A stretch of DNA of 64,000 nt from Nitrospirota bacterium (GCA_963741205.1 CAVUHW010000028.1:49315-113314), one strand, 5' to 3'; counted from the stretch's first letter, positions 1 through 64,000 are shown. Program-made: numbers and translations. The notes: generated by a model not told the origin, from the sequence alone.

Positions 1-401
1 GCCGCGGCCCGTGGTCCCGATCTTCTTGTTGCCCTTGAGCTTCTCGCTCGCGACATCGAGCGCCTTGTGGTACGGCATGATCAGATGGGCGTTCTTGCTG
101 ATCAGGAGGCTGTCGTCGAACTTGATGCCGCGCTTTGGCCATGGCGTCCATTTCTTCGAGGAGCGCGGACGGGATCGATCGACCACGCCGTTTCCGATGA
201 TGCATTTCTTGCCCCTGTGCAGGATGCCCGGAGGGGACCAGGTGCAGGATGAACTCGTCCATGCCCGACCACGACCGTATGACCGGCGTTGTGGCCCCCC
301 TGGTAGCGCGCGACGATATCCGCCCGCTCGGTCAGGAGGTCGATGATCTTTCCCTTGCCTTCATCGCCCCACTGGGCGCCGACAACGACTAAAACTGGCA
401 T
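1..401 (-). CDS. purA: Adenylosuccinate synthetase, 5' part (runs off the window; frameshifted)
   Basis: [23 protein letters not shown]...[11 protein letters not shown] signature; AAGGAG RBS upstream. Confidence 0.95.
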
Positions 402-577
402 TGCAAACTCCTTTATTGGAAATTGCAAATTGGAAATTGACAGATGAACGAATGCTTCATTTCCAATTTCCAATATTGCCTGCACTGCGCTTCCACACCT
501 GCATTCGCGCTATGCTTCATACGCTGGCCGCACTTCGCTGGTGCAGGCAATTCAATTCATTCCGCCAAAGCGGAATG

Positions 578-2162
578 CTATATCTTGATCTGCTTCACCG
601 ACAGCACGTTCGGCAGCTGTCTTGATCTTTGCCATGAGCTCGTCGGACACGACGCTGTCGATGCTTACCACCGACATGGCCAGGCCGCCCTGCTTCTCGC
701 GGCCGAACTGCATGCGCGCGATGTTGATCGCCGTTCTGGCCGAGGAGCATGCCGATGCCGCCGATAACGCCCGGTTTGTCGTTGTTCATGAGCACCAGCA
801 TGTCGCCCTCGGGCACCGTCTCCATGGGGAAATTGTCCACCTGGATGATGCGCGGCTCTTTCTTGCTGTTCAGCGTGCCCGGAAGCGGACACGTCCCTGC
901 CGCCCGCCTTGATCCGGAGCGTGACGAGGCTCGTATACTCGGTAGCCCCGGTGGACTTGGACACCTTGACCTCGATGCCCCGGTCCTTGGCGATGAGCGG
1001 CGCGTTCACGTAGTTCACGTTCTCCTGCAGGGTCGGCGTGAGCAGGCCCTTGAGCGCCGCGAGCGTGATCGGCTCCTGTTTGAGGTTCGCCACCTCCCCG
1101 CTGTACTCCACGGTCACCTGGGTGAGGCCGCCCTCGGAGAGCTGGGCGATGAACAGGCCCATGCGCTCCGCAAGGTTGATGTAGGGAGAGAGCGTCGGGA
1201 GCTGGTCCGCGGGCACCGACGGCACGTTCACGGCGTTCCGCACGGTCCCGGCGACGAGGTAATCCACGATCTGCTCGGCCACGGCAACGGCCACGTTCTC
1301 CTGGGCCTCCCGGGTGGAAGCGCCGAGATGCGGCGTGGCGATAAAGTTGTCGAGGGTCAGGAGCGGATGGTTCTCCGGCGGCTCCTTCTCGAACACGTCG
1401 AAGGCCGCTGCCGCGACCTTGCCGCTCTTCAAGCGCCTCGTAAGAGATCCTGCTCGTTCACGATGCCGCCGCGGGCGCAGTTGATGATGCGCACGCCGTC
1501 CTTCATCTGGGCGATCGTGTCCTTGTTGATCAGGTTCGCCGTTTCCTTGGTCTTGGGCGTATGGATCGTGATGAAGTCGGACCGCTTGTAGAGCGTCGGC
1601 AGGTCCGCGAGCTCGATGCCGAGGCGACTTCGCCTTTTCCGCGGAGATGAACGGGATCATAGGCCAGGACCTTCATGCCGAGCCCGATGGCCCGGTTCGC
1701 GACCACGCCGCCGATCGCGCCCAGCCCGACGATCCCCAGGGTCTTGTCGTAGAGCTCGACGCCCTCGAACTTCTTCTTTTCCCACTTGCCCGCCTTGAGC
1801 GAGGCGTAGGACTGGGGGATCATCCGGGCGCAGGCGAAGATCATGCCGATGGTGTGCTCCGCCGTGGTGACCGTGTTGCCGCCGGGCGTGTTCATCACCA
1901 CAACGCCCTTCTTGGTGGCCGCCGGGATGTCCACGTTGTCCAGGCCGCTGCCCGCGCGGCCCACGACCTTGAGCTTCGCCGCCTTCTCGAGCAGCCCCGC
2001 CGTGACCTTGGTGGCCGAGCGGATGATCAGCGCGTCGTAGTCGCCGATGATCTTCTCGATCTCCTCGACCGAGGTCTTGCTCCGGGCGTCCACCTCGAGC
2101 CCGGCCTTTTTCAAGATCTCCACCCCGACGGGGGAGAGGTTGTCGCTGATGAGAACCTTCAT
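578..2162 (-). CDS. serA: D-3-phosphoglycerate dehydrogenase with ASB/ACT domains (frameshifted)
   Basis: MKVLISDNL..., RAGSGLDNVD, GLGAIG, TPHLGAST, NNDKPGVIG; pieces in ORFs 1530..2210, 665..1660 and 595..840. Confidence 0.93.
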
Positions 2163-2183
2163 GATACCTCCTAAATGCAGATG

Positions 2184-2265
2184 TAACCACAGATGAACAC
2201 GGATGGACACAAAATTAAATCCTTAATTCAGCTTTAAATAGCTTTACCGTGTTCATCTGTGGTTA
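2184..2265. repeat. Intergenic inverted repeat with 9-nt periodic arms
   Basis: TAACCACAGATGAACACGG / CCGTGTTCATCTGTGGTTA, a perfect 19-bp IR. Confidence 0.85.
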
Positions 2266-2270
2266 ATAAT

Positions 2271-3410
2271 TTATTTCATCAATATTTCCTGCGCCGCGCC
2301 GACGCCCGTACCGAGCTTCACCGGATGGCCCAGGCCCTTCAGGACCATCTCGATGCCGGCAATGGCCGTGATCACGTCGAAGGTATCGGCATAGCCCAGG
2401 TGCGCGATGCGGAAGATCTTGCCCTTGAGCTTGTCCTGGCCTCCGGCGCCGGTGATGCCGTACTTCACGCGAAGGTCCTTATAGATCGCCTGGCCGTCAA
2501 CGCCCGCGGGCGCTTCAATGGCCGTGAGCGCATTGCTCGGAGCTTTCCTTCGGGAAGAGCTTGAGGCCGAGGGCCGCGGCCCCCGCGCGGGTCGCCCGGG
2601 CGAGACGGTCGTGGCGGCGCAAACACCTTCTCGAGCCCTTCATCCTGGAGCATCTTGATGCAGGAGTTGAGCCCGATGATGAGCGTCACCGCCGAGGTGA
2701 AATTCGTCTGGTTCTTGGCCAGGTTCTCGCGCTCTTTCTTGAAATTGAAATAGAACTTCGGCGTCTTGGCCGTATCGGCCATCTTCCATGCCTTGTCGGA
2801 GACGGACACGAAGGCGAGCCCCGGGCGGAAGCATCACGCCCTTCTGCGAGCCGCCGATCATGACGTCGATGCCCCACTCGTCGGTCCTGATGTCGTGCGC
2901 CACGAGGGCCGAGATCGCATCGACGACAAAGAGCGCGTCGGTCTTCTTGACGACCGCCGCGACGGACTTGACGTCATGGTACACGCCGGTGGACGTCTCG
3001 TTCGCCTGGATGAAGACGGCCTTGATCTTCGGGTTCTTCTTGAGCGCGGCCTCGACCTGCTCGGCCTTCACCGCATGGCCCCACTCCACGATGAGCTCTT
3101 CGACCTTCATGCCGTAGGCCTGGCAGATCTTGGTCCAGCGTTCGCCGAACTTACCGCCGTTGACGACCAGCACGTCGTCGCCGGGGCTCAGGAAGTTGGT
3201 CACCGAGCCGACCATGCCGCCGGTGCCGGTGGAGCAGAGGATGAGCACGTCGTTCTTGGTCTGGTAGAGCCACTGAAGGCCCTTTTTTGCGGAATCGAGC
3301 ACCGGAAGGAAATCCGGCGCCCGGTGGTGGATGATCGGCATGGCCATGGCCAGAAGCGCCTCAGGGGGCACCGGGGTCGGGCCAGGGGCCAGAAGATATT
3401 TTTTCTGCAT
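2271..3410 (-). CDS. Class V PLP aminotransferase (alanine-glyoxylate/serine-pyruvate type; probable SerC function next to serA), frameshifted
   Basis: LLAPGPTPVP, NETSTGV, VDAISAL, GGSQKG (PLP lysine), GGQDKLKGKIFRIAHLG. Confidence 0.88.
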
Positions 3411-3715
3411 GGGTATATCCTCCATTAATAAGGGTAAGCGAAAACGCCTGTCAGGTTGTTTATCTGGTACAGCGCTGATATACGTAATCGTATTATGCTG
3501 AAGAAGATTATAGTCCCGCCGGGGCGGGACCTATGCCCGGGGTTGGCGTGTCGCTGGGATATTGTGGGTGTCTGTGCTGTTTCAAGAGGTGCTGCCTTTC
3601 TTTAGCTTATTCAGGCCAAAAACCATGTGACAGTAGCATAAGCCGATGAAAATTGTCAAGAAAATAGTTCCCCGGAACAGCAAGCTGCTCCAGGGCATCA
3701 TGAAGCGAAATAATC

Positions 3716-4111
3716 CTACTTTTGCATGATGTCCATAATCAGGCTTAATGAAACCACGGGGTTCGTGCGGTCATTGGAATACACGCTGACGTGCTTTTCG
3801 AGAGGACCGTTCTTCCCGGTCGTATCAACACTCGCCTTGATCTGCCCGACGGCCCCCGGATCCAGGTGATCCGAACTGATCACCGCGGCGGTGCACCCTC
3901 AGGAGGTCTGGACCCGCTCTATGATCAGCGGTTCCGTGCCCGCATTGCGCACCTCGAAAACATGGGTGGCCTGCGTCCCCTGAACGACTTTGCCGAAATC
4001 ATACTTCCATTCCTTGATCTCGATCTTCGGTGCCTTGGCCTCCTGGGCCGCAATCAGGCCGGCGTAAAGGAAGAAGGCCATGAGAATGCTTAACCATGCC
4101 ATCCTTTTCAT
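3716..4111 (-). CDS. Exported DUF1573-like Ig-fold protein, 131 aa, with in-frame TGA at 3899-3901 (candidate selenocysteine, S-U-G-C)
   Basis: Signal peptide, YDFGKV...HVFEVRNAGTEPLIIERVQTS-TGA-GCTAAVISSDHLDPGAVGQIKASVDTTGKNGPLEKHVSVYSNDRTNPVVSL; the frame continues to TAG at 3716-3718. Confidence 0.8.
3865..3884 (-). promoter_or_regulatory. Candidate bacterial SECIS hairpin
   Basis: GGTGATC-AGTTCG-GATCACC, a perfect 7-bp stem starting 14 nt after the in-frame UGA, with G at loop position 2. Confidence 0.65.
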
Positions 4112-4165
4112 ACGTCAGCTTCCTCTCTGCGAAGATGTTTCACATCCTTCATTTATTCCGCATCC

Positions 4166-4873
4166 TCAAAATCCTATTTTTTTCTGATAGATCATGCTGA
4201 CGAGTTCATCGCGGGAAATAATCCCTTTTTCCACGAGCAGGCTGGTGATTGCGTCGATCCGGACCCTGCAGTCCTGCAGCGCCTGCTGTGCGGTCTCTTC
4301 CTTGGACAGGATTGGCGACTTCGCATCGTTCGTCTCCGATTTCGGCATGCTGAGGTCGCTTCCGCGGATAATTTCCATTTTCCCCTCCGAGGCATGTTCT
4401 CTCTGGTAAAAAGGGTTTAGTGTTTGTTTCCGGACGATTTTCTCGTGGTCGTAGTATGTCCTGATGGCGTCCAGGATCTCGGATTCCATGGCCAAAGTCG
4501 GTTTGATGTTCAGTCCTGTAATGAAGCGGATCTCGTCGATCGCTTTGATGTCAAGAGGATCCGACATGGCTAGCATGAGCATCCCCTTCTCCCGCCGGGC
4601 CGGAACCACGTGATATTTCCTGGCAACCTCGGCTTTGACGAGCTTAATAACGCCTTCGTGGATTTCCGGTTCGAACAGATTGATGTAGGGGGTCTTAAGT
4701 TTTTCGGCAATGACGCGGGCGATGTCCTCCTCCTGCACAAATTCCAGTTCTATCAGGATGGAGCCCAGTTTGCCTCCCCAGTTCCGCTGATGAGAAAGAG
4801 CCGCAGAGAGTTGAAATTCATCGATGAGACCAGCTTCTTTCAGCAATTCGCCGAGTTTCCTGGCCTCTGGCAT
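4166..4873 (-). CDS. Stand-alone GspE/PilB N-terminal (MshEN-like) domain protein without ATPase
   Basis: KLGELLKEAGLIDEFQLSAALSHQ...KLGSILIELEFV, LAMSDPLD; no Walker A motif. Confidence 0.8.
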   Translation of the reverse strand: MPEARKLGELLKEAGLIDEFQLSAALSHQRNWGGKLGSILIELEFVQEEDIARVIAEKLKTPYINLFEPEIHEGVIKLVKAEVARKYHVVPARREKGMLMLAMSDPLDIKAIDEIRFITGLNIKPTLAMESEILDAIRTYYDHEKIVRKQTLNPFYQREHASEGKMEIIRGSDLSMPKSETNDAKSPILSKEETAQQALQDCRVRIDAITSLLVEKGIISRDELVSMIYQKKIGF

Positions 4874-5045
4874 GGGTCCGGACCTCCACCAAAAATCGCG
4901 TTCTCGAGCTGATTGTCGGTAATTATATGCTTCGGGAGCGCCGGATGTCAATAAGTATTGGAGGAAAAGAGTAATGGGGGGAGCGTTCCCCTGAAAAAAA
5001 TCCGTTGCCGCCATCGAGCTTCGCCACGGTCAATGCCGGATTCGG

Positions 5046-5579
5046 TTAATCACCTTCAAACTCCGTAAGGGTGAAGACCTTGTAGCCCTTTTCCAGAAGC
5101 TTCTTTTTCCCGCCGATGTCCGGCAGATCCACGACAAAGGCCAACTCCACGACGACCGCGCCGAGCTTTTCGACAAGCGCCGCCGCGGCCAAGGCCGTCC
5201 CGCCCGTTGCCAGGAGGTCGTCCACAAGGAGGACCCTCTCGCCTTTTTTCAGGGCGTCCCGGTGAATCTCGATCTTGTCGGTTCCGTACTCGAGGCAATA
5301 CTCCTGCGACACGACCTCCGCGGGGAGCTTGCCTTTCTTGCGGATGGGGATGAAGCCTTTGCCGAGGGTATATGCCAGCGCCGATCCGATGATGAACCCC
5401 CTCGACTCGATGCCGACGACCGTATCGAAATCAAAGTCCGCATGGGCATACCGCTGCGTCAGCGTGTCGATGACCAGCCTGAACCCGACGGGGTCCTTGA
5501 TGAGCGTGGTTATGTCGCGGAACATGATACCCTTCTTGGGATAATTCGGCACCGTCCTGATCTTTGATTTTATCGGCAT
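5046..5579 (-). CDS. apt: Adenine phosphoribosyltransferase
   Basis: PKKGIMFRDITTL, GIESRGF, RKKGKLP, VDDLLATGGT. Confidence 0.97.
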   Translation of the reverse strand: MPIKSKIRTVPNYPKKGIMFRDITTLIKDPVGFRLVIDTLTQRYAHADFDFDTVVGIESRGFIIGSALAYTLGKGFIPIRKKGKLPAEVVSQEYCLEYGTDKIEIHRDALKKGERVLLVDDLLATGGTALAAAALVEKLGAVVVELAFVVDLPDIGGKKKLLEKGYKVFTLTEFEGD

Positions 5580-6174
5580 GATTTCCTTTCTCCTTCAGCA
5601 GACTCGCCCTCTTCGTCACCGCCGTCGCCATACTGGTCCACACCGATACGGTAAAGGTCTTCCCCGTGCACATCATTCACGACGATCGCGGGAAAATCCT
5701 CGACTTCAAGCCGCATGACAGCCTCGGTCCCGAGTTCCGGATAGGCGACGATCTCGGCCTTCTTGATCGTCTTCGAGATGAGCGCTCCGGCCCCACCGAT
5801 GGCTGCGAAATAGACGGCCTTGTATTTAACGATCGCGTCCTTCACGGACTGCCCGCGCGGCCCCTTGCCGATCATTCCCTTGAGGCCGAGTTCAAGCAAG
5901 GCGGGCGTGTACTTGTCCATGCGGTAGCTTGTCGTCGGACCCGCGGAACCGATCGCCCTTCCCGGCGACGCGGGCGTCGGCCCCGTGTAGTAGAGGATCT
6001 GCCCTTCAAGTCGAACGGCGGCTTCTCGCCCTTCTGGCGCCCCTCGACGAGTTGTTTGTGGGCCATGTCCCGGCCCGTGAATATGGTCCCGGTAATGACG
6101 ACCCGATCGCCGGCCCTGAGCTTCATAACAACGTCGTCGGTCAAGGGAGGGGTGAGTTTAATGGGATCAGCCAT
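5570..6174 (-). CDS. Class I fumarate hydratase / tartrate dehydratase beta subunit (frameshifted)
   Basis: ITGTIFTGRDMAHK, MDKYTP, GMIGKG, ELGTEAV, VNDVHGEDLY. Confidence 0.88.
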
Positions 6175-6300
6175 GGTCACATGACCTCGTCATCTCACGA
6201 AAGTCATCCAGCGAAGGCATCCTAAGACAATTCTCAATTCGAATAAATTTTATTCCGTGTCAAGTTCGAATGACGAATACGAGGAAATTCCGAAATTTCT

Positions 6301-7140
6301 TTACAAAATGATCGTCTTGTGCCTTGCGGCGTGGCAGTTGATGTTCACGGCCACGGGCAGGCTCGCGATGTGGCAGGGAAAGCTTTCCACGTGCACGGCC
6401 ATGGCCGTCACTTTCCCCCCCAGGCCTTCAGGGCCGATGCCCGTCTTGTTTACGGCCTTGAGCAGCATTTCCTCGATTGCGGCGAGCTCCAGCCTGGCGT
6501 TCGGGCTGCCGACTGGCCGGAGGAGCGCCTTTTTCGCGATGAGCGCCGCCTTCTCGAAATCGCCGCCGATGCCGACGCCGATCACCACCGGAGGACAGGG
6601 GTTTGCACCCGCTTTTCGCACGCATTCGAGGACGAAGTCTTTGATCCCCTCCACGCCCTCCGTCGGCCGCAGCATGCGGATCACGCTCATGTTTTCGCTC
6701 CCCGCGCCCTTGGCCATGAACGAGATCTTCAGCTTGTCGCCCGGCACCAGCTCGGTATAAATGATGGCCGGCGTATTGTCGCCGGTGTTTTTGCGCGTCA
6801 GCGGGTCGACGACGGACTTTCTGAGATAGCCCTCTTTATATCCCTTGCGAACGCCTTCGTTGATGGCGTCCACGATAAATCCGTTCTTGATCCTCAGGTC
6901 CTGACCGATCTCGACGAAAAAAATGGCGATACCCGTGTCCTGGCAGACGGGAATGTGCTCTTCGCGGGCGATGCGCGCGTTTTCCTTGAGGAGCTCGATG
7001 ATCTCCCTGGCCGCGGGCGCCGTCTCCGTTTCGGTCGCCCGGTCGAACGCCGTCAGAACGTCGTCGCTCACGTTGTATGCCGCATCGATGCAGATCTGCG
7101 CGACGTGGTCGATGATCGCGCTTACATGAATTTCGCGCAT
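6301..7140 (-). CDS. Class I fumarate hydratase alpha subunit
   Basis: [51 protein letters not shown]. Confidence 0.92.
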
Positions 7141-8045
7141 CCTGATCTCACCGCCTCAATGGACTTCATGAAAGCCGCCTTTTCTGCGGCGGTCAGGTTG
7201 ATCTCGATCACCTGTTCCATGCCTTTCTCGCCGAGTTTCACCGGCACTCCGGCGAACACGTCCCTTACGCCGTACTCTCCTGCGAGCCAGGCGGAACAGG
7301 GAAGGATCTTCTTTTTGTCCAGGAGCACCGCTTCCACCATCTCGAGCGTGGCCGCCGACGGCGCGTAATAGGCGCTCCCGGTCTTTAAGAGCGCAACGAT
7401 CTCAGCGCCGCCGTTCCGCGTGCGGTCGACAAGCTTGTTGATCCGGTCCTCGCTCATGAGTTCCGTGATCGGGATCCCGGCCACGGTCGAGTAACGCGGC
7501 AGCGGCACCATCGTGTCGCCGTGCCCGCCCAGGACGAAGGCATGGGTGTTCTCCACGGACACCCCGAGTTCCCCGGCTATGAACGTCCTGAACCTCGCCG
7601 AATCGAGGACACCGCCCATTCCGATCACGCGCTCGCGAGGGAAACCTGCGGCCTTCATCGCCACGAATGCCATCACGTCCATGGGGTTCGTGACGACGAT
7701 CATGACGGCCTTCGGGGACCGCCTGCCCGTCTCCGCGGCGACCTTCTTCACGATATCTCCGTTCGCTGCCAGGAGATCGTCGCGGCTCATGCCCGGCTTT
7801 CTCGCCAGGCCGGCCGTGATCACGATGACATCGGACCCGGCCGTTTCCTCATAGTCGTTTGAACCCGTGATCGTTGCGTCGTAGCCGAGTACGGGCCCTG
7901 CTTCCATGAGATCGAGCCCCTTGCCCTGCGGCACGCCCTCAACCACGTCGACGAGAACGACATCCGCGAGCCGGGCCTCGGCGATCCGTTGCGCGAGCGT
8001 CGCCCCTACATTGCCCGCGCCCACAACCGTAACTTTCTTTCTCAC
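7122..8045 (-). CDS. mdh: Malate dehydrogenase (LDH-like type)
   Basis: [39 protein letters not shown]; GTG start after GGAGG. Confidence 0.95.
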
Positions 8046-8065
8046 TCCAACACCTCCAAAGAATG

Positions 8066-8137
8066 GCATAGCGCAGAGCGCATAGAGCATGGCGTTTAAA
8101 TCTTTTTCGCTTTGCGCTATGCGCCATGCGCTTTGCG
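8066..8137. repeat. Intergenic inverted repeat with 7-nt periodic arms (related copy at ~36061-36134)
   Basis: GCGCAGA-GCGCATA-GAGCATG versus CGCTTTG-CGCTATG-CGCCATG-CGCTTTG. Confidence 0.8.
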
Positions 8138-8153
8138 ATTTCAGCATTGCGCA

Positions 8154-9432
8154 TTACAGCTTCGTGATTTTTACTTTGGTGATCTTTCTCCCCTCGAGTT
8201 CCAGGACCTCGAGCTTAAGGTTCCGGTACCTGAGTTGCTCGCCCACCTTCGGCATTCTTCCGAAAAGACCGAACACGAAACCGCCGAGCGTATTGAACTC
8301 CGTGGACTGGAGGTTTGTGTCGAGTAGCTCGTTAACCTCATCGAGCGCCGATTGGCCCGAGACCACGAAGTTCTTCTCGTCGACGATCTGGACGTCCTTC
8401 TCCTCGGCTTCGAGTTCGTCGTGGATGCTGCCGACGATCTCCTCAATCAGGTCTTCCAGCGTCACGAGGCCGGCCGTGCCGCCGTATTCGTCGATGACGA
8501 TGGCGAGTTGAAAGCGCTCACGCTGCATCTCCGAGAGGAGTTCGCTCACGCGCTTGTTCTCCGGGATGAAGTACGCCGGCCTGATGAATTGCCGGATGCC
8601 GTCTTCCCGCTTCACCTCGCCCGACCGCCATGGCGACCAGGATGTCCTTGATATACAGCGTGCCGATGACCGTGTCCACCGTGTCCTCGATCACGGGATA
8701 TCGGGAAAACCCGTGCTCCGACACGAGGGCGAACACTTCCTGAAGGGTAACATTCGACGGAACGCTCACGATTTCGGTCCGCGGCCGCATCGCCTGAGAA
8801 GCCAGCGTGTCGCCGAATTCGAAGACCTTGTGCAGCAGCTCCTTCTCCTCTTCCTTGAGCGAGCCCCGCTCCTCGCCGAGATTGATCATGGCCTTGATAT
8901 CCTCTTCCGTGACCGCCGCCGAGCAGGACACTCCCTGCGGTCCCGGACCGGCGAGCACATCGGCCGTACGGACCAGAAAACGCGCCGCGGGCGACAGGAG
9001 CGCGACCGCGGCCCGCAGCGACGGCGCCGCGGCGAGCGCAAAACCGTCGGGATTCCTGCAGGCGAGTCCCTTGGGCACAAGTTTGGCGATGAACACGACG
9101 ATTGCGCTCATGGCCGTTACGGTAACCAGCGCCGCTACGGAGACATAGGCAAAGGCATGTATCGCGACAACCGTGCCGATCACCGCTGACAGCACGATGA
9201 AGAAGTTCTCGGCCAGCAGGAGGGTCGCATGGAGGCCGTCCCGCTCCTGCACCAGCTCTAGTGCCACCGCCGCCCGGCGGTTCCCGGTTTCAGCCAGCTG
9301 CTGCAGGTGCGCCTTGTTGGACAAGACGAGGGCCGTCTCCGCGGCCGCGCTCAAGGCCGCGATGAGAACGCTCATCCCCGCCGCCCCCATCAGCAGCCAG
9401 TTATCGGATATGAATGTGAGGAAGGTGTCCAT
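8154..9432 (-). CDS. HlyC/CorC (CNNM-CBS-CorC) family transporter (frameshifted)
   Basis: TM segments, MRPRTEIV, HGFSRYPV, IDEYGGTAGLVTLEDLIEEIVG. Confidence 0.9.
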
Positions 9433-9435
9433 GAT

Positions 9436-9539
9436 TTCGATTGCGGATTTCGGATTGCGGAATGCGGAATAAAGGCAAAGAATTGCCGCAGTCGCTACGG
9501 TTTTTCAATCCGCAATCCGCAATTCCGAAATCCGCAATT
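9436..9539. repeat. Intergenic inverted repeat with 7-nt periodic arms (half copy at ~19568-19598)
   Basis: (TTGCGGA)-type units versus (TCCGCAA)-type units. Confidence 0.85.
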
Positions 9540-11336
9540 TCATGTCTTCTCTCCCGTCACCCGGATGACTTCGTCGAACGTGGTCTCGCCTTTCAGCATT
9601 TTTTTCACGGCGGCCTCGCGCAGACCGACCATGCCGTCGGCAACGGCCGTTTTCCGAATGAGTTCGTCATCCGCCTTGTCCCGGATGATGTTCCTGATCT
9701 TCTCGTTCACTTCCAGGACCTCGAAGATGCCGGTGCGTCCCAGGTATCCCGTACCCCGGCACTGGGTGCACCCTTCGCCGAATTTTACCACGATCCTGCA
9801 GTCCCTGCTCGAAGCGAGCCCCACGGCCTGGGCCTCCTCGGGCAGCAGTTCGTATTCCTTCTCGCAGTGTTTGCAGACCTTCCGGACCAGCCGCTGCGCC
9901 ATCACGCCGATGACCGTCGAGGAGATCAGGTACGGAGGCACCCCGAGATCGAGGAGCCTCGTAATCGTGCTCGCCGCATCGTTCGTGTGGAGCGTCGAGA
10001 AGACAAGATGGCCCGTCAAGGCCGCCTGCACCGCGTTCTCCGCCGTCTCGAGGTCGCGGATCTCGCCGACCATGATGATGTCCGGGTCCTGGCGCAGGAT
10101 CGTCCGGAGCGTGCTGCCGAAGGTAATGCCGATCTGGGGCTGGACCCCCACCTGGTTGAACTTGTCGTAGACCATTTCGATGGGGTCCTCGATCGTCACG
10201 ACATTCACCTCGGGTGTGGCAATGGTCTTGAGGGCGGAATACAGCGTCGTGGTCTTCCCGCTGCCCGTCGGACCGGTCACCAGGACGATGCCGTAGGGCC
10301 TCGCAATGAAAGAACGGAACAGCTCGTACTCGCGCGGCTCGAACCCGATCTCCTCGAGGTCCTGGAGCACGATATCAGGGTCGAAGATCCTGATCACCAC
10401 CTTCTCGCCGAAGGCCGTCGGCATGGTGGACACGCGGAGCTCGACCTCCCGCGACTTGTATTCGGTCTTGATCCTGCCGTCCTGGGGCCGCCGCTTCTCG
10501 GCGATGTCCATGCGGGAGAGCATTTTGACGCGGGAGACAAAGGCCGGATGGACGGCCTTGGGTATCCGGTGGATGGTATTCAGCATGCCGTCGATCCTGA
10601 GGCGGACCTCGCTCGCGTCGCGCTTGGGCTCAATGTGGATGTCGCTGGCCCGCTGGTCGAAGGCATAGCGGAACAGGAACTCAACGGCATTAATGACGTG
10701 TTTGTCCGTGGCCTCGATCTCGGACACGGACTTCATCTTGACGAACTGCTCGAGGTTCCCGAGGTCGACATCGGCGGACATCTCTTTTGCCGCCGCGGTC
10801 ACCGAGGAGCGGAAGCCGTAGAATTCAGTGATGATCTTCAGGATATCGGTCTTCGGGGAAACGACGCGGTTTACCTTGTAGCCCATGCACTCGATGTTCT
10901 CGACGACTTCAATATTAAGGGATCCGCAACGGCAAGGGTCAGGCTTTCCTCATTGCGTTCGATGGGTATGGAAATACTGCGCCTGCGCAAAGGCCCGCGA
11001 CAGGATCTGCGTCGTCACCTCGGGATTGAGTTTGAGGGGGTCGATTTTCCTGAACGGCAGGCCGGCGTGGACTGCCACCGCTTCGGTGATGATGTCTTCG
11101 GTCAGGATCTGGCCCGGGGCGCCGGGCATCTCCAGGTTCAACGATGCGGCGACTTCGATGGCAGATACCTCATCCTCGATATGCATCCTGCCGCGGTGCA
11201 GTGTTTCCCCTCTTGCCTTCAAGAGCTTCATCCGCTGAACATCCTGTTTTACTTTGATCTCCTTGGCCTGCGCGGGCGAAAGCTTTCCAGCCTTGATCAG
11301 GATGTCGCAGAGCATGTCGGTCGTCAGTCTTTTCAT
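9540..11336 (-). CDS. GspE/PulE/PilB family secretion ATPase (frameshift near 10900-10970)
   Basis: ASDIHIEP, GPTGSGKTT, LRQDPDIIMVGEIRD, CKHC...CTQC zinc motif. Confidence 0.92.
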
Positions 11337-11417
11337 AAAATATATCTGCACCCCCCGGACAGGGGAAAATCATACGCATTATTATACAACAACCGGCCCG
11401 AACGAAGCGTCAAATAT

Positions 11418-11442
11418 AAAAGGCCCCCGGAGGAGGGGGGCC
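11418..11442 (-). terminator. Intrinsic terminator after the small lipoprotein gene
   Basis: GGCCCCC-N7-GGGGGCC stem with a U-run on the minus strand. Confidence 0.55.
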
Positions 11443-11476
11443 ATCTCGTGTCTGGAAGCCGGGACTGTCAGCGAAA

Positions 11477-11678
11477 CTACATCTTCGCCGGTTTGGCAGG
11501 CGCGGGCGTCGGCGCGGGCGCCGGCGTTGGAGCAGGAGCGGGCGCCGGTGCCGGAGCAGGCGTGCGTCATGATCGGTTGCGGAGCCGGCTGGGGGGTCTC
11601 TGCCTTTTTCTCGCAGCCGGTAAGCATCACCGCAATACCGATGACCAAAATCTGAATGAGCGATAAATATTTTTTCAA
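11477..11678 (-). CDS. Small Pro/Ala-rich lipoprotein (one frameshift)
   Basis: AGGAGG + TTG start, MKKYLSLIQILVIGIAVMLTG-C lipobox, then (AP)n repeats ending AKPAKM in the shifted frame. Confidence 0.7.
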
Positions 11679-11785
11679 GAACGTACCTCCTTTCGGACTA
11701 TTGCCTGCATCGTGCGAATTGATAGAAGCGCCTCGGTTCGATAAAACGAGGGGCACGCATTCATTTGCCGGGTGCGGCGATTCGC

Positions 11786-12013
11786 CTAGAGGATCCTTGT
11801 CGCGACCGAACGGGTAACGGTGAGCTCCCTCACTTTCTGGCCAAGCTTTTCTTCCAATGCTACCTGCTGTTCTTCGTTAAGACGGAGGCGGAAGACCCGG
11901 AGCTTGTTCAGGGACTTCTTCGTGAGATGAATCTCCCGAAGCTCAAAACCGATCTGTTTTTTTATTTCAGCGCTCTGCTGCGGGGTCAACTCAAGTTTTA
12001 CAAAATCTTCCAC
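11786..12013 (-). CDS. Small hypothetical protein with an internal duplication
   Basis: GGAGG upstream of GTG; 75 aa made of two similar ~30-aa halves. Confidence 0.6.
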   Translation of the reverse strand: MEDFVKLELTPQQSAEIKKQIGFELREIHLTKKSLNKLRVFRLRLNEEQQVALEEKLGQKVRELTVTRSVATRIL

Positions 12014-12137
12014 TCTAGGTGCCCTCCATAGACGGCAATTATAGGCTCTTTCCCGTGCAAATACAAGACTTATTTGTTTCTCATAATGATTTTCGGGCTG
12101 TGATCGCCGTCACCTTTTCAACACAGCAAAGCGCTCT

Positions 12138-13830
<1,693 letters not shown>

Positions 13831-13943
13831 GAAACCCCCTTCGGGTAAATTCCAAATAGCAAATCACAAGTTCAAATAACAATCAGATTCAAAATGTCCA
13901 GGGGAAAACGTCAAGTCTGCTGCTTCTCACTTTGAACTTATTG

Positions 13944-15037
13944 TTACTTTGACTTTGTTTTGTTTCGTAAACGATCTCTTCCACTTCCTTCACCAGCACA
14001 TCGGCAAGCTCTCTTCTCGTCGAACTTTCTTAAGGATCTCGCCGTGCTTGAACAGAAGCCCCACGCCCTTGCCGCCGGCGATGCCGACGTCGGCCTCGCG
14101 CGCCTCGCCGGGCCCGTTCACCACGCAGCCCATGACCGCAACGGTGACCGGCTCCTTGATGTGGGCAAGCCTCTTCTCCACTTTTTCCGCGAGGCCGATG
14201 ATGTCGATCTCGGTCCTGCCGCAGGTGGGGCAGGAGATGATGTTCACCCCGCGCTGGCTGATCTTGAGCGATTTCAGTATCTCGTAGGCCACGCGCACTT
14301 CCTCCACCGGGTCGGCGGTAAGCGACACCCGCAGGGTATCGCCGATGCCCTCGGAAAGCAGGATGCCCAGGCCGACGCTCGATTTGATCGTGCCCGAAAA
14401 GAGCGTTCCGGCCTCGGAGATGCCGATATGGAGCGGATAGTCGGACTTCTCCGAAAAGAGCCGGTAGGCCGCGACGGTCGTGAGCACGTCCGATGCCTTG
14501 AGAGACACCTTGATGTTCCGTGTAATCCAGGTCTTCGAGGATCCGGATATGGCCGAAAGCGCTTTCGACGATGGCTGCAGGCGTCGGATGGCCGTACTTT
14601 TCGAGCAGATGCTTTTCGAGCGAGCCGGCATTCACGCCGATCCGGATGGGGATGCTCCGTGTCCCTGCACGCCCGGACAACTTCGGCAACCTTCTCTTTC
14701 CCGCCGATGTTGCCCGGATTGATGCGAAGGCCGTCCACGCCCTGCTCTCACGGACTCGAGCGCGAGGCGGTAATCGAAGTGGATATCGGCGATCAGGGGC
14801 ATTGCGGTGCCCTTTCTGATCTTCCCGAGCGACTTTGCGGCCTCTTCGTCCGGGACCGCGAGCCGCACGATCTCGCACCCGGCCTCTTCAAGCCGCCTGA
14901 TCTGGGCGAGCGTCGCCTCCGCGTCGCGGGTGTCCGTGTTGCACATGGACTGGACCGCCACCGGCGCGCCGCCGCCGATCTTGACGGTGCCGAGGGTGAT
15001 CTGCCTGGTTTTTTTGCGAAGGATTTCTGTATATCAC
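13944..15037 (-). CDS. ispG: HMBPP synthase (flavodoxin-dependent), several frameshifts; start approximate
   Basis: [52 protein letters not shown]. Confidence 0.93.
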
Positions 15038-15132
15038 GCTATCATTCAAATCAGCCGCAGAGCGCGCAGTCTGCGAAGAGTAAACCGGTGCCATCGCTCG
15101 AGTCTCCGCGCCTACGCGAGGCATAATTGGTT

Positions 15133-16419
15133 CTATTTTGATAAAAAACATCCTCACGATGTCGTTGTAGGAAACAACCGCGATCAGCGTGATCAAGAAT
15201 CGCCGCGCCGATGCTCTGGGACACTTCCATCACCTTCCTGCTCACCGGTTTCTTGCGGATGGCTTCGATCACCAGGAACAGGATCAGCCCGCCGTCCAGG
15301 ACGGGGATGGGCAGCAGGTTCAGGATGCCGAGCGAGATGCTGATCATGGCAAGGAGCGAAAGAAACGAGGAAAGCCCGGCAGCCGCGGCCTGGCCCGACA
15401 TCTGCGCGATCATCACCGGTCCGCCGAGGGTCTTGATCGAGAGGCTGAAGGTCAGGAGTTTCTTGAGCGTGATGAACGTGAGATCGATGGCCTCGAGGGT
15501 CTTATCGAACCCCAGCCGCAGGGAATCGAAAAAGCCGTACTTCTTGAAGACCAGGTGCATCACCGGCTCCACGCCGATCACGTACCGTCCGCCGTCCTGG
15601 ACAGGCGTGACGGACACGTCCAGGCGTTTGCCTTCCCGCTCGATGGTGAGGATGAGCGTCTTGCCTTTGCTGTCTTTCACCAGGGAGGAAAACTGGTTCC
15701 AGTGATAGATCGTCTCGCGGTCCACGGCGAGGATCTTGTCATGCGCCTTGATCCCCGCCTTCTCCGCAGGGAAGCCCGGCTTCAAGTTGCCGATCTCGGC
15801 GGGCATGTCGGGGATCAGACCGGACATGCCGATCTTGAGCTCCGTGGCCGCTTCGGGCCTGCAGCGCCAGGACCTTTTTCTCACCGCCGCGGTCGATCAT
15901 AACCGTCACGTCCGTGCCGGGATTCACGGCGATAAGGGACAGCGCCTTGGTCCAGTCGCTGATGCTCCGGCCGTTGATCTCCTCGATCACGTCGCCGGCG
16001 AGGAAGCCCGCGCGCTCGGCCGGAGAACCCTTTTCCACGAAGCCGACCTTTGCCGGGCCTTCGGAATAGGTGCCGACCATGAAGACCAGCGGCATGACGA
16101 GAAAGGCGAGGACGATGTTCGTAAGCGGGCCCGTTGCCGCGATCTTGGCGCGCTGCCATACGGTCTTGGATTGGAACTCATCCGGCGCGCCGGTGGGCTC
16201 CTCGTCGGGGTTCTCGCCCGCCATCTTCACGTACCCGCCCAGGGGCAGCGCGGAGAGGACGTATTCCGTATCGCCCTTCTTGTAGCCGACGATCTTGGGC
16301 CCCATCCCGAGCGAGAACTTCTCGACGCGCACGCCCGCCCGCTTTGCCATGATGAAGTGACCGAACTCGTGCACGAACACGAGGATCCCGATCACGATCA
16401 AAAAATAGATAAGTGTCAT
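15133..16419 (-). CDS. rseP: RIP metalloprotease RseP with two PDZ domains (frameshifted; end approximate)
   Basis: HEFGH, PLGGYVKM, LNLLPIPVLDGG. Confidence 0.93.
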
Positions 16420-16457
16420 TCTATCTCCTTAATATCCAAGGTAACTGATCAGGTTGG

Positions 16458-16540
16458 CATGCCCGAGAAAGCGGGAATCCATTTGACTTTTCGAAAGACT
16501 CAAGTCAAAATGGATTCCCGATAAAAGCATCGGGAATGAC
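16458..16540. repeat. REP-like paired palindrome (GTCAT...CCCG..GCGGGAATCCA family); copies at ~42475-42545, ~43818-43897 and ~61590-61669
   Basis: GCGGGAATCCA...TGGATTCCCG...GGGAATGAC arrangement recurs four times. Confidence 0.8.
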
Positions 16541-16563
16541 AGACTTATTCATTCCGCCTTCCA

Positions 16564-17728
16564 TCATCCGACATTCGCAATGATCTTCTCCGCTTCCCGC
16601 CTCGCCCAGAGGTCCGCCTTGAGGGCGTCCTCGACGGTCCTGACCGGGGTCTGTGAATGGGCATCCATCGTGGACCTGATTACGCGGGCGATATCGCCGT
16701 ATCCGATCCTTGTCTGTCCAGGAAATATCCGACCGCCACTTCATTCGCCGCAGAGAGCACCGCGGGCATGGTGCCGCCTGCCCTGAGGGCGTCAAAGGCA
16801 TAGGCCAGGCACGGGAACCGGTCCATATCGGGGTCCTCGAAGGTGAGCGTGCCGACCCGCGCAAGGTCAAGGGCCGGAGATACGTCCGCAAGCCGTTCGG
16901 GATAGGTGAGGGCATACGCGATCGGGCCCTTCATGTCGGGCATGCCGAGCTGGGCCACGACCGCGCCATCCTGATATTCCACCATGGAATGAACGATGCT
17001 CTGCGGATGCACGAGGACCCTGATCTTTTCGGGAGGAATATCAAAAAGCCATCGCGCCTCGATCACCTCAAGCCCCTTGTTCATGAGCGTGGCCGAATCG
17101 ATCGTGATCTTCCTGCCCATGCTCCAATTCGGATGTTTCAGCGCCTGGGCCGGCGTCACCTCGTCGAGGTCTGTTCCGGGAATAGGTCCGGAACGGACCG
17201 CCCGACGCGGTCAGGATCAGCCGCCGGATATCTCGGTTCGCGCCCGCCTGCAGGCACTGGAAGATGGCGCTGTGCTCGCTGTCCACCGGGAAGACGCCGG
17301 TCCCCCGGCTGCGGGATTCGGCCATGACGAGTTCGCCGGCGGTGACGAGCACTTCCTTGTTCGCGAGCGCGACCTGCTTTGCCTGCCCGGATCGCGGCCA
17401 TGGTCGGCACAAGCCCGGCAGTGCCCACAATGGCCGAGACCGTGATGTCCGCTTCATCCGCCGCAGCGACCCGGATCATGCCCTCGACTCCGGAGAAGAC
17501 GCGGACGTTGAGGTCCGTCCAGCCGCTTTCTCAGGAGCTCGGCCGGCGCTTCCCCGGAAACGGATACGACTGGCGGGCCTGAACCGGCGCACCTGCTTTT
17601 CGAGAAGATCGATATTATTGCCTGCGGCGAGCGCAACGACCGTGAACCGCGTCGGGAAACTTCTCAACAATCGAGAGCGTCGACCGGCCGATGGAACCCG
17701 TGGAGCCGAGTATGGAGATTCTTTTCAA
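16564..17728 (-). CDS. dxr: 1-deoxy-D-xylulose 5-phosphate reductoisomerase (frameshifted)
   Basis: [54 protein letters not shown]. Confidence 0.95.
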
Positions 17729-17791
17729 AATTGAACCGAATCCGAAGTCAGGAGGCGCACGAAGTTCATCGATCGACTCAGGACGCATTCC

Positions 17792-18593
17792 TTACCTCAT
17801 CTTTAAATAGTAATACAGCACCGGCGCTGCGAAGAGCATGCTGTCCATCCGGTCCAGGATGCCGCCGTGGCCCGGGATGATCCCTCCCGAGTCCTTGATG
17901 CCGGCCGCGCGTTTGAGCAGCGATTCCACGAGGTCTCCGATGGTGCCGACCGCCGCGAGCACGAGGGCGATTCCGATTGCCTCGCCCGCGTCGATCGGCG
18001 GCATGAACCAGACCCGGCACAAAAGCGCCATGCCGGCTGACGCGGCCAGCGCGCCGACAAGCCCTTCGATGCTCTTCTTCGGGCTCACCTTCTCATACAG
18101 CCGGTGCTTGCCGAAAGGGATGCCGATGGAGTAGGCGCCGATGTCCGATGCCCAGATAATGAAAGTACAGAAACACCAGCCACTGTTTGCCGTCCGCGCC
18201 GGTTCGGATCACGACCTGGAAAGCGAACAGCATGGCCACGTAGAGGACGCCGAGGAGCGTCGATGCCGCATCCTCAAGCGCCCCGTCCACCGGACGGGGA
18301 GAGAACAGCCGCGCGACGAGGGTCACAAGCAGCAACGCCGCGACCATGAAAAACCCGCCCAGAGAGGGAAGCAGCGGATGATAGAACTCGATCACCGTGA
18401 ACACGCCGAGCGCCATGCCCACGGCGGTCTGCGGACGGGCCCCCCGCGCCTGCGCCATGCGGTAAAATTCGTACAATCCCACGACGACGGCCGCGAGAAT
18501 CAGCCCCGTAAAATACAACGGCGGCAGCTTCCAGGCAACAAGATAGAAAATAGGGAGAAAGAGAAGGCCCGAGATCACTCTCTTATGCAGCAT
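17792..18593 (-). CDS. cdsA: Phosphatidate cytidylyltransferase (frameshifted)
   Basis: SPKKSIEG, GDLVESLLKR, KDSGGIIPGHGGILDRMDS. Confidence 0.93.
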
Positions 18594-18752
18594 GCATGGT
18601 CTCCATGATGAATCCTGGATACTGGATGATCGCACTGCCTCCTGCTTCAACGGGAGGGCCGATGCGCGGATGGCTCGAAAGTTCGGATGCGTGTACTGCA
18701 TAACGCATCCCGCACCTAACCTCCCCTTGAAGGGGGAGTATCTGACAGGTAA

Positions 18753-19512
18753 TCACTTCCGTGCGAGCTGCTCCTGTGTCAAACCGAACCTGCGCTGCCG
18801 CCCCTGGTAGTCGATAAGCGCCGCGTGCAGGTCCTTTTCCGAGAAGTCAGGCCACAGCGTATCGGTAAAATAAAGCTCGGCATATGCCGCCTGCCACAGG
18901 AGGAAGTTGCTGATCCGCTTCTCACCGCTCGTGCGGATGATCAGGTCCGGATCGGGAAGGCCCGCGGTATCCAGGTAGCGAGGAAAAAACTTCATCGGTC
19001 AGTTGCTCCGCCGTGGTTCCCGCGGCGCTCAACCGTCTTATCGCCTCGAGAATTTCTCCCCTCCCGCCGTAGGACAACGCAAGATTCAGCACCATGCCGG
19101 TGTTGCCCGCGGTCTCGGCGACGGCCTTTCCGATCCACTTGCGTGCTGATGCCGGAAGGCGTTCTATCCTGCCGATGGTGCGGAACCTGATGTCGTTCGC
19201 TTTCATGGTGGCGATTTCCGACTTGAGAAAGGTCCCGAGCAGGTCCATGAGAAACCCGACTTCGTCCTTGGGTCTCCCCCAGTTCTCATCGGAAAAGGCA
19301 TACAGCGTCAGGACGTCTATGCCGATCCGCCGGCACTCCTCCGTAATGCGACGCACGGTTTCAACGCCCCGCTTATGCCCGGCTATGCGCGGGAGTCCCT
19401 TCCGCAGCGCCCAGCGGCCGTTGCCGTCCATGATAATGGCGACGTGATGCGGCATGTTTGCCGCATCCAGCGCCGCCATGTTCCCCTCATGAGGAGATCT
19501 TTTTTTATTCAT
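18753..19512 (-). CDS. uppS: Undecaprenyl diphosphate synthase (frameshifted)
   Basis: [50 protein letters not shown]. Confidence 0.95.
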
Positions 19513-19601
19513 AATCCCTGTTTCAGTTTTCCGATCAGAACGCTCATTTACTCCAGACCTGAACGTGAATTCCGCATTCCGATTCCGCATTCCGATTCGA
19601 C

Positions 19602-21382
19602 TCACTTTACCGGATAGCTCATTAACTTGATGGTATCGCTGGAAAACAATCCGCCCGGAATCCGCACCAGCGCCACGATCTTCGCGCCGGGACCTTCCTG
19701 ACGGAGTATCTGAAAGTCGAGCACGGCGCCCTTGATGTCCTTGATGGTCCATCTCTGCTCAAGCCGGGCGCCTGTCCACCCCAGGCTGACGAATTCGGCC
19801 TGCGTGTAGCTTTCCGCAGATACGACCCGCCGCTGTTCTTCGGCAGCAGGATCTCGTCCCTGCCGTCTCCGTTCAGGTCAAGGGCCAGGACCCTTCCCGG
19901 GATCCTGACTATCAGCGATTTGTTGTCCGTCTCCGCCGCTTCCTTGGAAAGGACGGCATCGATCCCCGTTACGGGCTTCGTCACCGCTTTTTGACCGCGG
20001 GATAGGACTCCTCGCTCTTCCAGATCAACGCGCCGCCGGAATAAACAAGCAACTGGTCCTTGTTGTCGAACGCAACGAGCAGCGGGGCCGGCTCTCCGAG
20101 CGCCGCAAATGCGAAACCGTAGAGCCCCACGCCGTCGGGCAGGGGCATCTCCGCGACCGGCGAGGTAGGCGCCGCTCGGACCATAGATATTGGCGGGCCG
20201 GTCCGCTGAAAAACGACCCGGGGTCGTATCCGCGGCCGATCAGGATATTCCCCTTGCCGGGGTAGGCGATGACGCGGAGAAAGCCGGGGATTTCGGCGAT
20301 CTGATGATAGACGCCATCCTGAAATTCAAAGACGCGCGAGACGACCTTCCCGTTCTGCATGGCCGTCACAAAGATCTCGGACCTGCCGTTCCCGTTGATG
20401 TCGGCGGCATCGAGGTTGATGTGCTGTATTTCACCGGCGCTAACGGGCACGTGCTCCACCCAATCTTCGCGCCAACCCGCGGGCCCCTGCCGGTAGACAT
20501 GGAGCCTGACGCCGTCGGAAAAAGCATATTGCACGGCGCCGCTCCCTTCAAAATCGGCCGCGGTCATGAGCTGCGCGTCAAAGGGAAGCGCCGGGATGTC
20601 GTTCTTTTCTTCCGTCACAGGGGCGAAGAAGGGCTTCACTTCGGCGATGGCTTCCTTCCTGGACTTCAGATCGAGCATTGCGATAAGCGTATCGATCGGT
20701 CTGGCCTCATCGGCATAGAAAAGCCTGGCCGTGACGAGGAGCTTCCTGGCTTCGGATGGATAGATCCCGACGGCCGCGACGACATCAAGATTGTATGCCT
20801 TGCCCATCTCCTTGATCAGCGAGCGGTCGCGCTGCTTCTTGTCCTTGAGGAACCCGGCGACCGTCCCGCTGTCGAGCAGAGAGAACCTTCCTGACTCGTT
20901 CAGCCGCTCGGCAAGGCCCTGGATCAGTCTCGGGCCTGTCGGCCCGCAGCGGGAGGAGCGCCATGCTGATCTTCTTCGGCGTGATCCTCGCCTTGTCGCC
21001 CTCCTTCGGGTCCTTCAGTCGTTTTCTCATCACGACCGTAGCACGTGGTTTCCGTCACGTCCGTTACCGCGGCGTCGCCGACCTCATCCTCGGTCCGTCC
21101 GATCACCTGGCCGGTCACGGGATGGAGGATCTCCTTGCCGTCCCGCCACAGGGTGAGCATGACGCCGGGCACGAGTCCGTCTTTGGCCCCGAGTGAAACG
21201 GTGAACCGGTCGCCTTTGACGGCCTTGACCTCGCCCTGGACTTTGGGAAAGTGGGACTGGATCCCGGCTGCCAGCTCGTCGACGGATGCGATCTCCTCCA
21301 CCCCGAGCGGCGTTTCGGAAGCGGCCGCCCCGGTCCCGAAGGCCGCGGAAAACAGCAGGAACAGAAGAATCAGTTTTTTCAT
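19602..21382 (-). CDS. Exported FG-GAP/VCBS-repeat protein (frameshifted)
   Basis: Signal peptide MKKLILLFLL; DINGNGRSEI and DLNGDGRDEI repeats; N-terminal ILHPVTGQVIG motif. Confidence 0.7.
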
Positions 21383-21596
21383 GAACAGGACGACCCCTTT
21401 TCTCTCGATCTTCAAGGTATCATGTTACCCAACCCGGATAAGCCGGAATTCCAGAAGGCACTCTATTGAGAGAATGCCAGGAGTATATCGAATCAAATGT
21501 CGAAAATCAATTACTCGCTGGATTCCGGCTAGAGCCATCCGTGAATGACAGTTTCGACGGGCGTATTTGAGAAAATTCGATTCTGTCGGCAACGAA

Positions 21597-23778
21597 CTAT
21601 TCCACGCGAATCCGTATCACCGCGGTCCAGGATTTCCCGGGACCGAGAGAGATGCGCCAGACCGGCATGAGCATGGAGCTCTGATAGACGCGCTCGAACC
21701 CGGCCTCGGACTGGGACACCGTCTCCACCGGCGCGCGCCAGAGCATGGCCGGTTCGTCGAATGCAAGCGTGAGCCTGAGCTTGAGCCATTCGTCGACCAG
21801 GCTGACCTCGTGCACGTTGTTCGTTTCTCCGGAGGACGCGAGGTTCCTCTTGTCCAGCATATGGCCCGGAATATCGTAGTACCGGTCGTGGGAACTCCCC
21901 GCGAGGAAGGAAAAGTTAAACTCGCTGCCGAACGAGGTGTTCAGCTCTTCGGCGCTCGAGGTTTTCGATCTCATACCGAACCGAGAAATCCGGAGCGCCC
22001 CTGCGAAGGGAGATTTCCTTTCCCAGGCGGACGCGGAGCCCTGCCACGTTCCCCTCCCGCTCGAGGATGACGGCCGCGGAACTCCCCTGTTTCTTCTCCC
22101 GGACGCCGTATGCCCCGAGGACAAAATCCCCGGCCTCATAATATTCGCAGCGTATGAAGGCCGCCAGGTCCACGCCGGACCCGAGGAAGTGGTCGATCAG
22201 CGATCCGCGGGTATACCAGTCGTACAGGAGGTGATACTGAAGCCCCTCCTCCTTCATGGCCACACGCTCATGAATGGTCTTTACGCCGCCGGTTTGGGCC
22301 GCGCCTGCCTTATCCCCTGCGGCCCGGATGATCTTGTCGTGATAGCCTTCGCGCCTTCGTGTAAGCGTGTTCGTGAGATTGAACATGCGGGGCTTCCAGT
22401 CGAGCTCGGTCATCCTGCCGCCGTCTGCCGGGTCTAGAAAGATGTTCAAAAGCTCGGAGTTCAGCATGATTTCATCGTTTCCGTCCTGGTCGAAATCGCC
22501 GCGTTCGATATCGAGCCATGCCGGCGGGGCGCCTTTACCCTTTTTGACCTTGCCCCTTGCCGCCTGCGCCTTCAACATCCCGTCCGCCTGGAATTCCGCC
22601 TGGATCAGCTGCTCATAGACCCCCGAGCGCAGGTGGGGCAGGTAGAGACCTCCGAAGACGCCATGCCAGTACGCGTCGTTGCACTGCGCCTGGTAAAGAT
22701 GGTCGAGCATCCGGGCCGCATCGGCTTTCTTCGCGCCTCCCAGTGCGTCGAGCGCCGCGTGCACCTTCCGGCTCGTCATCATCATGCGTTTGTGCATGTG
22801 GTTACTCTCGGAATATTTGGCCAGAAAGTTCCTCCAGATGCCGCCCTTGATGAAGGGCCGGAGACCTGCGAAGTCGGGCAGGTTCTTTACCTTTTCCAGC
22901 GCATCTTCGTATTCCTTCATGGCACGGGTCGGGAGCGTCCACTCGCCCATCTCCATGTACGATGACGTGGGGAGATAGATCCGGCCGCGCGCCGGCTCCT
23001 TGTCCAGGTATTCGGCGAAGGTCGTGGTCTCGAGCCAGTCGCTGTTCTGTTCAAGGAGCGAAAAAAACCGCTCCAGCCAGCCCTCTTCGTACACCGACCG
23101 GTAGGTCTCGGGCCAGACTCCGAACTTTTCGCCGTCATCGGCCATGACCGCCAGACGGTTCCGCTCCGTCGAACGAAGGGTGGAAAGAAACGAGATTGTT
23201 TCCTCGGGGACACGGAAAGGGATCAGGTAGCGGAGTCTCTCGCTCCCCGGGAAGATGCGGACGATCCTGTCCTGTTCCTCCGTAAGGTAGTAGCCGTCCA
23301 GGTCTTCGTCGCGCAGGCCGGCCATCTTGAAATGGAAGTCGTCGACGACCACGTGGTTGATGCCGGCTTCGGCGATGGACTTCGGAAGGTGCGGCTCCCA
23401 GACGCGCTCCGCGAGCCACATGCCGTGCGCGTCATAACCGATCTTTTTCCGCAGGTAATCCGAAAGCGCGCGGATCTGTCCGATCTTGTCATTATCGGGC
23501 AGCACCGCAAGGACCGGCTCGTAAAACCCGCCGGACAGGATCTCCACCCGGCTTTCCTCGACAAGGTCCTTCAGCATATCGATGAACTCGGGATGACGCC
23601 GCTCGAAGAAGTGATAGAGGATGCCGGTGTAGTGGAGCGTTATCTTGATCTGCCGATGGCGCTCAAGCGTCTTGACGAAGGGCAGGTAGGACTTCTGGTA
23701 TGCCTCCTCTGCAACAGATTCGAAATTGCCGACCGGCTGGTGATTGTGGATGGCAAAAATAAATTGAACTTTTGGCAT
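21597..23778 (-). CDS. GH57 alpha-amylase/4-alpha-glucanotransferase (frameshift near 21960)
   Basis: HNHQPVGNF, GGFYEP, WLAERVWEP, DDGEKFG, AQCNDAYWHG, SQSEAGFERVYQS. Confidence 0.92.
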
Positions 23779-24018
23779 GAGTTTAACCAGCCTGCTCTTT
23801 TTCCCCGCCAAGCGAGATAGATTGGGATATTAGCCTTATGGTGCTGAAATGTCAATCAAAAACAAGGGAATGGGGGGCTATAACGAAGGTCGCTGCCTGC
23901 TGTCTCATCTGTGCTGCGCCGATATGGTCCGCAGGGGACTGGGCTGGGGATGATCTGATAAATTTTGTTTATTTTACCCTCTCTTCGGTTCATGAAATCA
24001 TTGATGTCAATTGCCGGC

Positions 24019-24466
24019 TTATTCTTCTTCCTGTCTCTGAGATAGCACTTTTTTAAGCAGCCGCATCGACCCACGAAGACCGTAGCTTGCGAAGATGGTC
24101 CTGAACTTGGAGAACCATGAATAGGTGAACGTTACCGGGCTCCGGAGATTCTTACCCAGGGCGTAGTCATATTCCCAGACCAGCACGTGCCGCGCCCCCG
24201 CATCTTTCAGGATTGACTTTACCTTCCCGCGGTCCCGGTCGAGGGAGTAAACGTTGACCGCGCTGGGGTCGCCGTTCCAGTACTTGGCGCTCGTGATAGC
24301 TCCCGAGTCGATGAAGGGCGCCAACCGCCCCGCGAGCGCCACGATCTCATCCCGTTTGTCGAAAACGATCCACTTTCCGCCGAAGCGCTCCCATTCCCCG
24401 CGGTCGAAGGCTCTCGTGTTCGTCGGGCAAAAGCCATGTCCAGAGAAGGTCTTTTGCAGTTTTCAC
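24019..24466 (-). CDS. Hypothetical protein, DUF1917-like motifs (one frameshift)
   Basis: AAGGAG + GTG start MKTAKDLLWTWL; GGKWIVF...SAKY...VNVYSLD pattern. Confidence 0.55.
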
Positions 24467-24515
24467 GGCTCTCTACTCCTTGGTTTCTTCGCTGGTCAAA
24501 CCTTGCATGACCGGC

Positions 24516-25924
24516 CTACTCTGCTATGGTAATCGAGAAAGCCGCGCCTCCGGTTGCCATGGTCTGGACAAGCGACAGGCTGCCTGTGTCTTCATCAATG
24601 GCGAATACCGAAACGTCACCTGAACCGGAGTTCGCCACATACAGAAACCGGCCCGATGGCTCGCCGGCCAATTCCAGCGGTACGAGACCGGTTGCAAATG
24701 GCGATCCGGGTACCGGTGTCAAGGCGCCCCTCTCCGTATCTAATACATATGCCGATACGTCATTCGATACGGTGTTGCCCACATACAGGAACTGCCCTGA
24801 TGCATCGAGCGTCACGGAACGCGGATCCGTGCCTGCGGGGAATGGAGAACCCGCGACCTGGGTCAGCGCACCCGTGATCGTGTCAACGCGGTAGACCGTC
24901 ACGTCGTTTGAAAAACGGTTGGGAACGAATGCGAATTTTCCCGAAGAAGAGAGTGCAATGTCGCGAGGCCCGCTGCCTGCTGCGAATGGTGAACCGTCAA
25001 TGACCGTCAATGAACCGGTTGTCTGATCTATGGCATAGGCCGTGACATTGTTCGAGTCGCGATTCGTCACGTAGAGATAGAGGCCGGAATCACCGACCGT
25101 CAGACCGTAGGGAACAAGTCCCGTCGCAAACGGCGATCCGGAAACTTCTGTCAAAGCGCCGCTGCTGATTGCGTAGCCCGAGACGTTGTTCGAACCGGCA
25201 TTCGACAGGTACAGAAGCTTTCCTGCAGGATCGGTCGTGATATTCTTTGGACCGGCCCCTGTAGGTACGGGCGTTCCCGGAACCAGTGAAAGCGCGCCGG
25301 TTACGGCATTAACCGCATAACTCGCGATCGTGTTCGAAATATCGTGAGTGACAAACAAAAAATCGCCTGCGGGGCTGAGCTCTACATATCGCGGACCGGA
25401 TCCCGGAACCGTGACAGAGCCCGCTGTGCTCAACTGCCCGGTATCTGCGTCAATGCTGAGGATGGCGATGGTGTTCACATCATGATTTGCAACGTATGCA
25501 AAACGTGCCCGCTCTGCTTCAACATCGAGACGTATGCGGCCGCTGATTTCCCCGGCTTTCGCTGAGATGGTCGTTACGCCTTTACCGCTGGTAGAAATCA
25601 TCCCGGAACCGCTGACTGTCGCAACACCGACATTCGACGAATTCCAGGTCACTTGAGCTGGTCACGTCGCGTCTGCTGCCGTCGGAGAACGTGCCCATGG
25701 CGGTGAAAAGCCTCGACGTACCGGAGGCAAGAGCTGTTCACCGGCAATACCTGTATTGACTGCAGGTCCGAAGCCGGACTTGCCGTATCCCTGCTGCAGC
25801 CGATCGGCACAGATGCGATCATGGAGAGGACAACCGCAAAGGCGAGTGGTATGAAATCTCCAAGCCGGCTGATACTGACGATTCTCGCCACTGTGGGATA
25901 CGGTGCTTCAACGACATATTTCAT
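24516..25924 (-). CDS. Lipoprotein with Ig-like (Big_2) domain and lactonase-type beta-propeller, copy 2 (frameshifted)
   Basis: PIG-C lipobox; TWNSSNVGVATV Ig motif; repeated GSPF(A/P)xG...P...G+FLYV blades. Confidence 0.82.
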
Positions 25925-27420
25925 TTCACCCTCCTTTCCTGAGCCACCAATAAAATCGCGGAGTGCTGAGGAGGGAATCTCCTGAGGCGCCTACTCTTCA
26001 GCACCTTTACCTCTTTGATGACAATCGAAGATGCACTTCCACCCGAGGGCACCGTTTGAATCTTCGTAAGGCCGCCGGTTTCTTCGTCAATTGCGAAGGC
26101 GATGACATCTCGTGACCTCGCATGCGAGACATACAGAAACCGTCCCGAAGGGTCAACGTCAAAACCCAGAGGAAAACCGCCGCTCGGGAACGGAGAACCC
26201 GGTACGGCCGTGAGACTTCCCGTCTTCCTGTCGATGAAAGTATGCCGAGATATCATTCGATGACCGTGGTTCCCTACATAGAGGAACTTCCCCGACGGCA
26301 TCTGCTGTCAATTCGCGTGGATCGGAGCCGGCCGGGAAAGGAGACCCGGCAACGGGAGTCAAGGCGCCGCTAAGCGGATCGATGCTCAGGACCGTCACGG
26401 CGTTTTCAAAACGGTCGGTTACGAATGCGAACATGCCCGAGGCGGATAATTCGATGGCTCGAGCGCCTCTCCCCGCGGGGAACGGCGAACCCGGGATCGG
26501 GGCCAGTGCACCCGTCGCAGCATCTATCGAGTAGACCGACACGGCGTTCGAATCCCGATTCGTCACGTAGAGAAACAGGCCCGAATCACTAACTTCCAGG
26601 CCGTATGGCGCCAGACCGGTGGGAAAGGGCGAACCGGGCATTTCGGTCAGACCGCCATTATTGAGAACGTATCCTGAAACGTCGTTCGAACCCACATTCG
26701 ATAGATACAGGAACTTGCCCGCGGGATCGATCGCAATATTTCTGGGAGACACGCCCGTCGGAACGGGGGTCCCCGGCACCAGGGTCAGCATGCCTGTGAA
26801 GGGATTGATCGCGAAGCTCGCGATAGAGTTCGAGACCTGGTTGGTGACGAACAGAAAATCGGCCGCCGGATCGAGCTCCAGATAGATCGGGACTTACACC
26901 CGACGAAGAAACCGCTCCAGCGTCGCTTAATTGTCCGGTTTCAGGGTCGATTCTGAAGAGGGAGATGGTGTTCACATCCGTATTCGCCACATATGCAAAC
27001 AGGGCCCGCTCGGCCTCAAAGTTTGGACCCTTCCGGCCGGCATCTCGCTCCCGCATTCGCCGACATGGTGTTACCCTTTACCTGCGGGACCAGTCATCCC
27101 GGAACTGACTGACTGTCGCAGCACCGTTATTCAACGAGTTCCAGTCACTTGACCGGTCACATCACGGCTGCTTCCGTCGGAGAACGTGCCCATGGCGATG
27201 AAGCGGCATAGGTGTATCGGAGGCCGTCGCACCGTTGACGGCCGATACCTGAGTTGAGTAGATCCGGAACCTGCTTCGAACTATCCCTGCTGCAGCCGAT
27301 CTGCGCCGCCGCAATCAGGGAGAGGACGACTACAAAGACGAACTTCATGAGACCTCCGTACAGAACGCCATGAACATTTTTTGTCATAGCTGTATGAGGT
27401 ATTTCCATTAAATATTTCAT
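25921..27420 (-). CDS. Lipoprotein with Ig-like domain and lactonase-type beta-propeller, copy 1 (several frameshifts)
   Basis: QIG-C lipobox; blades similar to copy 2 (PGTPVPTG, GSPFPAG, LYVTNRDSN). Confidence 0.78.
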
Positions 27421-27671
27421 GTCACCCTCCTTCCCTGTGCCGCCGAAAAAATTGAGGCTGGCGCAATTTCGGACACAAAATATCCTAATTTAAAGGTATC
27501 ACTGTTTCCGGGATCTGTCAAAGCGATACTGCCGCCACGAGGCGGGAGTTCGAAAAAACAGGAACTTAGGGTGCAATACTATTATTCCTCTCGTCTATTT
27601 CAATTCCTGTTCGCCGACTCAGCCAGATTGCTCGATGTAATACCGTGGTAGCATACGAGTTGCACGAGTTC

Positions 27672-27699
27672 TTGACAACCGCCCATGCAGCGATATATT
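27672..27699 (+). promoter_or_regulatory. Possible sigma70 promoter
   Basis: TTGACA-16-TATATT about 45 nt upstream of the ATG at 27744. Confidence 0.4.
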
Positions 27700-27743
27700 T
27701 GAATCAAGAAGATTCCTGAGCAATATGAAAGGAGGCGATAATT

Positions 27744-28092
27744 ATGAAAAAAATTCTTTCCGTTGTTCTGGGAATGGGGCTCGTTCTTTCACTTGGAATG
27801 GCTTATGCGGAAGAAGGCACGGGTGGAATCGTGTATCCGAGCGAAAAGATGATCCGTGATGAGGATCTTCCCCGTTACAACCTCGATCAAGATCGATCAA
27901 CGATTAATCAGATTCCTGCAGAACCCGGTGCGGAAGGATCGGCTGCCGGGGGGATCAACAGGGAACCGGAGAGTACAGGTACTGATATCGAGCAGAATAA
28001 AGCGCCTGTCGAAAAAGTTCCCGTAGCACCCGGGGAAGAAGGAAGCAGGTGCGGGAGGAGAAAGAAAGGCTCCGGAAGGATACAGATATTAA
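27744..28092 (+). CDS. Secreted low-complexity hypothetical protein (frameshift near 28048)
   Basis: AAAGGAGG RBS; signal peptide ending AYA; two PGxEGS(A/G)AGG motifs; likely ends GYRY-TAA. Confidence 0.65.
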
Positions 28093-28181
28093 AAAAGGTT
28101 TACCACCCTGGCGAACAGGAGCAGGCATACACGTCATGTCCGGGACACGGAAGTTCGCAGTTGAGTCCCAGGCGACTCCTT

Positions 28182-28218
28182 AAAAAAAAGCCCCGCTGCG
28201 CTAATGCGAGCGGGGCTG
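28182..28218. terminator. Intrinsic terminator between convergent genes
   Basis: A8-GCCCCGCT...AGCGGGGC stem; U-tract on the minus strand. Confidence 0.65.
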
Positions 28219-28313
28219 TATCGTTCGGGGAAGAGCGAGGCCCCTCCCTTATCCGGTTGTTCATTTGATAGGTTGGGGGATAAGCTGTTACTTTTCAACG
28301 AGCCGCATATCGT

Positions 28314-28862
28314 TTAATGCGCACCTTGATGCATCATGCCGCAGCCGCCGGGGCCGGCCGCGAGAATTTCCTTTAATTTTTTCCTCTGTTCGGGGGTGAG
28401 CAGCGCTTTGACCTCTTCATGCGCCTTGACGTGAGTAAGGAACATGTCTGTCTTGAGGGCCTCATTCTTTTTCGCCGAGGCCTCGACGGCCTTCATGTCA
28501 ACGGGCTCCTTTTCGAGGAGGTCCTGAAGTTCGACATGGGCGATTATTATGTCCGCTCTCTTTTTTACCATGTCCTTGATGGTTTTCGTATGGAGAGCTT
28601 TTAGCGCTTCCTTCTGTTTATCATCCAGGTTGAGTTCCATAAAGTGTTTCCACATGGGATGGTCTTCGCCCATCATGTCGTCGCCGTGCATGCCGCCCAT
28701 TCCATGCATCATACCCTGGTGCCCCATTCCCTCCATCATCATGCCGCCGTGCATTCCTCCGCCCGCTTTTTCCATGCAGCCGCACATCTGCGCATCCGCA
28801 TTCAAGGCCGCGACCGCGATAAAGATGAAACCACCAATGATACTAACCAGACTTTTTCTCAT
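28314..28862 (-). CDS. Spy/CpxP/ZraP family periplasmic chaperone with a Met/His-rich segment
   Basis: Signal peptide, LNLDDKQ and LLTPEQR motifs. Confidence 0.85.
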   Translation of the reverse strand: MRKSLVSIIGGFIFIAVAALNADAQMCGCMEKAGGGMHGGMMMEGMGHQGMMHGMGGMHGDDMMGEDHPMWKHFMELNLDDKQKEALKALHTKTIKDMVKKRADIIIAHVELQDLLEKEPVDMKAVEASAKKNEALKTDMFLTHVKAHEEVKALLTPEQRKKLKEILAAGPGGCGMMHQGAH

Positions 28863-29009
28863 ACCTGCACCTCCCTGTTGATTTTTTTAAATATGATTAA
28901 TGGTAGCAGAGGGGGAGAGCGATTTCAACTCTTGAACCTGAAAAAGTCAGAAACCTACTGCCTTTTTCAGGTTTAATGACTTGTATGAAAGCGTCCCTTC
29001 CCGAGCGTC

Positions 29010-29888
29010 TCAGGCAAAAACCGCGATCAGGACAAACCCGGAGAACATCAGCACGGCGCCGAGTAAACGCTCACGAATGTTCCTTTCACCGAAGAGCAGG
29101 AAGCCATAAAGCACGCCGAAGAGGAGGCTCGTGCGTTTGACCGCGATCATGTAGGCAACGTTCGCCATGCTGATGGCATAATAATGAGACACCGTCGCCG
29201 TTGCGTCGAACAGCGCCGGCAGCAGAGCGATCCGGACATTGCTCCGGAGAAGATCGAAAAACCGTCCTTTTCCGCTCCTGCGGGCGATAATCGGGAGCAT
29301 GCAGATCGCCAGCGCCAGAAAGTATGTCGCCCCGAAAAAGGGCGCAGACGAGTGGTCCACCCCGATCTTTCCAAGAGCTGACGTCAGGCCGTAGATGAGC
29401 GCGATGATCAGCATGAAGAGCGACCCGCGCTCGCGCGCGATTGCGCGGAACGGTTCGAGGAACCCGGCGCGCAGGGCCGACAGGTTCAGCGTATACCCGC
29501 CCAGGCCGATCAGCGCGATGCCGGCCCCGCCCATGGCTGATACGCCCTGGCCCACGAGCACGAAGGAGATGACGATCAGAAAAACGGGAGTGACCGAGAG
29601 AAAGGGAAGCGAAAGGCTGAGCGGCGATATCCGGAGCGCCTTGTAGTAAAGCAGGAGGGCGCCCAGCTCCAGCGGCAGGGCGGCGAAAAAGGCCGCGAAG
29701 AACGCGCCGTCAACCTTCGGAAGCGGTCCGGAGAGCGCCGCTGCCGCAATGAGCGCAGGCAGGGCAAAGACAATCCGGAACCAGGCGATGACATACTCGT
29801 TCTCATGGGTTATGACCCGTTTGGTGAGGGCATCGCTCGTGGCAAGGCTGAAGGCGCTGATCAGGGACAGGATGACCCAGGTTTCCAT
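29010..29888 (-). CDS. EamA/DMT family transporter
   Basis: About 10 TM segments; SPLSLSLP, VAYMIAVKRTS. Confidence 0.85.
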   Translation of the reverse strand: METWVILSLISAFSLATSDALTKRVITHENEYVIAWFRIVFALPALIAAAALSGPLPKVDGAFFAAFFAALPLELGALLLYYKALRISPLSLSLPFLSVTPVFLIVISFVLVGQGVSAMGGAGIALIGLGGYTLNLSALRAGFLEPFRAIARERGSLFMLIIALIYGLTSALGKIGVDHSSAPFFGATYFLALAICMLPIIARRSGKGRFFDLLRSNVRIALLPALFDATATVSHYYAISMANVAYMIAVKRTSLLFGVLYGFLLFGERNIRERLLGAVLMFSGFVLIAVFA

Positions 29889-29898
29889 AACGATTCGT

Positions 29899-30630
29899 TC
29901 ATTGCATGCCGCGCCGGTTCCATACCTGAATGGCTGAACCTCGTTGATAAAGCTCGCGCCATATTTCGGACGATTTCTTCTCGAAGATCGAGCCTGCATC
30001 GGCGCTCATGACGATCCAGTCTCCTTTCGAAAGCTCCCAATCAAGCTGCCGCGCCATCCATCCCGCATATCCGGCATACAGCCGCAACTCTCTGTCCGTC
30101 TTGTGCGAGCGGATCATGTGCTCCAGGGTGCCCATGCTGGCACTGACGTAAACATTTCCGAACACGCGGCCCGACTCTTCCGGCTTTTCCCCGGACCGTA
30201 TGAGCATCAGCATCCGATGGCCCTCAACGGGTCCGCCATAGTAGACGACGCCGGCCCGATCCTTGAGGCCCGGCACTGACGGGAGCACCTCGGCAAGGGG
30301 CACCTTCGTGGGCCGGTTGATGATGAGGCCTGCCGCGCCTTCAGCGCTGTAATCGATGAGCAGGACAACGGTCTCCTCGAACCGGGGATCAACCATATTA
30401 GGGCTGGCAACGAGAAATTTCCCCTTGGCCGGCATGTCATCACTGAAGGGATCCGGCTCAGGCATTGCGGGCGCATTGGGTTTGCTGACAGGCGATAAAC
30501 CGGTATTCGCCCGCGCCGGCTCAGTGCCGGCGGAGAAGAGGGCCGAGAAGATGACAATCGCCGCAGCGACGCCAACGGCAATAAACAGCGCCTTTCGCAA
30601 TGATTGGCTCTTGAAAGATGTTAGTGACAT
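29899..30630 (-). CDS. YqgE/AlgH (DUF179) family protein with an N-terminal membrane/export segment
   Basis: GKFLVASP, FEETVVLL, GLIINRP, YGGPV, YAGYAGW...QLDWEL. Confidence 0.9.
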   Translation of the reverse strand: MSLTSFKSQSLRKALFIAVGVAAAIVIFSALFSAGTEPARANTGLSPVSKPNAPAMPEPDPFSDDMPAKGKFLVASPNMVDPRFEETVVLLIDYSAEGAAGLIINRPTKVPLAEVLPSVPGLKDRAGVVYYGGPVEGHRMLMLIRSGEKPEESGRVFGNVYVSASMGTLEHMIRSHKTDRELRLYAGYAGWMARQLDWELSKGDWIVMSADAGSIFEKKSSEIWRELYQRGSAIQVWNRRGMQ

Positions 30631-30738
30631 ATTCAAGTACATCCTCAAGCGGCGAGATGACTTCAGCTAAATACACCGTAACAGAAGAAAGCAGTGGTGT
30701 CAATGCCCGCGCGAAAGACCTGAGTTTGAGGCAGGCAA

Positions 30739-30778
30739 CAAAAAAGCCCTTCGCTATGTTTCAGGCAAAGGGCTTTTC
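30739..30778 (-). terminator. Intrinsic terminator after the glutamate synthase operon
   Basis: AAAAGCCCTT...AAGGGCTTTT inverted repeat with a U-tract. Confidence 0.65.
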
Positions 30779-30821
30779 AATTGAGGTAAATCAGACGCCG
30801 ACACGGTCGGCTCGGTCCCTA

Positions 30822-33152
30822 TTACACGTTCTCCACCATCTCCCACACGCCGCAGGGACAGATGCCCGAGCAGAAGCCGCAGCCGATGCACTTGCTTTCA
30901 TCCACCACGTACTCGAAGGACTTGTTCGGGAGCTTCCTTCTCGTGATGGCGCCGTAGTAGCAGGATTGTTCGCACATGCCGCAGTCGCGGCAGGAGCCGC
31001 AGGACATGCAGCGGTCCGCTTCCTTCTTGGCGGAGAACTTGATGTCGCCGAGGCGGCATACCTCGTAGTACTGGGTCTTAACCCTCTCGTAGGGAATCAC
31101 GCGCCGCTCTTCGGGCACGTAGTCGGTGTTCATCAGCTGAGCATTGATAACGTCGGCGGCCACCTTGCCCGCTCCGATGGCATGCGTCACGAGGCCCGGC
31201 TTGGTCGCGTCGCCGATGGCGAAGACCTTCACGTCCGAGGTCTGGCCCAGGTCGTTCACCGACGATGTAGCCGCGCTCCGTATGGATCTCCGCGGGCAGG
31301 AAATCGAGCACCGGCTTTTCGCCGATGGAGATGATCACCATGTCCGCATCCATCGAGGTGCCGTCCTTGAAGTGGATCTTCTTTGCCTTGGCGTCGTACT
31401 TCTCGGTCACCTTCGGGAACAGGATCTGCGTGCCCTTTTCCGCCGCCATCTGCTGCTCTTTGCCGAAGGATGCGGGCTTCTGAATGTCGACGCAGGTCAC
31501 GAGCTCCGCGCCGTGGTCATAGGCCTGGCACGCGATGTCCATGCCCACGTTGCCCGCGCCGATCACGACGACCTTCTTGCCTTTGAGGTTCTTCGGCTTG
31601 CCGAAGTTGATCTCTTTGAGGTAGTCGATGCCCTTGACCACGTCCTCGTGTCCCGGGAACGGGATCACGCGGCCTTCGTGCGCGCCCACGGCAATGACCA
31701 CCACGTCGTGGTGCTTGTAGATGTTTTCGAACTTTTTCCTGTCGACGTTGACCTTGGTATGGACGTTCACGCCGATCTCGGCAAAGCGCGAGAGCTCCTT
31801 GTCCAGGATCTTCTTGGGCAGGCGCTCGCGCGGAATGCACATCTCAAGCTTTCCGCCGATCTTGTCCGATGCCTCGAACAGATCAACGGTATGGCCTTTG
31901 AGGCCCAGCTGCCACGCGGTCGAGAGGCCGCCCGGACCGCCGCCGATAACGGCGACGCTGTGGCCCGTTGATTTCGCCTTCTTCGGGGCCTTGAGGTTAA
32001 GGGCTGCAGCGCCGTATTCCTTGATGTTCAAAGGCTCGTCCACCCTGCCGCGCGTGCAGTCGTGTCATGCAGAGGTTCGGGCAGACCGTGCCGCAGACCG
32101 TTGCCGGAAGCGGGCTGTACTGGAGCACGAGCGCGAGGGCTTCGGCCGTTCTCCCCTGCCGGATAAGCGTCGCGCGCTTGTGCGACGGGATGCGCGAAGG
32201 GCAGGCATAGGCGCAGGGAGGAAGGTACTTGTCGTTCTTCCATTCCGGTTTCCAGCGCCGCTCTTCGCCGGTGGTGATATAGGGAAGGACGCTGCGGTCG
32301 TGGGTCAGATAGGCGCCGAACATGCCGCCCTTGCCCACTTCCTTTTCCCATACGTTCAGGCGGAAATCCGTAAGCCCCATCTTGAGCTTGCCCTTTGCCT
32401 TGGCCTTCTCGGCCGGCGTAAAGGCGATGAGTTTCTTCCAGGCGCTCATGTCCTTCGTGAGTTCTTCGTAGTGGGACATGCGGTCGATGGCCGTAAGGTA
32501 CGGCTTCATGTTCGCGGTGAGCCACTCCCAGTCCTGCTCGCGTCAGGTCCACGAGCTTCACATCTGCCTTGCTGTATTCCTTGATCGGGCCGCGGAAATA
32601 GATCGTGCCGCCGACCATGCCCACGCAGGGACGGTAGCCCAGGATGTTCTCGGGATCGCGGGGATTGACGCCGCAGACCACGGCGATGCCTCCTGCCTTG
32701 AACTCGGCAAAGGAGTCGCCCACGCCCCGGAAATACCACGATTCGAGGTCCGGAAACCGGGGGTTCTTCTTGGTCATGGTGTCGCACCGCGCCCCGCCGC
32801 CGCCCTGGACATAGAGCTTGCCTTGGGCCCCCGCGTTATGCGCGCCGTTCGCCACGTCGCCGAGGACCGTGATGACGGCCCCGCAGTTGAGCCAGCCCGT
32901 ATCGTCGGATGATGAGCCCTTGACCACGATCTCGGTGTTGTCCATGCCCATGCTGCCCACGCGCTGGCCGGCCGTGCCTTCGATGGCCACCTTGACCTTC
33001 TCGCCGCGCGGCCAGATGCGTCCGCCGATGCCGTGCTGGCCGTCGGCGACCACGGTGATGTCTTTGGCCCCGTCCTTAACGGCCTTCTGGAGCTGCTCTT
33101 CGAGGTCTTTCGAAGAGACCCGTTTCCCGTCGATATTGCCTTTGATTATCAT
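30822..33152 (-). CDS. Glutamate synthase GXGXG (GltB3) domain fused to GltD-like FAD/NAD(P) oxidoreductase with C-terminal 4Fe-4S ferredoxin (frameshifted)
   Basis: GQHGIGG, AEFKAGG, PPCAYACP, GGGPGG, GAGNVG, CMSCGSCRDC, CIGCGFCSGICP. Confidence 0.88.
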
Positions 33153-33170
33153 GTCATCAACCTTTTATTA

Positions 33171-33250
33171 GACGCAGATCTTCGCAGATGTGCGCAGATA
33201 GATAACTGATTCTTTTGATTAATCCGCGTCAATCTGCGTTCATCTGCGGC
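33171..33250. repeat. Intergenic inverted repeat with 9-nt periodic arms
   Basis: ACGCAGATC-TTCGCAGAT-GTGCGCAGAT versus ATCCGCGTC-AATCTGCGT-TCATCTGCGG. Confidence 0.8.
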
Positions 33251-33290
33251 CAAAATGTTTTAACTTTTCTCTGTGTTCTTCCGCGATTAC

Positions 33291-34947
33291 TTAACACACA
33301 TACTGAAATCTGCAGCCGGTCCGCGATCTCCTTGTCGTTGACGCCCAGAGCGTCCGACATGCCGATCGGCAGCTCGGTGCTTCGGCCCAGCGGCGCGAAG
33401 ATTTTCTTGAGTTCCACGTCCGCGGCCTTGAACACTTCGACCACCCGCTCCGCCACTTTGTCGGGGTCGAGACGGCGGTAGAGCTTGGGGTCCTGTGTCG
33501 TGATGCCGCGCGGGCACTTGCCGAGGTTGCAGACGTTGCAGCGGTTGTACTCGTCGCCGAAGCAGCCTGCAGCCGCCTGCATGATGTACTTGCCGATGTC
33601 CACTGCGGACGCGCCGAGCATGATCAGGGCCGCCGCGTTCGCGGCGAGGTTGCCGCCCTTGCCCACGCCGCCCGCCGCGATCAGCGGCAGCTCGTTCTGC
33701 TTGCCCTGCTTCACGAGGTCGAGGTAGCAGTCGCGGATATTCGAGGCGATGGGATGCCCCATCTTGTCCATGGAAACGTTGTAGGCCGCGCCCGTGCCGC
33801 CGTCCTCGCCGTCGATGCAAAGCGCCGCGGCGTAAGGGTTGCGGGCAAGGTTGTTCAGCACCGCGCGGGCCGTCTTGGTGCCGGAGATCTTGGGATAGAC
33901 CGGCACGCGGAAGCCCCAGGCCATGGACATGGACTGGATCATCTTGGCGACGGCCTCTTCGATGGAGTATTTCGTCTGGTGCGTCGGCGGCGATGCCAGG
34001 TCGACGAACTGCGGCACGCCGCGGATCTTGGCGATCAGGCCCAGGACTTTGTAGGCCTGGAGCAGCCCGCCGTCGCCGGGCTTTGCGCCCTGGCCGTACT
34101 TGATCTCGATGGCGGCGGGGTCCTCGATCATGTCCGGAAGGGCATGGATGATCTCGTCCCAGCCGAAGTAGCCCGACGCGATCTGGAGGATGAAGTATTT
34201 GATGTAGCGTGATTTCAGGATGCTCGGGGGCATGCCGCCTTCGCCCGAGCACATGACCACGGGCAGGCCTTCCACTTCGTTCAGATAGGTGATGCCCATG
34301 GCGAGGCCTTCCCACATGTGCGGGGAGAGAGCGCCGATGGACATGCTGCCGATGCGGATGGGATAGATCTCGCGCACCGGCGGGATGAAGGTAGCGCCGG
34401 AGATGGCCAGCCTGTCGCCTTCAACCTTGAGCGGAAGCTGCTCCGGCGGAAGGTTCCTGCCCAGAAGCGTCCTGATGCGGAACTCGTGCCGGCCGGCGTC
34501 AAGCGCCGGGTCGGTCAGCATCGAGATGCGCGTGAATTTCAGCTTATCGAGCGTCGAGGTAGACGGATCGTTCCGCCGTCCGCCGCGCATGAAGGGGATG
34601 CCGCCCTTGTTCTTGAAATGGTAGAGCTTGTGCTGGAAATTGTATTCCGGGAAAATGGCGTCCGTGGGGCAGACGAGGGAGCACGTGCCGCAGCCGATGC
34701 AGTAACGCTCGATCTCCGTTGCCTGGCGCACGACATGGGTCAGCCGCCGTGTAACTTTCGGCTCGGGGCTTGCCCCCTCGGAGGTTACCACCCGCTGGGT
34801 ATAGACCGCGGCCTCGATGGCCTTCATGGGGCAGACGGCCGTGCAGCGGCCGCACCGGGTGCAGCGGTCCTCGCGCCACTGGATGATATAGGGAAGCTCT
34901 TTTATCGAGAGCTGATGGTTCTGATCTAACCGTGAAGCTGGTTCCAT
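33291..34947 (-). CDS. Glutamate synthase FMN-binding subunit (GltB2) with N-terminal 4Fe-4S motifs
   Basis: CTRCGRCTAVCP, CIGCGTCSLVCP, MSIGALS, QIASGYFG, KYGQGAKPGDGG, CPRGITTQDP. Confidence 0.92.
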
Positions 34948-36035
34948 ACCTTAACCTCCCGCGCGCCGGGCGCGATGATCACCATGTCGTACTTCATGGG
35001 GAAGATGTCCTTCGTCTTGTCCCGGTCCGGGATTGCGCTGTCCACGCCGCAGACCTCGGACATGAGCGCGTACTTGCCGGGCTTGCCGCCCACCGCGCCG
35101 GGCCGGAGCTTCTTCGAGTCCTGCACCATGAAGACCGTGCCGTCCGGCGTGAACCCGATCACGCAGTTCGGTCCGTCGATGCAGAGCGGGCGAAGAGATT
35201 TTTTGAGGAGCTTGAGCGCCGGCGCGTCGGAGCGGCCGGCGATCTCCGCGTCCTTCATCGGCGTGATGATGTCTTTATAGTAATGGAGCGGGTACCCGAG
35301 GGTCCTGTTCGTGTAGTGCATGATGTGGGTGAAGACCTCGGAGTCCGAATTGTAGCCCATGTAGCCGGGGTTGCCGCGGCCCGTGAGGAACTCGCGGATC
35401 GGCACAAAGGCCGTGTTCTCGCCGTTCGTCATCGTGGCGTAGCCCTGGATGAAGAAGGGATGGCAGGCGTAGAGGTAGATGGCGTAGTTCGTGTTCTGCC
35501 TGCCCTGGGCCAGGACGATCTTTGACTTGAGGCCCGACTTCTCCAGACCGAAGAATTCGCCGAGCTGCAGGGGGTCGCCCACTTCTTTGAGCGTCAGAAC
35601 GTCGGGATAGAAGGAGAACACGAAGAGCGACCCGTCCGGCTCGCCCATGCACCGGAGCGAGAGCCTCGTGTGCATCAGGAGGTCTTCCTGTTCCCTTTTC
35701 GTCTTGTCCTTGTACGCAGCGGGATAATCGTAGACCTTCGCGATATAATGCTCGCGACGTTCGACCCCCGCTACGTTCTTGATCGGCGGCTCCCAGGAGA
35801 ACTTCTCCGTGAAGCCCTGGGCCTTCATATAGTCTTCGAGCATGGACAGGCCTTTGTTCGAGCAGATGGCGGACAGCGTGGGATACTGCTTATAGTCCGC
35901 AAACGGCCCGGCCATGTCCTTGAGCATGAGCCCGAGGCCCGATCCGTCATGGCCTTCCTTCATGGTCTCGAGCGAATGGATGTTCTCCATGGGAGAAATA
36001 TAATCGCCCGATGTAATTGCACTCAAACGGCACAT
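34926..36035 (-). CDS. Glutamate synthase amidotransferase subunit (GltB1, Ntn class II)
   Basis: Starts M-C-R-L; GRQNTN, CHPF, NGEN, SDSEVF, DSKKLRP. Confidence 0.9.
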   Translation of the reverse strand: MCRLSAITSGDYISPMENIHSLETMKEGHDGSGLGLMLKDMAGPFADYKQYPTLSAICSNKGLSMLEDYMKAQGFTEKFSWEPPIKNVAGVERREHYIAKVYDYPAAYKDKTKREQEDLLMHTRLSLRCMGEPDGSLFVFSFYPDVLTLKEVGDPLQLGEFFGLEKSGLKSKIVLAQGRQNTNYAIYLYACHPFFIQGYATMTNGENTAFVPIREFLTGRGNPGYMGYNSDSEVFTHIMHYTNRTLGYPLHYYKDIITPMKDAEIAGRSDAPALKLLKKSLRPLCIDGPNCVIGFTPDGTVFMVQDSKKLRPGAVGGKPGKYALMSEVCGVDSAIPDRDKTKDIFPMKYDMVIIAPGAREVKVWNQLHG

Positions 36036-36221
36036 GATTAACTCCTCAAAAAAAATCGAATAGCGCAGAGCGCATGGCAGCAACCATTCTGATCGCCTGC
36101 CATAGACGCTACGCCCTATGCTCTATGCGCTTTGTGGTATTGATGTATCAGGTCTTTGTTTCCGGCGGGAACACCCTTTTGGTTCGGCTACAAACGACCC
36201 TCTAACCTTCGCTGCGGTGGT

Positions 36222-36248
36222 AAAAAAAGCCCCTCAACAGGGGCTTTT
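36222..36248 (-). terminator. Terminator-like hairpin in the glt 5' leader (candidate attenuator)
   Basis: AAAAGCCCC-N6-GGGGCTTTT ending in U7 on the minus strand; no gene ends here. Confidence 0.6.
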
Positions 36249-36279
36249 GGGCGCGGGCAAACCACAGCCAAACTTAGAT

Positions 36280-36309
36280 AAAATACACCTGATAGTGCGC
36301 TTGTGTCAA
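36280..36309 (-). promoter_or_regulatory. Probable sigma70 promoter for the glt operon
   Basis: TTGACA-18-TATTTT on the minus strand. Confidence 0.5.
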
Positions 36310-36377
36310 GCCGAAAGTTCTCTGTTATGCCGGAGATAGAGGATTGGCAAAACAGAGAAGTATGTTACAATCCCCTC

Positions 36378-38013
36378 ATGGGGAAATCGTCAGAAGGTAT
36401 TGAACGCTACCACGAAAGGACTAAACACCACCCCCACCGGTACGCGCGCTCGGCAGGGTATCTGGACTGGGAGAGCGAACCGAATCCCTTCAGAAGATAT
36501 GACGGCACCCCGATCGTAAGGCTTCCCCTCCTGGAAGAGGACCCCGCGGGAACTTTCCAGAGCCTGTTCGACAGAAAAGGAGTCGACGTACGTCCTTTCT
36601 CCCTCGAAAATATCGCCTGTTTCCTTGAGCTCTCACTGGGGCTTTCAGCGTGGAAATCGTACGGAGAAAATTCCTGGGCGCTCCGGATGAACCCCTCAAG
36701 CGGGAACCTCCATCCCGTCGAGGGCTATGTGGTCCTGCCTCCTCTCCCCGGGGACGACGTCCCAGGCGGCGTGTGTCACTACAACCCCTTTTTTCACGGA
36801 CTCGAACGAAGGACGGCCGTCGACGCACAGCTCTGGGCAAGTTTGAGGCAACACTTCCCCGAGGGGTTTTTCACGGGGCTCTCCTCCCTACATTGGAGAG
36901 AGTCGTGGAAATACGGCGAACGAGCGTTCCGGTATTCTCATCTCGACATGGGGCATGCGGTAGCGGCCATGAGCTTCTCCGCTGCCCTTCTGGGATGGAA
37001 GGTAACTTACCTGAACGCGCTTTCAGACCACGAAGTCGAAACCATCCTCGGATTCACCAAGACCCGCTGGAAAGAATTCGAGCGGGAGGAAGCCGGTCCC
37101 CTGCTCTTTGTCCATGGAATGTCCGCGAATAACGAGGTTCCCCGCGGACTGCCCGCGGACATCATCCATTCGTTCGAATCCCTCTCGTTTGCCGGGGAGC
37201 CCAATCCATTGAGCAAGCGCCATCGCGACTGGAGCGTGATCGATGAGGTTTCGGAGCTTACCGTCAAACCCGCGACGCAGGAAGAAACGTATCGCCATGA
37301 AAATCATCCCTTCGCCGTAAAAAATCCTTCTGCCGGACGCGGCAGCCGCGATCATCAGGAAACGAAGGAGCGCCCTCTCCTTCGATGCGAAAACTACGCT
37401 GGATCGAGATCACTTTTTCGACATCCTTGACAGGACCGTCCCACGGAACCACTGCGCACCCTTCGATGCGGAGCTTGGCCGCGCCTCTGTCCATCTCCTC
37501 ATTTTTGTTCACCGCATCATCGGCCTGGAACCGGGCCTTTACTTCCTTGTCCGGGAGAGAAAAGACATTGAAGAGATAAAACAAAAATTTCGGTCCGGCT
37601 TCCTCTGGGAAAAAGCACCGGAAGCTCCCGAGACGATTCCTTTGTATATTTTGGAGCTGGGTGACTTCAGATCAAAGGCGCAATCTGCAAGCTGTGATCA
37701 GGACATCGCGGGAGACGGGGCCTTTGCAGTCGCCATGATCGCCGAATTCCGCGATACCATCGAGCAAGAGCCCTATCAATACCGTCATCTTCATTGGGAG
37801 GCAGGGATGATCGGCCAGGTATTATACCTGGCTTGCGAGGCCTACGGGATCAGGGGAACGGGCATGGGCTGTTTCTTTGACGACAGGGTTCACGAAATGC
37901 TGGGACTACGGGACAATACGTATCAAGACCTCTATCATTTCGGCGCGGGGAAGCCGGTTGAAGACACACGCATCGCCACGCTGCCGCCCTATCAACACCT
38001 TCGTAAAAAATAA
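36378..38013 (+). CDS. SagB/ThcOx-like double nitroreductase-domain protein (frameshift near 37340)
   Basis: YHERTKH, LRMNPSSGNLHP, WKYGERAFRY, SCDQDIA, GTGMGCFFDD. Confidence 0.9.
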
Positions 38014-38043
38014 AAAGCGCACCGCCGGGCAGACGGTGCGCTT
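37981..38043 (+). repeat. Copy 1 of direct repeat (nitroreductase 3' end plus hairpin)
   Basis: Encodes LPPYQHLRKK*, then AAGCGCACCG...CGGTGCGCTT. Confidence 0.8.
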
Positions 38044-38129
38044 AGTCCTCCCCCTTCAAGGGAAAGAGCCTGCCCCCGAATGATTCTATCGGGGGTAAGG
38101 AGGGGGATGGGTACATTGTTGCTGGTTCA

Positions 38130-38170
38130 GCCCCATCCCCACCCTAGCCCTCCCCTTGAAGGGGAGGGAA
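38130..38170. repeat. CCCTCCCC-TTGAA-GGGGAGGG palindromic repeat family (relatives at ~18710-18738, ~38047-38063 and ~58665-58715)
   Basis: CCCCACCCTAGCCCTCCCCTTGAAGGGGAGGG and near matches. Confidence 0.7.
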
Positions 38171-38288
38171 TGCGGAGATAATTAACCCACCTACTTGCAC
38201 GCCTTGCAAGTCGTAATCATTGGATATTCGAAAGCAGAGAGGAAGGAGGCCGCCCTGCTCCGGGCGGCCTTCTCAAGGGAAAAGATCG

Positions 38289-39632
38289 TCACAGCGACCG
38301 CAGGAAATTGAGAACAGCCTGCTTATCAGTGACTCCAAGGGCATCGAAATTGCCAATCACTGTATTGGCTTCCGATCCGGGGCTTGCGTGTTGAGCGATC
38401 GCCTCGAGAAGATCGCTCGTCCTCCCGTCGTGGAGGAAAAAGATCCTCTGGCCGAGTCCCCAGAGGGGTGCGGTACGAAATTCATCAGTTCCGGCATTCC
38501 CCTGGATGATGTCATCGGCCAATCCTGTCCCCATGTTGTGCACCAACAGATCGGAGAAGAGATTTGCTGTCTGGTTGCTGAGTGCGCCGACCGCGGTCGT
38601 GCCGGTAGCCAGTTGAGGCGTATGGCAGGCACCACAGCCGGTCGAGTTGAACAATGCCTCGGCCGTTCACGATGGACGGAGTGCGGTAACGGGCCGCACC
38701 GGGCCGGGGGCGCGAGGAATCGCATGAACAGAGCGAACAACTCGACGTCGCCTGGGATATTCCTGTCCCTGCCCGTAAGGTTGAGGTCGCTCTCGGGCAG
38801 CGGGTTGAAAAGGCAATTCGCCGCAAGTGCCGCTGTGTCATCGCGCTCCTGCTGGAACAACTGGTTCGTAACGCCCTGCTCGACGAGGTAAGCTTCCCCG
38901 GAGAAAATAGCGAGCGACTTGTTCTGGGCCTTCCACCCGAAGCGGGTGATTGTTCCGGTATTTCCTTCCCTGTTCTCGTGGCCGGAAATTCCGAATGATC
39001 CCGGAGTTTGCGTTCTTGTTCGCAAGGATAACGCTGTCAGGGATCATCTCAATCAACCCGGCGCCGAAGGTGGGCGTCGGGATGCGGAAGATCACGTTGT
39101 CGGGGCGTCAGCAAAGACGGCTGTGCAAGTGTGCAGCCCGGCGCGTCACTTCTGCCGGCAATGGTGAAGAGGGCGTGCACGCCTCCGTCACGAATGGTAT
39201 TGGCAGCGGGATCATGAATTTGAAGCGGGCTTCACGAATCGGCCCGTTGACCGTGACGAATGATGGGGGTACGTTGGTGGCGCCCTCTTTGGTCGCCACC
39301 GCCACCTGCGGATTCACAAAAGGACTCGTTCCACCCACGGCTGGTTGGGCGTGACATCCAGCACAGCTATCCAGGTTGAACGTCGGCCCCAGGCCCGCAT
39401 CGGTGCCGCGGATCGTTCCCGACACCGAATCAACCTCGGTGAAGACATCGAGGCCCGATTTGAAGAAGTTGTTTTGAGTTGACGTAAGCCCGGGAATTGG
39501 TCCGCCCGCACCAGCCGTCCCGCCGCGGACCCCTGGATCGAAGGGAATGGTCTGGGCAAAGGCGTTATGAACGGGCCCCGCTACAAGCAACACCAGCACA
39601 GCTACAATCAATGTTCTTATTCTAATTCTCAT
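38289..39632 (-). CDS. Exported di-heme oxidoreductase (DHOR) family protein (several frameshifts)
   Basis: Signal peptide; GLGPTFNLDSCAGCH; RFGWKAQ; GCGACH; FRTAPLWG; FLHDGR. Confidence 0.88.
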
Positions 39633-40006
39633 GGACTTGCCCCTTTCTCTGCCCGCATCGGGCAACTGAAGTTGAACATTACACGATTAAATATATCGTC
39701 GTCAAAGAAAGGAGGCAATCGGCCTAAAGAAGGAATTTCACGACTGGGTATAGGCCTTTTGTCCTAAGTATTTTGCGGTCATCCGTATCAGCCACGGACC
39801 AGGGTTCCGCCCCGGCGACACGTTTACAGGTCAATCGTCAAGGCATAATTCACCTCGAGGAAATTACGTTCGCGGCGGCCCGTATCTGAAATGCATGAGA
39901 ACGGATGGAATTGTGAAGAGTATTTTCGAGGATATCAATGTATGACGGTGGGTTTTCCCCAGTAGAATCCTGGGGCGGCTTCAGGCGCTGGCAGGGATTT
40001 CGGCGG

Positions 40007-40069
40007 ATGCCTCCGTATCAGCATCTGCATAAAAAATAAAAAGCGCACCACCAGGCAGACGGTGAGCTT
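40007..40069 (+). repeat. Copy 2 of direct repeat (orphan nitroreductase 3' end plus hairpin)
   Basis: Reads MPPYQHLHKK*, then AAGCGCACCA...CGGTGAGCTT. Confidence 0.8.
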
Positions 40070-40132
40070 CAGTTTTATCCCTCCTCTCCACTAGGGGAAA
40101 AGCAATTGTCCAGTAATGCGGTGCTAAGCTCT

Positions 40133-40402
40133 TCACGTGGAAAACCGCTGAGCAGCGCGTGCTCGCGCCTTGGCAGCCTCTTCTGCGCGGTTCCTCGGCG
40201 GTGCGTTCGTCTCAAGTGAGTTCAGAAGGGTTCTGGAAACTGCAGCTATCTCGTCAACAGCCGCAAGGAATGAAGCTTCGTTCGCCTTCGATGGCTTGTT
40301 GAAGCCGCTTACTTTTCTCACGAATTGAAGAGCGGCCCCGTGAATCTCCTCGTCCGTCACAGGCGGTTCGAAGTTGAAGAGGGTTTTGATGTTTCTACAC
40401 AT
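40133..40402 (-). CDS. DUF2277 family protein
   Basis: MCRNIKTLFNFEPP...AALQFVRKVSGF signature. Confidence 0.9.
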   Translation of the reverse strand: MCRNIKTLFNFEPPVTDEEIHGAALQFVRKVSGFNKPSKANEASFLAAVDEIAAVSRTLLNSLETNAPPRNRAEEAAKARARAAQRFST

Positions 40403-40485
40403 AAGCGTTACCTCGCTGTATCAGAGCTAGCCATCAGCGGCAAAACCGTCATTGTCGGTGTTGGCACAATGAGTAGGCACGATCG

Positions 40486-42441
40486 TTAAAGTTTCTTGCA
40501 GACCTCCAACAGGCGGGAAGGATCGTTGACCGGCTCGAAGCACGTGCTTTCTTTGCACGGAATGACGCGGCCGAGGTCGTCCCCATAGACGATCGCCGTG
40601 TACATCATCCCGGAAAGGGCGCGCGCCGCGCGCGGCGAGTTTGCTCTCAGGCGGCGCTTCAACCGTGAGTTTCAGCATGCGGAACGACGCGTCGAGGCTC
40701 ACGAAAAAAGCGCCGGCATGGGCGCCTATTTCGCGCGCCATTTCCAAAAAAATACCGAGTGTCTGCCGGGCCGCCTTTTGGTACTCGTCCTTTCCCGTCA
40801 TAAGCGACAGCTTCAGGAGCAGCAGGACAGCCAGGGCGTTGGCTGAAGGCTGCGGAATGTCCTCCATGCGTTTAAGCCGCGTGCCCAATACCTCGGTCTC
40901 CGTATCGAAGAACCCGCCTTCCTGCCTGTCGTAATATTTCTCCATGCACGCCGTCATGAGTTCGTCGGCCTTCGCAAGGTACGGCTTTTCGGCTGTCGCT
41001 TCGTATCCCGAAACCAGGGCATCTATAAGATGAATGTAGTCGTCGAGTACGGCGGGGACGTCCTCCGTGTGCATCAGACGGCCGTCCACAAACCTTTCCT
41101 TCAGAATCCTGTCGAGGCTCCTTGTGCCAAAGGCCCTTATGTCCTCGTCGCCGAGAACGGCGAAGGCATGAAAATATGAAGCGATGAGCATTCCATTCAT
41201 CGAGGTATAGAATGCTTTGTCGATCAAAGGCGTCTCCCGGAGCGCACGGGCCGCAAACAGCTTTTTCTTGCCGCTCTCGATGACCCGCTTGACGTCCTCA
41301 ACGTTCTTGCCCAGACTTCCGGCAAGCTCCGGCAAAGACCGCGTTACGAACAGGACCTTCTTCGCAGGATCGTGGTGCATGCTGCCTTCCGGATGCAGCA
41401 GAAATGCCGACAGGACGGCATACTCCTCCGGATCGAGCGGTTTCCGGAACTCCTCCTCTGTCCAGGTGAAGTAGCCGCCCTCGTCATCGGGAGTTACATC
41501 CGCGTCCTGGCTCCCGTAAAACCCTCCTCCAGGATCGGACAGGACCTCGCGCGTGAATCTGATGATGTCCAGCGCAGTCTCACGATACCGTTCATCACCG
41601 AATACCGCATACCCGTCGATATAGTTTCTGAGGAGCCCTGCGTTGTCGTCCGCCATTTTCTCAAAATGAGGAATGGTCCAGGACTCGTCGACGGAATACC
41701 GATGGAAGCCACCTCCGAGCTGATCGTGAAAACCTCCCTGTGCCATGGCCTCAAGCATCCTTCGGGCGGCCTGACCCGCGGCAGGGTTTTCGCTCACGAG
41801 TGAGCGACGGATCAGAAACCCCAGCGCGGCGGTCATGGGGAACTTGGGGGCGGCGCCGAAACCCCCGCTCTTCATGTCGAACTGGGCGAGCAGGGCTTTT
41901 TCAGCTTCCGCGATCAGCGACTCGCTCAACTCTCCGGCCTGCATCGGCTCCGGCCGCAGCGCCTCCATGACGCGGTGGGAATAGTCACCGCGTCATTCCG
42001 TTGGGTGCGATAAAAATCATGTACCGCGATGAGGATTTTCTTGAACCCCGGCCTGCCCTGACGGTCCTCGGGAGGGAAATAGGTGCCGCCGTAGAAGGGT
42101 TGTTTGTCCGGTGTCAGGAAGACCGAAAGCGGCCATCCGCTTCCCCCGCCCATGGCCGCGACCGCCTGCTGGTATCTCCGGTCGATGTCCGGCCGCTCGT
42201 CGCGGTCGAGCTTGATGCTGATGAAAAGCTTGTTCAGCAGCCTTGCGGCATCTTCGTCCTCGAAGGATTCCTTCGCCATCACATGGCACCAGTGGCACCA
42301 GACCGCGCCTGTGCTCAAGAAAACGGGCTTGTCCTCCTGCCTTGCCTTTTCAAAGGCCTCGTCGGACCAGGGATACCAGTCGATCTTCTGGTTCGCCGCG
42401 TGTTTGAGATAGGATGATTTTTCGTTTGCCAGTCTGTTCAT
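40486..42441 (-). CDS. YyaL/SSP411-type thioredoxin-domain protein (frameshifted)
   Basis: MNRLANEKSSYL, WCHWCHVM, DRDERPDID, GGTYFP, APKFP, PHFEKM. Confidence 0.92.
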
Positions 42442-42558
42442 GTATCTTGCGGTTTTGGGACGCACGATATTACGTCATATCCCGCGAAGGCGGGAATCCA
42501 AGATCATCGAAAAACCTCTGGATTCCGGTTTCAAGCCCGAATGACTGACGTATATCTG

Positions 42559-43029
42559 CTAATCTTCGTCCAACGGTTTTATCAAAACGTACTTCGGGTC
42601 TTCAGGCGGGAGGGTCGCTTCATCAAAGGGCATGACGCCGAGCCGGGTCATGACCGTCTCAAAGCTGGAGAGCAGCTCACGGTAATCGTATCCGGGCAAC
42701 TCCTGGTGCAGTGCGGTTTCCACAAGCCGGTCGAAGGAGTCATAGTCGAAAGCTCCGTCAAGGACGCGCGACCGGACAAGCACGGTATACAATGTCCTCT
42801 CATCGTTCAGGTTCTCGCCCGCATGCACAGCGAGACGCCCCGCCGTACCGGATCGGCGATATAATGACTTCATCGCCCCTTCGAGCGCATCATACAGGGT
42901 CACGATCCCCGCTGCGATCTTGCCCTCCCGGAGCCTGCGTTTTCCTCCCCGGATATGGAGCCGCGCCCGCTGCAACGGCCCCTCGACAGGACCGAGTTCT
43001 TTTTCATCCATCAGACCGAAGTGGGGCAC
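42559..43029 (-). CDS. Hypothetical protein
   Basis: GAGGGAG + GTG start; ARLHIRGGKRRL, LGVMPFDE; no function recognised. Confidence 0.65.
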   Translation of the reverse strand: MPHFGLMDEKELGPVEGPLQRARLHIRGGKRRLREGKIAAGIVTLYDALEGAMKSLYRRSGTAGRLAVHAGENLNDERTLYTVLVRSRVLDGAFDYDSFDRLVETALHQELPGYDYRELLSSFETVMTRLGVMPFDEATLPPEDPKYVLIKPLDED

Positions 43030-43071
43030 AGGTAGAACTCCCTCTTCCACGATTGACAATTGATACCGCGC

Positions 43072-43707
43072 TTAAATACGCATAGGACGATGACGATCGT
43101 TCACTTCGCTCGCTAGGACGATTGACGAAAACTTTTCGTCTCTCGTCCTGCGTCCTTCGTCTCTCGTTCCTTTCACGCCGCCTTTTGCTTCCCTGGCCGC
43201 CTGGCTCTTCTTCATCAGTTTGAACGTTTCCCGCATGAAGGCCGGCAGATCGGAAGGCTGCCTCGAGGTCACCAGGTTTCCGTCCACGACGACCTCGCTG
43301 TCCTCGTAGAGCGCCCCGGCGTCCTTCAACTCCTGCACCATGTTGCTGTAACAGGTGGCGTGCCTGCCCTTGAGCAGGTCCGCGCTGACCAGGGTCTGCT
43401 GCCCGTGGCAAATTGCTGCTACGGGTTTGTTCATCCTGAAGAAGGACTTAGCGATCTCTAACGCCCTTCGCTCTTTTCGAACAGCGAGCGGCGCCTTACC
43501 GCCGGGAAGAATGAGGATGTCGTACTCCGACGGCTTGACTTCATCGATCGTTTTCTGCACCGCCACTTCATAGCCGTGCTTGCCAATGATATTCCCCTTG
43601 CCCGGGGCCGCTACATCCGCGCTGATGCCCACTTCCTGAAAACGATAGAGCGGAACAAGCAACTCCGTGTCCTCGAACTGATCGGCGCTGATAATCAATG
43701 CTTTCAT
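43072..43707 (-). CDS. PfpI/DJ-1 family protein
   Basis: FEDTEL, LPGG, AAICHG, VVDGNLVTSRQPSDL; the C-terminal tail is read from a repeat element. Confidence 0.92.
   Translation of the reverse strand: MKALIISADQFEDTELLVPLYRFQEVGISADVAAPGKGNIIGKHGYEVAVQKTIDEVKPSEYDILILPGGKAPLAVRKERRALEIAKSFFRMNKPVAAICHGQQTLVSADLLKGRHATCYSNMVQELKDAGALYEDSEVVVDGNLVTSRQPSDLPAFMRETFKLMKKSQAAREAKGGVKGTRDEGRRTRDEKFSSIVLASEVNDRHRPMRI
43085..43170. repeat. Dispersed GGACGA/TCGTCC periodic element (relatives at ~55962-56075 and ~56493-56570)
   Basis: Shared core TCACTTCG(C/T)TCGCTAGGACGAT followed by TCGTCC-type 7-mers. Confidence 0.8.
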
Positions 43708-43971
43708 GGTATCCACCTCGTTCGTCATGACGCCGCGCGCGACAGCAACGAATAAACGCGGCTCATGCTCTCTATAAAAAGTATATCATAGCAAGAGTGC
43801 CAGCCGCAGCCTAGAGTGTCATCCCGAATGATGCTGGATTCGGGATCCCGTTGCGACTAAAGAATGGATTCCCGCTCAGAAGCGCTGCGGGAATGACGAC
43901 TTGAGTTGCATGTTGGAGCGGACCGAAGAATGATTTATGCGGAAAGGATCGAGGACGGTAAAATACGGCCC

Positions 43972-45259
43972 TTACGGCGACCAGGCGGGCGACGTGTAAT
44001 TGGCATCGTTTTTCGTGATCCGCTCGATATCGGTGCCGTTGGCATTCATGATATAAATGTTGAATTTCCCCTCACGGTTCGAGCTGAACACGATCTGTCT
44101 GCCTGAAGGCGACCACGACGGGTTCTCGTCGCTCCCCGGTCCGTTCGTCACGATGCGGAAATCGCTTCCATCAGGGTTCACGGTTGCAATTTTGAAGAGT
44201 CCCTTGACCTGGGACGCGAATACGATGCGGTCGCCCCGGGGAGACCAGTTCGGAGAGGCATTATACTTTCCTTCAAAGGTGATCCGACGGACATCGGCGC
44301 CGTCTGCGCTCATGATGTAGAGCTGCGGCGTTCCGGCCCTGCCGGAGGTGAAGACGAGCTCTCTGCCGTTCGGCGCCCACGAAGGCGACACGTTGTCGGA
44401 GGCGCCGTAGGTCAGCCGCTCCAGGTCTTTTCCGTCCCTCCCAATGGTGTAGATTTCGGCGGAGCCGTCCTTGGAGAGTGCGAGCGCGATGTGCCTGCCG
44501 TTCGGCGACCAGGCCGGCGAAATATTAAGACCTTCGCTTCCCGACAGTTTCCACCGCTTACCCGTATCGGTATCCAGCGCGAAAAGATCGGGGTTTCTGT
44601 CGCGGTACGATACGTAGGCGAGTATTTTCCCGTCCGGGCTCCAGGCAGGAGACAGGCAGATGGAGCGGTCCGCCGTGACCTTAAGCGGGTTCTGGCCGTC
44701 GTATTCCATAACGTACAGTTCTTTGGACCGCGTTTTGTCCGAGACGTAGGCAATTCGGGAGCGGGCGATCCCCTTCTCGCCCGTGAATCGGGACACGATC
44801 TCATCGGCGAAGGTGTGCACCATGCGACGGAAAGTCTCCTCGTTGCCGAAGTATTCCTTGTTTGCGAGACTGCACTCCCCGTCGGCCCATCGTAGAGCCT
44901 GCCGGAGAGCACGAGGTTCTTGCCGTTTCTCTGGATCTTGGCCCAGACCAAACCGGAGAGCCCGAAGACTCCTCCCCGCTTCCTGATTTCTTCCGACGGC
45001 TCCATGTTTCCGTTGACTTCAGGTCCAGTTTCTTCGCGTCCATAACCTCAAAAATCTGGGAACGCCGCAAATCAGACTGTAATACCTCAAGTGCAAGAGA
45101 ACGAAGTTCGGAAGACCCGCTCTCATCGTAGATGTCGAGAACCGCTATGGGGATTTTTTTCGCTTCGCCGCGGACCACGCCGAGATAGTATTGGGAATAG
45201 ACCACGGCGGGAAGTCCGATGAGGATGCAGAGCAGTATGAAGGCAAGTAATCTTTTCAT
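43972..45259 (-). CDS. tolB: TolB (frameshifted)
   Basis: Signal peptide; multiple SP(A/S)WSP PD40 repeats; HTFADEI. Confidence 0.92.
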
Positions 45260-45280
45260 GATTGTAGATATCGGTCTATG

Positions 45281-46070
45281 TTACTCCTGCGGCAAAAGAT
45301 CAATGCTGAAATTCTCTGAGTCCTTATAAAAATCGTCAGGCATGGGGGGAAAGGATTTCACATCAAGGATAGCCCTCCTGGCCGCCATGTCGAATGGGTC
45401 GCTTTTGCTGGACTCCTCTATTTTGACCTCTACGATTCTGCCGGAGCGGAGTACCTTAAACAGCACCGTAGCTTTTATTCCCTTTGCACCCATCGGAGGG
45501 GACCAATTATTTCCGATTATTTCTCTCATCTGCCTCGCGTAGACATCCAATTTAGAATTTCCAGAGGAGGCTTTGACTACTCCAACCCCGGCCTCGCCTC
45601 CCGCCTTGGCGGGCGCGGCAGCCGGCGCGTTAGGAGCGGATGCCGATTCCTTCGGCGCGGGCTTGGCCTGTTCGGCCGCTGCCGGCTTGACCTGTTCCGT
45701 CTTTGCCGCCTTGGCCGCTTGCCTTCTGCGACGGTTTCGTCTTCTGCGCGGCCAGCTCGGGCATTGCGCTCTTGTTCAATGGCTTGCTTGCCGGCTTGGG
45801 CGCCGCGATCTTGACCTTGGGCTGGGGCGGCGCGGGTTCCGGCTTCGCGAGGGGAGGCGCCGATGCCGGTGCGGGAGCCGGCGCGCTTTCAGCCGGCTGC
45901 CCTACGAGCTTCACCTCGTAGAACGGCGGCAGGTAAACTTTCGGGGCCATTGCCGTGTAAAAAATGAGTGCGAGTACAATGAGGGCGGCATGCAGGAAAA
46001 AAGAAAAGAAGACGGAAAGGACCAATTCATTGCCTGACTGTCCGATCCTCTGTCCCGGGAAAAACCTCAT
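45281..46070 (-). CDS. TolA/TonB family protein (frameshifted)
   Basis: N-terminal SxxLH TM segment, Pro/Ala/Lys linker, C-terminal SS...FDMAARRAI domain. Confidence 0.82.
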
Positions 46071-46486
46071 CTGCCGGCCTCACCTCCCGGCGCTGCTTCC
46101 GTCACCATGCCGAGCCGGTCAATGCCGGCCCGCTTCACGACGTCCATCACCCGCACGACGGCGCCGTACGGGGCGTCCTTGTCCGCCCGGAGATACACAT
46201 TGACGAGGGGCTTGCTCTTACGGATGGAATCGAGCACGTCCTTGAGCCGGGATATGTCTACCCGCTCTTTTTCAACGAACAGTTCCTGACCGCGGGTCAC
46301 GGTAAGCACGACGCGGTCTTCGGGCTTGACCGTATTGGCTTCGGACTTGGGCAGGTTCACGTCGAGGCCCCTGCTCATCATGGGAGAAATAATCATATAA
46401 AAGAAGAGCACGACAAGCAGCACATCGATGAGCGGCACAAGGTTGATGTCGCGGATCATACGCCGTTCCCGTCTCGTGAAGCTCAT
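46067..46486 (-). CDS. tolR: TolR/ExbD
   Basis: INLVPLIDVLLV, VNLP, LRADKDAPYG. Confidence 0.88.
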   Translation of the reverse strand: MSFTRRERRMIRDINLVPLIDVLLVVLFFYMIISPMMSRGLDVNLPKSEANTVKPEDRVVLTVTRGQELFVEKERVDISRLKDVLDSIRKSKPLVNVYLRADKDAPYGAVVRVMDVVKRAGIDRLGMVTEAAPGGEAGR

Positions 46487-47199
46487 GACTTCCTCCGGAG
46501 CAGGTTCCGTTCGAGAAAGCTCAGGAACTCCATGGAAAAGGAATCCATCCGCGTGGCGATGCCGTTGATCTTCGCCGAAAAATAGTTATAGGAAATAACG
46601 GCGGGAATGGCGACGAACAGCCCCATAGAGGTGTTGATGAGCGCGGCGGCGAGCCCCGGCGCCAGGGCCGCGATATCGCCCGCGCCCTTCAGCCCGATTC
46701 CGTAGAAAGCGTCCATGATGCCCCAGACCGTGGCCAGGAGGCCCAGGAGCGGCCCCACCGTGCCGGTCGTGCCGAGAAACGGGAGATAACGTTCCAGGTA
46801 CATGACTTCGTCCTGCGTGGTGATCTTGAGCGAACGCTCGATCTCCTGGGAAATGAGCGGCCGCTCCTCATCGGTCACCTTGCCGTCCGGCAGGCTCTTG
46901 ATGATGGACTCGGTCTCACGGTACCCCTCGACAAAGAGCGTGGCAAGAGGGCTGAACTTTGACATTTCGGCATCCCGTAGAAGCTCCTCAATGTTTTTGG
47001 TCTTCCGGAACGCCAACAGAAAGGCATGGGATTCTTTCTCCGCCCTCCGCAGAAATTGGTACTTGAGCAGGATCATGGCCCAGGACACGACCGAGAACCC
47101 CATCAGGATGACCACGATTCCCCTGCCGACCCATCCGACCTCGCCCAACAGGCCGATCACTCCCATGCCCATGCCGGGCACCGCCGCGATTGCGAGCAT
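46483..47199 (-). CDS. tolQ: TolQ/ExbB proton channel
   Basis: SVVSWA, PLLGLLATVWGIM, ALINTSMGLFVAIPA. Confidence 0.88.
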   Translation of the reverse strand: MLAIAAVPGMGMGVIGLLGEVGWVGRGIVVILMGFSVVSWAMILLKYQFLRRAEKESHAFLLAFRKTKNIEELLRDAEMSKFSPLATLFVEGYRETESIIKSLPDGKVTDEERPLISQEIERSLKITTQDEVMYLERYLPFLGTTGTVGPLLGLLATVWGIMDAFYGIGLKGAGDIAALAPGLAAALINTSMGLFVAIPAVISYNYFSAKINGIATRMDSFSMEFLSFLERNLLRRKS

Positions 47200-47226
47200 T
47201 GTTACCTCCGTAATAAAAATTCGGCG

Positions 47227-49158
47227 TTAGTAGACGCCGATCACCTTCCCCATCTCCGACACGTCATACCCGCCCATGGCGACGATCTGCTCGCGGAACT
47301 CTTTGTCGCCGCGGATGATCCCGAGCAGGGCTTGCATCATCGGCGTATCATAAAATTCCCGGGGGACGGCGAGGTCGTATCGCTCTTGCGCCACGGGGAC
47401 GAAGTCGAGGTCAAGCGCCTGCGCCGCCGACAGCACCCCGAGCCCCGTGTCCGCGGCGCCTGAAACCACGGCCGCGGCCACTGCCATGTGGGTAAATTCC
47501 TCGTGATCATACCCTTTTACGTCCTTCGGGTCAATGTTCAAGTTTTTGAGATAGAGGTCCGTCAGAAGCCGCGTACCCGCGCCTGCCTGGCGGTTCACGA
47601 AGACGACCTCCGGCCTCGCAAGATCCGCGAACCCCCGTATGTTTTTGGGATTGCCTCTCGGTACGATGAATCCCTGGGTCCGGTAGACGAGGTTCACGAG
47701 CACGGTCCGCGTTTCAGGGAGCATTTTTTTTATATAGCTTACGTTATACTCGCCCGTCTCTTCATCGAGCAGGTGCGTCCCCGCAAGATGCGCCTCCCCG
47801 CGCTTGAGCGCCAGGAGTCCGCCCATGCTGCCCACGTGCGCAGACGAGAGAGAAAGTTCCGGATGCCTTTTCTTGAGAAAGTTCGCGAGCACATCGAGGG
47901 CGTTGTCGTGAGAGCCGATGCAGACGATGGTGTTCTCGATATCGCGGCCGGCGCGAAGCAGTTCCACGGTCACCTCGTGTCCCCCGGCGATGCCCTCGCT
48001 CCGGGCAGGTACGCGGATGACGCCGTCCGCGCGAACGAGCGACATGAGAGCGCCCGCGCCGCGCGTTACGGGAGTAGCGATAAGATTCCCGGCAACGCTT
48101 CCGAGCTTGACGCGGATGAACTCTTCCTGTCCGAGCGATGATGCCACCTGCCTGCTGAGCTTTGCCGTGATCGTCCCTGAATCAGGCGGTTTGATCCCGA
48201 GAAGTTCGTAGATGAGCGGCTTGACGAAGAGGTTGAAGGTAAGGGCGGCGGACACCGGATATCCCGGAATGCCGATGACGGGTTTGCCCTGCACGATCCC
48301 GAGGATGACCGGCTTGCCCGGCTTGATCGAGACCCCGTGCACGATGACGTTGCCGAGACCTGCGATCACGTCCGCGGTAAAATCCTCCCTGCCTGCAGAC
48401 GAGCCCGCGTTGATCACGACAAGATCGGACTCTGCGAGCGAATCGACGATCCTGTTTTTCAGAAGAGACGCGTCGTCTTTCACGATGTCTTTGCGAACTG
48501 CATGGGCGCCGCATTCGGAGGCCATGGCGGAAAGCATGGTCGAGTTGAAATCAATGATGTCGCCTTTTTTGAGCGCGCTGCCCGGCTCAACCAGCTCCGT
48601 TCCCGTGGGGATGATCGAGACGACGGGCCTGCGGCGGACCATGACCGTTGCATGGCCGCTCGCGATCATCGCGGCCATGTCCACGGGACGTATCACTTGG
48701 TTCTCGGATATGATCAGCTCCGTGGCGACGATGTCCTCGCCCACCAGACGCACGTGCTGCCACGGCGTTGCGGGCTTCAATATCTCGATCTCGGTATCAG
48801 AAATCTTTTCCACATCCTCGATCATGATCACGGCATCGAAACCGTCGGGTACGGGATCGCCCGTGTCGATGGCCACGGCCTGAGAAGGCGTTTTGAGACG
48901 CTTGGGCTTCGTCTCGGAGGCGCCGAAGGTGTCGATGAACCGGACGGCGTAGCCGTCCATGGCGGCGGAATGGTAAAAGGGCGAGGATATCTTTGCGATC
49001 ACCGCTTCAGACGTAACGCGCCCTAATGCATCGCCCACGGGAATGCGCTCACCGGGAAGAGGCCCGCCGATATTCGCGGCTTTTAATGCATCGTCATACT
49101 TTTGAATCGCTTCCGCGAGAGGTTGGTTGTCGAGATATTTTTTTTGTTTGAATGCCAT
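47227..49158 (-). CDS. MoeA fused to a PBP-like substrate-binding domain
   Basis: AMDGYAV, PTGTEL, IKPGKP, GIPGYP, then GSHD, VGSMGGL, FVNRQAGAGTR. Confidence 0.93.
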   Translation of the reverse strand: MAFKQKKYLDNQPLAEAIQKYDDALKAANIGGPLPGERIPVGDALGRVTSEAVIAKISSPFYHSAAMDGYAVRFIDTFGASETKPKRLKTPSQAVAIDTGDPVPDGFDAVIMIEDVEKISDTEIEILKPATPWQHVRLVGEDIVATELIISENQVIRPVDMAAMIASGHATVMVRRRPVVSIIPTGTELVEPGSALKKGDIIDFNSTMLSAMASECGAHAVRKDIVKDDASLLKNRIVDSLAESDLVVINAGSSAGREDFTADVIAGLGNVIVHGVSIKPGKPVILGIVQGKPVIGIPGYPVSAALTFNLFVKPLIYELLGIKPPDSGTITAKLSRQVASSLGQEEFIRVKLGSVAGNLIATPVTRGAGALMSLVRADGVIRVPARSEGIAGGHEVTVELLRAGRDIENTIVCIGSHDNALDVLANFLKKRHPELSLSSAHVGSMGGLLALKRGEAHLAGTHLLDEETGEYNVSYIKKMLPETRTVLVNLVYRTQGFIVPRGNPKNIRGFADLARPEVVFVNRQAGAGTRLLTDLYLKNLNIDPKDVKGYDHEEFTHMAVAAAVVSGAADTGLGVLSAAQALDLDFVPVAQERYDLAVPREFYDTPMMQALLGIIRGDKEFREQIVAMGGYDVSEMGKVIGVY

Positions 49159-49200
49159 GATTGTTTAATGTTTCTATTCGGCGATCCGCTTCCGCACGTC

Positions 49201-50481
49201 TCAAAACAGCCGCACTTCCACGTCTTCCCCTACTTCGATCCCGATCTTGTTGACCGGCACAACTACCGTCCCTACGGCCTTTACGAGCGTGCTGATGAGG
49301 CCCGATGCGCCGAAAATCGGCCGCGCCCAAAGGCCGTCAGTTCTTTTCTCCAGCATCACGCGCACGTGGTCCTCACGGCCCGGGCTGGACGGGATGCTTC
49401 GCGCGAGCCGGGCTTGGACCACGCGATACGAAGATACCCCCTCGAGCGCAGGATCAAGCGCCTCGCCGGTCAAACGAACAAGCTCCGGTTTTGCAAATAG
49501 CTCAAAGCAGATGCTGACCGCGGCCGGATGGCCCGGCAGCCCGAATACGGGCACTTGTCTTGATGAAGCGCCAACCAGCCCCACAACCAGAGGTTTGCCC
49601 GGTTTGATCGAAACACCGTGAATAAGCACGCCCGGCTGACCCGCGGCATTGATCACCTTCGCCGTCAAATCAGCGGTTCCGACGGAGCTGCCGCCGGTCA
49701 TCAGAATGAGGGCGCAGTCCTTGATCGCCGCTTCAAGTGTTTCCCGCAGCCGGGCGAAGTCGTCAGGGATGATCCCTTTCTTTACAGGCACGCCGCCCGC
49801 TTGCGTTATCAAACCTTCCAGATTATAGGAGTTGCTGTCGCGTATTTGACCGGGAGCGGGGACGTTGTCCGCAGGCACAATTTCATTGCCCGTTGATATG
49901 ATCGCGACCCTCGGCCTTTCGAAAACCTTGATGCGGGTGATGCCGACAGCGGCTAAAGCCGACATGTCCTGCGGACGCATCCGGTGTCCCCGGGAAAGTA
50001 TGACCTCGCCCCTTCTGATATCGTCGCCCGCCTGGACCATGTTCTCGAGAGGCGCAACCGCCTTCACCACCTCGATGCTCGCTTCGTCTACGGGCTGGGT
50101 CTGTTCGAACATCACAATAGCGTCCGCGCCAGCCGGGAGCGCCCCCCCGGTGGCGATCTTCATCGCCTCGCCTTTGGCTATTCCGCGTTCCGGCATGGTC
50201 CCCATCAAGATATCACCGACGACCTTCAGAAAAGCCGGCCGCGATTCCGCGGCGCCGAAGGTGTCGGCGCTCCTGACTGCGTAGCCGTCCATGGTGGAAC
50301 GGTTGAATTCGGGAAGATCCGATGGGGAAGCAATATCGGACGCAAGGACGCGTCCGAGAGCGGCGCTGATGGAAACCTCTTCAGCGGCGGGCTCGGGCAG
50401 GACGAAATGCTCGTCCAGGATCCTGAGCGCATCCTCGCGGGAAACGACGCCGCTCCTGCCGAGCATGTCTTTAACGGTCAT
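49201..50481 (-). CDS. moeA: Molybdopterin molybdotransferase
   Basis: RSTMDGYAV, IATGGALP, STGNE, TGGSSVG, IKPGKP, GLPGHP. Confidence 0.95.
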   Translation of the reverse strand: MTVKDMLGRSGVVSREDALRILDEHFVLPEPAAEEVSISAALGRVLASDIASPSDLPEFNRSTMDGYAVRSADTFGAAESRPAFLKVVGDILMGTMPERGIAKGEAMKIATGGALPAGADAIVMFEQTQPVDEASIEVVKAVAPLENMVQAGDDIRRGEVILSRGHRMRPQDMSALAAVGITRIKVFERPRVAIISTGNEIVPADNVPAPGQIRDSNSYNLEGLITQAGGVPVKKGIIPDDFARLRETLEAAIKDCALILMTGGSSVGTADLTAKVINAAGQPGVLIHGVSIKPGKPLVVGLVGASSRQVPVFGLPGHPAAVSICFELFAKPELVRLTGEALDPALEGVSSYRVVQARLARSIPSSPGREDHVRVMLEKRTDGLWARPIFGASGLISTLVKAVGTVVVPVNKIGIEVGEDVEVRLF

Positions 50482-50627
50482 GAAAATTCCTCATGAAATC
50501 TCAAATTCTCATATCGAAACTCTCAACAAATCACCCGAATCACATGGATAAAATTCGAATCACTTTTGGAATTGTATTTGGGATTTGGCCAGTATTGAGT
50601 ACTTCGGATTTAGAATTTAGCGCTTGC

Positions 50628-51560
50628 TTACTTCCCCGCCGCCTTCGTCTTGATCTTACGCACGTAGGACGCCGCGCGCATGCCGGCGACCGAACCCTCG
50701 CCGGCCGCCGCGATGATCTGCATACCGCCGCAGGTGCAATCGCCGGCGGCGAACACGCCTTCGAGGTTCATTCGCTGGTGTTTGTCGACAATCAGGCAGC
50801 CCCGATCGTCGGTCAGCCCTCCCGCCTTCAGGATGAGCTGCGATATGGGCGTCGAGCCCATGGCGATGAAGACCCCTTCGAGCGGCAGCACTTCTTCCGC
50901 GCCGTTGCGGCTGATCTTGAGGCCGGTGACCAGTTCATCGCCCACGACTGCATGGATCTTCGCCGTTGGAAGGATCTCCACGTTCTTCTTGGATTTAAGC
51001 CGCGCCATGACCGCGTTTACGATATCGAGTTCCTTGTGCGGGACCATGGTCACCTTTTCGGCGAGGTCGGCGAGATGGAGTGCCTCCTCGGCAGTCTCGT
51101 TGTCCGATCCGACAACGGCCACCTTCCGCCCCTTGAAGAAGTTGCCGTCGCAGGTCGCGCAGTAGGACACGCCTTTACCGAGGTATTCCTTGGCGCCCGG
51201 TACCTCGAGTTTTTTCCTGGCCACCCCGATCGAGATGATCACGACGTGACCTTCATATACTTCGTCCCGGGTGCGTACGCGCTTGACTTCTCCCTTGAGT
51301 TCCATGTCCACTACTTCGACAGGATAGACGATCGTGGCGCCGAACTTTTCGGCCTGTTTTGCCATGATCTGCGTAAGATCCATACCGTTGATGGTCTCGT
51401 AGCCGGGATAATTCTCAATGTGGGCGATCTTGGCGGTGTAGCCGCCGACGAAATCCTTTTCGAGCACCACGCACTTCTGGCCCGCGCGTCCGAGATAGAG
51501 CGCGGCAGTGAGGCCCGCGGGGCCCGAACCGATGATGATTGCGTCAAAGACCTGTGCCAT
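50628..51560 (-). CDS. trxB: Thioredoxin reductase
   Basis: GSGPAG, IENYPG, GVSYCATCDG, FAAGD. Confidence 0.9.
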   Translation of the reverse strand: MAQVFDAIIIGSGPAGLTAALYLGRAGQKCVVLEKDFVGGYTAKIAHIENYPGYETINGMDLTQIMAKQAEKFGATIVYPVEVVDMELKGEVKRVRTRDEVYEGHVVIISIGVARKKLEVPGAKEYLGKGVSYCATCDGNFFKGRKVAVVGSDNETAEEALHLADLAEKVTMVPHKELDIVNAVMARLKSKKNVEILPTAKIHAVVGDELVTGLKISRNGAEEVLPLEGVFIAMGSTPISQLILKAGGLTDDRGCLIVDKHQRMNLEGVFAAGDCTCGGMQIIAAAGEGSVAGMRAASYVRKIKTKAAGK

Positions 51561-51807
51561 GCCTGTTACCTCCCTGGTGTAATTGACAAGCTCATTTTAT
51601 CCAAGCCGATGGAACAAGTCAACAGAGGATTAAAGCTCCCCGGCGCAAGATCCGGGGAAACTTCGATCCGTTACGGTTTGAACGAGCATCATATACGCCC
51701 GCTCCGCTCGCTCCGGAATTCAGCGGCGCCAGTGAAGGGCGTTGTCCCGCTCTTGCAATGAACGTGACGCATCGTGTAATATTACGAACGAATGAGAGGG
51801 AGGGACT

Positions 51808-51981
51808 ATGAACCGGGAGAAGATGATCGAAGCGATACGGGCAGCGGCGGTAAACGACCGCCTCACTTGCGAAATGGCGCATGAACTTTCCAACTCACTG
51901 AACGTCCCGCTTCGGGAGATCGGCGCGCTCTGCAACGAATTGAAGATCAAGATTTCCGCTTGCCAGCTCGGCTGTTTTTGA
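51808..51981 (+). CDS. 57-aa Cys-containing small protein (absent from the ORF track)
   Basis: GGAGG RBS; MNREKMIEAIRAAAVNDRLTCEMAHELSNSLNVPLREIGALCNELKIKISACQLGCF*. Confidence 0.8.
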   Translation: MNREKMIEAIRAAAVNDRLTCEMAHELSNSLNVPLREIGALCNELKIKISACQLGCF

Positions 51982-51987
51982 AGCTAT

Positions 51988-53130
51988 TCAGTTCCCGTTG
52001 TGCTCCGGGTCGAACGTTACGCCGGGCATGCTGTAAGAGTCGCAGTAAGAGGTCACCCGGTTCTTACCCAGCGTCTTCGAGCGGTAAAGGGCAATATCGG
52101 CTTCATGGATCAGTTGGGGGGTCGGCTTCATGTTTCCCGCCTCCATTGTGGAGACGCCGAGACTGACGGTCACCTTTTCGTAGGGATGGGCGACCTTGAC
52201 CGTAAACGGATAGTCGTCAACGGATTTTCGAACGCGTTCGGCAACTGCCAGCGCTTCTTCAATATCGGTCTCCGCCAGGAGGATGGAAAATTCCTCCCCT
52301 CCGTAACGGAAGCAGGTGTCCGTACTGCCGGTCCGGCACGCCGCTTTGAGCAACGGCCCCATCTGGGCGATGAGCCTGCTGCCCTCGAGATGACCGTAGC
52401 GGTCGTTGATGCGTTTGAAATCATCGATATCGATCATGATGAAGGAGAACTCCCTGCCGGTGCGCACCTTTCTGCGGATCTCCTCTTCCAGCTTTTCGAT
52501 CAGGACCCGGTAATTGAGCAGGCCGGTCAACTCGTCGATGCGGGACAACTCAAGCGTCTTTTTGAACAGCTCGGCTTTTTCCAAACCGGCGGAGATCAGG
52601 TGGGATAAGGTCCGAAGGAGATCAAAGTCCTCAACCCGGAAAGCGGCGGTCTTGCTGTGGCTGAAACCCATCACGCCGATGATGCGGTTTTCGTTCTTGA
52701 GCGGGATCCCGATGTAACTGCCGTGTTCCTTGCGCTCATCGGGGTGGTGGAAAAAGCTGTCGAAGAGCGCGGTGTCATCCAGAAAGAACGGTTCGCCGCC
52801 TGCCGCGATCGTTCCCGGCGCCCCGTTATCAAAAAAAATCGCCTCCGCCATCCGGGACTGAAGGAGCGGATTGTGAAAATATATCGGCTCGAGGCCGGTA
52901 AGATCTTTTTTTACGAGATAGACCGAGGCGTCTTCAAAAATTACGGTCTTGCCGATGGTGGCTATGATCTTCTGAATGAGTTCGGTGGGTTCCAACTCGG
53001 ACGCGATGATCCGCCCCACTTCATAGAAAAGGTGGGTCTCCGTCAGTTTTCTGTAAAATAAATTTTTGAAGTCCCGCTCCGGAGCAGCGCTGCTGACCTT
53101 TTTCCCTTTTATTGTTTTCTGTTTGGTCAT
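51988..53130 (-). CDS. GAF-GGDEF diguanylate cyclase
   Basis: GAF (YIGIPL...IIGVM), DELTGL, DIDDFKRINDRYGH, RYGGEEF. Confidence 0.93.
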   Translation of the reverse strand: MTKQKTIKGKKVSSAAPERDFKNLFYRKLTETHLFYEVGRIIASELEPTELIQKIIATIGKTVIFEDASVYLVKKDLTGLEPIYFHNPLLQSRMAEAIFFDNGAPGTIAAGGEPFFLDDTALFDSFFHHPDERKEHGSYIGIPLKNENRIIGVMGFSHSKTAAFRVEDFDLLRTLSHLISAGLEKAELFKKTLELSRIDELTGLLNYRVLIEKLEEEIRRKVRTGREFSFIMIDIDDFKRINDRYGHLEGSRLIAQMGPLLKAACRTGSTDTCFRYGGEEFSILLAETDIEEALAVAERVRKSVDDYPFTVKVAHPYEKVTVSLGVSTMEAGNMKPTPQLIHEADIALYRSKTLGKNRVTSYCDSYSMPGVTFDPEHNGN

Positions 53131-53283
53131 CTCCCACCTTTGCGGGCATATTCGAACCGCTCAGAATATTATTTTCAATATATCACACTTTTATTTTCCA
53201 CACCACAATTATTTTTTCTGGTTTCATTCCAACAATCCAATACGTTGCACAAACCTGTGCATGACGATGTCCGTAAACGACAC

Positions 53284-53316
53284 AAAAAAAGGGCGACCTC
53301 AAGTCGAGGTCGCACC
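53284..53316 (-). terminator. Intrinsic terminator after clpB
   Basis: GCGACCTC-N5-GAGGTCGC stem followed by U7 on the minus strand. Confidence 0.7.
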
Positions 53317-53333
53317 GTGGATGGATTATGGAT

Positions 53334-55938
53334 TTACGAGGCGGCGCCGACCGCAACATCCGCTGCCCTGAATATAAGGCGCCGGTCATTGCGGTCCACG
53401 ACTACCCGAGACCCTTCCTTCACTTCCCCTGCGAGGATTTTCGCCGCGAGCGGATTAAGAACATCCCGCTGGATCACCCGTTTGAGCGGCCGCGCGCCAT
53501 ACACGAGGTCGAAGCCCTCTTCGGCGAGGAGCTCTTTTGCGCCCTCGGTCAGCTCGATCTCGATCTTCCGGTCGGCCAGCCGCTTCTGCACGAGCCCCAC
53601 CTGGATGGTGACGATCTGCTTCAGCACCTCCGCGTCAAGGGGATGGAAGATGACCATATCGTCGACCCGGTTCAGGAATTCGGGCCGGAATTGCTGGCGC
53701 ATCGCTTCTGTCACACGCCGACGCATCTCCTCCTCGTCATTCCGAAGGTCCTGGATGAAAGAGCTCCCGACGTTCGAGGTCATGATCACAACGGTGTTCT
53801 TGAAATCCACGGTCCGTCCCTGTCCGTCGGTCAGCCGGCCGTCATCGAGAAGCTGGAGCAGAACATTGAACACCTCGGGGTGCGCCTTTTCAATCTCATC
53901 GAAGAGGATCACCGCGTAGGGACGTCTTCTCACCGCCTCGGTAAGCTGCCCGCCCTCCTCATAACCCACGTATCCGGGAGGCGCGCCTATGAGCCGCGAC
54001 ACGGTGTGGCGCTCCTGGTATTCGGACATGTCGATGCGGATCATTGCCTGCTCGTCATCGAAGAGAAACTCGGCGAGCGCCCGTGCGAGTTCGGTCTTGC
54101 CTACGCCCGTGGGTCCCATGAAGATGAAACTGCCGATGGGCCGGTTCGGATCCTGAATCCCCGCCCGCGCCCTGCGCACGGCGTTGGCCACCACGGTGAT
54201 GGCTTCATCCTGGCCCACAACGCGCTTGCGGAGACGTTCTTCCATGTGCAGCAGTTTCTGCATCTCGCCTTCGAGCATCCGGGTGACCGGAATGCCCGTC
54301 CATTTGGACACGATTTCCGCCACGTCCTCCTCATCCACTTCTTCCTTCAGGATCTTCGCCTGCGACTGGACGGCGGCGAGTTTCGCCGATGAGCTTTCGA
54401 GCTGTTTCTGGAGTTCCAACAGTTTCCCGTATCTCAGTTCCGCGGCGCGCCCCAGATTGCCTTCGCGCTCCGCCTTTTCCGCTTCGGTCCTCGTCTGTTC
54501 TATCTGTTCCTTAACGAGCCTGATGCTCTGGATTCCTTCTTTTTCCGACTGCCACTGGATTTTGAGGCCCTTCCGTTTTTCCGAGAGTTCAGCAATTTCG
54601 CTCTCGATTTTGGCCAACCGCTCCCGCGATGCGGGGTCCTGCTCTTTTTTTACCGCCTCGCGCTCTATTTCGAGCTGCCTGATCCGGCGCTCGACTTCGT
54701 CAAGCTCTATGGGCATGCTGTCGATCTCCATCCGGAGCCTCGATGCTGCCTCGTCGATCAGGTCGATGGCCTTATCCGGCAAAAAACGGTCCGCAATGTA
54801 GCGGTGTGACAGGATTGCAGCGCTCACGAGCGCGGAGTCCTTGATCTTGACGCCGTGATGTATTTCGTAGCGTTCCTTCAGACCTCGGAGGATCGAGATG
54901 GTGTCCTCCACGGAGGGTTCCCGTACCAGCACGGGCTGGAACCTCCGCTCGAGGGCCGGGTCCTTTTCGATATGCTTGCGGTATTCATTGATCGTCGTAG
55001 CGCCCACGCACCGAAGCTCACCGCGGGCAAGCGCCGGCTTCAGCATGTTCGACGCGTCCATCGCCCCTTCCGCCGCTCCGGCCCCTACCACGGTGTGGAG
55101 TTCGTCGATAAAAAGGATCACCTCTCCGCTCGCTTCGGTCACTTCTTTCAAGACGGCCTTGAGCCGGTCCTCGAATTCGCCGCGGTACTTGGCCCCGGCG
55201 ATGAGCGCTCCCATGTCAAGGGCCACGACCCGCTTGTTCTTCAGTCCTTCCGGGACGTCTCCGGAGACAATCCGCTGCGCGAGCCCCTCGACGATCGCGG
55301 TCTTGCCGACGCCCGGTTCGCCTATCAGAACGGGGTTGTTCTTGGTCCTTCGCGACAGGACCTGCACCACGCGGCGAATCTCCTCATCCCTGCCGATCAC
55401 GGGGTCGAGCTTCCCCCGCCGGGCCACGTCGGTAAGGTCCCTTCCGTATCGGGTCAGCGCTTGGTATTTGTCCTCCGGATTCTGGTCCGTCACGCGCTGG
55501 CTCCCCCGGATATCGACGAGGACCGTGAAAATCTTGTCTTTCGTTACCCCGTGGCGGGCCAGGAGTCTCATGTGCGACACCGTCGCCGTCGGCGGCCGCA
55601 ATCAGAAGGTGTTCCGTGCTCACGTATTCATCCTTCAGCCGCTCCGCCTCCTGCTCCGCCCGTTCGAAGAGCTTGCCAAGCCGCGGGGAGAGATAGGTCT
55701 GTACCAGGCCCTCAACCTTCGGCAACCTGTTCAAAGCCTCTTCTATGTCCCCTTTGATACGGCTGGGGTCGGCTCCGAGTTTCTTCAGCAGGGGCAGCAC
55801 TACGCCGTCCGTCTGTTCCAAAAGCGCGAGAAGAAGATGTTCCACTTCGATATTCTGATTATGGCGTTTCGCGGCTATTTCCTGGGCCGCCTGCAAGGCC
55901 TCTGTCGCTTTTAGAGTCAATTTGTCAAACCGAGCCAT
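53334..55938 (-). CDS. clpB: ClpB disaggregase (frameshift near 55585)
   Basis: [23 protein letters not shown], long middle domain, [16 protein letters not shown]. Confidence 0.96.
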
Positions 55939-56061
55939 GGTTTCCTCCTTCTCCAAAGCTGAACGACGGACGATAGACGACCGCTCACTTCGTTCGCTAG
56001 GACGATGGACGCAAAAAGCCTTTGCGTCACCTTCGTCCTTCTCGTCCCTCATCCTTCTACC

Positions 56062-56442
56062 TCATCCCTCGTCCCTTATAATTCTTATCCTTCTCACCGG
56101 AACCAGGGCGTTCCTCATTTCTTCCCTGCGCCTGATCTCACGGGCAAGCTCCTCGCGAAGCTGAAGAATCGTTTCCTCCATCTCACGCTGCATTTGTTCC
56201 ATCTTCTCGCGCATCGAGAGGATCACCTCGACACCCGCGAGGTTGACGCCGAGCTCCCGGGTCAGCCTCAGGATCATTTCGAGTTTCTCGACGTCTTCTT
56301 CGGAATAGAGACGCGTGTTCCCCACGCTCCGCTTCGGTTTGATGAAACCCTCACGCTCATAGAGCCTCAGGGTCTGCGGATGAATGCCGAGCATCTCAGA
56401 TACCACGCTGATCATAAACAATCTGTGTTCACGCGCCGCCAT
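56062..56442 (-). CDS. hspR: HspR-type MerR family heat-shock repressor
   Basis: ISVVSEMLGIHPQTLRLYEREG, RLYS, GVNLAG; located between dnaJ and clpB. Confidence 0.88.
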   Translation of the reverse strand: MAAREHRLFMISVVSEMLGIHPQTLRLYEREGFIKPKRSVGNTRLYSEEDVEKLEMILRLTRELGVNLAGVEVILSMREKMEQMQREMEETILQLREELAREIRRREEMRNALVPVRRIRIIRDEG

Positions 56443-56568
56443 TGGATACCTCACTGCGATTCACGATGGACATGAGCGATAATTCGCGACTGCGACGATG
56501 GACGAACAGCTGTCTTCGTCGCTCGTCTGTCGTTCGTCGTCCATTTCGCACTCGCCTCATTACGTCCT

Positions 56569-57708
56569 TCATCTCTTCCTGAATCCCCTGAAGGTGATGT
56601 CCTTCCTCGGGTTGGACGGGTGCAACCGGTCGAGTTCTCTGAGAAGGTCCTTGCCCCCTTCAGACAGCCCTGTCGGCGTAACGACCTTGATCGTCACGTA
56701 GTGGTCCCCCACGCCTCCCCCTCCGAGATGAGGCACGCCCTTGCCTCGGAGCTTGAGCTGCTGGCCGGTCTGCACCCCGGCGGGCAACGAAAGCGAGACC
56801 ATTCCGTCGACTGTCGGGATCTCGATTTTTTCCCCCAGCGCGGCTTCCTTGATGGTAACGCCCGCTTCCGAATACAGGTTATCGCCTCTCCTCTCAAAAT
56901 AGGGGTGGGGTCGCACTTTGGTGACGATGTAGACATCGCCGGGGGGTCCGCCCTTTTCACCAGGCCCACCCATGCCCGCAACGCGCACCTTTGAACCGCT
57001 ATCAACACCCGGTGGAATCTTGACATTGATGCGCTCCGATTGCGGCACGATGCCCCGCCCGTTGCAGGTGCGGCAGGGATTGGGATTGATCGTTCCTTCC
57101 CCGCGGCAGGTTGGACAAGTCTGGGCTATTTGCATAAATCCCTTGCCCTGGGTCACTCTGCCCGATCCCATACAGGTGGGGCAGGTCCGGACGGATGTGC
57201 CGGGTTGTGCGCCTGATCCGCCGCAGACCGAACAGGTCACATCGCGCTGCAAATCGACCTGCATAGTCCTCCCGAAGATGGCATCCTCCAGGTCGACCTC
57301 GACGGAATAGTTTACGTCCTCGCCCTTTATCGGACCCTGTTGCCGCCGCGCCCCCTCACCGAAAATATTGCCGAAGATGTCCTCGAACCCGTGAACGCCG
57401 GAAAAATCAGCGCTCCGTCCAAACCCTGCAAATCCCTGTCCCGGCCCCTGCCCCCCTCCTTGTCCAAAGCCTTGTTCGAATGCTGCATGGCCGAACTGGT
57501 CATACTGCTGTCTTTTCTTCGCATCAGAAAGAACTTCATAAGCTTCGTTGAGTTCTTTGAACATCTGCTCAGATGACTTGTTCCCCGGATTAACGTCAGG
57601 ATGGTATTTTCTTGCAAGTTTCCTGAACGCTTTTTTTATGTCAGCCTCTGACGCAGTTTTGCTGATGCCGAGGACATCATAATAATCCCTTTTTGTCGTC
57701 GATCCCAT
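56569..57708 (-). CDS. dnaJ: DnaJ chaperone
   Basis: HPD J-domain, G/F region, four CxxCxGxG motifs. Confidence 0.96.
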
Positions 57709-57737
57709 AATCGCCCCTCAAATATTATGACACCATC

Positions 57738-57767
57738 ATTATAAAATATGAGTGCTTAATTGTCAAG
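57738..57767 (-). promoter_or_regulatory. Consensus sigma70 promoter overlapped by a HAIR-like HspR operator
   Basis: TTGACA-17-TATAAT; TATGAGT-N7-TGTCAAG versus HAIR consensus CTTGAGT-N7-ACTCAAG. Confidence 0.8.
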
Positions 57768-57939
57768 TTTAAGATAAAAAAATTTTGCTGTTATTTAATT
57801 ATTGAATAAAATCCAAAAAAGGTAATATAGCGTACTAACAGGCACTATTATAAACATAATAATCCCACTCAAACTCATTAATAAACATAAAATTTAATTA
57901 TTTATCCCACATATTATTACTGATAAATTTTAGCAAAAG

Positions 57940-58621
57940 TTATTTATTAAGCCTGTCATGGACTTCCCGAGCTAATTCTCTGACTTCTATACTCGTAAAT
58001 CCCCCGTTCCTATATAACCATACTTCAGCTTGGTCCTGCATCAGGCTGTGAATCGTGCTTGCAACATCGTTAAAATTCCCGGAACCTAATCTCTCTCTCA
58101 GGATCAAAATCAGTTCCAGCGCGCGGATTCTCGCCATGGGATCCTGCCTCGGACAACCCGCGCTGGATGATCTCCTGATACGGGTTGATCATATCCGGAT
58201 GACTGTCTGCAATTCTCTTGAAAGCATAGAGGACGCCGGGCCTGAATACCGCTTCTTCGATAGAGAAGACCTCTGCTATGAGCGGCACGATATCGCAAAA
58301 TCTTTTCGGGTCGGCGCTCGCAATTTCTCCGAGCAGCTCAGGTGCTGACCATCCGATACCGCCCGACTCGTCTGTCAAGGACCATAACAACCTCCGGACA
58401 GTCTCTCTCAGAAAATCATAATTGTTCCTGACGAGTACCGATGCTGCATGCCCGGTCGCGATGATAGCCCGCCAGCCTACAAGAGTTTCCTTGTCATAGG
58501 CAAGACGCACGAGCACGCTCAGTACTTTCCTGCTCATAAGGGTAAGCCTGTGGACCGTCTCGAATTCATTCGATTCGAGGGCCGTCACGATGGTTTGCTT
58601 CATTTGTTGTTGAGTAAGCAT
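57940..58621 (-). CDS. DVU0298-like HEAT/PBS-repeat protein (frameshifted)
   Basis: RRLLWSLTDESGGIGWSAPELLGEI motif. Confidence 0.8.
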
Positions 58622-58746
58622 TGATTGCCCCTTCCCCGTGCAGTTGTCCCTCCAAAGATAAGCACCCTCTCCCTTTTTCCCTCTTCCACCGGGGGAGAGA
58701 GGCAGGGGTGTGGGGCGTTGTATTGGCTACAGGAGGTTGACTGAAT

Positions 58747-59325
58747 TTACACGATAGCGTCAAGGATAATGAACAGGATATTTTCACATACCAGGATCAG
58801 GATTGCAAGAACAAGGAAAACCTTTGACAGCTTGGAGGGAGAAACTCCGATAGCGCCGAAGAGGATAAAGGTGCCGACGAACCAGAAGACAGACACCCAC
58901 ATGAGGTTCCAAGGGGCCACCCAAAGGATCAGTGCCGATATGAACGCGCCGAGCGTCAGATACGGCAGCCATATATTCACCAGGAGCTTTCCGTTTCCGT
59001 GAACGGCGCGCCGCGCCCTGAGCGAGGTGATGAGAAAAACCTGCCACCAGGAACCGAGAAAGAAAAACATGACCCCGTACCGGTCGAGACGGTGAAGGAC
59101 CTGTGCGAGCAGCGGCAGCCGATGGTTCTCGATATTGTAGATCGTGAACAGAAAGATCGCCGGGATAATGCCGAGAAACACGTACCCAAGCGCGTCCATG
59201 ATGACGGCCCTGGTCGATTCCCTGCCCGATGTTCTTCGGTCTTGCCGCGCCGTAAGAAAGAACTCGACGCCGGTCGTGAGCGGAACAATCAGATACGCGA
59301 GTTGCTGATACCGGTAGCTTTCCAG
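58747..59325 (-). CDS. Multi-pass membrane hypothetical protein (start uncertain; the ORF extends to 59433)
   Basis: About 6 hydrophobic segments; GGAGG 7 nt before an in-frame CTG at 59325. Confidence 0.65.
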   Translation of the reverse strand: MESYRYQQLAYLIVPLTTGVEFFLTARQDRRTSGRESTRAVIMDALGYVFLGIIPAIFLFTIYNIENHRLPLLAQVLHRLDRYGVMFFFLGSWWQVFLITSLRARRAVHGNGKLLVNIWLPYLTLGAFISALILWVAPWNLMWVSVFWFVGTFILFGAIGVSPSKLSKVFLVLAILILVCENILFIILDAIV

Positions 59326-59499
59326 TGAAGTTCCTCCCTCCCTTGACAGACTGGAACCCACAAGGACTGGAACCCCGAAATTTCCTAAGGAGAATATTAA
59401 TGTTTCCTTCCCCCGCATGTCAAAGAAAATCACATAAAAAATGCAGGAAAACGGTCAAATTTTTGATTTTTATATGATGTAATGTTATAATTAGAGTCA

Positions 59500-59994
59500 A
59501 TGAAACGGACTACCATGAACTTTACCGGAATCTTTCTTGTCTTCCTGACGGCAAGCATCACGGCTTTGCAAACGTCAGCCGCAGTCAAGGCATGGGTCCG
59601 TCCCGCTGCTGCTGACCGGTGCTCGGTATGCGGAATGTTCGTGTCGAAGTACCCGGCCTGGACAGCCGAAATCGTTTTCACCGACGGGTCGTACGTCGTG
59701 TTCGACGGTGCAAAGGACATGTTCACGTATTACCTCGATATCGGGAAATACAGCCCGTCTAAAAAGCGGGAAGATATCGCGTCGATGTATGTCATGGATT
59801 ACTACGCGGTATCGTACATCGATGCTCGGACGGCTTATTACGTCAACGGCAGCGACGTCCGCGGACCGATGGGCAACGAACTCATTCCGTTTGCGTCGGA
59901 GGCCGATGCCCGGGCATTCAAAGAAGACCACAAGGGGAAGGCGGTGCTCGTCTTCAGCGCCGTAACACCCGCAATTCTGAAGGGGCTTAAGTAA
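59500..59994 (+). CDS. NosL family exported metal (Cu)-binding protein
   Basis: CSVCGMFV, FDGAKDM, GSDVRGPMGNELIPF, FKEDHKG. Confidence 0.9.
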   Translation: MKRTTMNFTGIFLVFLTASITALQTSAAVKAWVRPAAADRCSVCGMFVSKYPAWTAEIVFTDGSYVVFDGAKDMFTYYLDIGKYSPSKKREDIASMYVMDYYAVSYIDARTAYYVNGSDVRGPMGNELIPFASEADARAFKEDHKGKAVLVFSAVTPAILKGLK

Positions 59995-60023
59995 GAACGA
60001 TAACATCGCAAAAACCGGATTTA

Positions 60024-60110
60024 TCACAGAGGACACCGAGATATTCCCGTTGTAAATGAATCTTTTCTTGAGTTGTTCTCTGCGTCCTCCGCATCCTCTG
60101 CGGTGAAAAG
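60024..60110. repeat. Intergenic element with 9-nt periodic arms
   Basis: TCACAGAGGACACCGAG versus CTCTGCGTC-CTCCGCATC-CTCTGCGGTGA. Confidence 0.7.
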
Positions 60111-60131
60111 CATCCTGCGAGTTCATTCACC

Positions 60132-60434
60132 ATGCGAAAATCGACGCTGTTCATGGCATCTATCGCCTTCATGACGGTCCTTCTCTGCCTTGCCTTCGCG
60201 CACGCGCAGGCTCGGCAAAGGTCCGACATGCCGCTCCTTCTGAAAAACGCGTACATGGTCGGCCTTTTCGAACTCACCGATCTTTGCCTTTTCACGGATG
60301 CGCAGTACACGAGAAATCCCGCGGTTGTGGGAGTCAGCACGCCGTTTCAAGACTATCCCTTATCGTTTGAACATTTTCCGTCGGGTTCACTGTCGAGTCC
60401 GCCGCCGCGATTGGTGAGCCATGAGCAGGATTGA
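60132..60434 (+). CDS. Small exported/membrane hypothetical protein
   Basis: Hydrophobic N-terminus; LTDLCLFTDAQYTRNP...PFQDYPLSFEHFPSGS; overlaps the next gene. Confidence 0.75.
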   Translation: MRKSTLFMASIAFMTVLLCLAFAHAQARQRSDMPLLLKNAYMVGLFELTDLCLFTDAQYTRNPAVVGVSTPFQDYPLSFEHFPSGSLSSPPPRLVSHEQD

Positions 60435-61557
60435 AAAGCAGCGGCACATACTCGACTTCACCCTGTCATCGCTCCTCCGGCGCAAGGGAAAGAACGCCGC
60501 GCTTGTGCTCGTCTACACGTTCATCGTTTTCATGCTGGCCTCGGTCATGTTCTTCACCCATGCCATCAAAAGAGAGGCCTCGCTCGTATTGAAAGACGCG
60601 CCGGAAATCATCGTGCAGCGCTTCGTTGCCGGCAGGCAGGCGCTCGTGCCGGCCGAATATGCGGAGAAGATAAGGACGATCCGGGGCGTCAGCGCGGTCA
60701 AAGGGAGGCTATGGGGTTATTATTACGACCCCGTCTTCGGCGGCGCAAACTACACCCTCATGGTCCCTGCTGATTTTCCTTACAGCGACGGCACGATTGT
60801 CGTGGGCAGCGGCGTCTCCCGGAACAGCCGCTCGGTCGAGGACAACATCCTCCCCTTCAAGGCGCAGGACGGGTCCCTCACTACCTTCCGGATCGGCGAG
60901 GTGCTTTCATCCGATTCGGAGCTGGTCTCTGCGGACCTCGTCCTGATGTCGGAACATGATTTCAGGGAGCTCTTCGGCGTCTCTTCGCAATACGTCACCG
61001 ACCTAACCCTCTCCGTCAGGAATCCGAAGGAATTCGTTACCATCGCCCACAAGATCGCGGACCTCCTCCCCGACACGCGTCCCATCATGAGGGATGAGAT
61101 CCTTCGCACCTACGACGCGGTCTTCAGCTGGCGCGGCGGCATCCTGCTCGTGATCCTCATGGGGTCCGTCGCGGCGTTCGTCATTTTCGCCTGGGACAGG
61201 GCCACGGGCCTTTCCGCCGAGGAAAAAAAGGAGATCGGGATCCTCAAGGCCATCGGATGGGAAACATCGGATGTGCTGATGATGAAATTCTGGGAAGGCG
61301 TCGTGGTTTCGCTCTCCTCGTTTCTGGCGGGCATCCTTCTCGGCTACGGCCACGTGTTCCTCGGCTCAGCGGCCCTGTTCGAGCCTGTGCTCAAGGGGTG
61401 GTCCGTACTCTATCCACATTTCCGGCTTACACCCTTCGTCAGCGCCCCGGACGTGATCATCCTGTTTTTCATCACCGTTGTCCCTTATACCGTGATCACC
61501 ATCATTCCTTCCTGGCGCGCGGCAACAATCGACCCCGATTCGGTGATGAGGACGTGA
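60421..61557 (+). CDS. FtsX/LolE-like ABC permease
   Basis: One N-terminal TM, periplasmic domain, EKKEIGILKAIGW, IPSWRAA. Confidence 0.9.
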   Translation: MSRIEKQRHILDFTLSSLLRRKGKNAALVLVYTFIVFMLASVMFFTHAIKREASLVLKDAPEIIVQRFVAGRQALVPAEYAEKIRTIRGVSAVKGRLWGYYYDPVFGGANYTLMVPADFPYSDGTIVVGSGVSRNSRSVEDNILPFKAQDGSLTTFRIGEVLSSDSELVSADLVLMSEHDFRELFGVSSQYVTDLTLSVRNPKEFVTIAHKIADLLPDTRPIMRDEILRTYDAVFSWRGGILLVILMGSVAAFVIFAWDRATGLSAEEKKEIGILKAIGWETSDVLMMKFWEGVVVSLSSFLAGILLGYGHVFLGSAALFEPVLKGWSVLYPHFRLTPFVSAPDVIILFFITVVPYTVITIIPSWRAATIDPDSVMRT

Positions 61558-61690
61558 GACGGTTCATAGTTCATACAGCGTGCTATTTTGTCATACCCGC
61601 GAAAGCGGGTATGCCATTGGTTTTCCAACGCTAAGATCAAAATGGATTCCCGCTTTCGCGGGAATAACGATTCATACGAGACCATTTTTT

Positions 61691-62360
61691 ATGATTGAAA
61701 TCCAAAACATCCGCAAGGTCTTCAACGCCGGCAGGCATAACGAGTACATCGCGCTCGACGGGGTCAGCTGCTCCCTGCAATCGGGCAAGGTGACCGTCTT
61801 CAAGGGGCCGAGCGGCTCCGGCAAGACCACCCTCCTCGGCATCATCGGGTGCATGGCGCGTCCCACGTCGGGGCGGATCGTGCTCTCCGGCCGCGACATC
61901 ACGAGCCTGCCCGAGCGCTTTCTCACGGATGTGCGGCGCAGGACGTTCGGGTTCATCTTCCAGCAGTTCAACCTCATCAAGGGGATCACCGCGCTGGAGA
62001 ACGTCATGCTGCCCGCCTACCCCTTCGGCGAGCGGCGGCGGTCGCTCGAGGCGCGGGCGCTCCAGCTTTTCGACCTCTTTTCGATCGCCGGCCGCGCGCG
62101 GGAAAAGGCGGAATTGCTGTCCGGAGGAGAAATGCAGCGGGTTGCGATCGCCCGGGCGCTCATCAATGACCCGGCGACGATCATCGCCGACGAGCCCACG
62201 GCGCACCTCGACACGAAACTTTCCCGGGAGTTCATGGAGATCATTCGGGAACTGAAGCGCACGGGGAAAACGGCCGTTATCGCAAGCCACGATCCGCTCG
62301 TTTACGAATCGGAAATCGTCAGACAGCGTCATCTCCGTGAGAGACGGAAGGATAGAATGA
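61691..62360 (+). CDS. LolD-like ABC ATP-binding protein (frameshift near the end)
   Basis: GPSGSGKT, FQQFNL, LSGGEMQRVAIARAL, DEPT, ASHD. Confidence 0.92.
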
Positions 62361-63350
62361 TCCTCCATCCCGCCATCATCGCGCTCCTTACGGCATCGGC
62401 CCTCACGAGCCTCATGGTCGTGTACGCCGCCTACTACGGGTTTGTGATCCTCAGGACGCTGGGACCTCTCGAGCGGGAGCGAACTCCAACTGGGCCTCGA
62501 ACGGCGTACCTACCTCATCTCAACGATCCTCGGCTACGCGCTCGTCTTTCAGCTCGCATCCCTGTTCCTCTATATCTTTACCGTCGACAGCCTCTGCACA
62601 CTCTTCACCGGCGCCATGTGCGCCGCCGGAACGCTCAACGTGAACGCCTACGGCTATCCCGCGCTGATCCTGAAGATCGTAAACTTCCTCCTCGCCGGGG
62701 TCTGGCTGATCATCAACTATGCGGACAACCAGGCCTACGACTATCCGCTCATCAAGACAAAGTACCGGCTCCTCCTCGCGATCGCTCCGCTCATCGTCGC
62801 CGAAGCAGCCCTTCTCTACGCCTACTTCCTCGGCCTCAAACCCGACATCATCACCTCGTGCTGCGGCAGCCTGTTCAGCCGGGACTCGGCGGGCATCGCC
62901 TCGGACATAGTCGCGCTTCCCCCGTCGCCGATGGTGGCGTCGTTTTACGCGGCAGCCGCGCTTACGTTGCTGTCGGGTATTTATTTTTATCGGACAGGAA
63001 AGGCGGGATATCTTTTTTCCGTGATAAGCGGGATTATGGCCGTCATTGCGGTTACTTCGATATTCTCGTTTCTTTCGATCTACATCTATGAGCTGCCGTC
63101 GCACCACTGCCCGTTCTGCATCCTGCAGAAAGAGTACGGATACATCGGATATCCGCTGTACGCGGCGCTCCTCTTCGGCACGGTCAGCGGACTCGGCGTC
63201 GGCGCGCTCATGCCGTTTAAGACCGTCAACAGCCTGAAGCAGGTCGTCCCCGCACTGCAGAAACGGCTCTGCTTAACGGCTCTTTTCTGTTATGTGCTCC
63301 TCGCGGGAATCGCGACGTACAAAATCCTCACGTCAAACCTGGTGCTGTAG
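62357..63350 (+). CDS. Cys/His-motif multi-pass membrane protein (frameshift near 62455)
   Basis: GAMCAAG, ITSCCGSLF and YELPSHHCPFC motifs among about 8 TM segments. Confidence 0.8.
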
Positions 63351-63473
63351 GACCACCTGTCCTTCGTGGCTGAATTTTACCTTCGGGTTTGAGACGTCGA
63401 GTGCAATCTTGAAACCTCGAACCCGAAATTCAGAGCTCTAAACAAGTGCCCCCGAGAACAGATGGGCCGCCTT

Positions 63474-63508
63474 TAAAAAGAAAAGGACCGGGAATAATCC
63501 CCGGCCCC
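63474..63508 (-). terminator. Possible intrinsic terminator
   Basis: CCGGG...CCCGG stem next to an A-rich tract between convergent genes. Confidence 0.45.
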
Positions 63509-63533
63509 TGTCGTTCGGTCCTCCGTTTTTTCC

Positions 63534-64000
63534 CTACCAGCCCGAGGTCGATCCGACCACCTTCTTGAGTATCAACAGCGCATCCGCAGCCGTTATCTGA
63601 GTATCCGGAACAGGGACCCCGTCTGCGCCAAGCGGCGCAACATCGCCGTGCAGAGTATTCACCGCGGAAGGCGGTACAAGGCCGACCGAAATCTGCAGGG
63701 CCTTCAAGGCATCGGCGATATCCACTTTCCCGTCGCCGTTGACATCACCATCAGGGACGAAAACCGCCTTGATCGAATGGCCTCCCGTGACAGTTGAGAA
63801 GGTAAAGGAAGCCTGCGCCCCTTGAGGCACACCGTCAACGATCACATTCACGATGTTATAGCCCGGAGTCGGCGTGAAGGAGAATGTCTGGCTCGTGCCA
63901 TGGGTGACCGGTACATCGCCCGTCGGCGTCATGGTACCCCTGGTGTCGCTTGTCGCCGCAATCGTATACGTATTGATGGCGAAGGAGGCCGTGATCGCTA
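63534..64000 (-). CDS. C-terminus of a large surface protein with InlB-B/Ig-like repeats and a dockerin-type domain (5' end outside the window)
   Basis: SQTFSFTPTPGY...HSIKAVF; GDVNGDGKVDIADAL...GDVAP...ITAADALLIL. Confidence 0.8.
   Translation of the reverse strand, partial: AITASFAINTYTIAATSDTRGTMTPTGDVPVTHGTSQTFSFTPTPGYNIVNVIVDGVPQGAQASFTFSTVTGGHSIKAVFVPDGDVNGDGKVDIADALKALQISVGLVPPSAVNTLHGDVAPLGADGVPVPDTQITAADALLILKKVVGSTSGW

Follow-up and report, generated by a model that had tools for sequence, protein, structure and literature searches.

A probable DUF1573/OS_HP2 selenoprotein gene with an in-frame UGA in a Nitrospirota genome bin

The locus and its probable operon

The DNA analysed here, a stretch of 64,000 nucleotides from a Nitrospirota bacterium (hereafter, the window), carries on its minus strand a gene for a DUF1573-domain protein that is interrupted by a TGA codon (Table 1). 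Starting from an ATG at 4111-4109 (-), an ORF of 70 codons (4111..3899) closes at TGA 3901-3899, and the same frame then proceeds through GGG TGC and 58 further sense codons, 60 in total, to a TAG at 3718-3716. These coordinates bear out the preliminary description of the window, which had reported an ORF of 70 residues ending at TGA and followed by 60 more sense codons. A search of the source genome returned a single DUF1573 gene, the one lying at this locus. The N-terminal segment of its product, as judged by eye, displays a K/R n-region, a hydrophobic core and an I-A-A/Q end, and is devoid of a lipobox cysteine.

Directly upstream lies a gene coding for an MshEN-domain protein, a class of domains that act as c-di-GMP receptors. 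Its likely start is the ATG at 4873, preceded by GGTGGAGG, and the mechanical ORF extends to 5014; most alignments with orthologs begin near residues 43-50. The MshEN gene closes with a TGA located 54 nt before the selenoprotein start. The sigma-70-like promoter candidate falls inside the mechanical ORF (4166-5014). The terminator-like hairpin downstream of the TAG is the only such site between positions 3400 and 5200, with none after the TGA, and on its own it constitutes weak evidence, because shuffled sequences give a mean of 2.3. On the strength of these consensus matches, the MshEN and selenoprotein genes can be described as a probable two-gene operon. The arrangement is shared by close relatives: of 29 orthologous loci, 28 have MshEN upstream (weakly in one case) and 26 have a class-V aminotransferase downstream. 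Elsewhere, the MshEN/aminotransferase pairing was seen in 1 of 80 loci, which turned out to be the same Nitrospirota contig, and hence this synteny may reflect mere lineage gene order. Contact between a cytoplasmic MshEN protein and an exported selenoprotein is not expected.

Several housekeeping genes in the vicinity are split into overlapping frames, both in the 665-3425 (-) region and at 102-485, 5570-6180 and 8154-9432. Examples are a serA-like gene (665-1660/1530-2210) and the class-V aminotransferase (2640-3425 plus 2271-2809), whose match of at least 90% to its orthologues ends at residue 202. These broken frames look like assembly indel errors rather than pseudogenes.

Table 1. Position and basis of the features assigned to the DUF1573 locus and its surroundings (window coordinates unless residues are given)
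Feature	Position	Strand	Description	Basis
Full selenoprotein CDS (predicted)	3716..4111	-	131 residues, U at 71, plus TAG stop at 3716-3718	Frame, PF07610 match and AlphaFold2 model
UGA probably read as selenocysteine (U71)	3899..3901	-		TGA at this column in 30/30 orthologous and 9 paralogous loci; Cys in Cys forms
G72	3896-3898	-		
C73 (TGC)	3893-3895	-		
DUF1573 Ig-like domain	residues 30-119	-		PF07610
Probable signal peptide	4046..4111	-	Residues 1-22	Judged by eye; modelled as a separate helix
Putative bacterial SECIS hairpin	3865..3884	-		Fold energy, covariation, RNAalifold, Sec versus Cys contrast, bSECIS criteria
Shine-Dalgarno-like AGAGGAAG	4119..4126	-	7 nt ahead of the ATG	Read directly
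MshEN-domain gene, upstream	4166..4873	-		PF05157, 75.6 bits
Sigma-70-like promoter candidate, TTGACA-18-TATAAT	4922..4951	-	Some 50 nt ahead of the likely MshEN start codon	12/12 consensus match
Intrinsic-terminator-like hairpin	3670..3695	-	20 nt past the TAG	11 pairs and T-rich tail

Conservation of the UGA codon and its cysteine counterparts

The behaviour of the TGA column across related genomes provides the first line of evidence on the nature of this codon. Among 61 related genomes searched, the source genome included, 46 yielded a match, and the best 30 loci (44-73% identity) were read. All 30 of these orthologous loci, which come from other assemblies and in some cases from genomes rated 100% complete, present TGA at the same column in the context (S/T)-U-G-C, always followed by GGN TGY, and the count of TGA versus TGC or TGT that had been proposed for this column thus came out as TGA throughout. 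Nine more distant paralogous loci from the same related genomes also have TGA at this position. A broader, phylum-wide draw of 301 genomes identified DUF1573 matches in 127 of them, and in the window's own family the matches extend to 57 of 63 genomes, with the source genome excluded. By hand count over the 301 genomes, an in-frame TGA is present in 106 of 146 match rows and absent from the remaining 40, with the column itself verified in 39 loci; the 60 best match rows of the draw all contain a TGA. Within the window's own Nitrospirota family, these data make the Sec form the usual one.

In the forms that lack a stop here, the column is occupied by cysteine. Nine Cys-form loci from other families of the phylum have C-G-C at this point (ten were fetched, and L058 gave no motif), as do two full-length database proteins with 64% and 58% identity. 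In more distant loci from other phyla, a motif scan located C-G-C in 70 of 80 cases, with eight giving no motif and two an asterisk (one of them, in L093, false); all 80 were retrieved with Cys-coded patterns, and the set is therefore biased towards Cys forms. No variation occurs at C71, G72 or C73 across the 31 rows of alignment A2. The S-C-G-C motif that the preliminary description had attributed to DUF1573 proteins at this position is consequently well attested, and its proposal that the first cysteine of the motif is recoded as selenocysteine gains support from the TGA/Cys alternation at the column, along with the covarying hairpin and the selenocysteine machinery described below.

DUF1573 is present in two or three copies in some relatives, and every copy has an in-frame TGA: one genome (G016) has three and five others (G004, G003, G008, G010 and G029) have two each. 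The partial match G066:C63:6-290 shows two TGA codons. Together, these copies amount to a modest multiplication of Sec paralogs in this family.

Whether assembly or sequencing had turned a TGC or TGT into this TGA was considered in view of the frame breaks nearby, which affect serA, the aminotransferase past residue 202 and other genes, and of the fact that selA is found in two frames in this genome. The visible errors are nonetheless indels, not substitutions, and could not account for an in-frame TGA, as had been anticipated, and the recurrence of the codon at all 30 loci read in other assemblies speaks against a local mistake. Among public sequencing runs, none contained more than a quarter of the sampled words, and contigs from two of them, X1 and X15, cover the stretch in parts. 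Both span the TGA (X1, 3789-3936; X15, 3739-3994) and leave 3899-3901 unchanged, with 17 differences elsewhere in the X15 contig; X15 is an RNA library, and its contig cannot show transcription. The TGA is moreover accompanied by a hairpin that is missing from the Cys forms, and the probability of an error at this codon can be set close to nil.

A second alternative takes the TGA as a true stop, with nil or marginal read-through, in which case the locus would encode an exported fragment of 70 residues, possibly accompanied by a 55-residue product initiated at GTG 3883, or else be a pseudogene. Gene callers do annotate it in this manner: of 19 database relatives, 12 are entered as fragments 72-90 amino acids long, and both fragments inspected end in ...VQTS, in line with the earlier expectation that standard annotation would truncate the protein. 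Furthermore, TGA is the commonest stop in the window, closing 26 of the 53 stop-to-stop frames of at least 250 codons, and UGA termination under scarce selenium is to be expected for any selenoprotein gene. Against this, half an Ig domain would not fold, the Cys homologues are contiguous across the site, and the terminator-like site follows the TAG and not the TGA. Moreover, the 60 codons 3' of the TGA are conserved in frame in all 30 orthologous loci, with G102 and P118 invariant and S112, N113 and D114 nearly so. A true stop at this position must therefore be regarded as very improbable.

A conserved hairpin downstream of the UGA

Recoding of UGA in bacteria relies on a hairpin (bSECIS) located just downstream of the codon, and a candidate element is readily apparent at this locus. 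The perfect 7-bp stem GGTGATC/GATCACC pairs positions 3884-3878 with 3871-3865 and encloses the loop AGTTCG (AGUUCG) at 3877-3872, within the codons for A-V-I-S-S-D-H-L. The stem begins 14 nt past the UGA and the loop, therefore, 21 nt past it, with G at its second position, exactly as in the preliminary description. According to the bSECIS model, such elements have a loop of 3-9 nt, a stem of 4-16 bp, a G in the first two loop positions, a UGA-to-loop distance of 16-37 nt and an MFE of -7.5 kcal/mol or lower (PMC13188914). With a 6-nt loop, 7 bp, G then U at loop position 2, a distance of 21 nt and an energy of -9.5 kcal/mol, the hairpin lies within all of these quoted bounds. A scan of positions 3400-4300 against Rfam, which has no fitting model for such a hairpin, gave no match at E values up to 10.

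Folded in isolation, the hairpin is more stable than most shuffled sequences (z -3.58), with only 1 of 200 shuffles folding as well, and the effect persists in a 66-nt context (z -2.32, 5 of 200 shuffles). In a 44-nt context it disappears (z -0.77, same as shuffles), and for this reason the single sequence constitutes weak evidence for the hairpin. The comparative data are considerably more informative. The 30 orthologous sequences form a gapless alignment in which the helix corresponds to columns 24-30 and 37-43, and 97.6% of its 210 cells are paired. Changes on both sides of the stem occur at three of the seven pairs, in 23 cells, comprising GC/CG exchanges in five sequences and AU/GC and UA/CG exchanges in nine sequences each; the suggestion that homologs be examined for covariation in the hairpin was thus borne out by compensatory changes. 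In 500 shuffles, neither the pairing nor the covariation score of the real alignment was attained, a figure that overstates significance and should not be read as a probability, because related sequences are being compared and the helix falls within conserved codons. As a control, one arm was slid by 1-3 columns, and pairing fell to 21-50%. RNAalifold, when applied to the alignment, predicts the same helix unprompted.

The nature of the substitutions is also instructive. In several of the swaps, an amino-acid change on one arm is coupled to a synonymous change on the other, as in I/V with the third base of a D/N codon, V/L with the third base of an Arg codon, or ATC/ATT with GAT/AAT. In the paralogs, the loop RGTYC is kept on entirely different stems. 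A simple scan for a stem of at least 7 bp at the right distance detected it in 35 of 39 Sec forms versus 3 of 83 Cys forms; for the loop motif, the corresponding figures were 37 of 39 and 4 of 83. The stem count in Sec forms is conservative, since one of the Sec misses, L037, was scored at the wrong site and its true site has a 7-bp stem. Given that the TGA is conserved in 30 of 30 loci, that the helix covaries and that Cys forms go without it, the hairpin is more than a product of chance. Hence, both the downstream frame and the hairpin, which the preliminary description had singled out as the features to be looked for in TGA-bearing homologs, are conserved in them.

Selenocysteine machinery and genetic code of the source genome

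The source genome is a draft bin of 4.27 Mb in 50 contigs, rated 84.5% complete with 4.9% contamination. It contains the components for selenocysteine synthesis and insertion whose presence had been proposed as a check: tRNA-Sec, selA (531.1 bits), selB (371.6 bits) and selD (352.4 bits), all of which score above curated cut-offs. selA and selB are adjacent on contig C26 (85156-88560; L009, L017 and L018). A frame break around codon 370 divides selA in two, and the reading frame of its first portion runs on into selB, remaining open over 1176 codons. The selD gene, on contig C14 (97717-98643; L019), has one in-frame TGA, and is therefore probably a selenoprotein gene itself.

Two tRNA-Sec genes with anticodon tca were detected, scoring 63.5 bits (L001:1497-1595, contig C45) and 57.8 bits (L002:1498-1592, contig C30). 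They differ strongly from each other, with 54 of 108 alignment columns identical, and the second gene is either a second selC or an indication that one of the two contigs comes from a contaminant, contamination being estimated at 4.9%. Neither of the two lies in selB, an arrangement (selC embedded in selB) that a review describes for some Nitrospirae.

Decoding of the UGA outside the Sec system, be it through a code change (TGA as Trp or Gly) or by a near-cognate or suppressor tRNA, would likewise keep the frame open, and nothing specific points to it. The use of TGA to end 26 of the 53 long frames, together with the TGA that terminates the gene directly upstream, excludes a general reassignment of this codon. 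Additionally, among the hits examined, the tca anticodon occurs only on tRNA-Sec, the homologues align Cys at the column and not Trp or Gly, and the hairpin fits the bSECIS model. A non-Sec decoding of this UGA is thus improbable in the extreme. In conjunction with the conservation data, the evidence indicates that the gene is very probably a genuine selenoprotein gene of the DUF1573/OS_HP2 family, in which UGA would be recoded as selenocysteine, and that it belongs to a Nitrospirota clade of that family.

Domain assignment and predicted fold

The protein obtained by reading through the UGA matches PF07610 (DUF1573) with 91.9 bits against a cut-off of 26.1, and the match spans the TGA, aligning residues 30-119 with positions 1-90 of the 98 in the profile; on genomic DNA, the same profile scores 84.4 bits. 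A further match is to the HYDIN/VesB-like Ig family. The AlphaFold2 model derived from the 31-row alignment (mean pLDDT 91.1) is an eight-strand sandwich preceded by an N-terminal helix (residues 3-22) of lower pLDDT (71), and it places U71-G72-C73 in a turn between strands 62-69 and 73-77. A structural search with Foldseek retrieved 2qsv as the best PDB match (E 1.8e-07, TM 0.68 on the query, rmsd 2.1 over 109 columns, 22% identity), followed by PapD-like, ASH and HYDIN domains. A sequence search of the PDB gave nothing below an E value of 0.1, with 2qsv at 0.46. The earlier depiction of the product as an Ig-fold protein bearing a signal peptide is therefore upheld by the model and by Foldseek as regards the Ig fold and the presence of an N-terminal helix; the designation of this helix as a signal peptide was made only by eye.

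The assignment to a thioredoxin fold with a C/U-x-x-C/U motif fails on this model. The predicted structure is an all-beta Ig sandwich with a U-x-C motif, the Foldseek matches listed are mostly Ig-like, PapD-like and related beta-sandwich proteins, and no thioredoxin-fold protein figures among them.

Expression and possible function

Delivery of selenocysteine at UGA by SelB and a downstream hairpin is the established bacterial pathway, and a plausible course of events can be laid out for this gene. The mRNA would be co-transcribed with the MshEN gene, from the sigma-70-like promoter to the terminator past the TAG. At UGA codon 71, SelB-GTP-Sec-tRNA(Sec), positioned on the hairpin 14 nt downstream, would bring about insertion of selenocysteine instead of termination. 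Once exported, the resulting product of 131 residues would be trimmed of a signal peptide some 22 residues long and would fold in an extracytoplasmic setting, and the mature protein of about 109 residues would adopt a PapD/HYDIN-like Ig sandwich with U71-G72-C73 in a tight turn between strands.

Some orientation on the role of such a protein can be obtained from its Cys-form counterparts. Of 79 Cys-form loci examined in other phyla, 24 have genes for a rhodanese, a MauE/DoxX membrane protein and DUF1573 lined up in this order on one strand. The loci presenting this cassette, found among L077-L151 (e.g. L082:417-1851 and L096:354-1803), belong to Ignavibacteria, Bacteroidota and kin, and mostly to Ignavibacteria and kin; their DUF1573 protein is of the C-G-C form, and the relatives are 36-48% identical. 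A representative of the MauE-like proteins (L150) has itself a C-G-C-G stretch. The cassette is absent at the selenoprotein locus, where the neighbours are the MshEN and aminotransferase genes, and PF07291 (MauE) was not found in the source genome, rated 84.5% complete. The rhodanese and MauE/DoxX neighbours point nonetheless to sulfur or thiol chemistry, and they lend a direction to the search for function. We infer, with about even odds of being right, that U71 acts as a nucleophile and C73 as its resolving partner in a putative periplasmic selenylsulfide, or selenol-thiol, centre for redox or sulfur-transfer reactions.

The same gene and the same Sec recoding are compatible with a different activity, in which the U-G-C turn would bind a soft metal or metalloid (e.g. 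Cu(I), Hg, Cd or As) and the protein would chaperone or scavenge metals in the periplasm. Binding of Cu(I) by C-x-C sites has precedents in other proteins, and the AlphaFold2 model presents two chalcogen ligands, with one Gly between them, in an exposed turn. The tables of published reviews list several metal-handling selenoproteins with UxxC or UxxU motifs (MerT-like, E1-E2 ATPase, YHS domain and 'metal-binding protein') beside DUF1573 (PMC9312934, PMC13188914). On the opposite side, neither the window nor the 29 orthologous loci have a metal-resistance or transporter gene adjoining, and the neighbours that recur in other phyla, rhodanese and MauE/DoxX, suggest sulfur or thiol chemistry instead. 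Metal binding is accordingly retained as a possible, though rather unlikely, activity of the protein, with a smaller share of the weight left for some other function.

Returning to a selenol/thiol centre, a more far-reaching proposal may be put forward, if only speculatively and with considerable doubt. The U/C-G-C turn on its Ig-like scaffold would constitute a putative distinct, non-thioredoxin type of extracytoplasmic selenol/thiol centre, which would be partnered by MauE/DoxX and rhodanese elsewhere and, in the Nitrospirota, would be obligately Sec-dependent and encoded in an operon with a cytoplasmic MshEN protein. If this proposal were true, the selenium supply and the handling of redox and sulfur reactions in the envelope would be tied to second-messenger control through a non-thioredoxin centre.

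Relation to known selenoproteins and folds

The preliminary description had implied that a selenoprotein of this type was novel, an implication that has to be abandoned, for DUF1573/OS_HP2 selenoproteins with the U-G-C motif are already in print (PMC1976440, PMC2398784, PMC9312934, PMC13188914). OS_HP2 was introduced, as a computational prediction, among the new selenoprotein families of the Olavius symbiont metagenome, with two selenoproteins and no Cys homologues (PMC1976440, Zhang and Gladyshev, NAR 2007). In the table of the GOS study it appears in the row 'OS_HP2, pfam07610, UxC, 2, 2, 354', in which 354 is the number of Cys homologues (PMC2398784), and review tables include the DUF1573 domain-containing protein (pfam07610/PF07610) with motif UGC (PMC9312934, PMC13188914). 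As the family was described as a selenoprotein in 2007, the gene reported here is an ordinary member of it. The published accounts of OS_HP2/DUF1573, in the parts consulted, do not name a Nitrospirota member, and their supplementary member lists may include some; a functional study of DUF1573 was not found in the literature.

The best NCBIfam match of the protein is NF041425, 'OS_HP2 family (seleno)protein', of type subfamily_domain, with 86.1 bits (79.5 bits on genomic DNA), which falls short of the curated cut-off of 100. All 11 proteins scanned, drawn from the phylum and from near database relatives and comprising both Sec and Cys forms, score 68-87 bits against this model, and by this measure the Nitrospirota clade is placed just outside the strict subfamily. 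Its position outside the NF041425 cut-off is one of the aspects that the present work adds to the description of the family, together with the predicted fold, the operon layout, the distribution of Sec forms in the phylum and the rhodanese-MauE/DoxX-DUF1573 cassette of other phyla. Another is the finding that most database entries stop at the TGA. Because the gene is mis-called in most entries as a fragment of 70-80 residues, the selenoproteomes of Nitrospirota are under-counted. The family also offers a clean and well-controlled Sec/Cys pair with a covarying, in-frame SECIS.

Compared with the OS_HP2/DUF1573 selenoproteins described previously, the present gene shares the pfam07610 domain, the U-x-C (UGC) motif, a single Sec residue, a stem-loop 3' of the UGA and the existence of many Cys homologues. 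The original members, however, come from deltaproteobacterial worm symbionts and ocean samples, whereas this one comes from a Nitrospirota bin. The closest structural likeness, coupled to a weak sequence match, is to 2qsv, an uncharacterized protein of P. gingivalis W83 with DUF1573-type Ig domains. It differs in having two domains and 220 residues and in being a Cys-era protein, and since its function is unassigned it contributes no mechanism. The PapD-like, ASH and HYDIN-VesB Ig-like domains (PF22544, PF14874) belong to the same fold class as the selenoprotein, but they are scaffolding or chaperone domains in which no redox motif was seen, the invariant C/U-G-C turn being particular to DUF1573. 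Lastly, selenoproteins of the thioredoxin fold with UxxC/CxxU motifs (DsbA-, DsbG-, Grx- and Prx-like) make up most of the published selenoprotein lists, as far as these were consulted. They likewise have Sec in place of a Cys that is paired with another close by, and exported proteins are found among them. They are nonetheless built on a different fold, and their U-x-x-C motif stands against the U-x-C that DUF1573 displays on its Ig sandwich.
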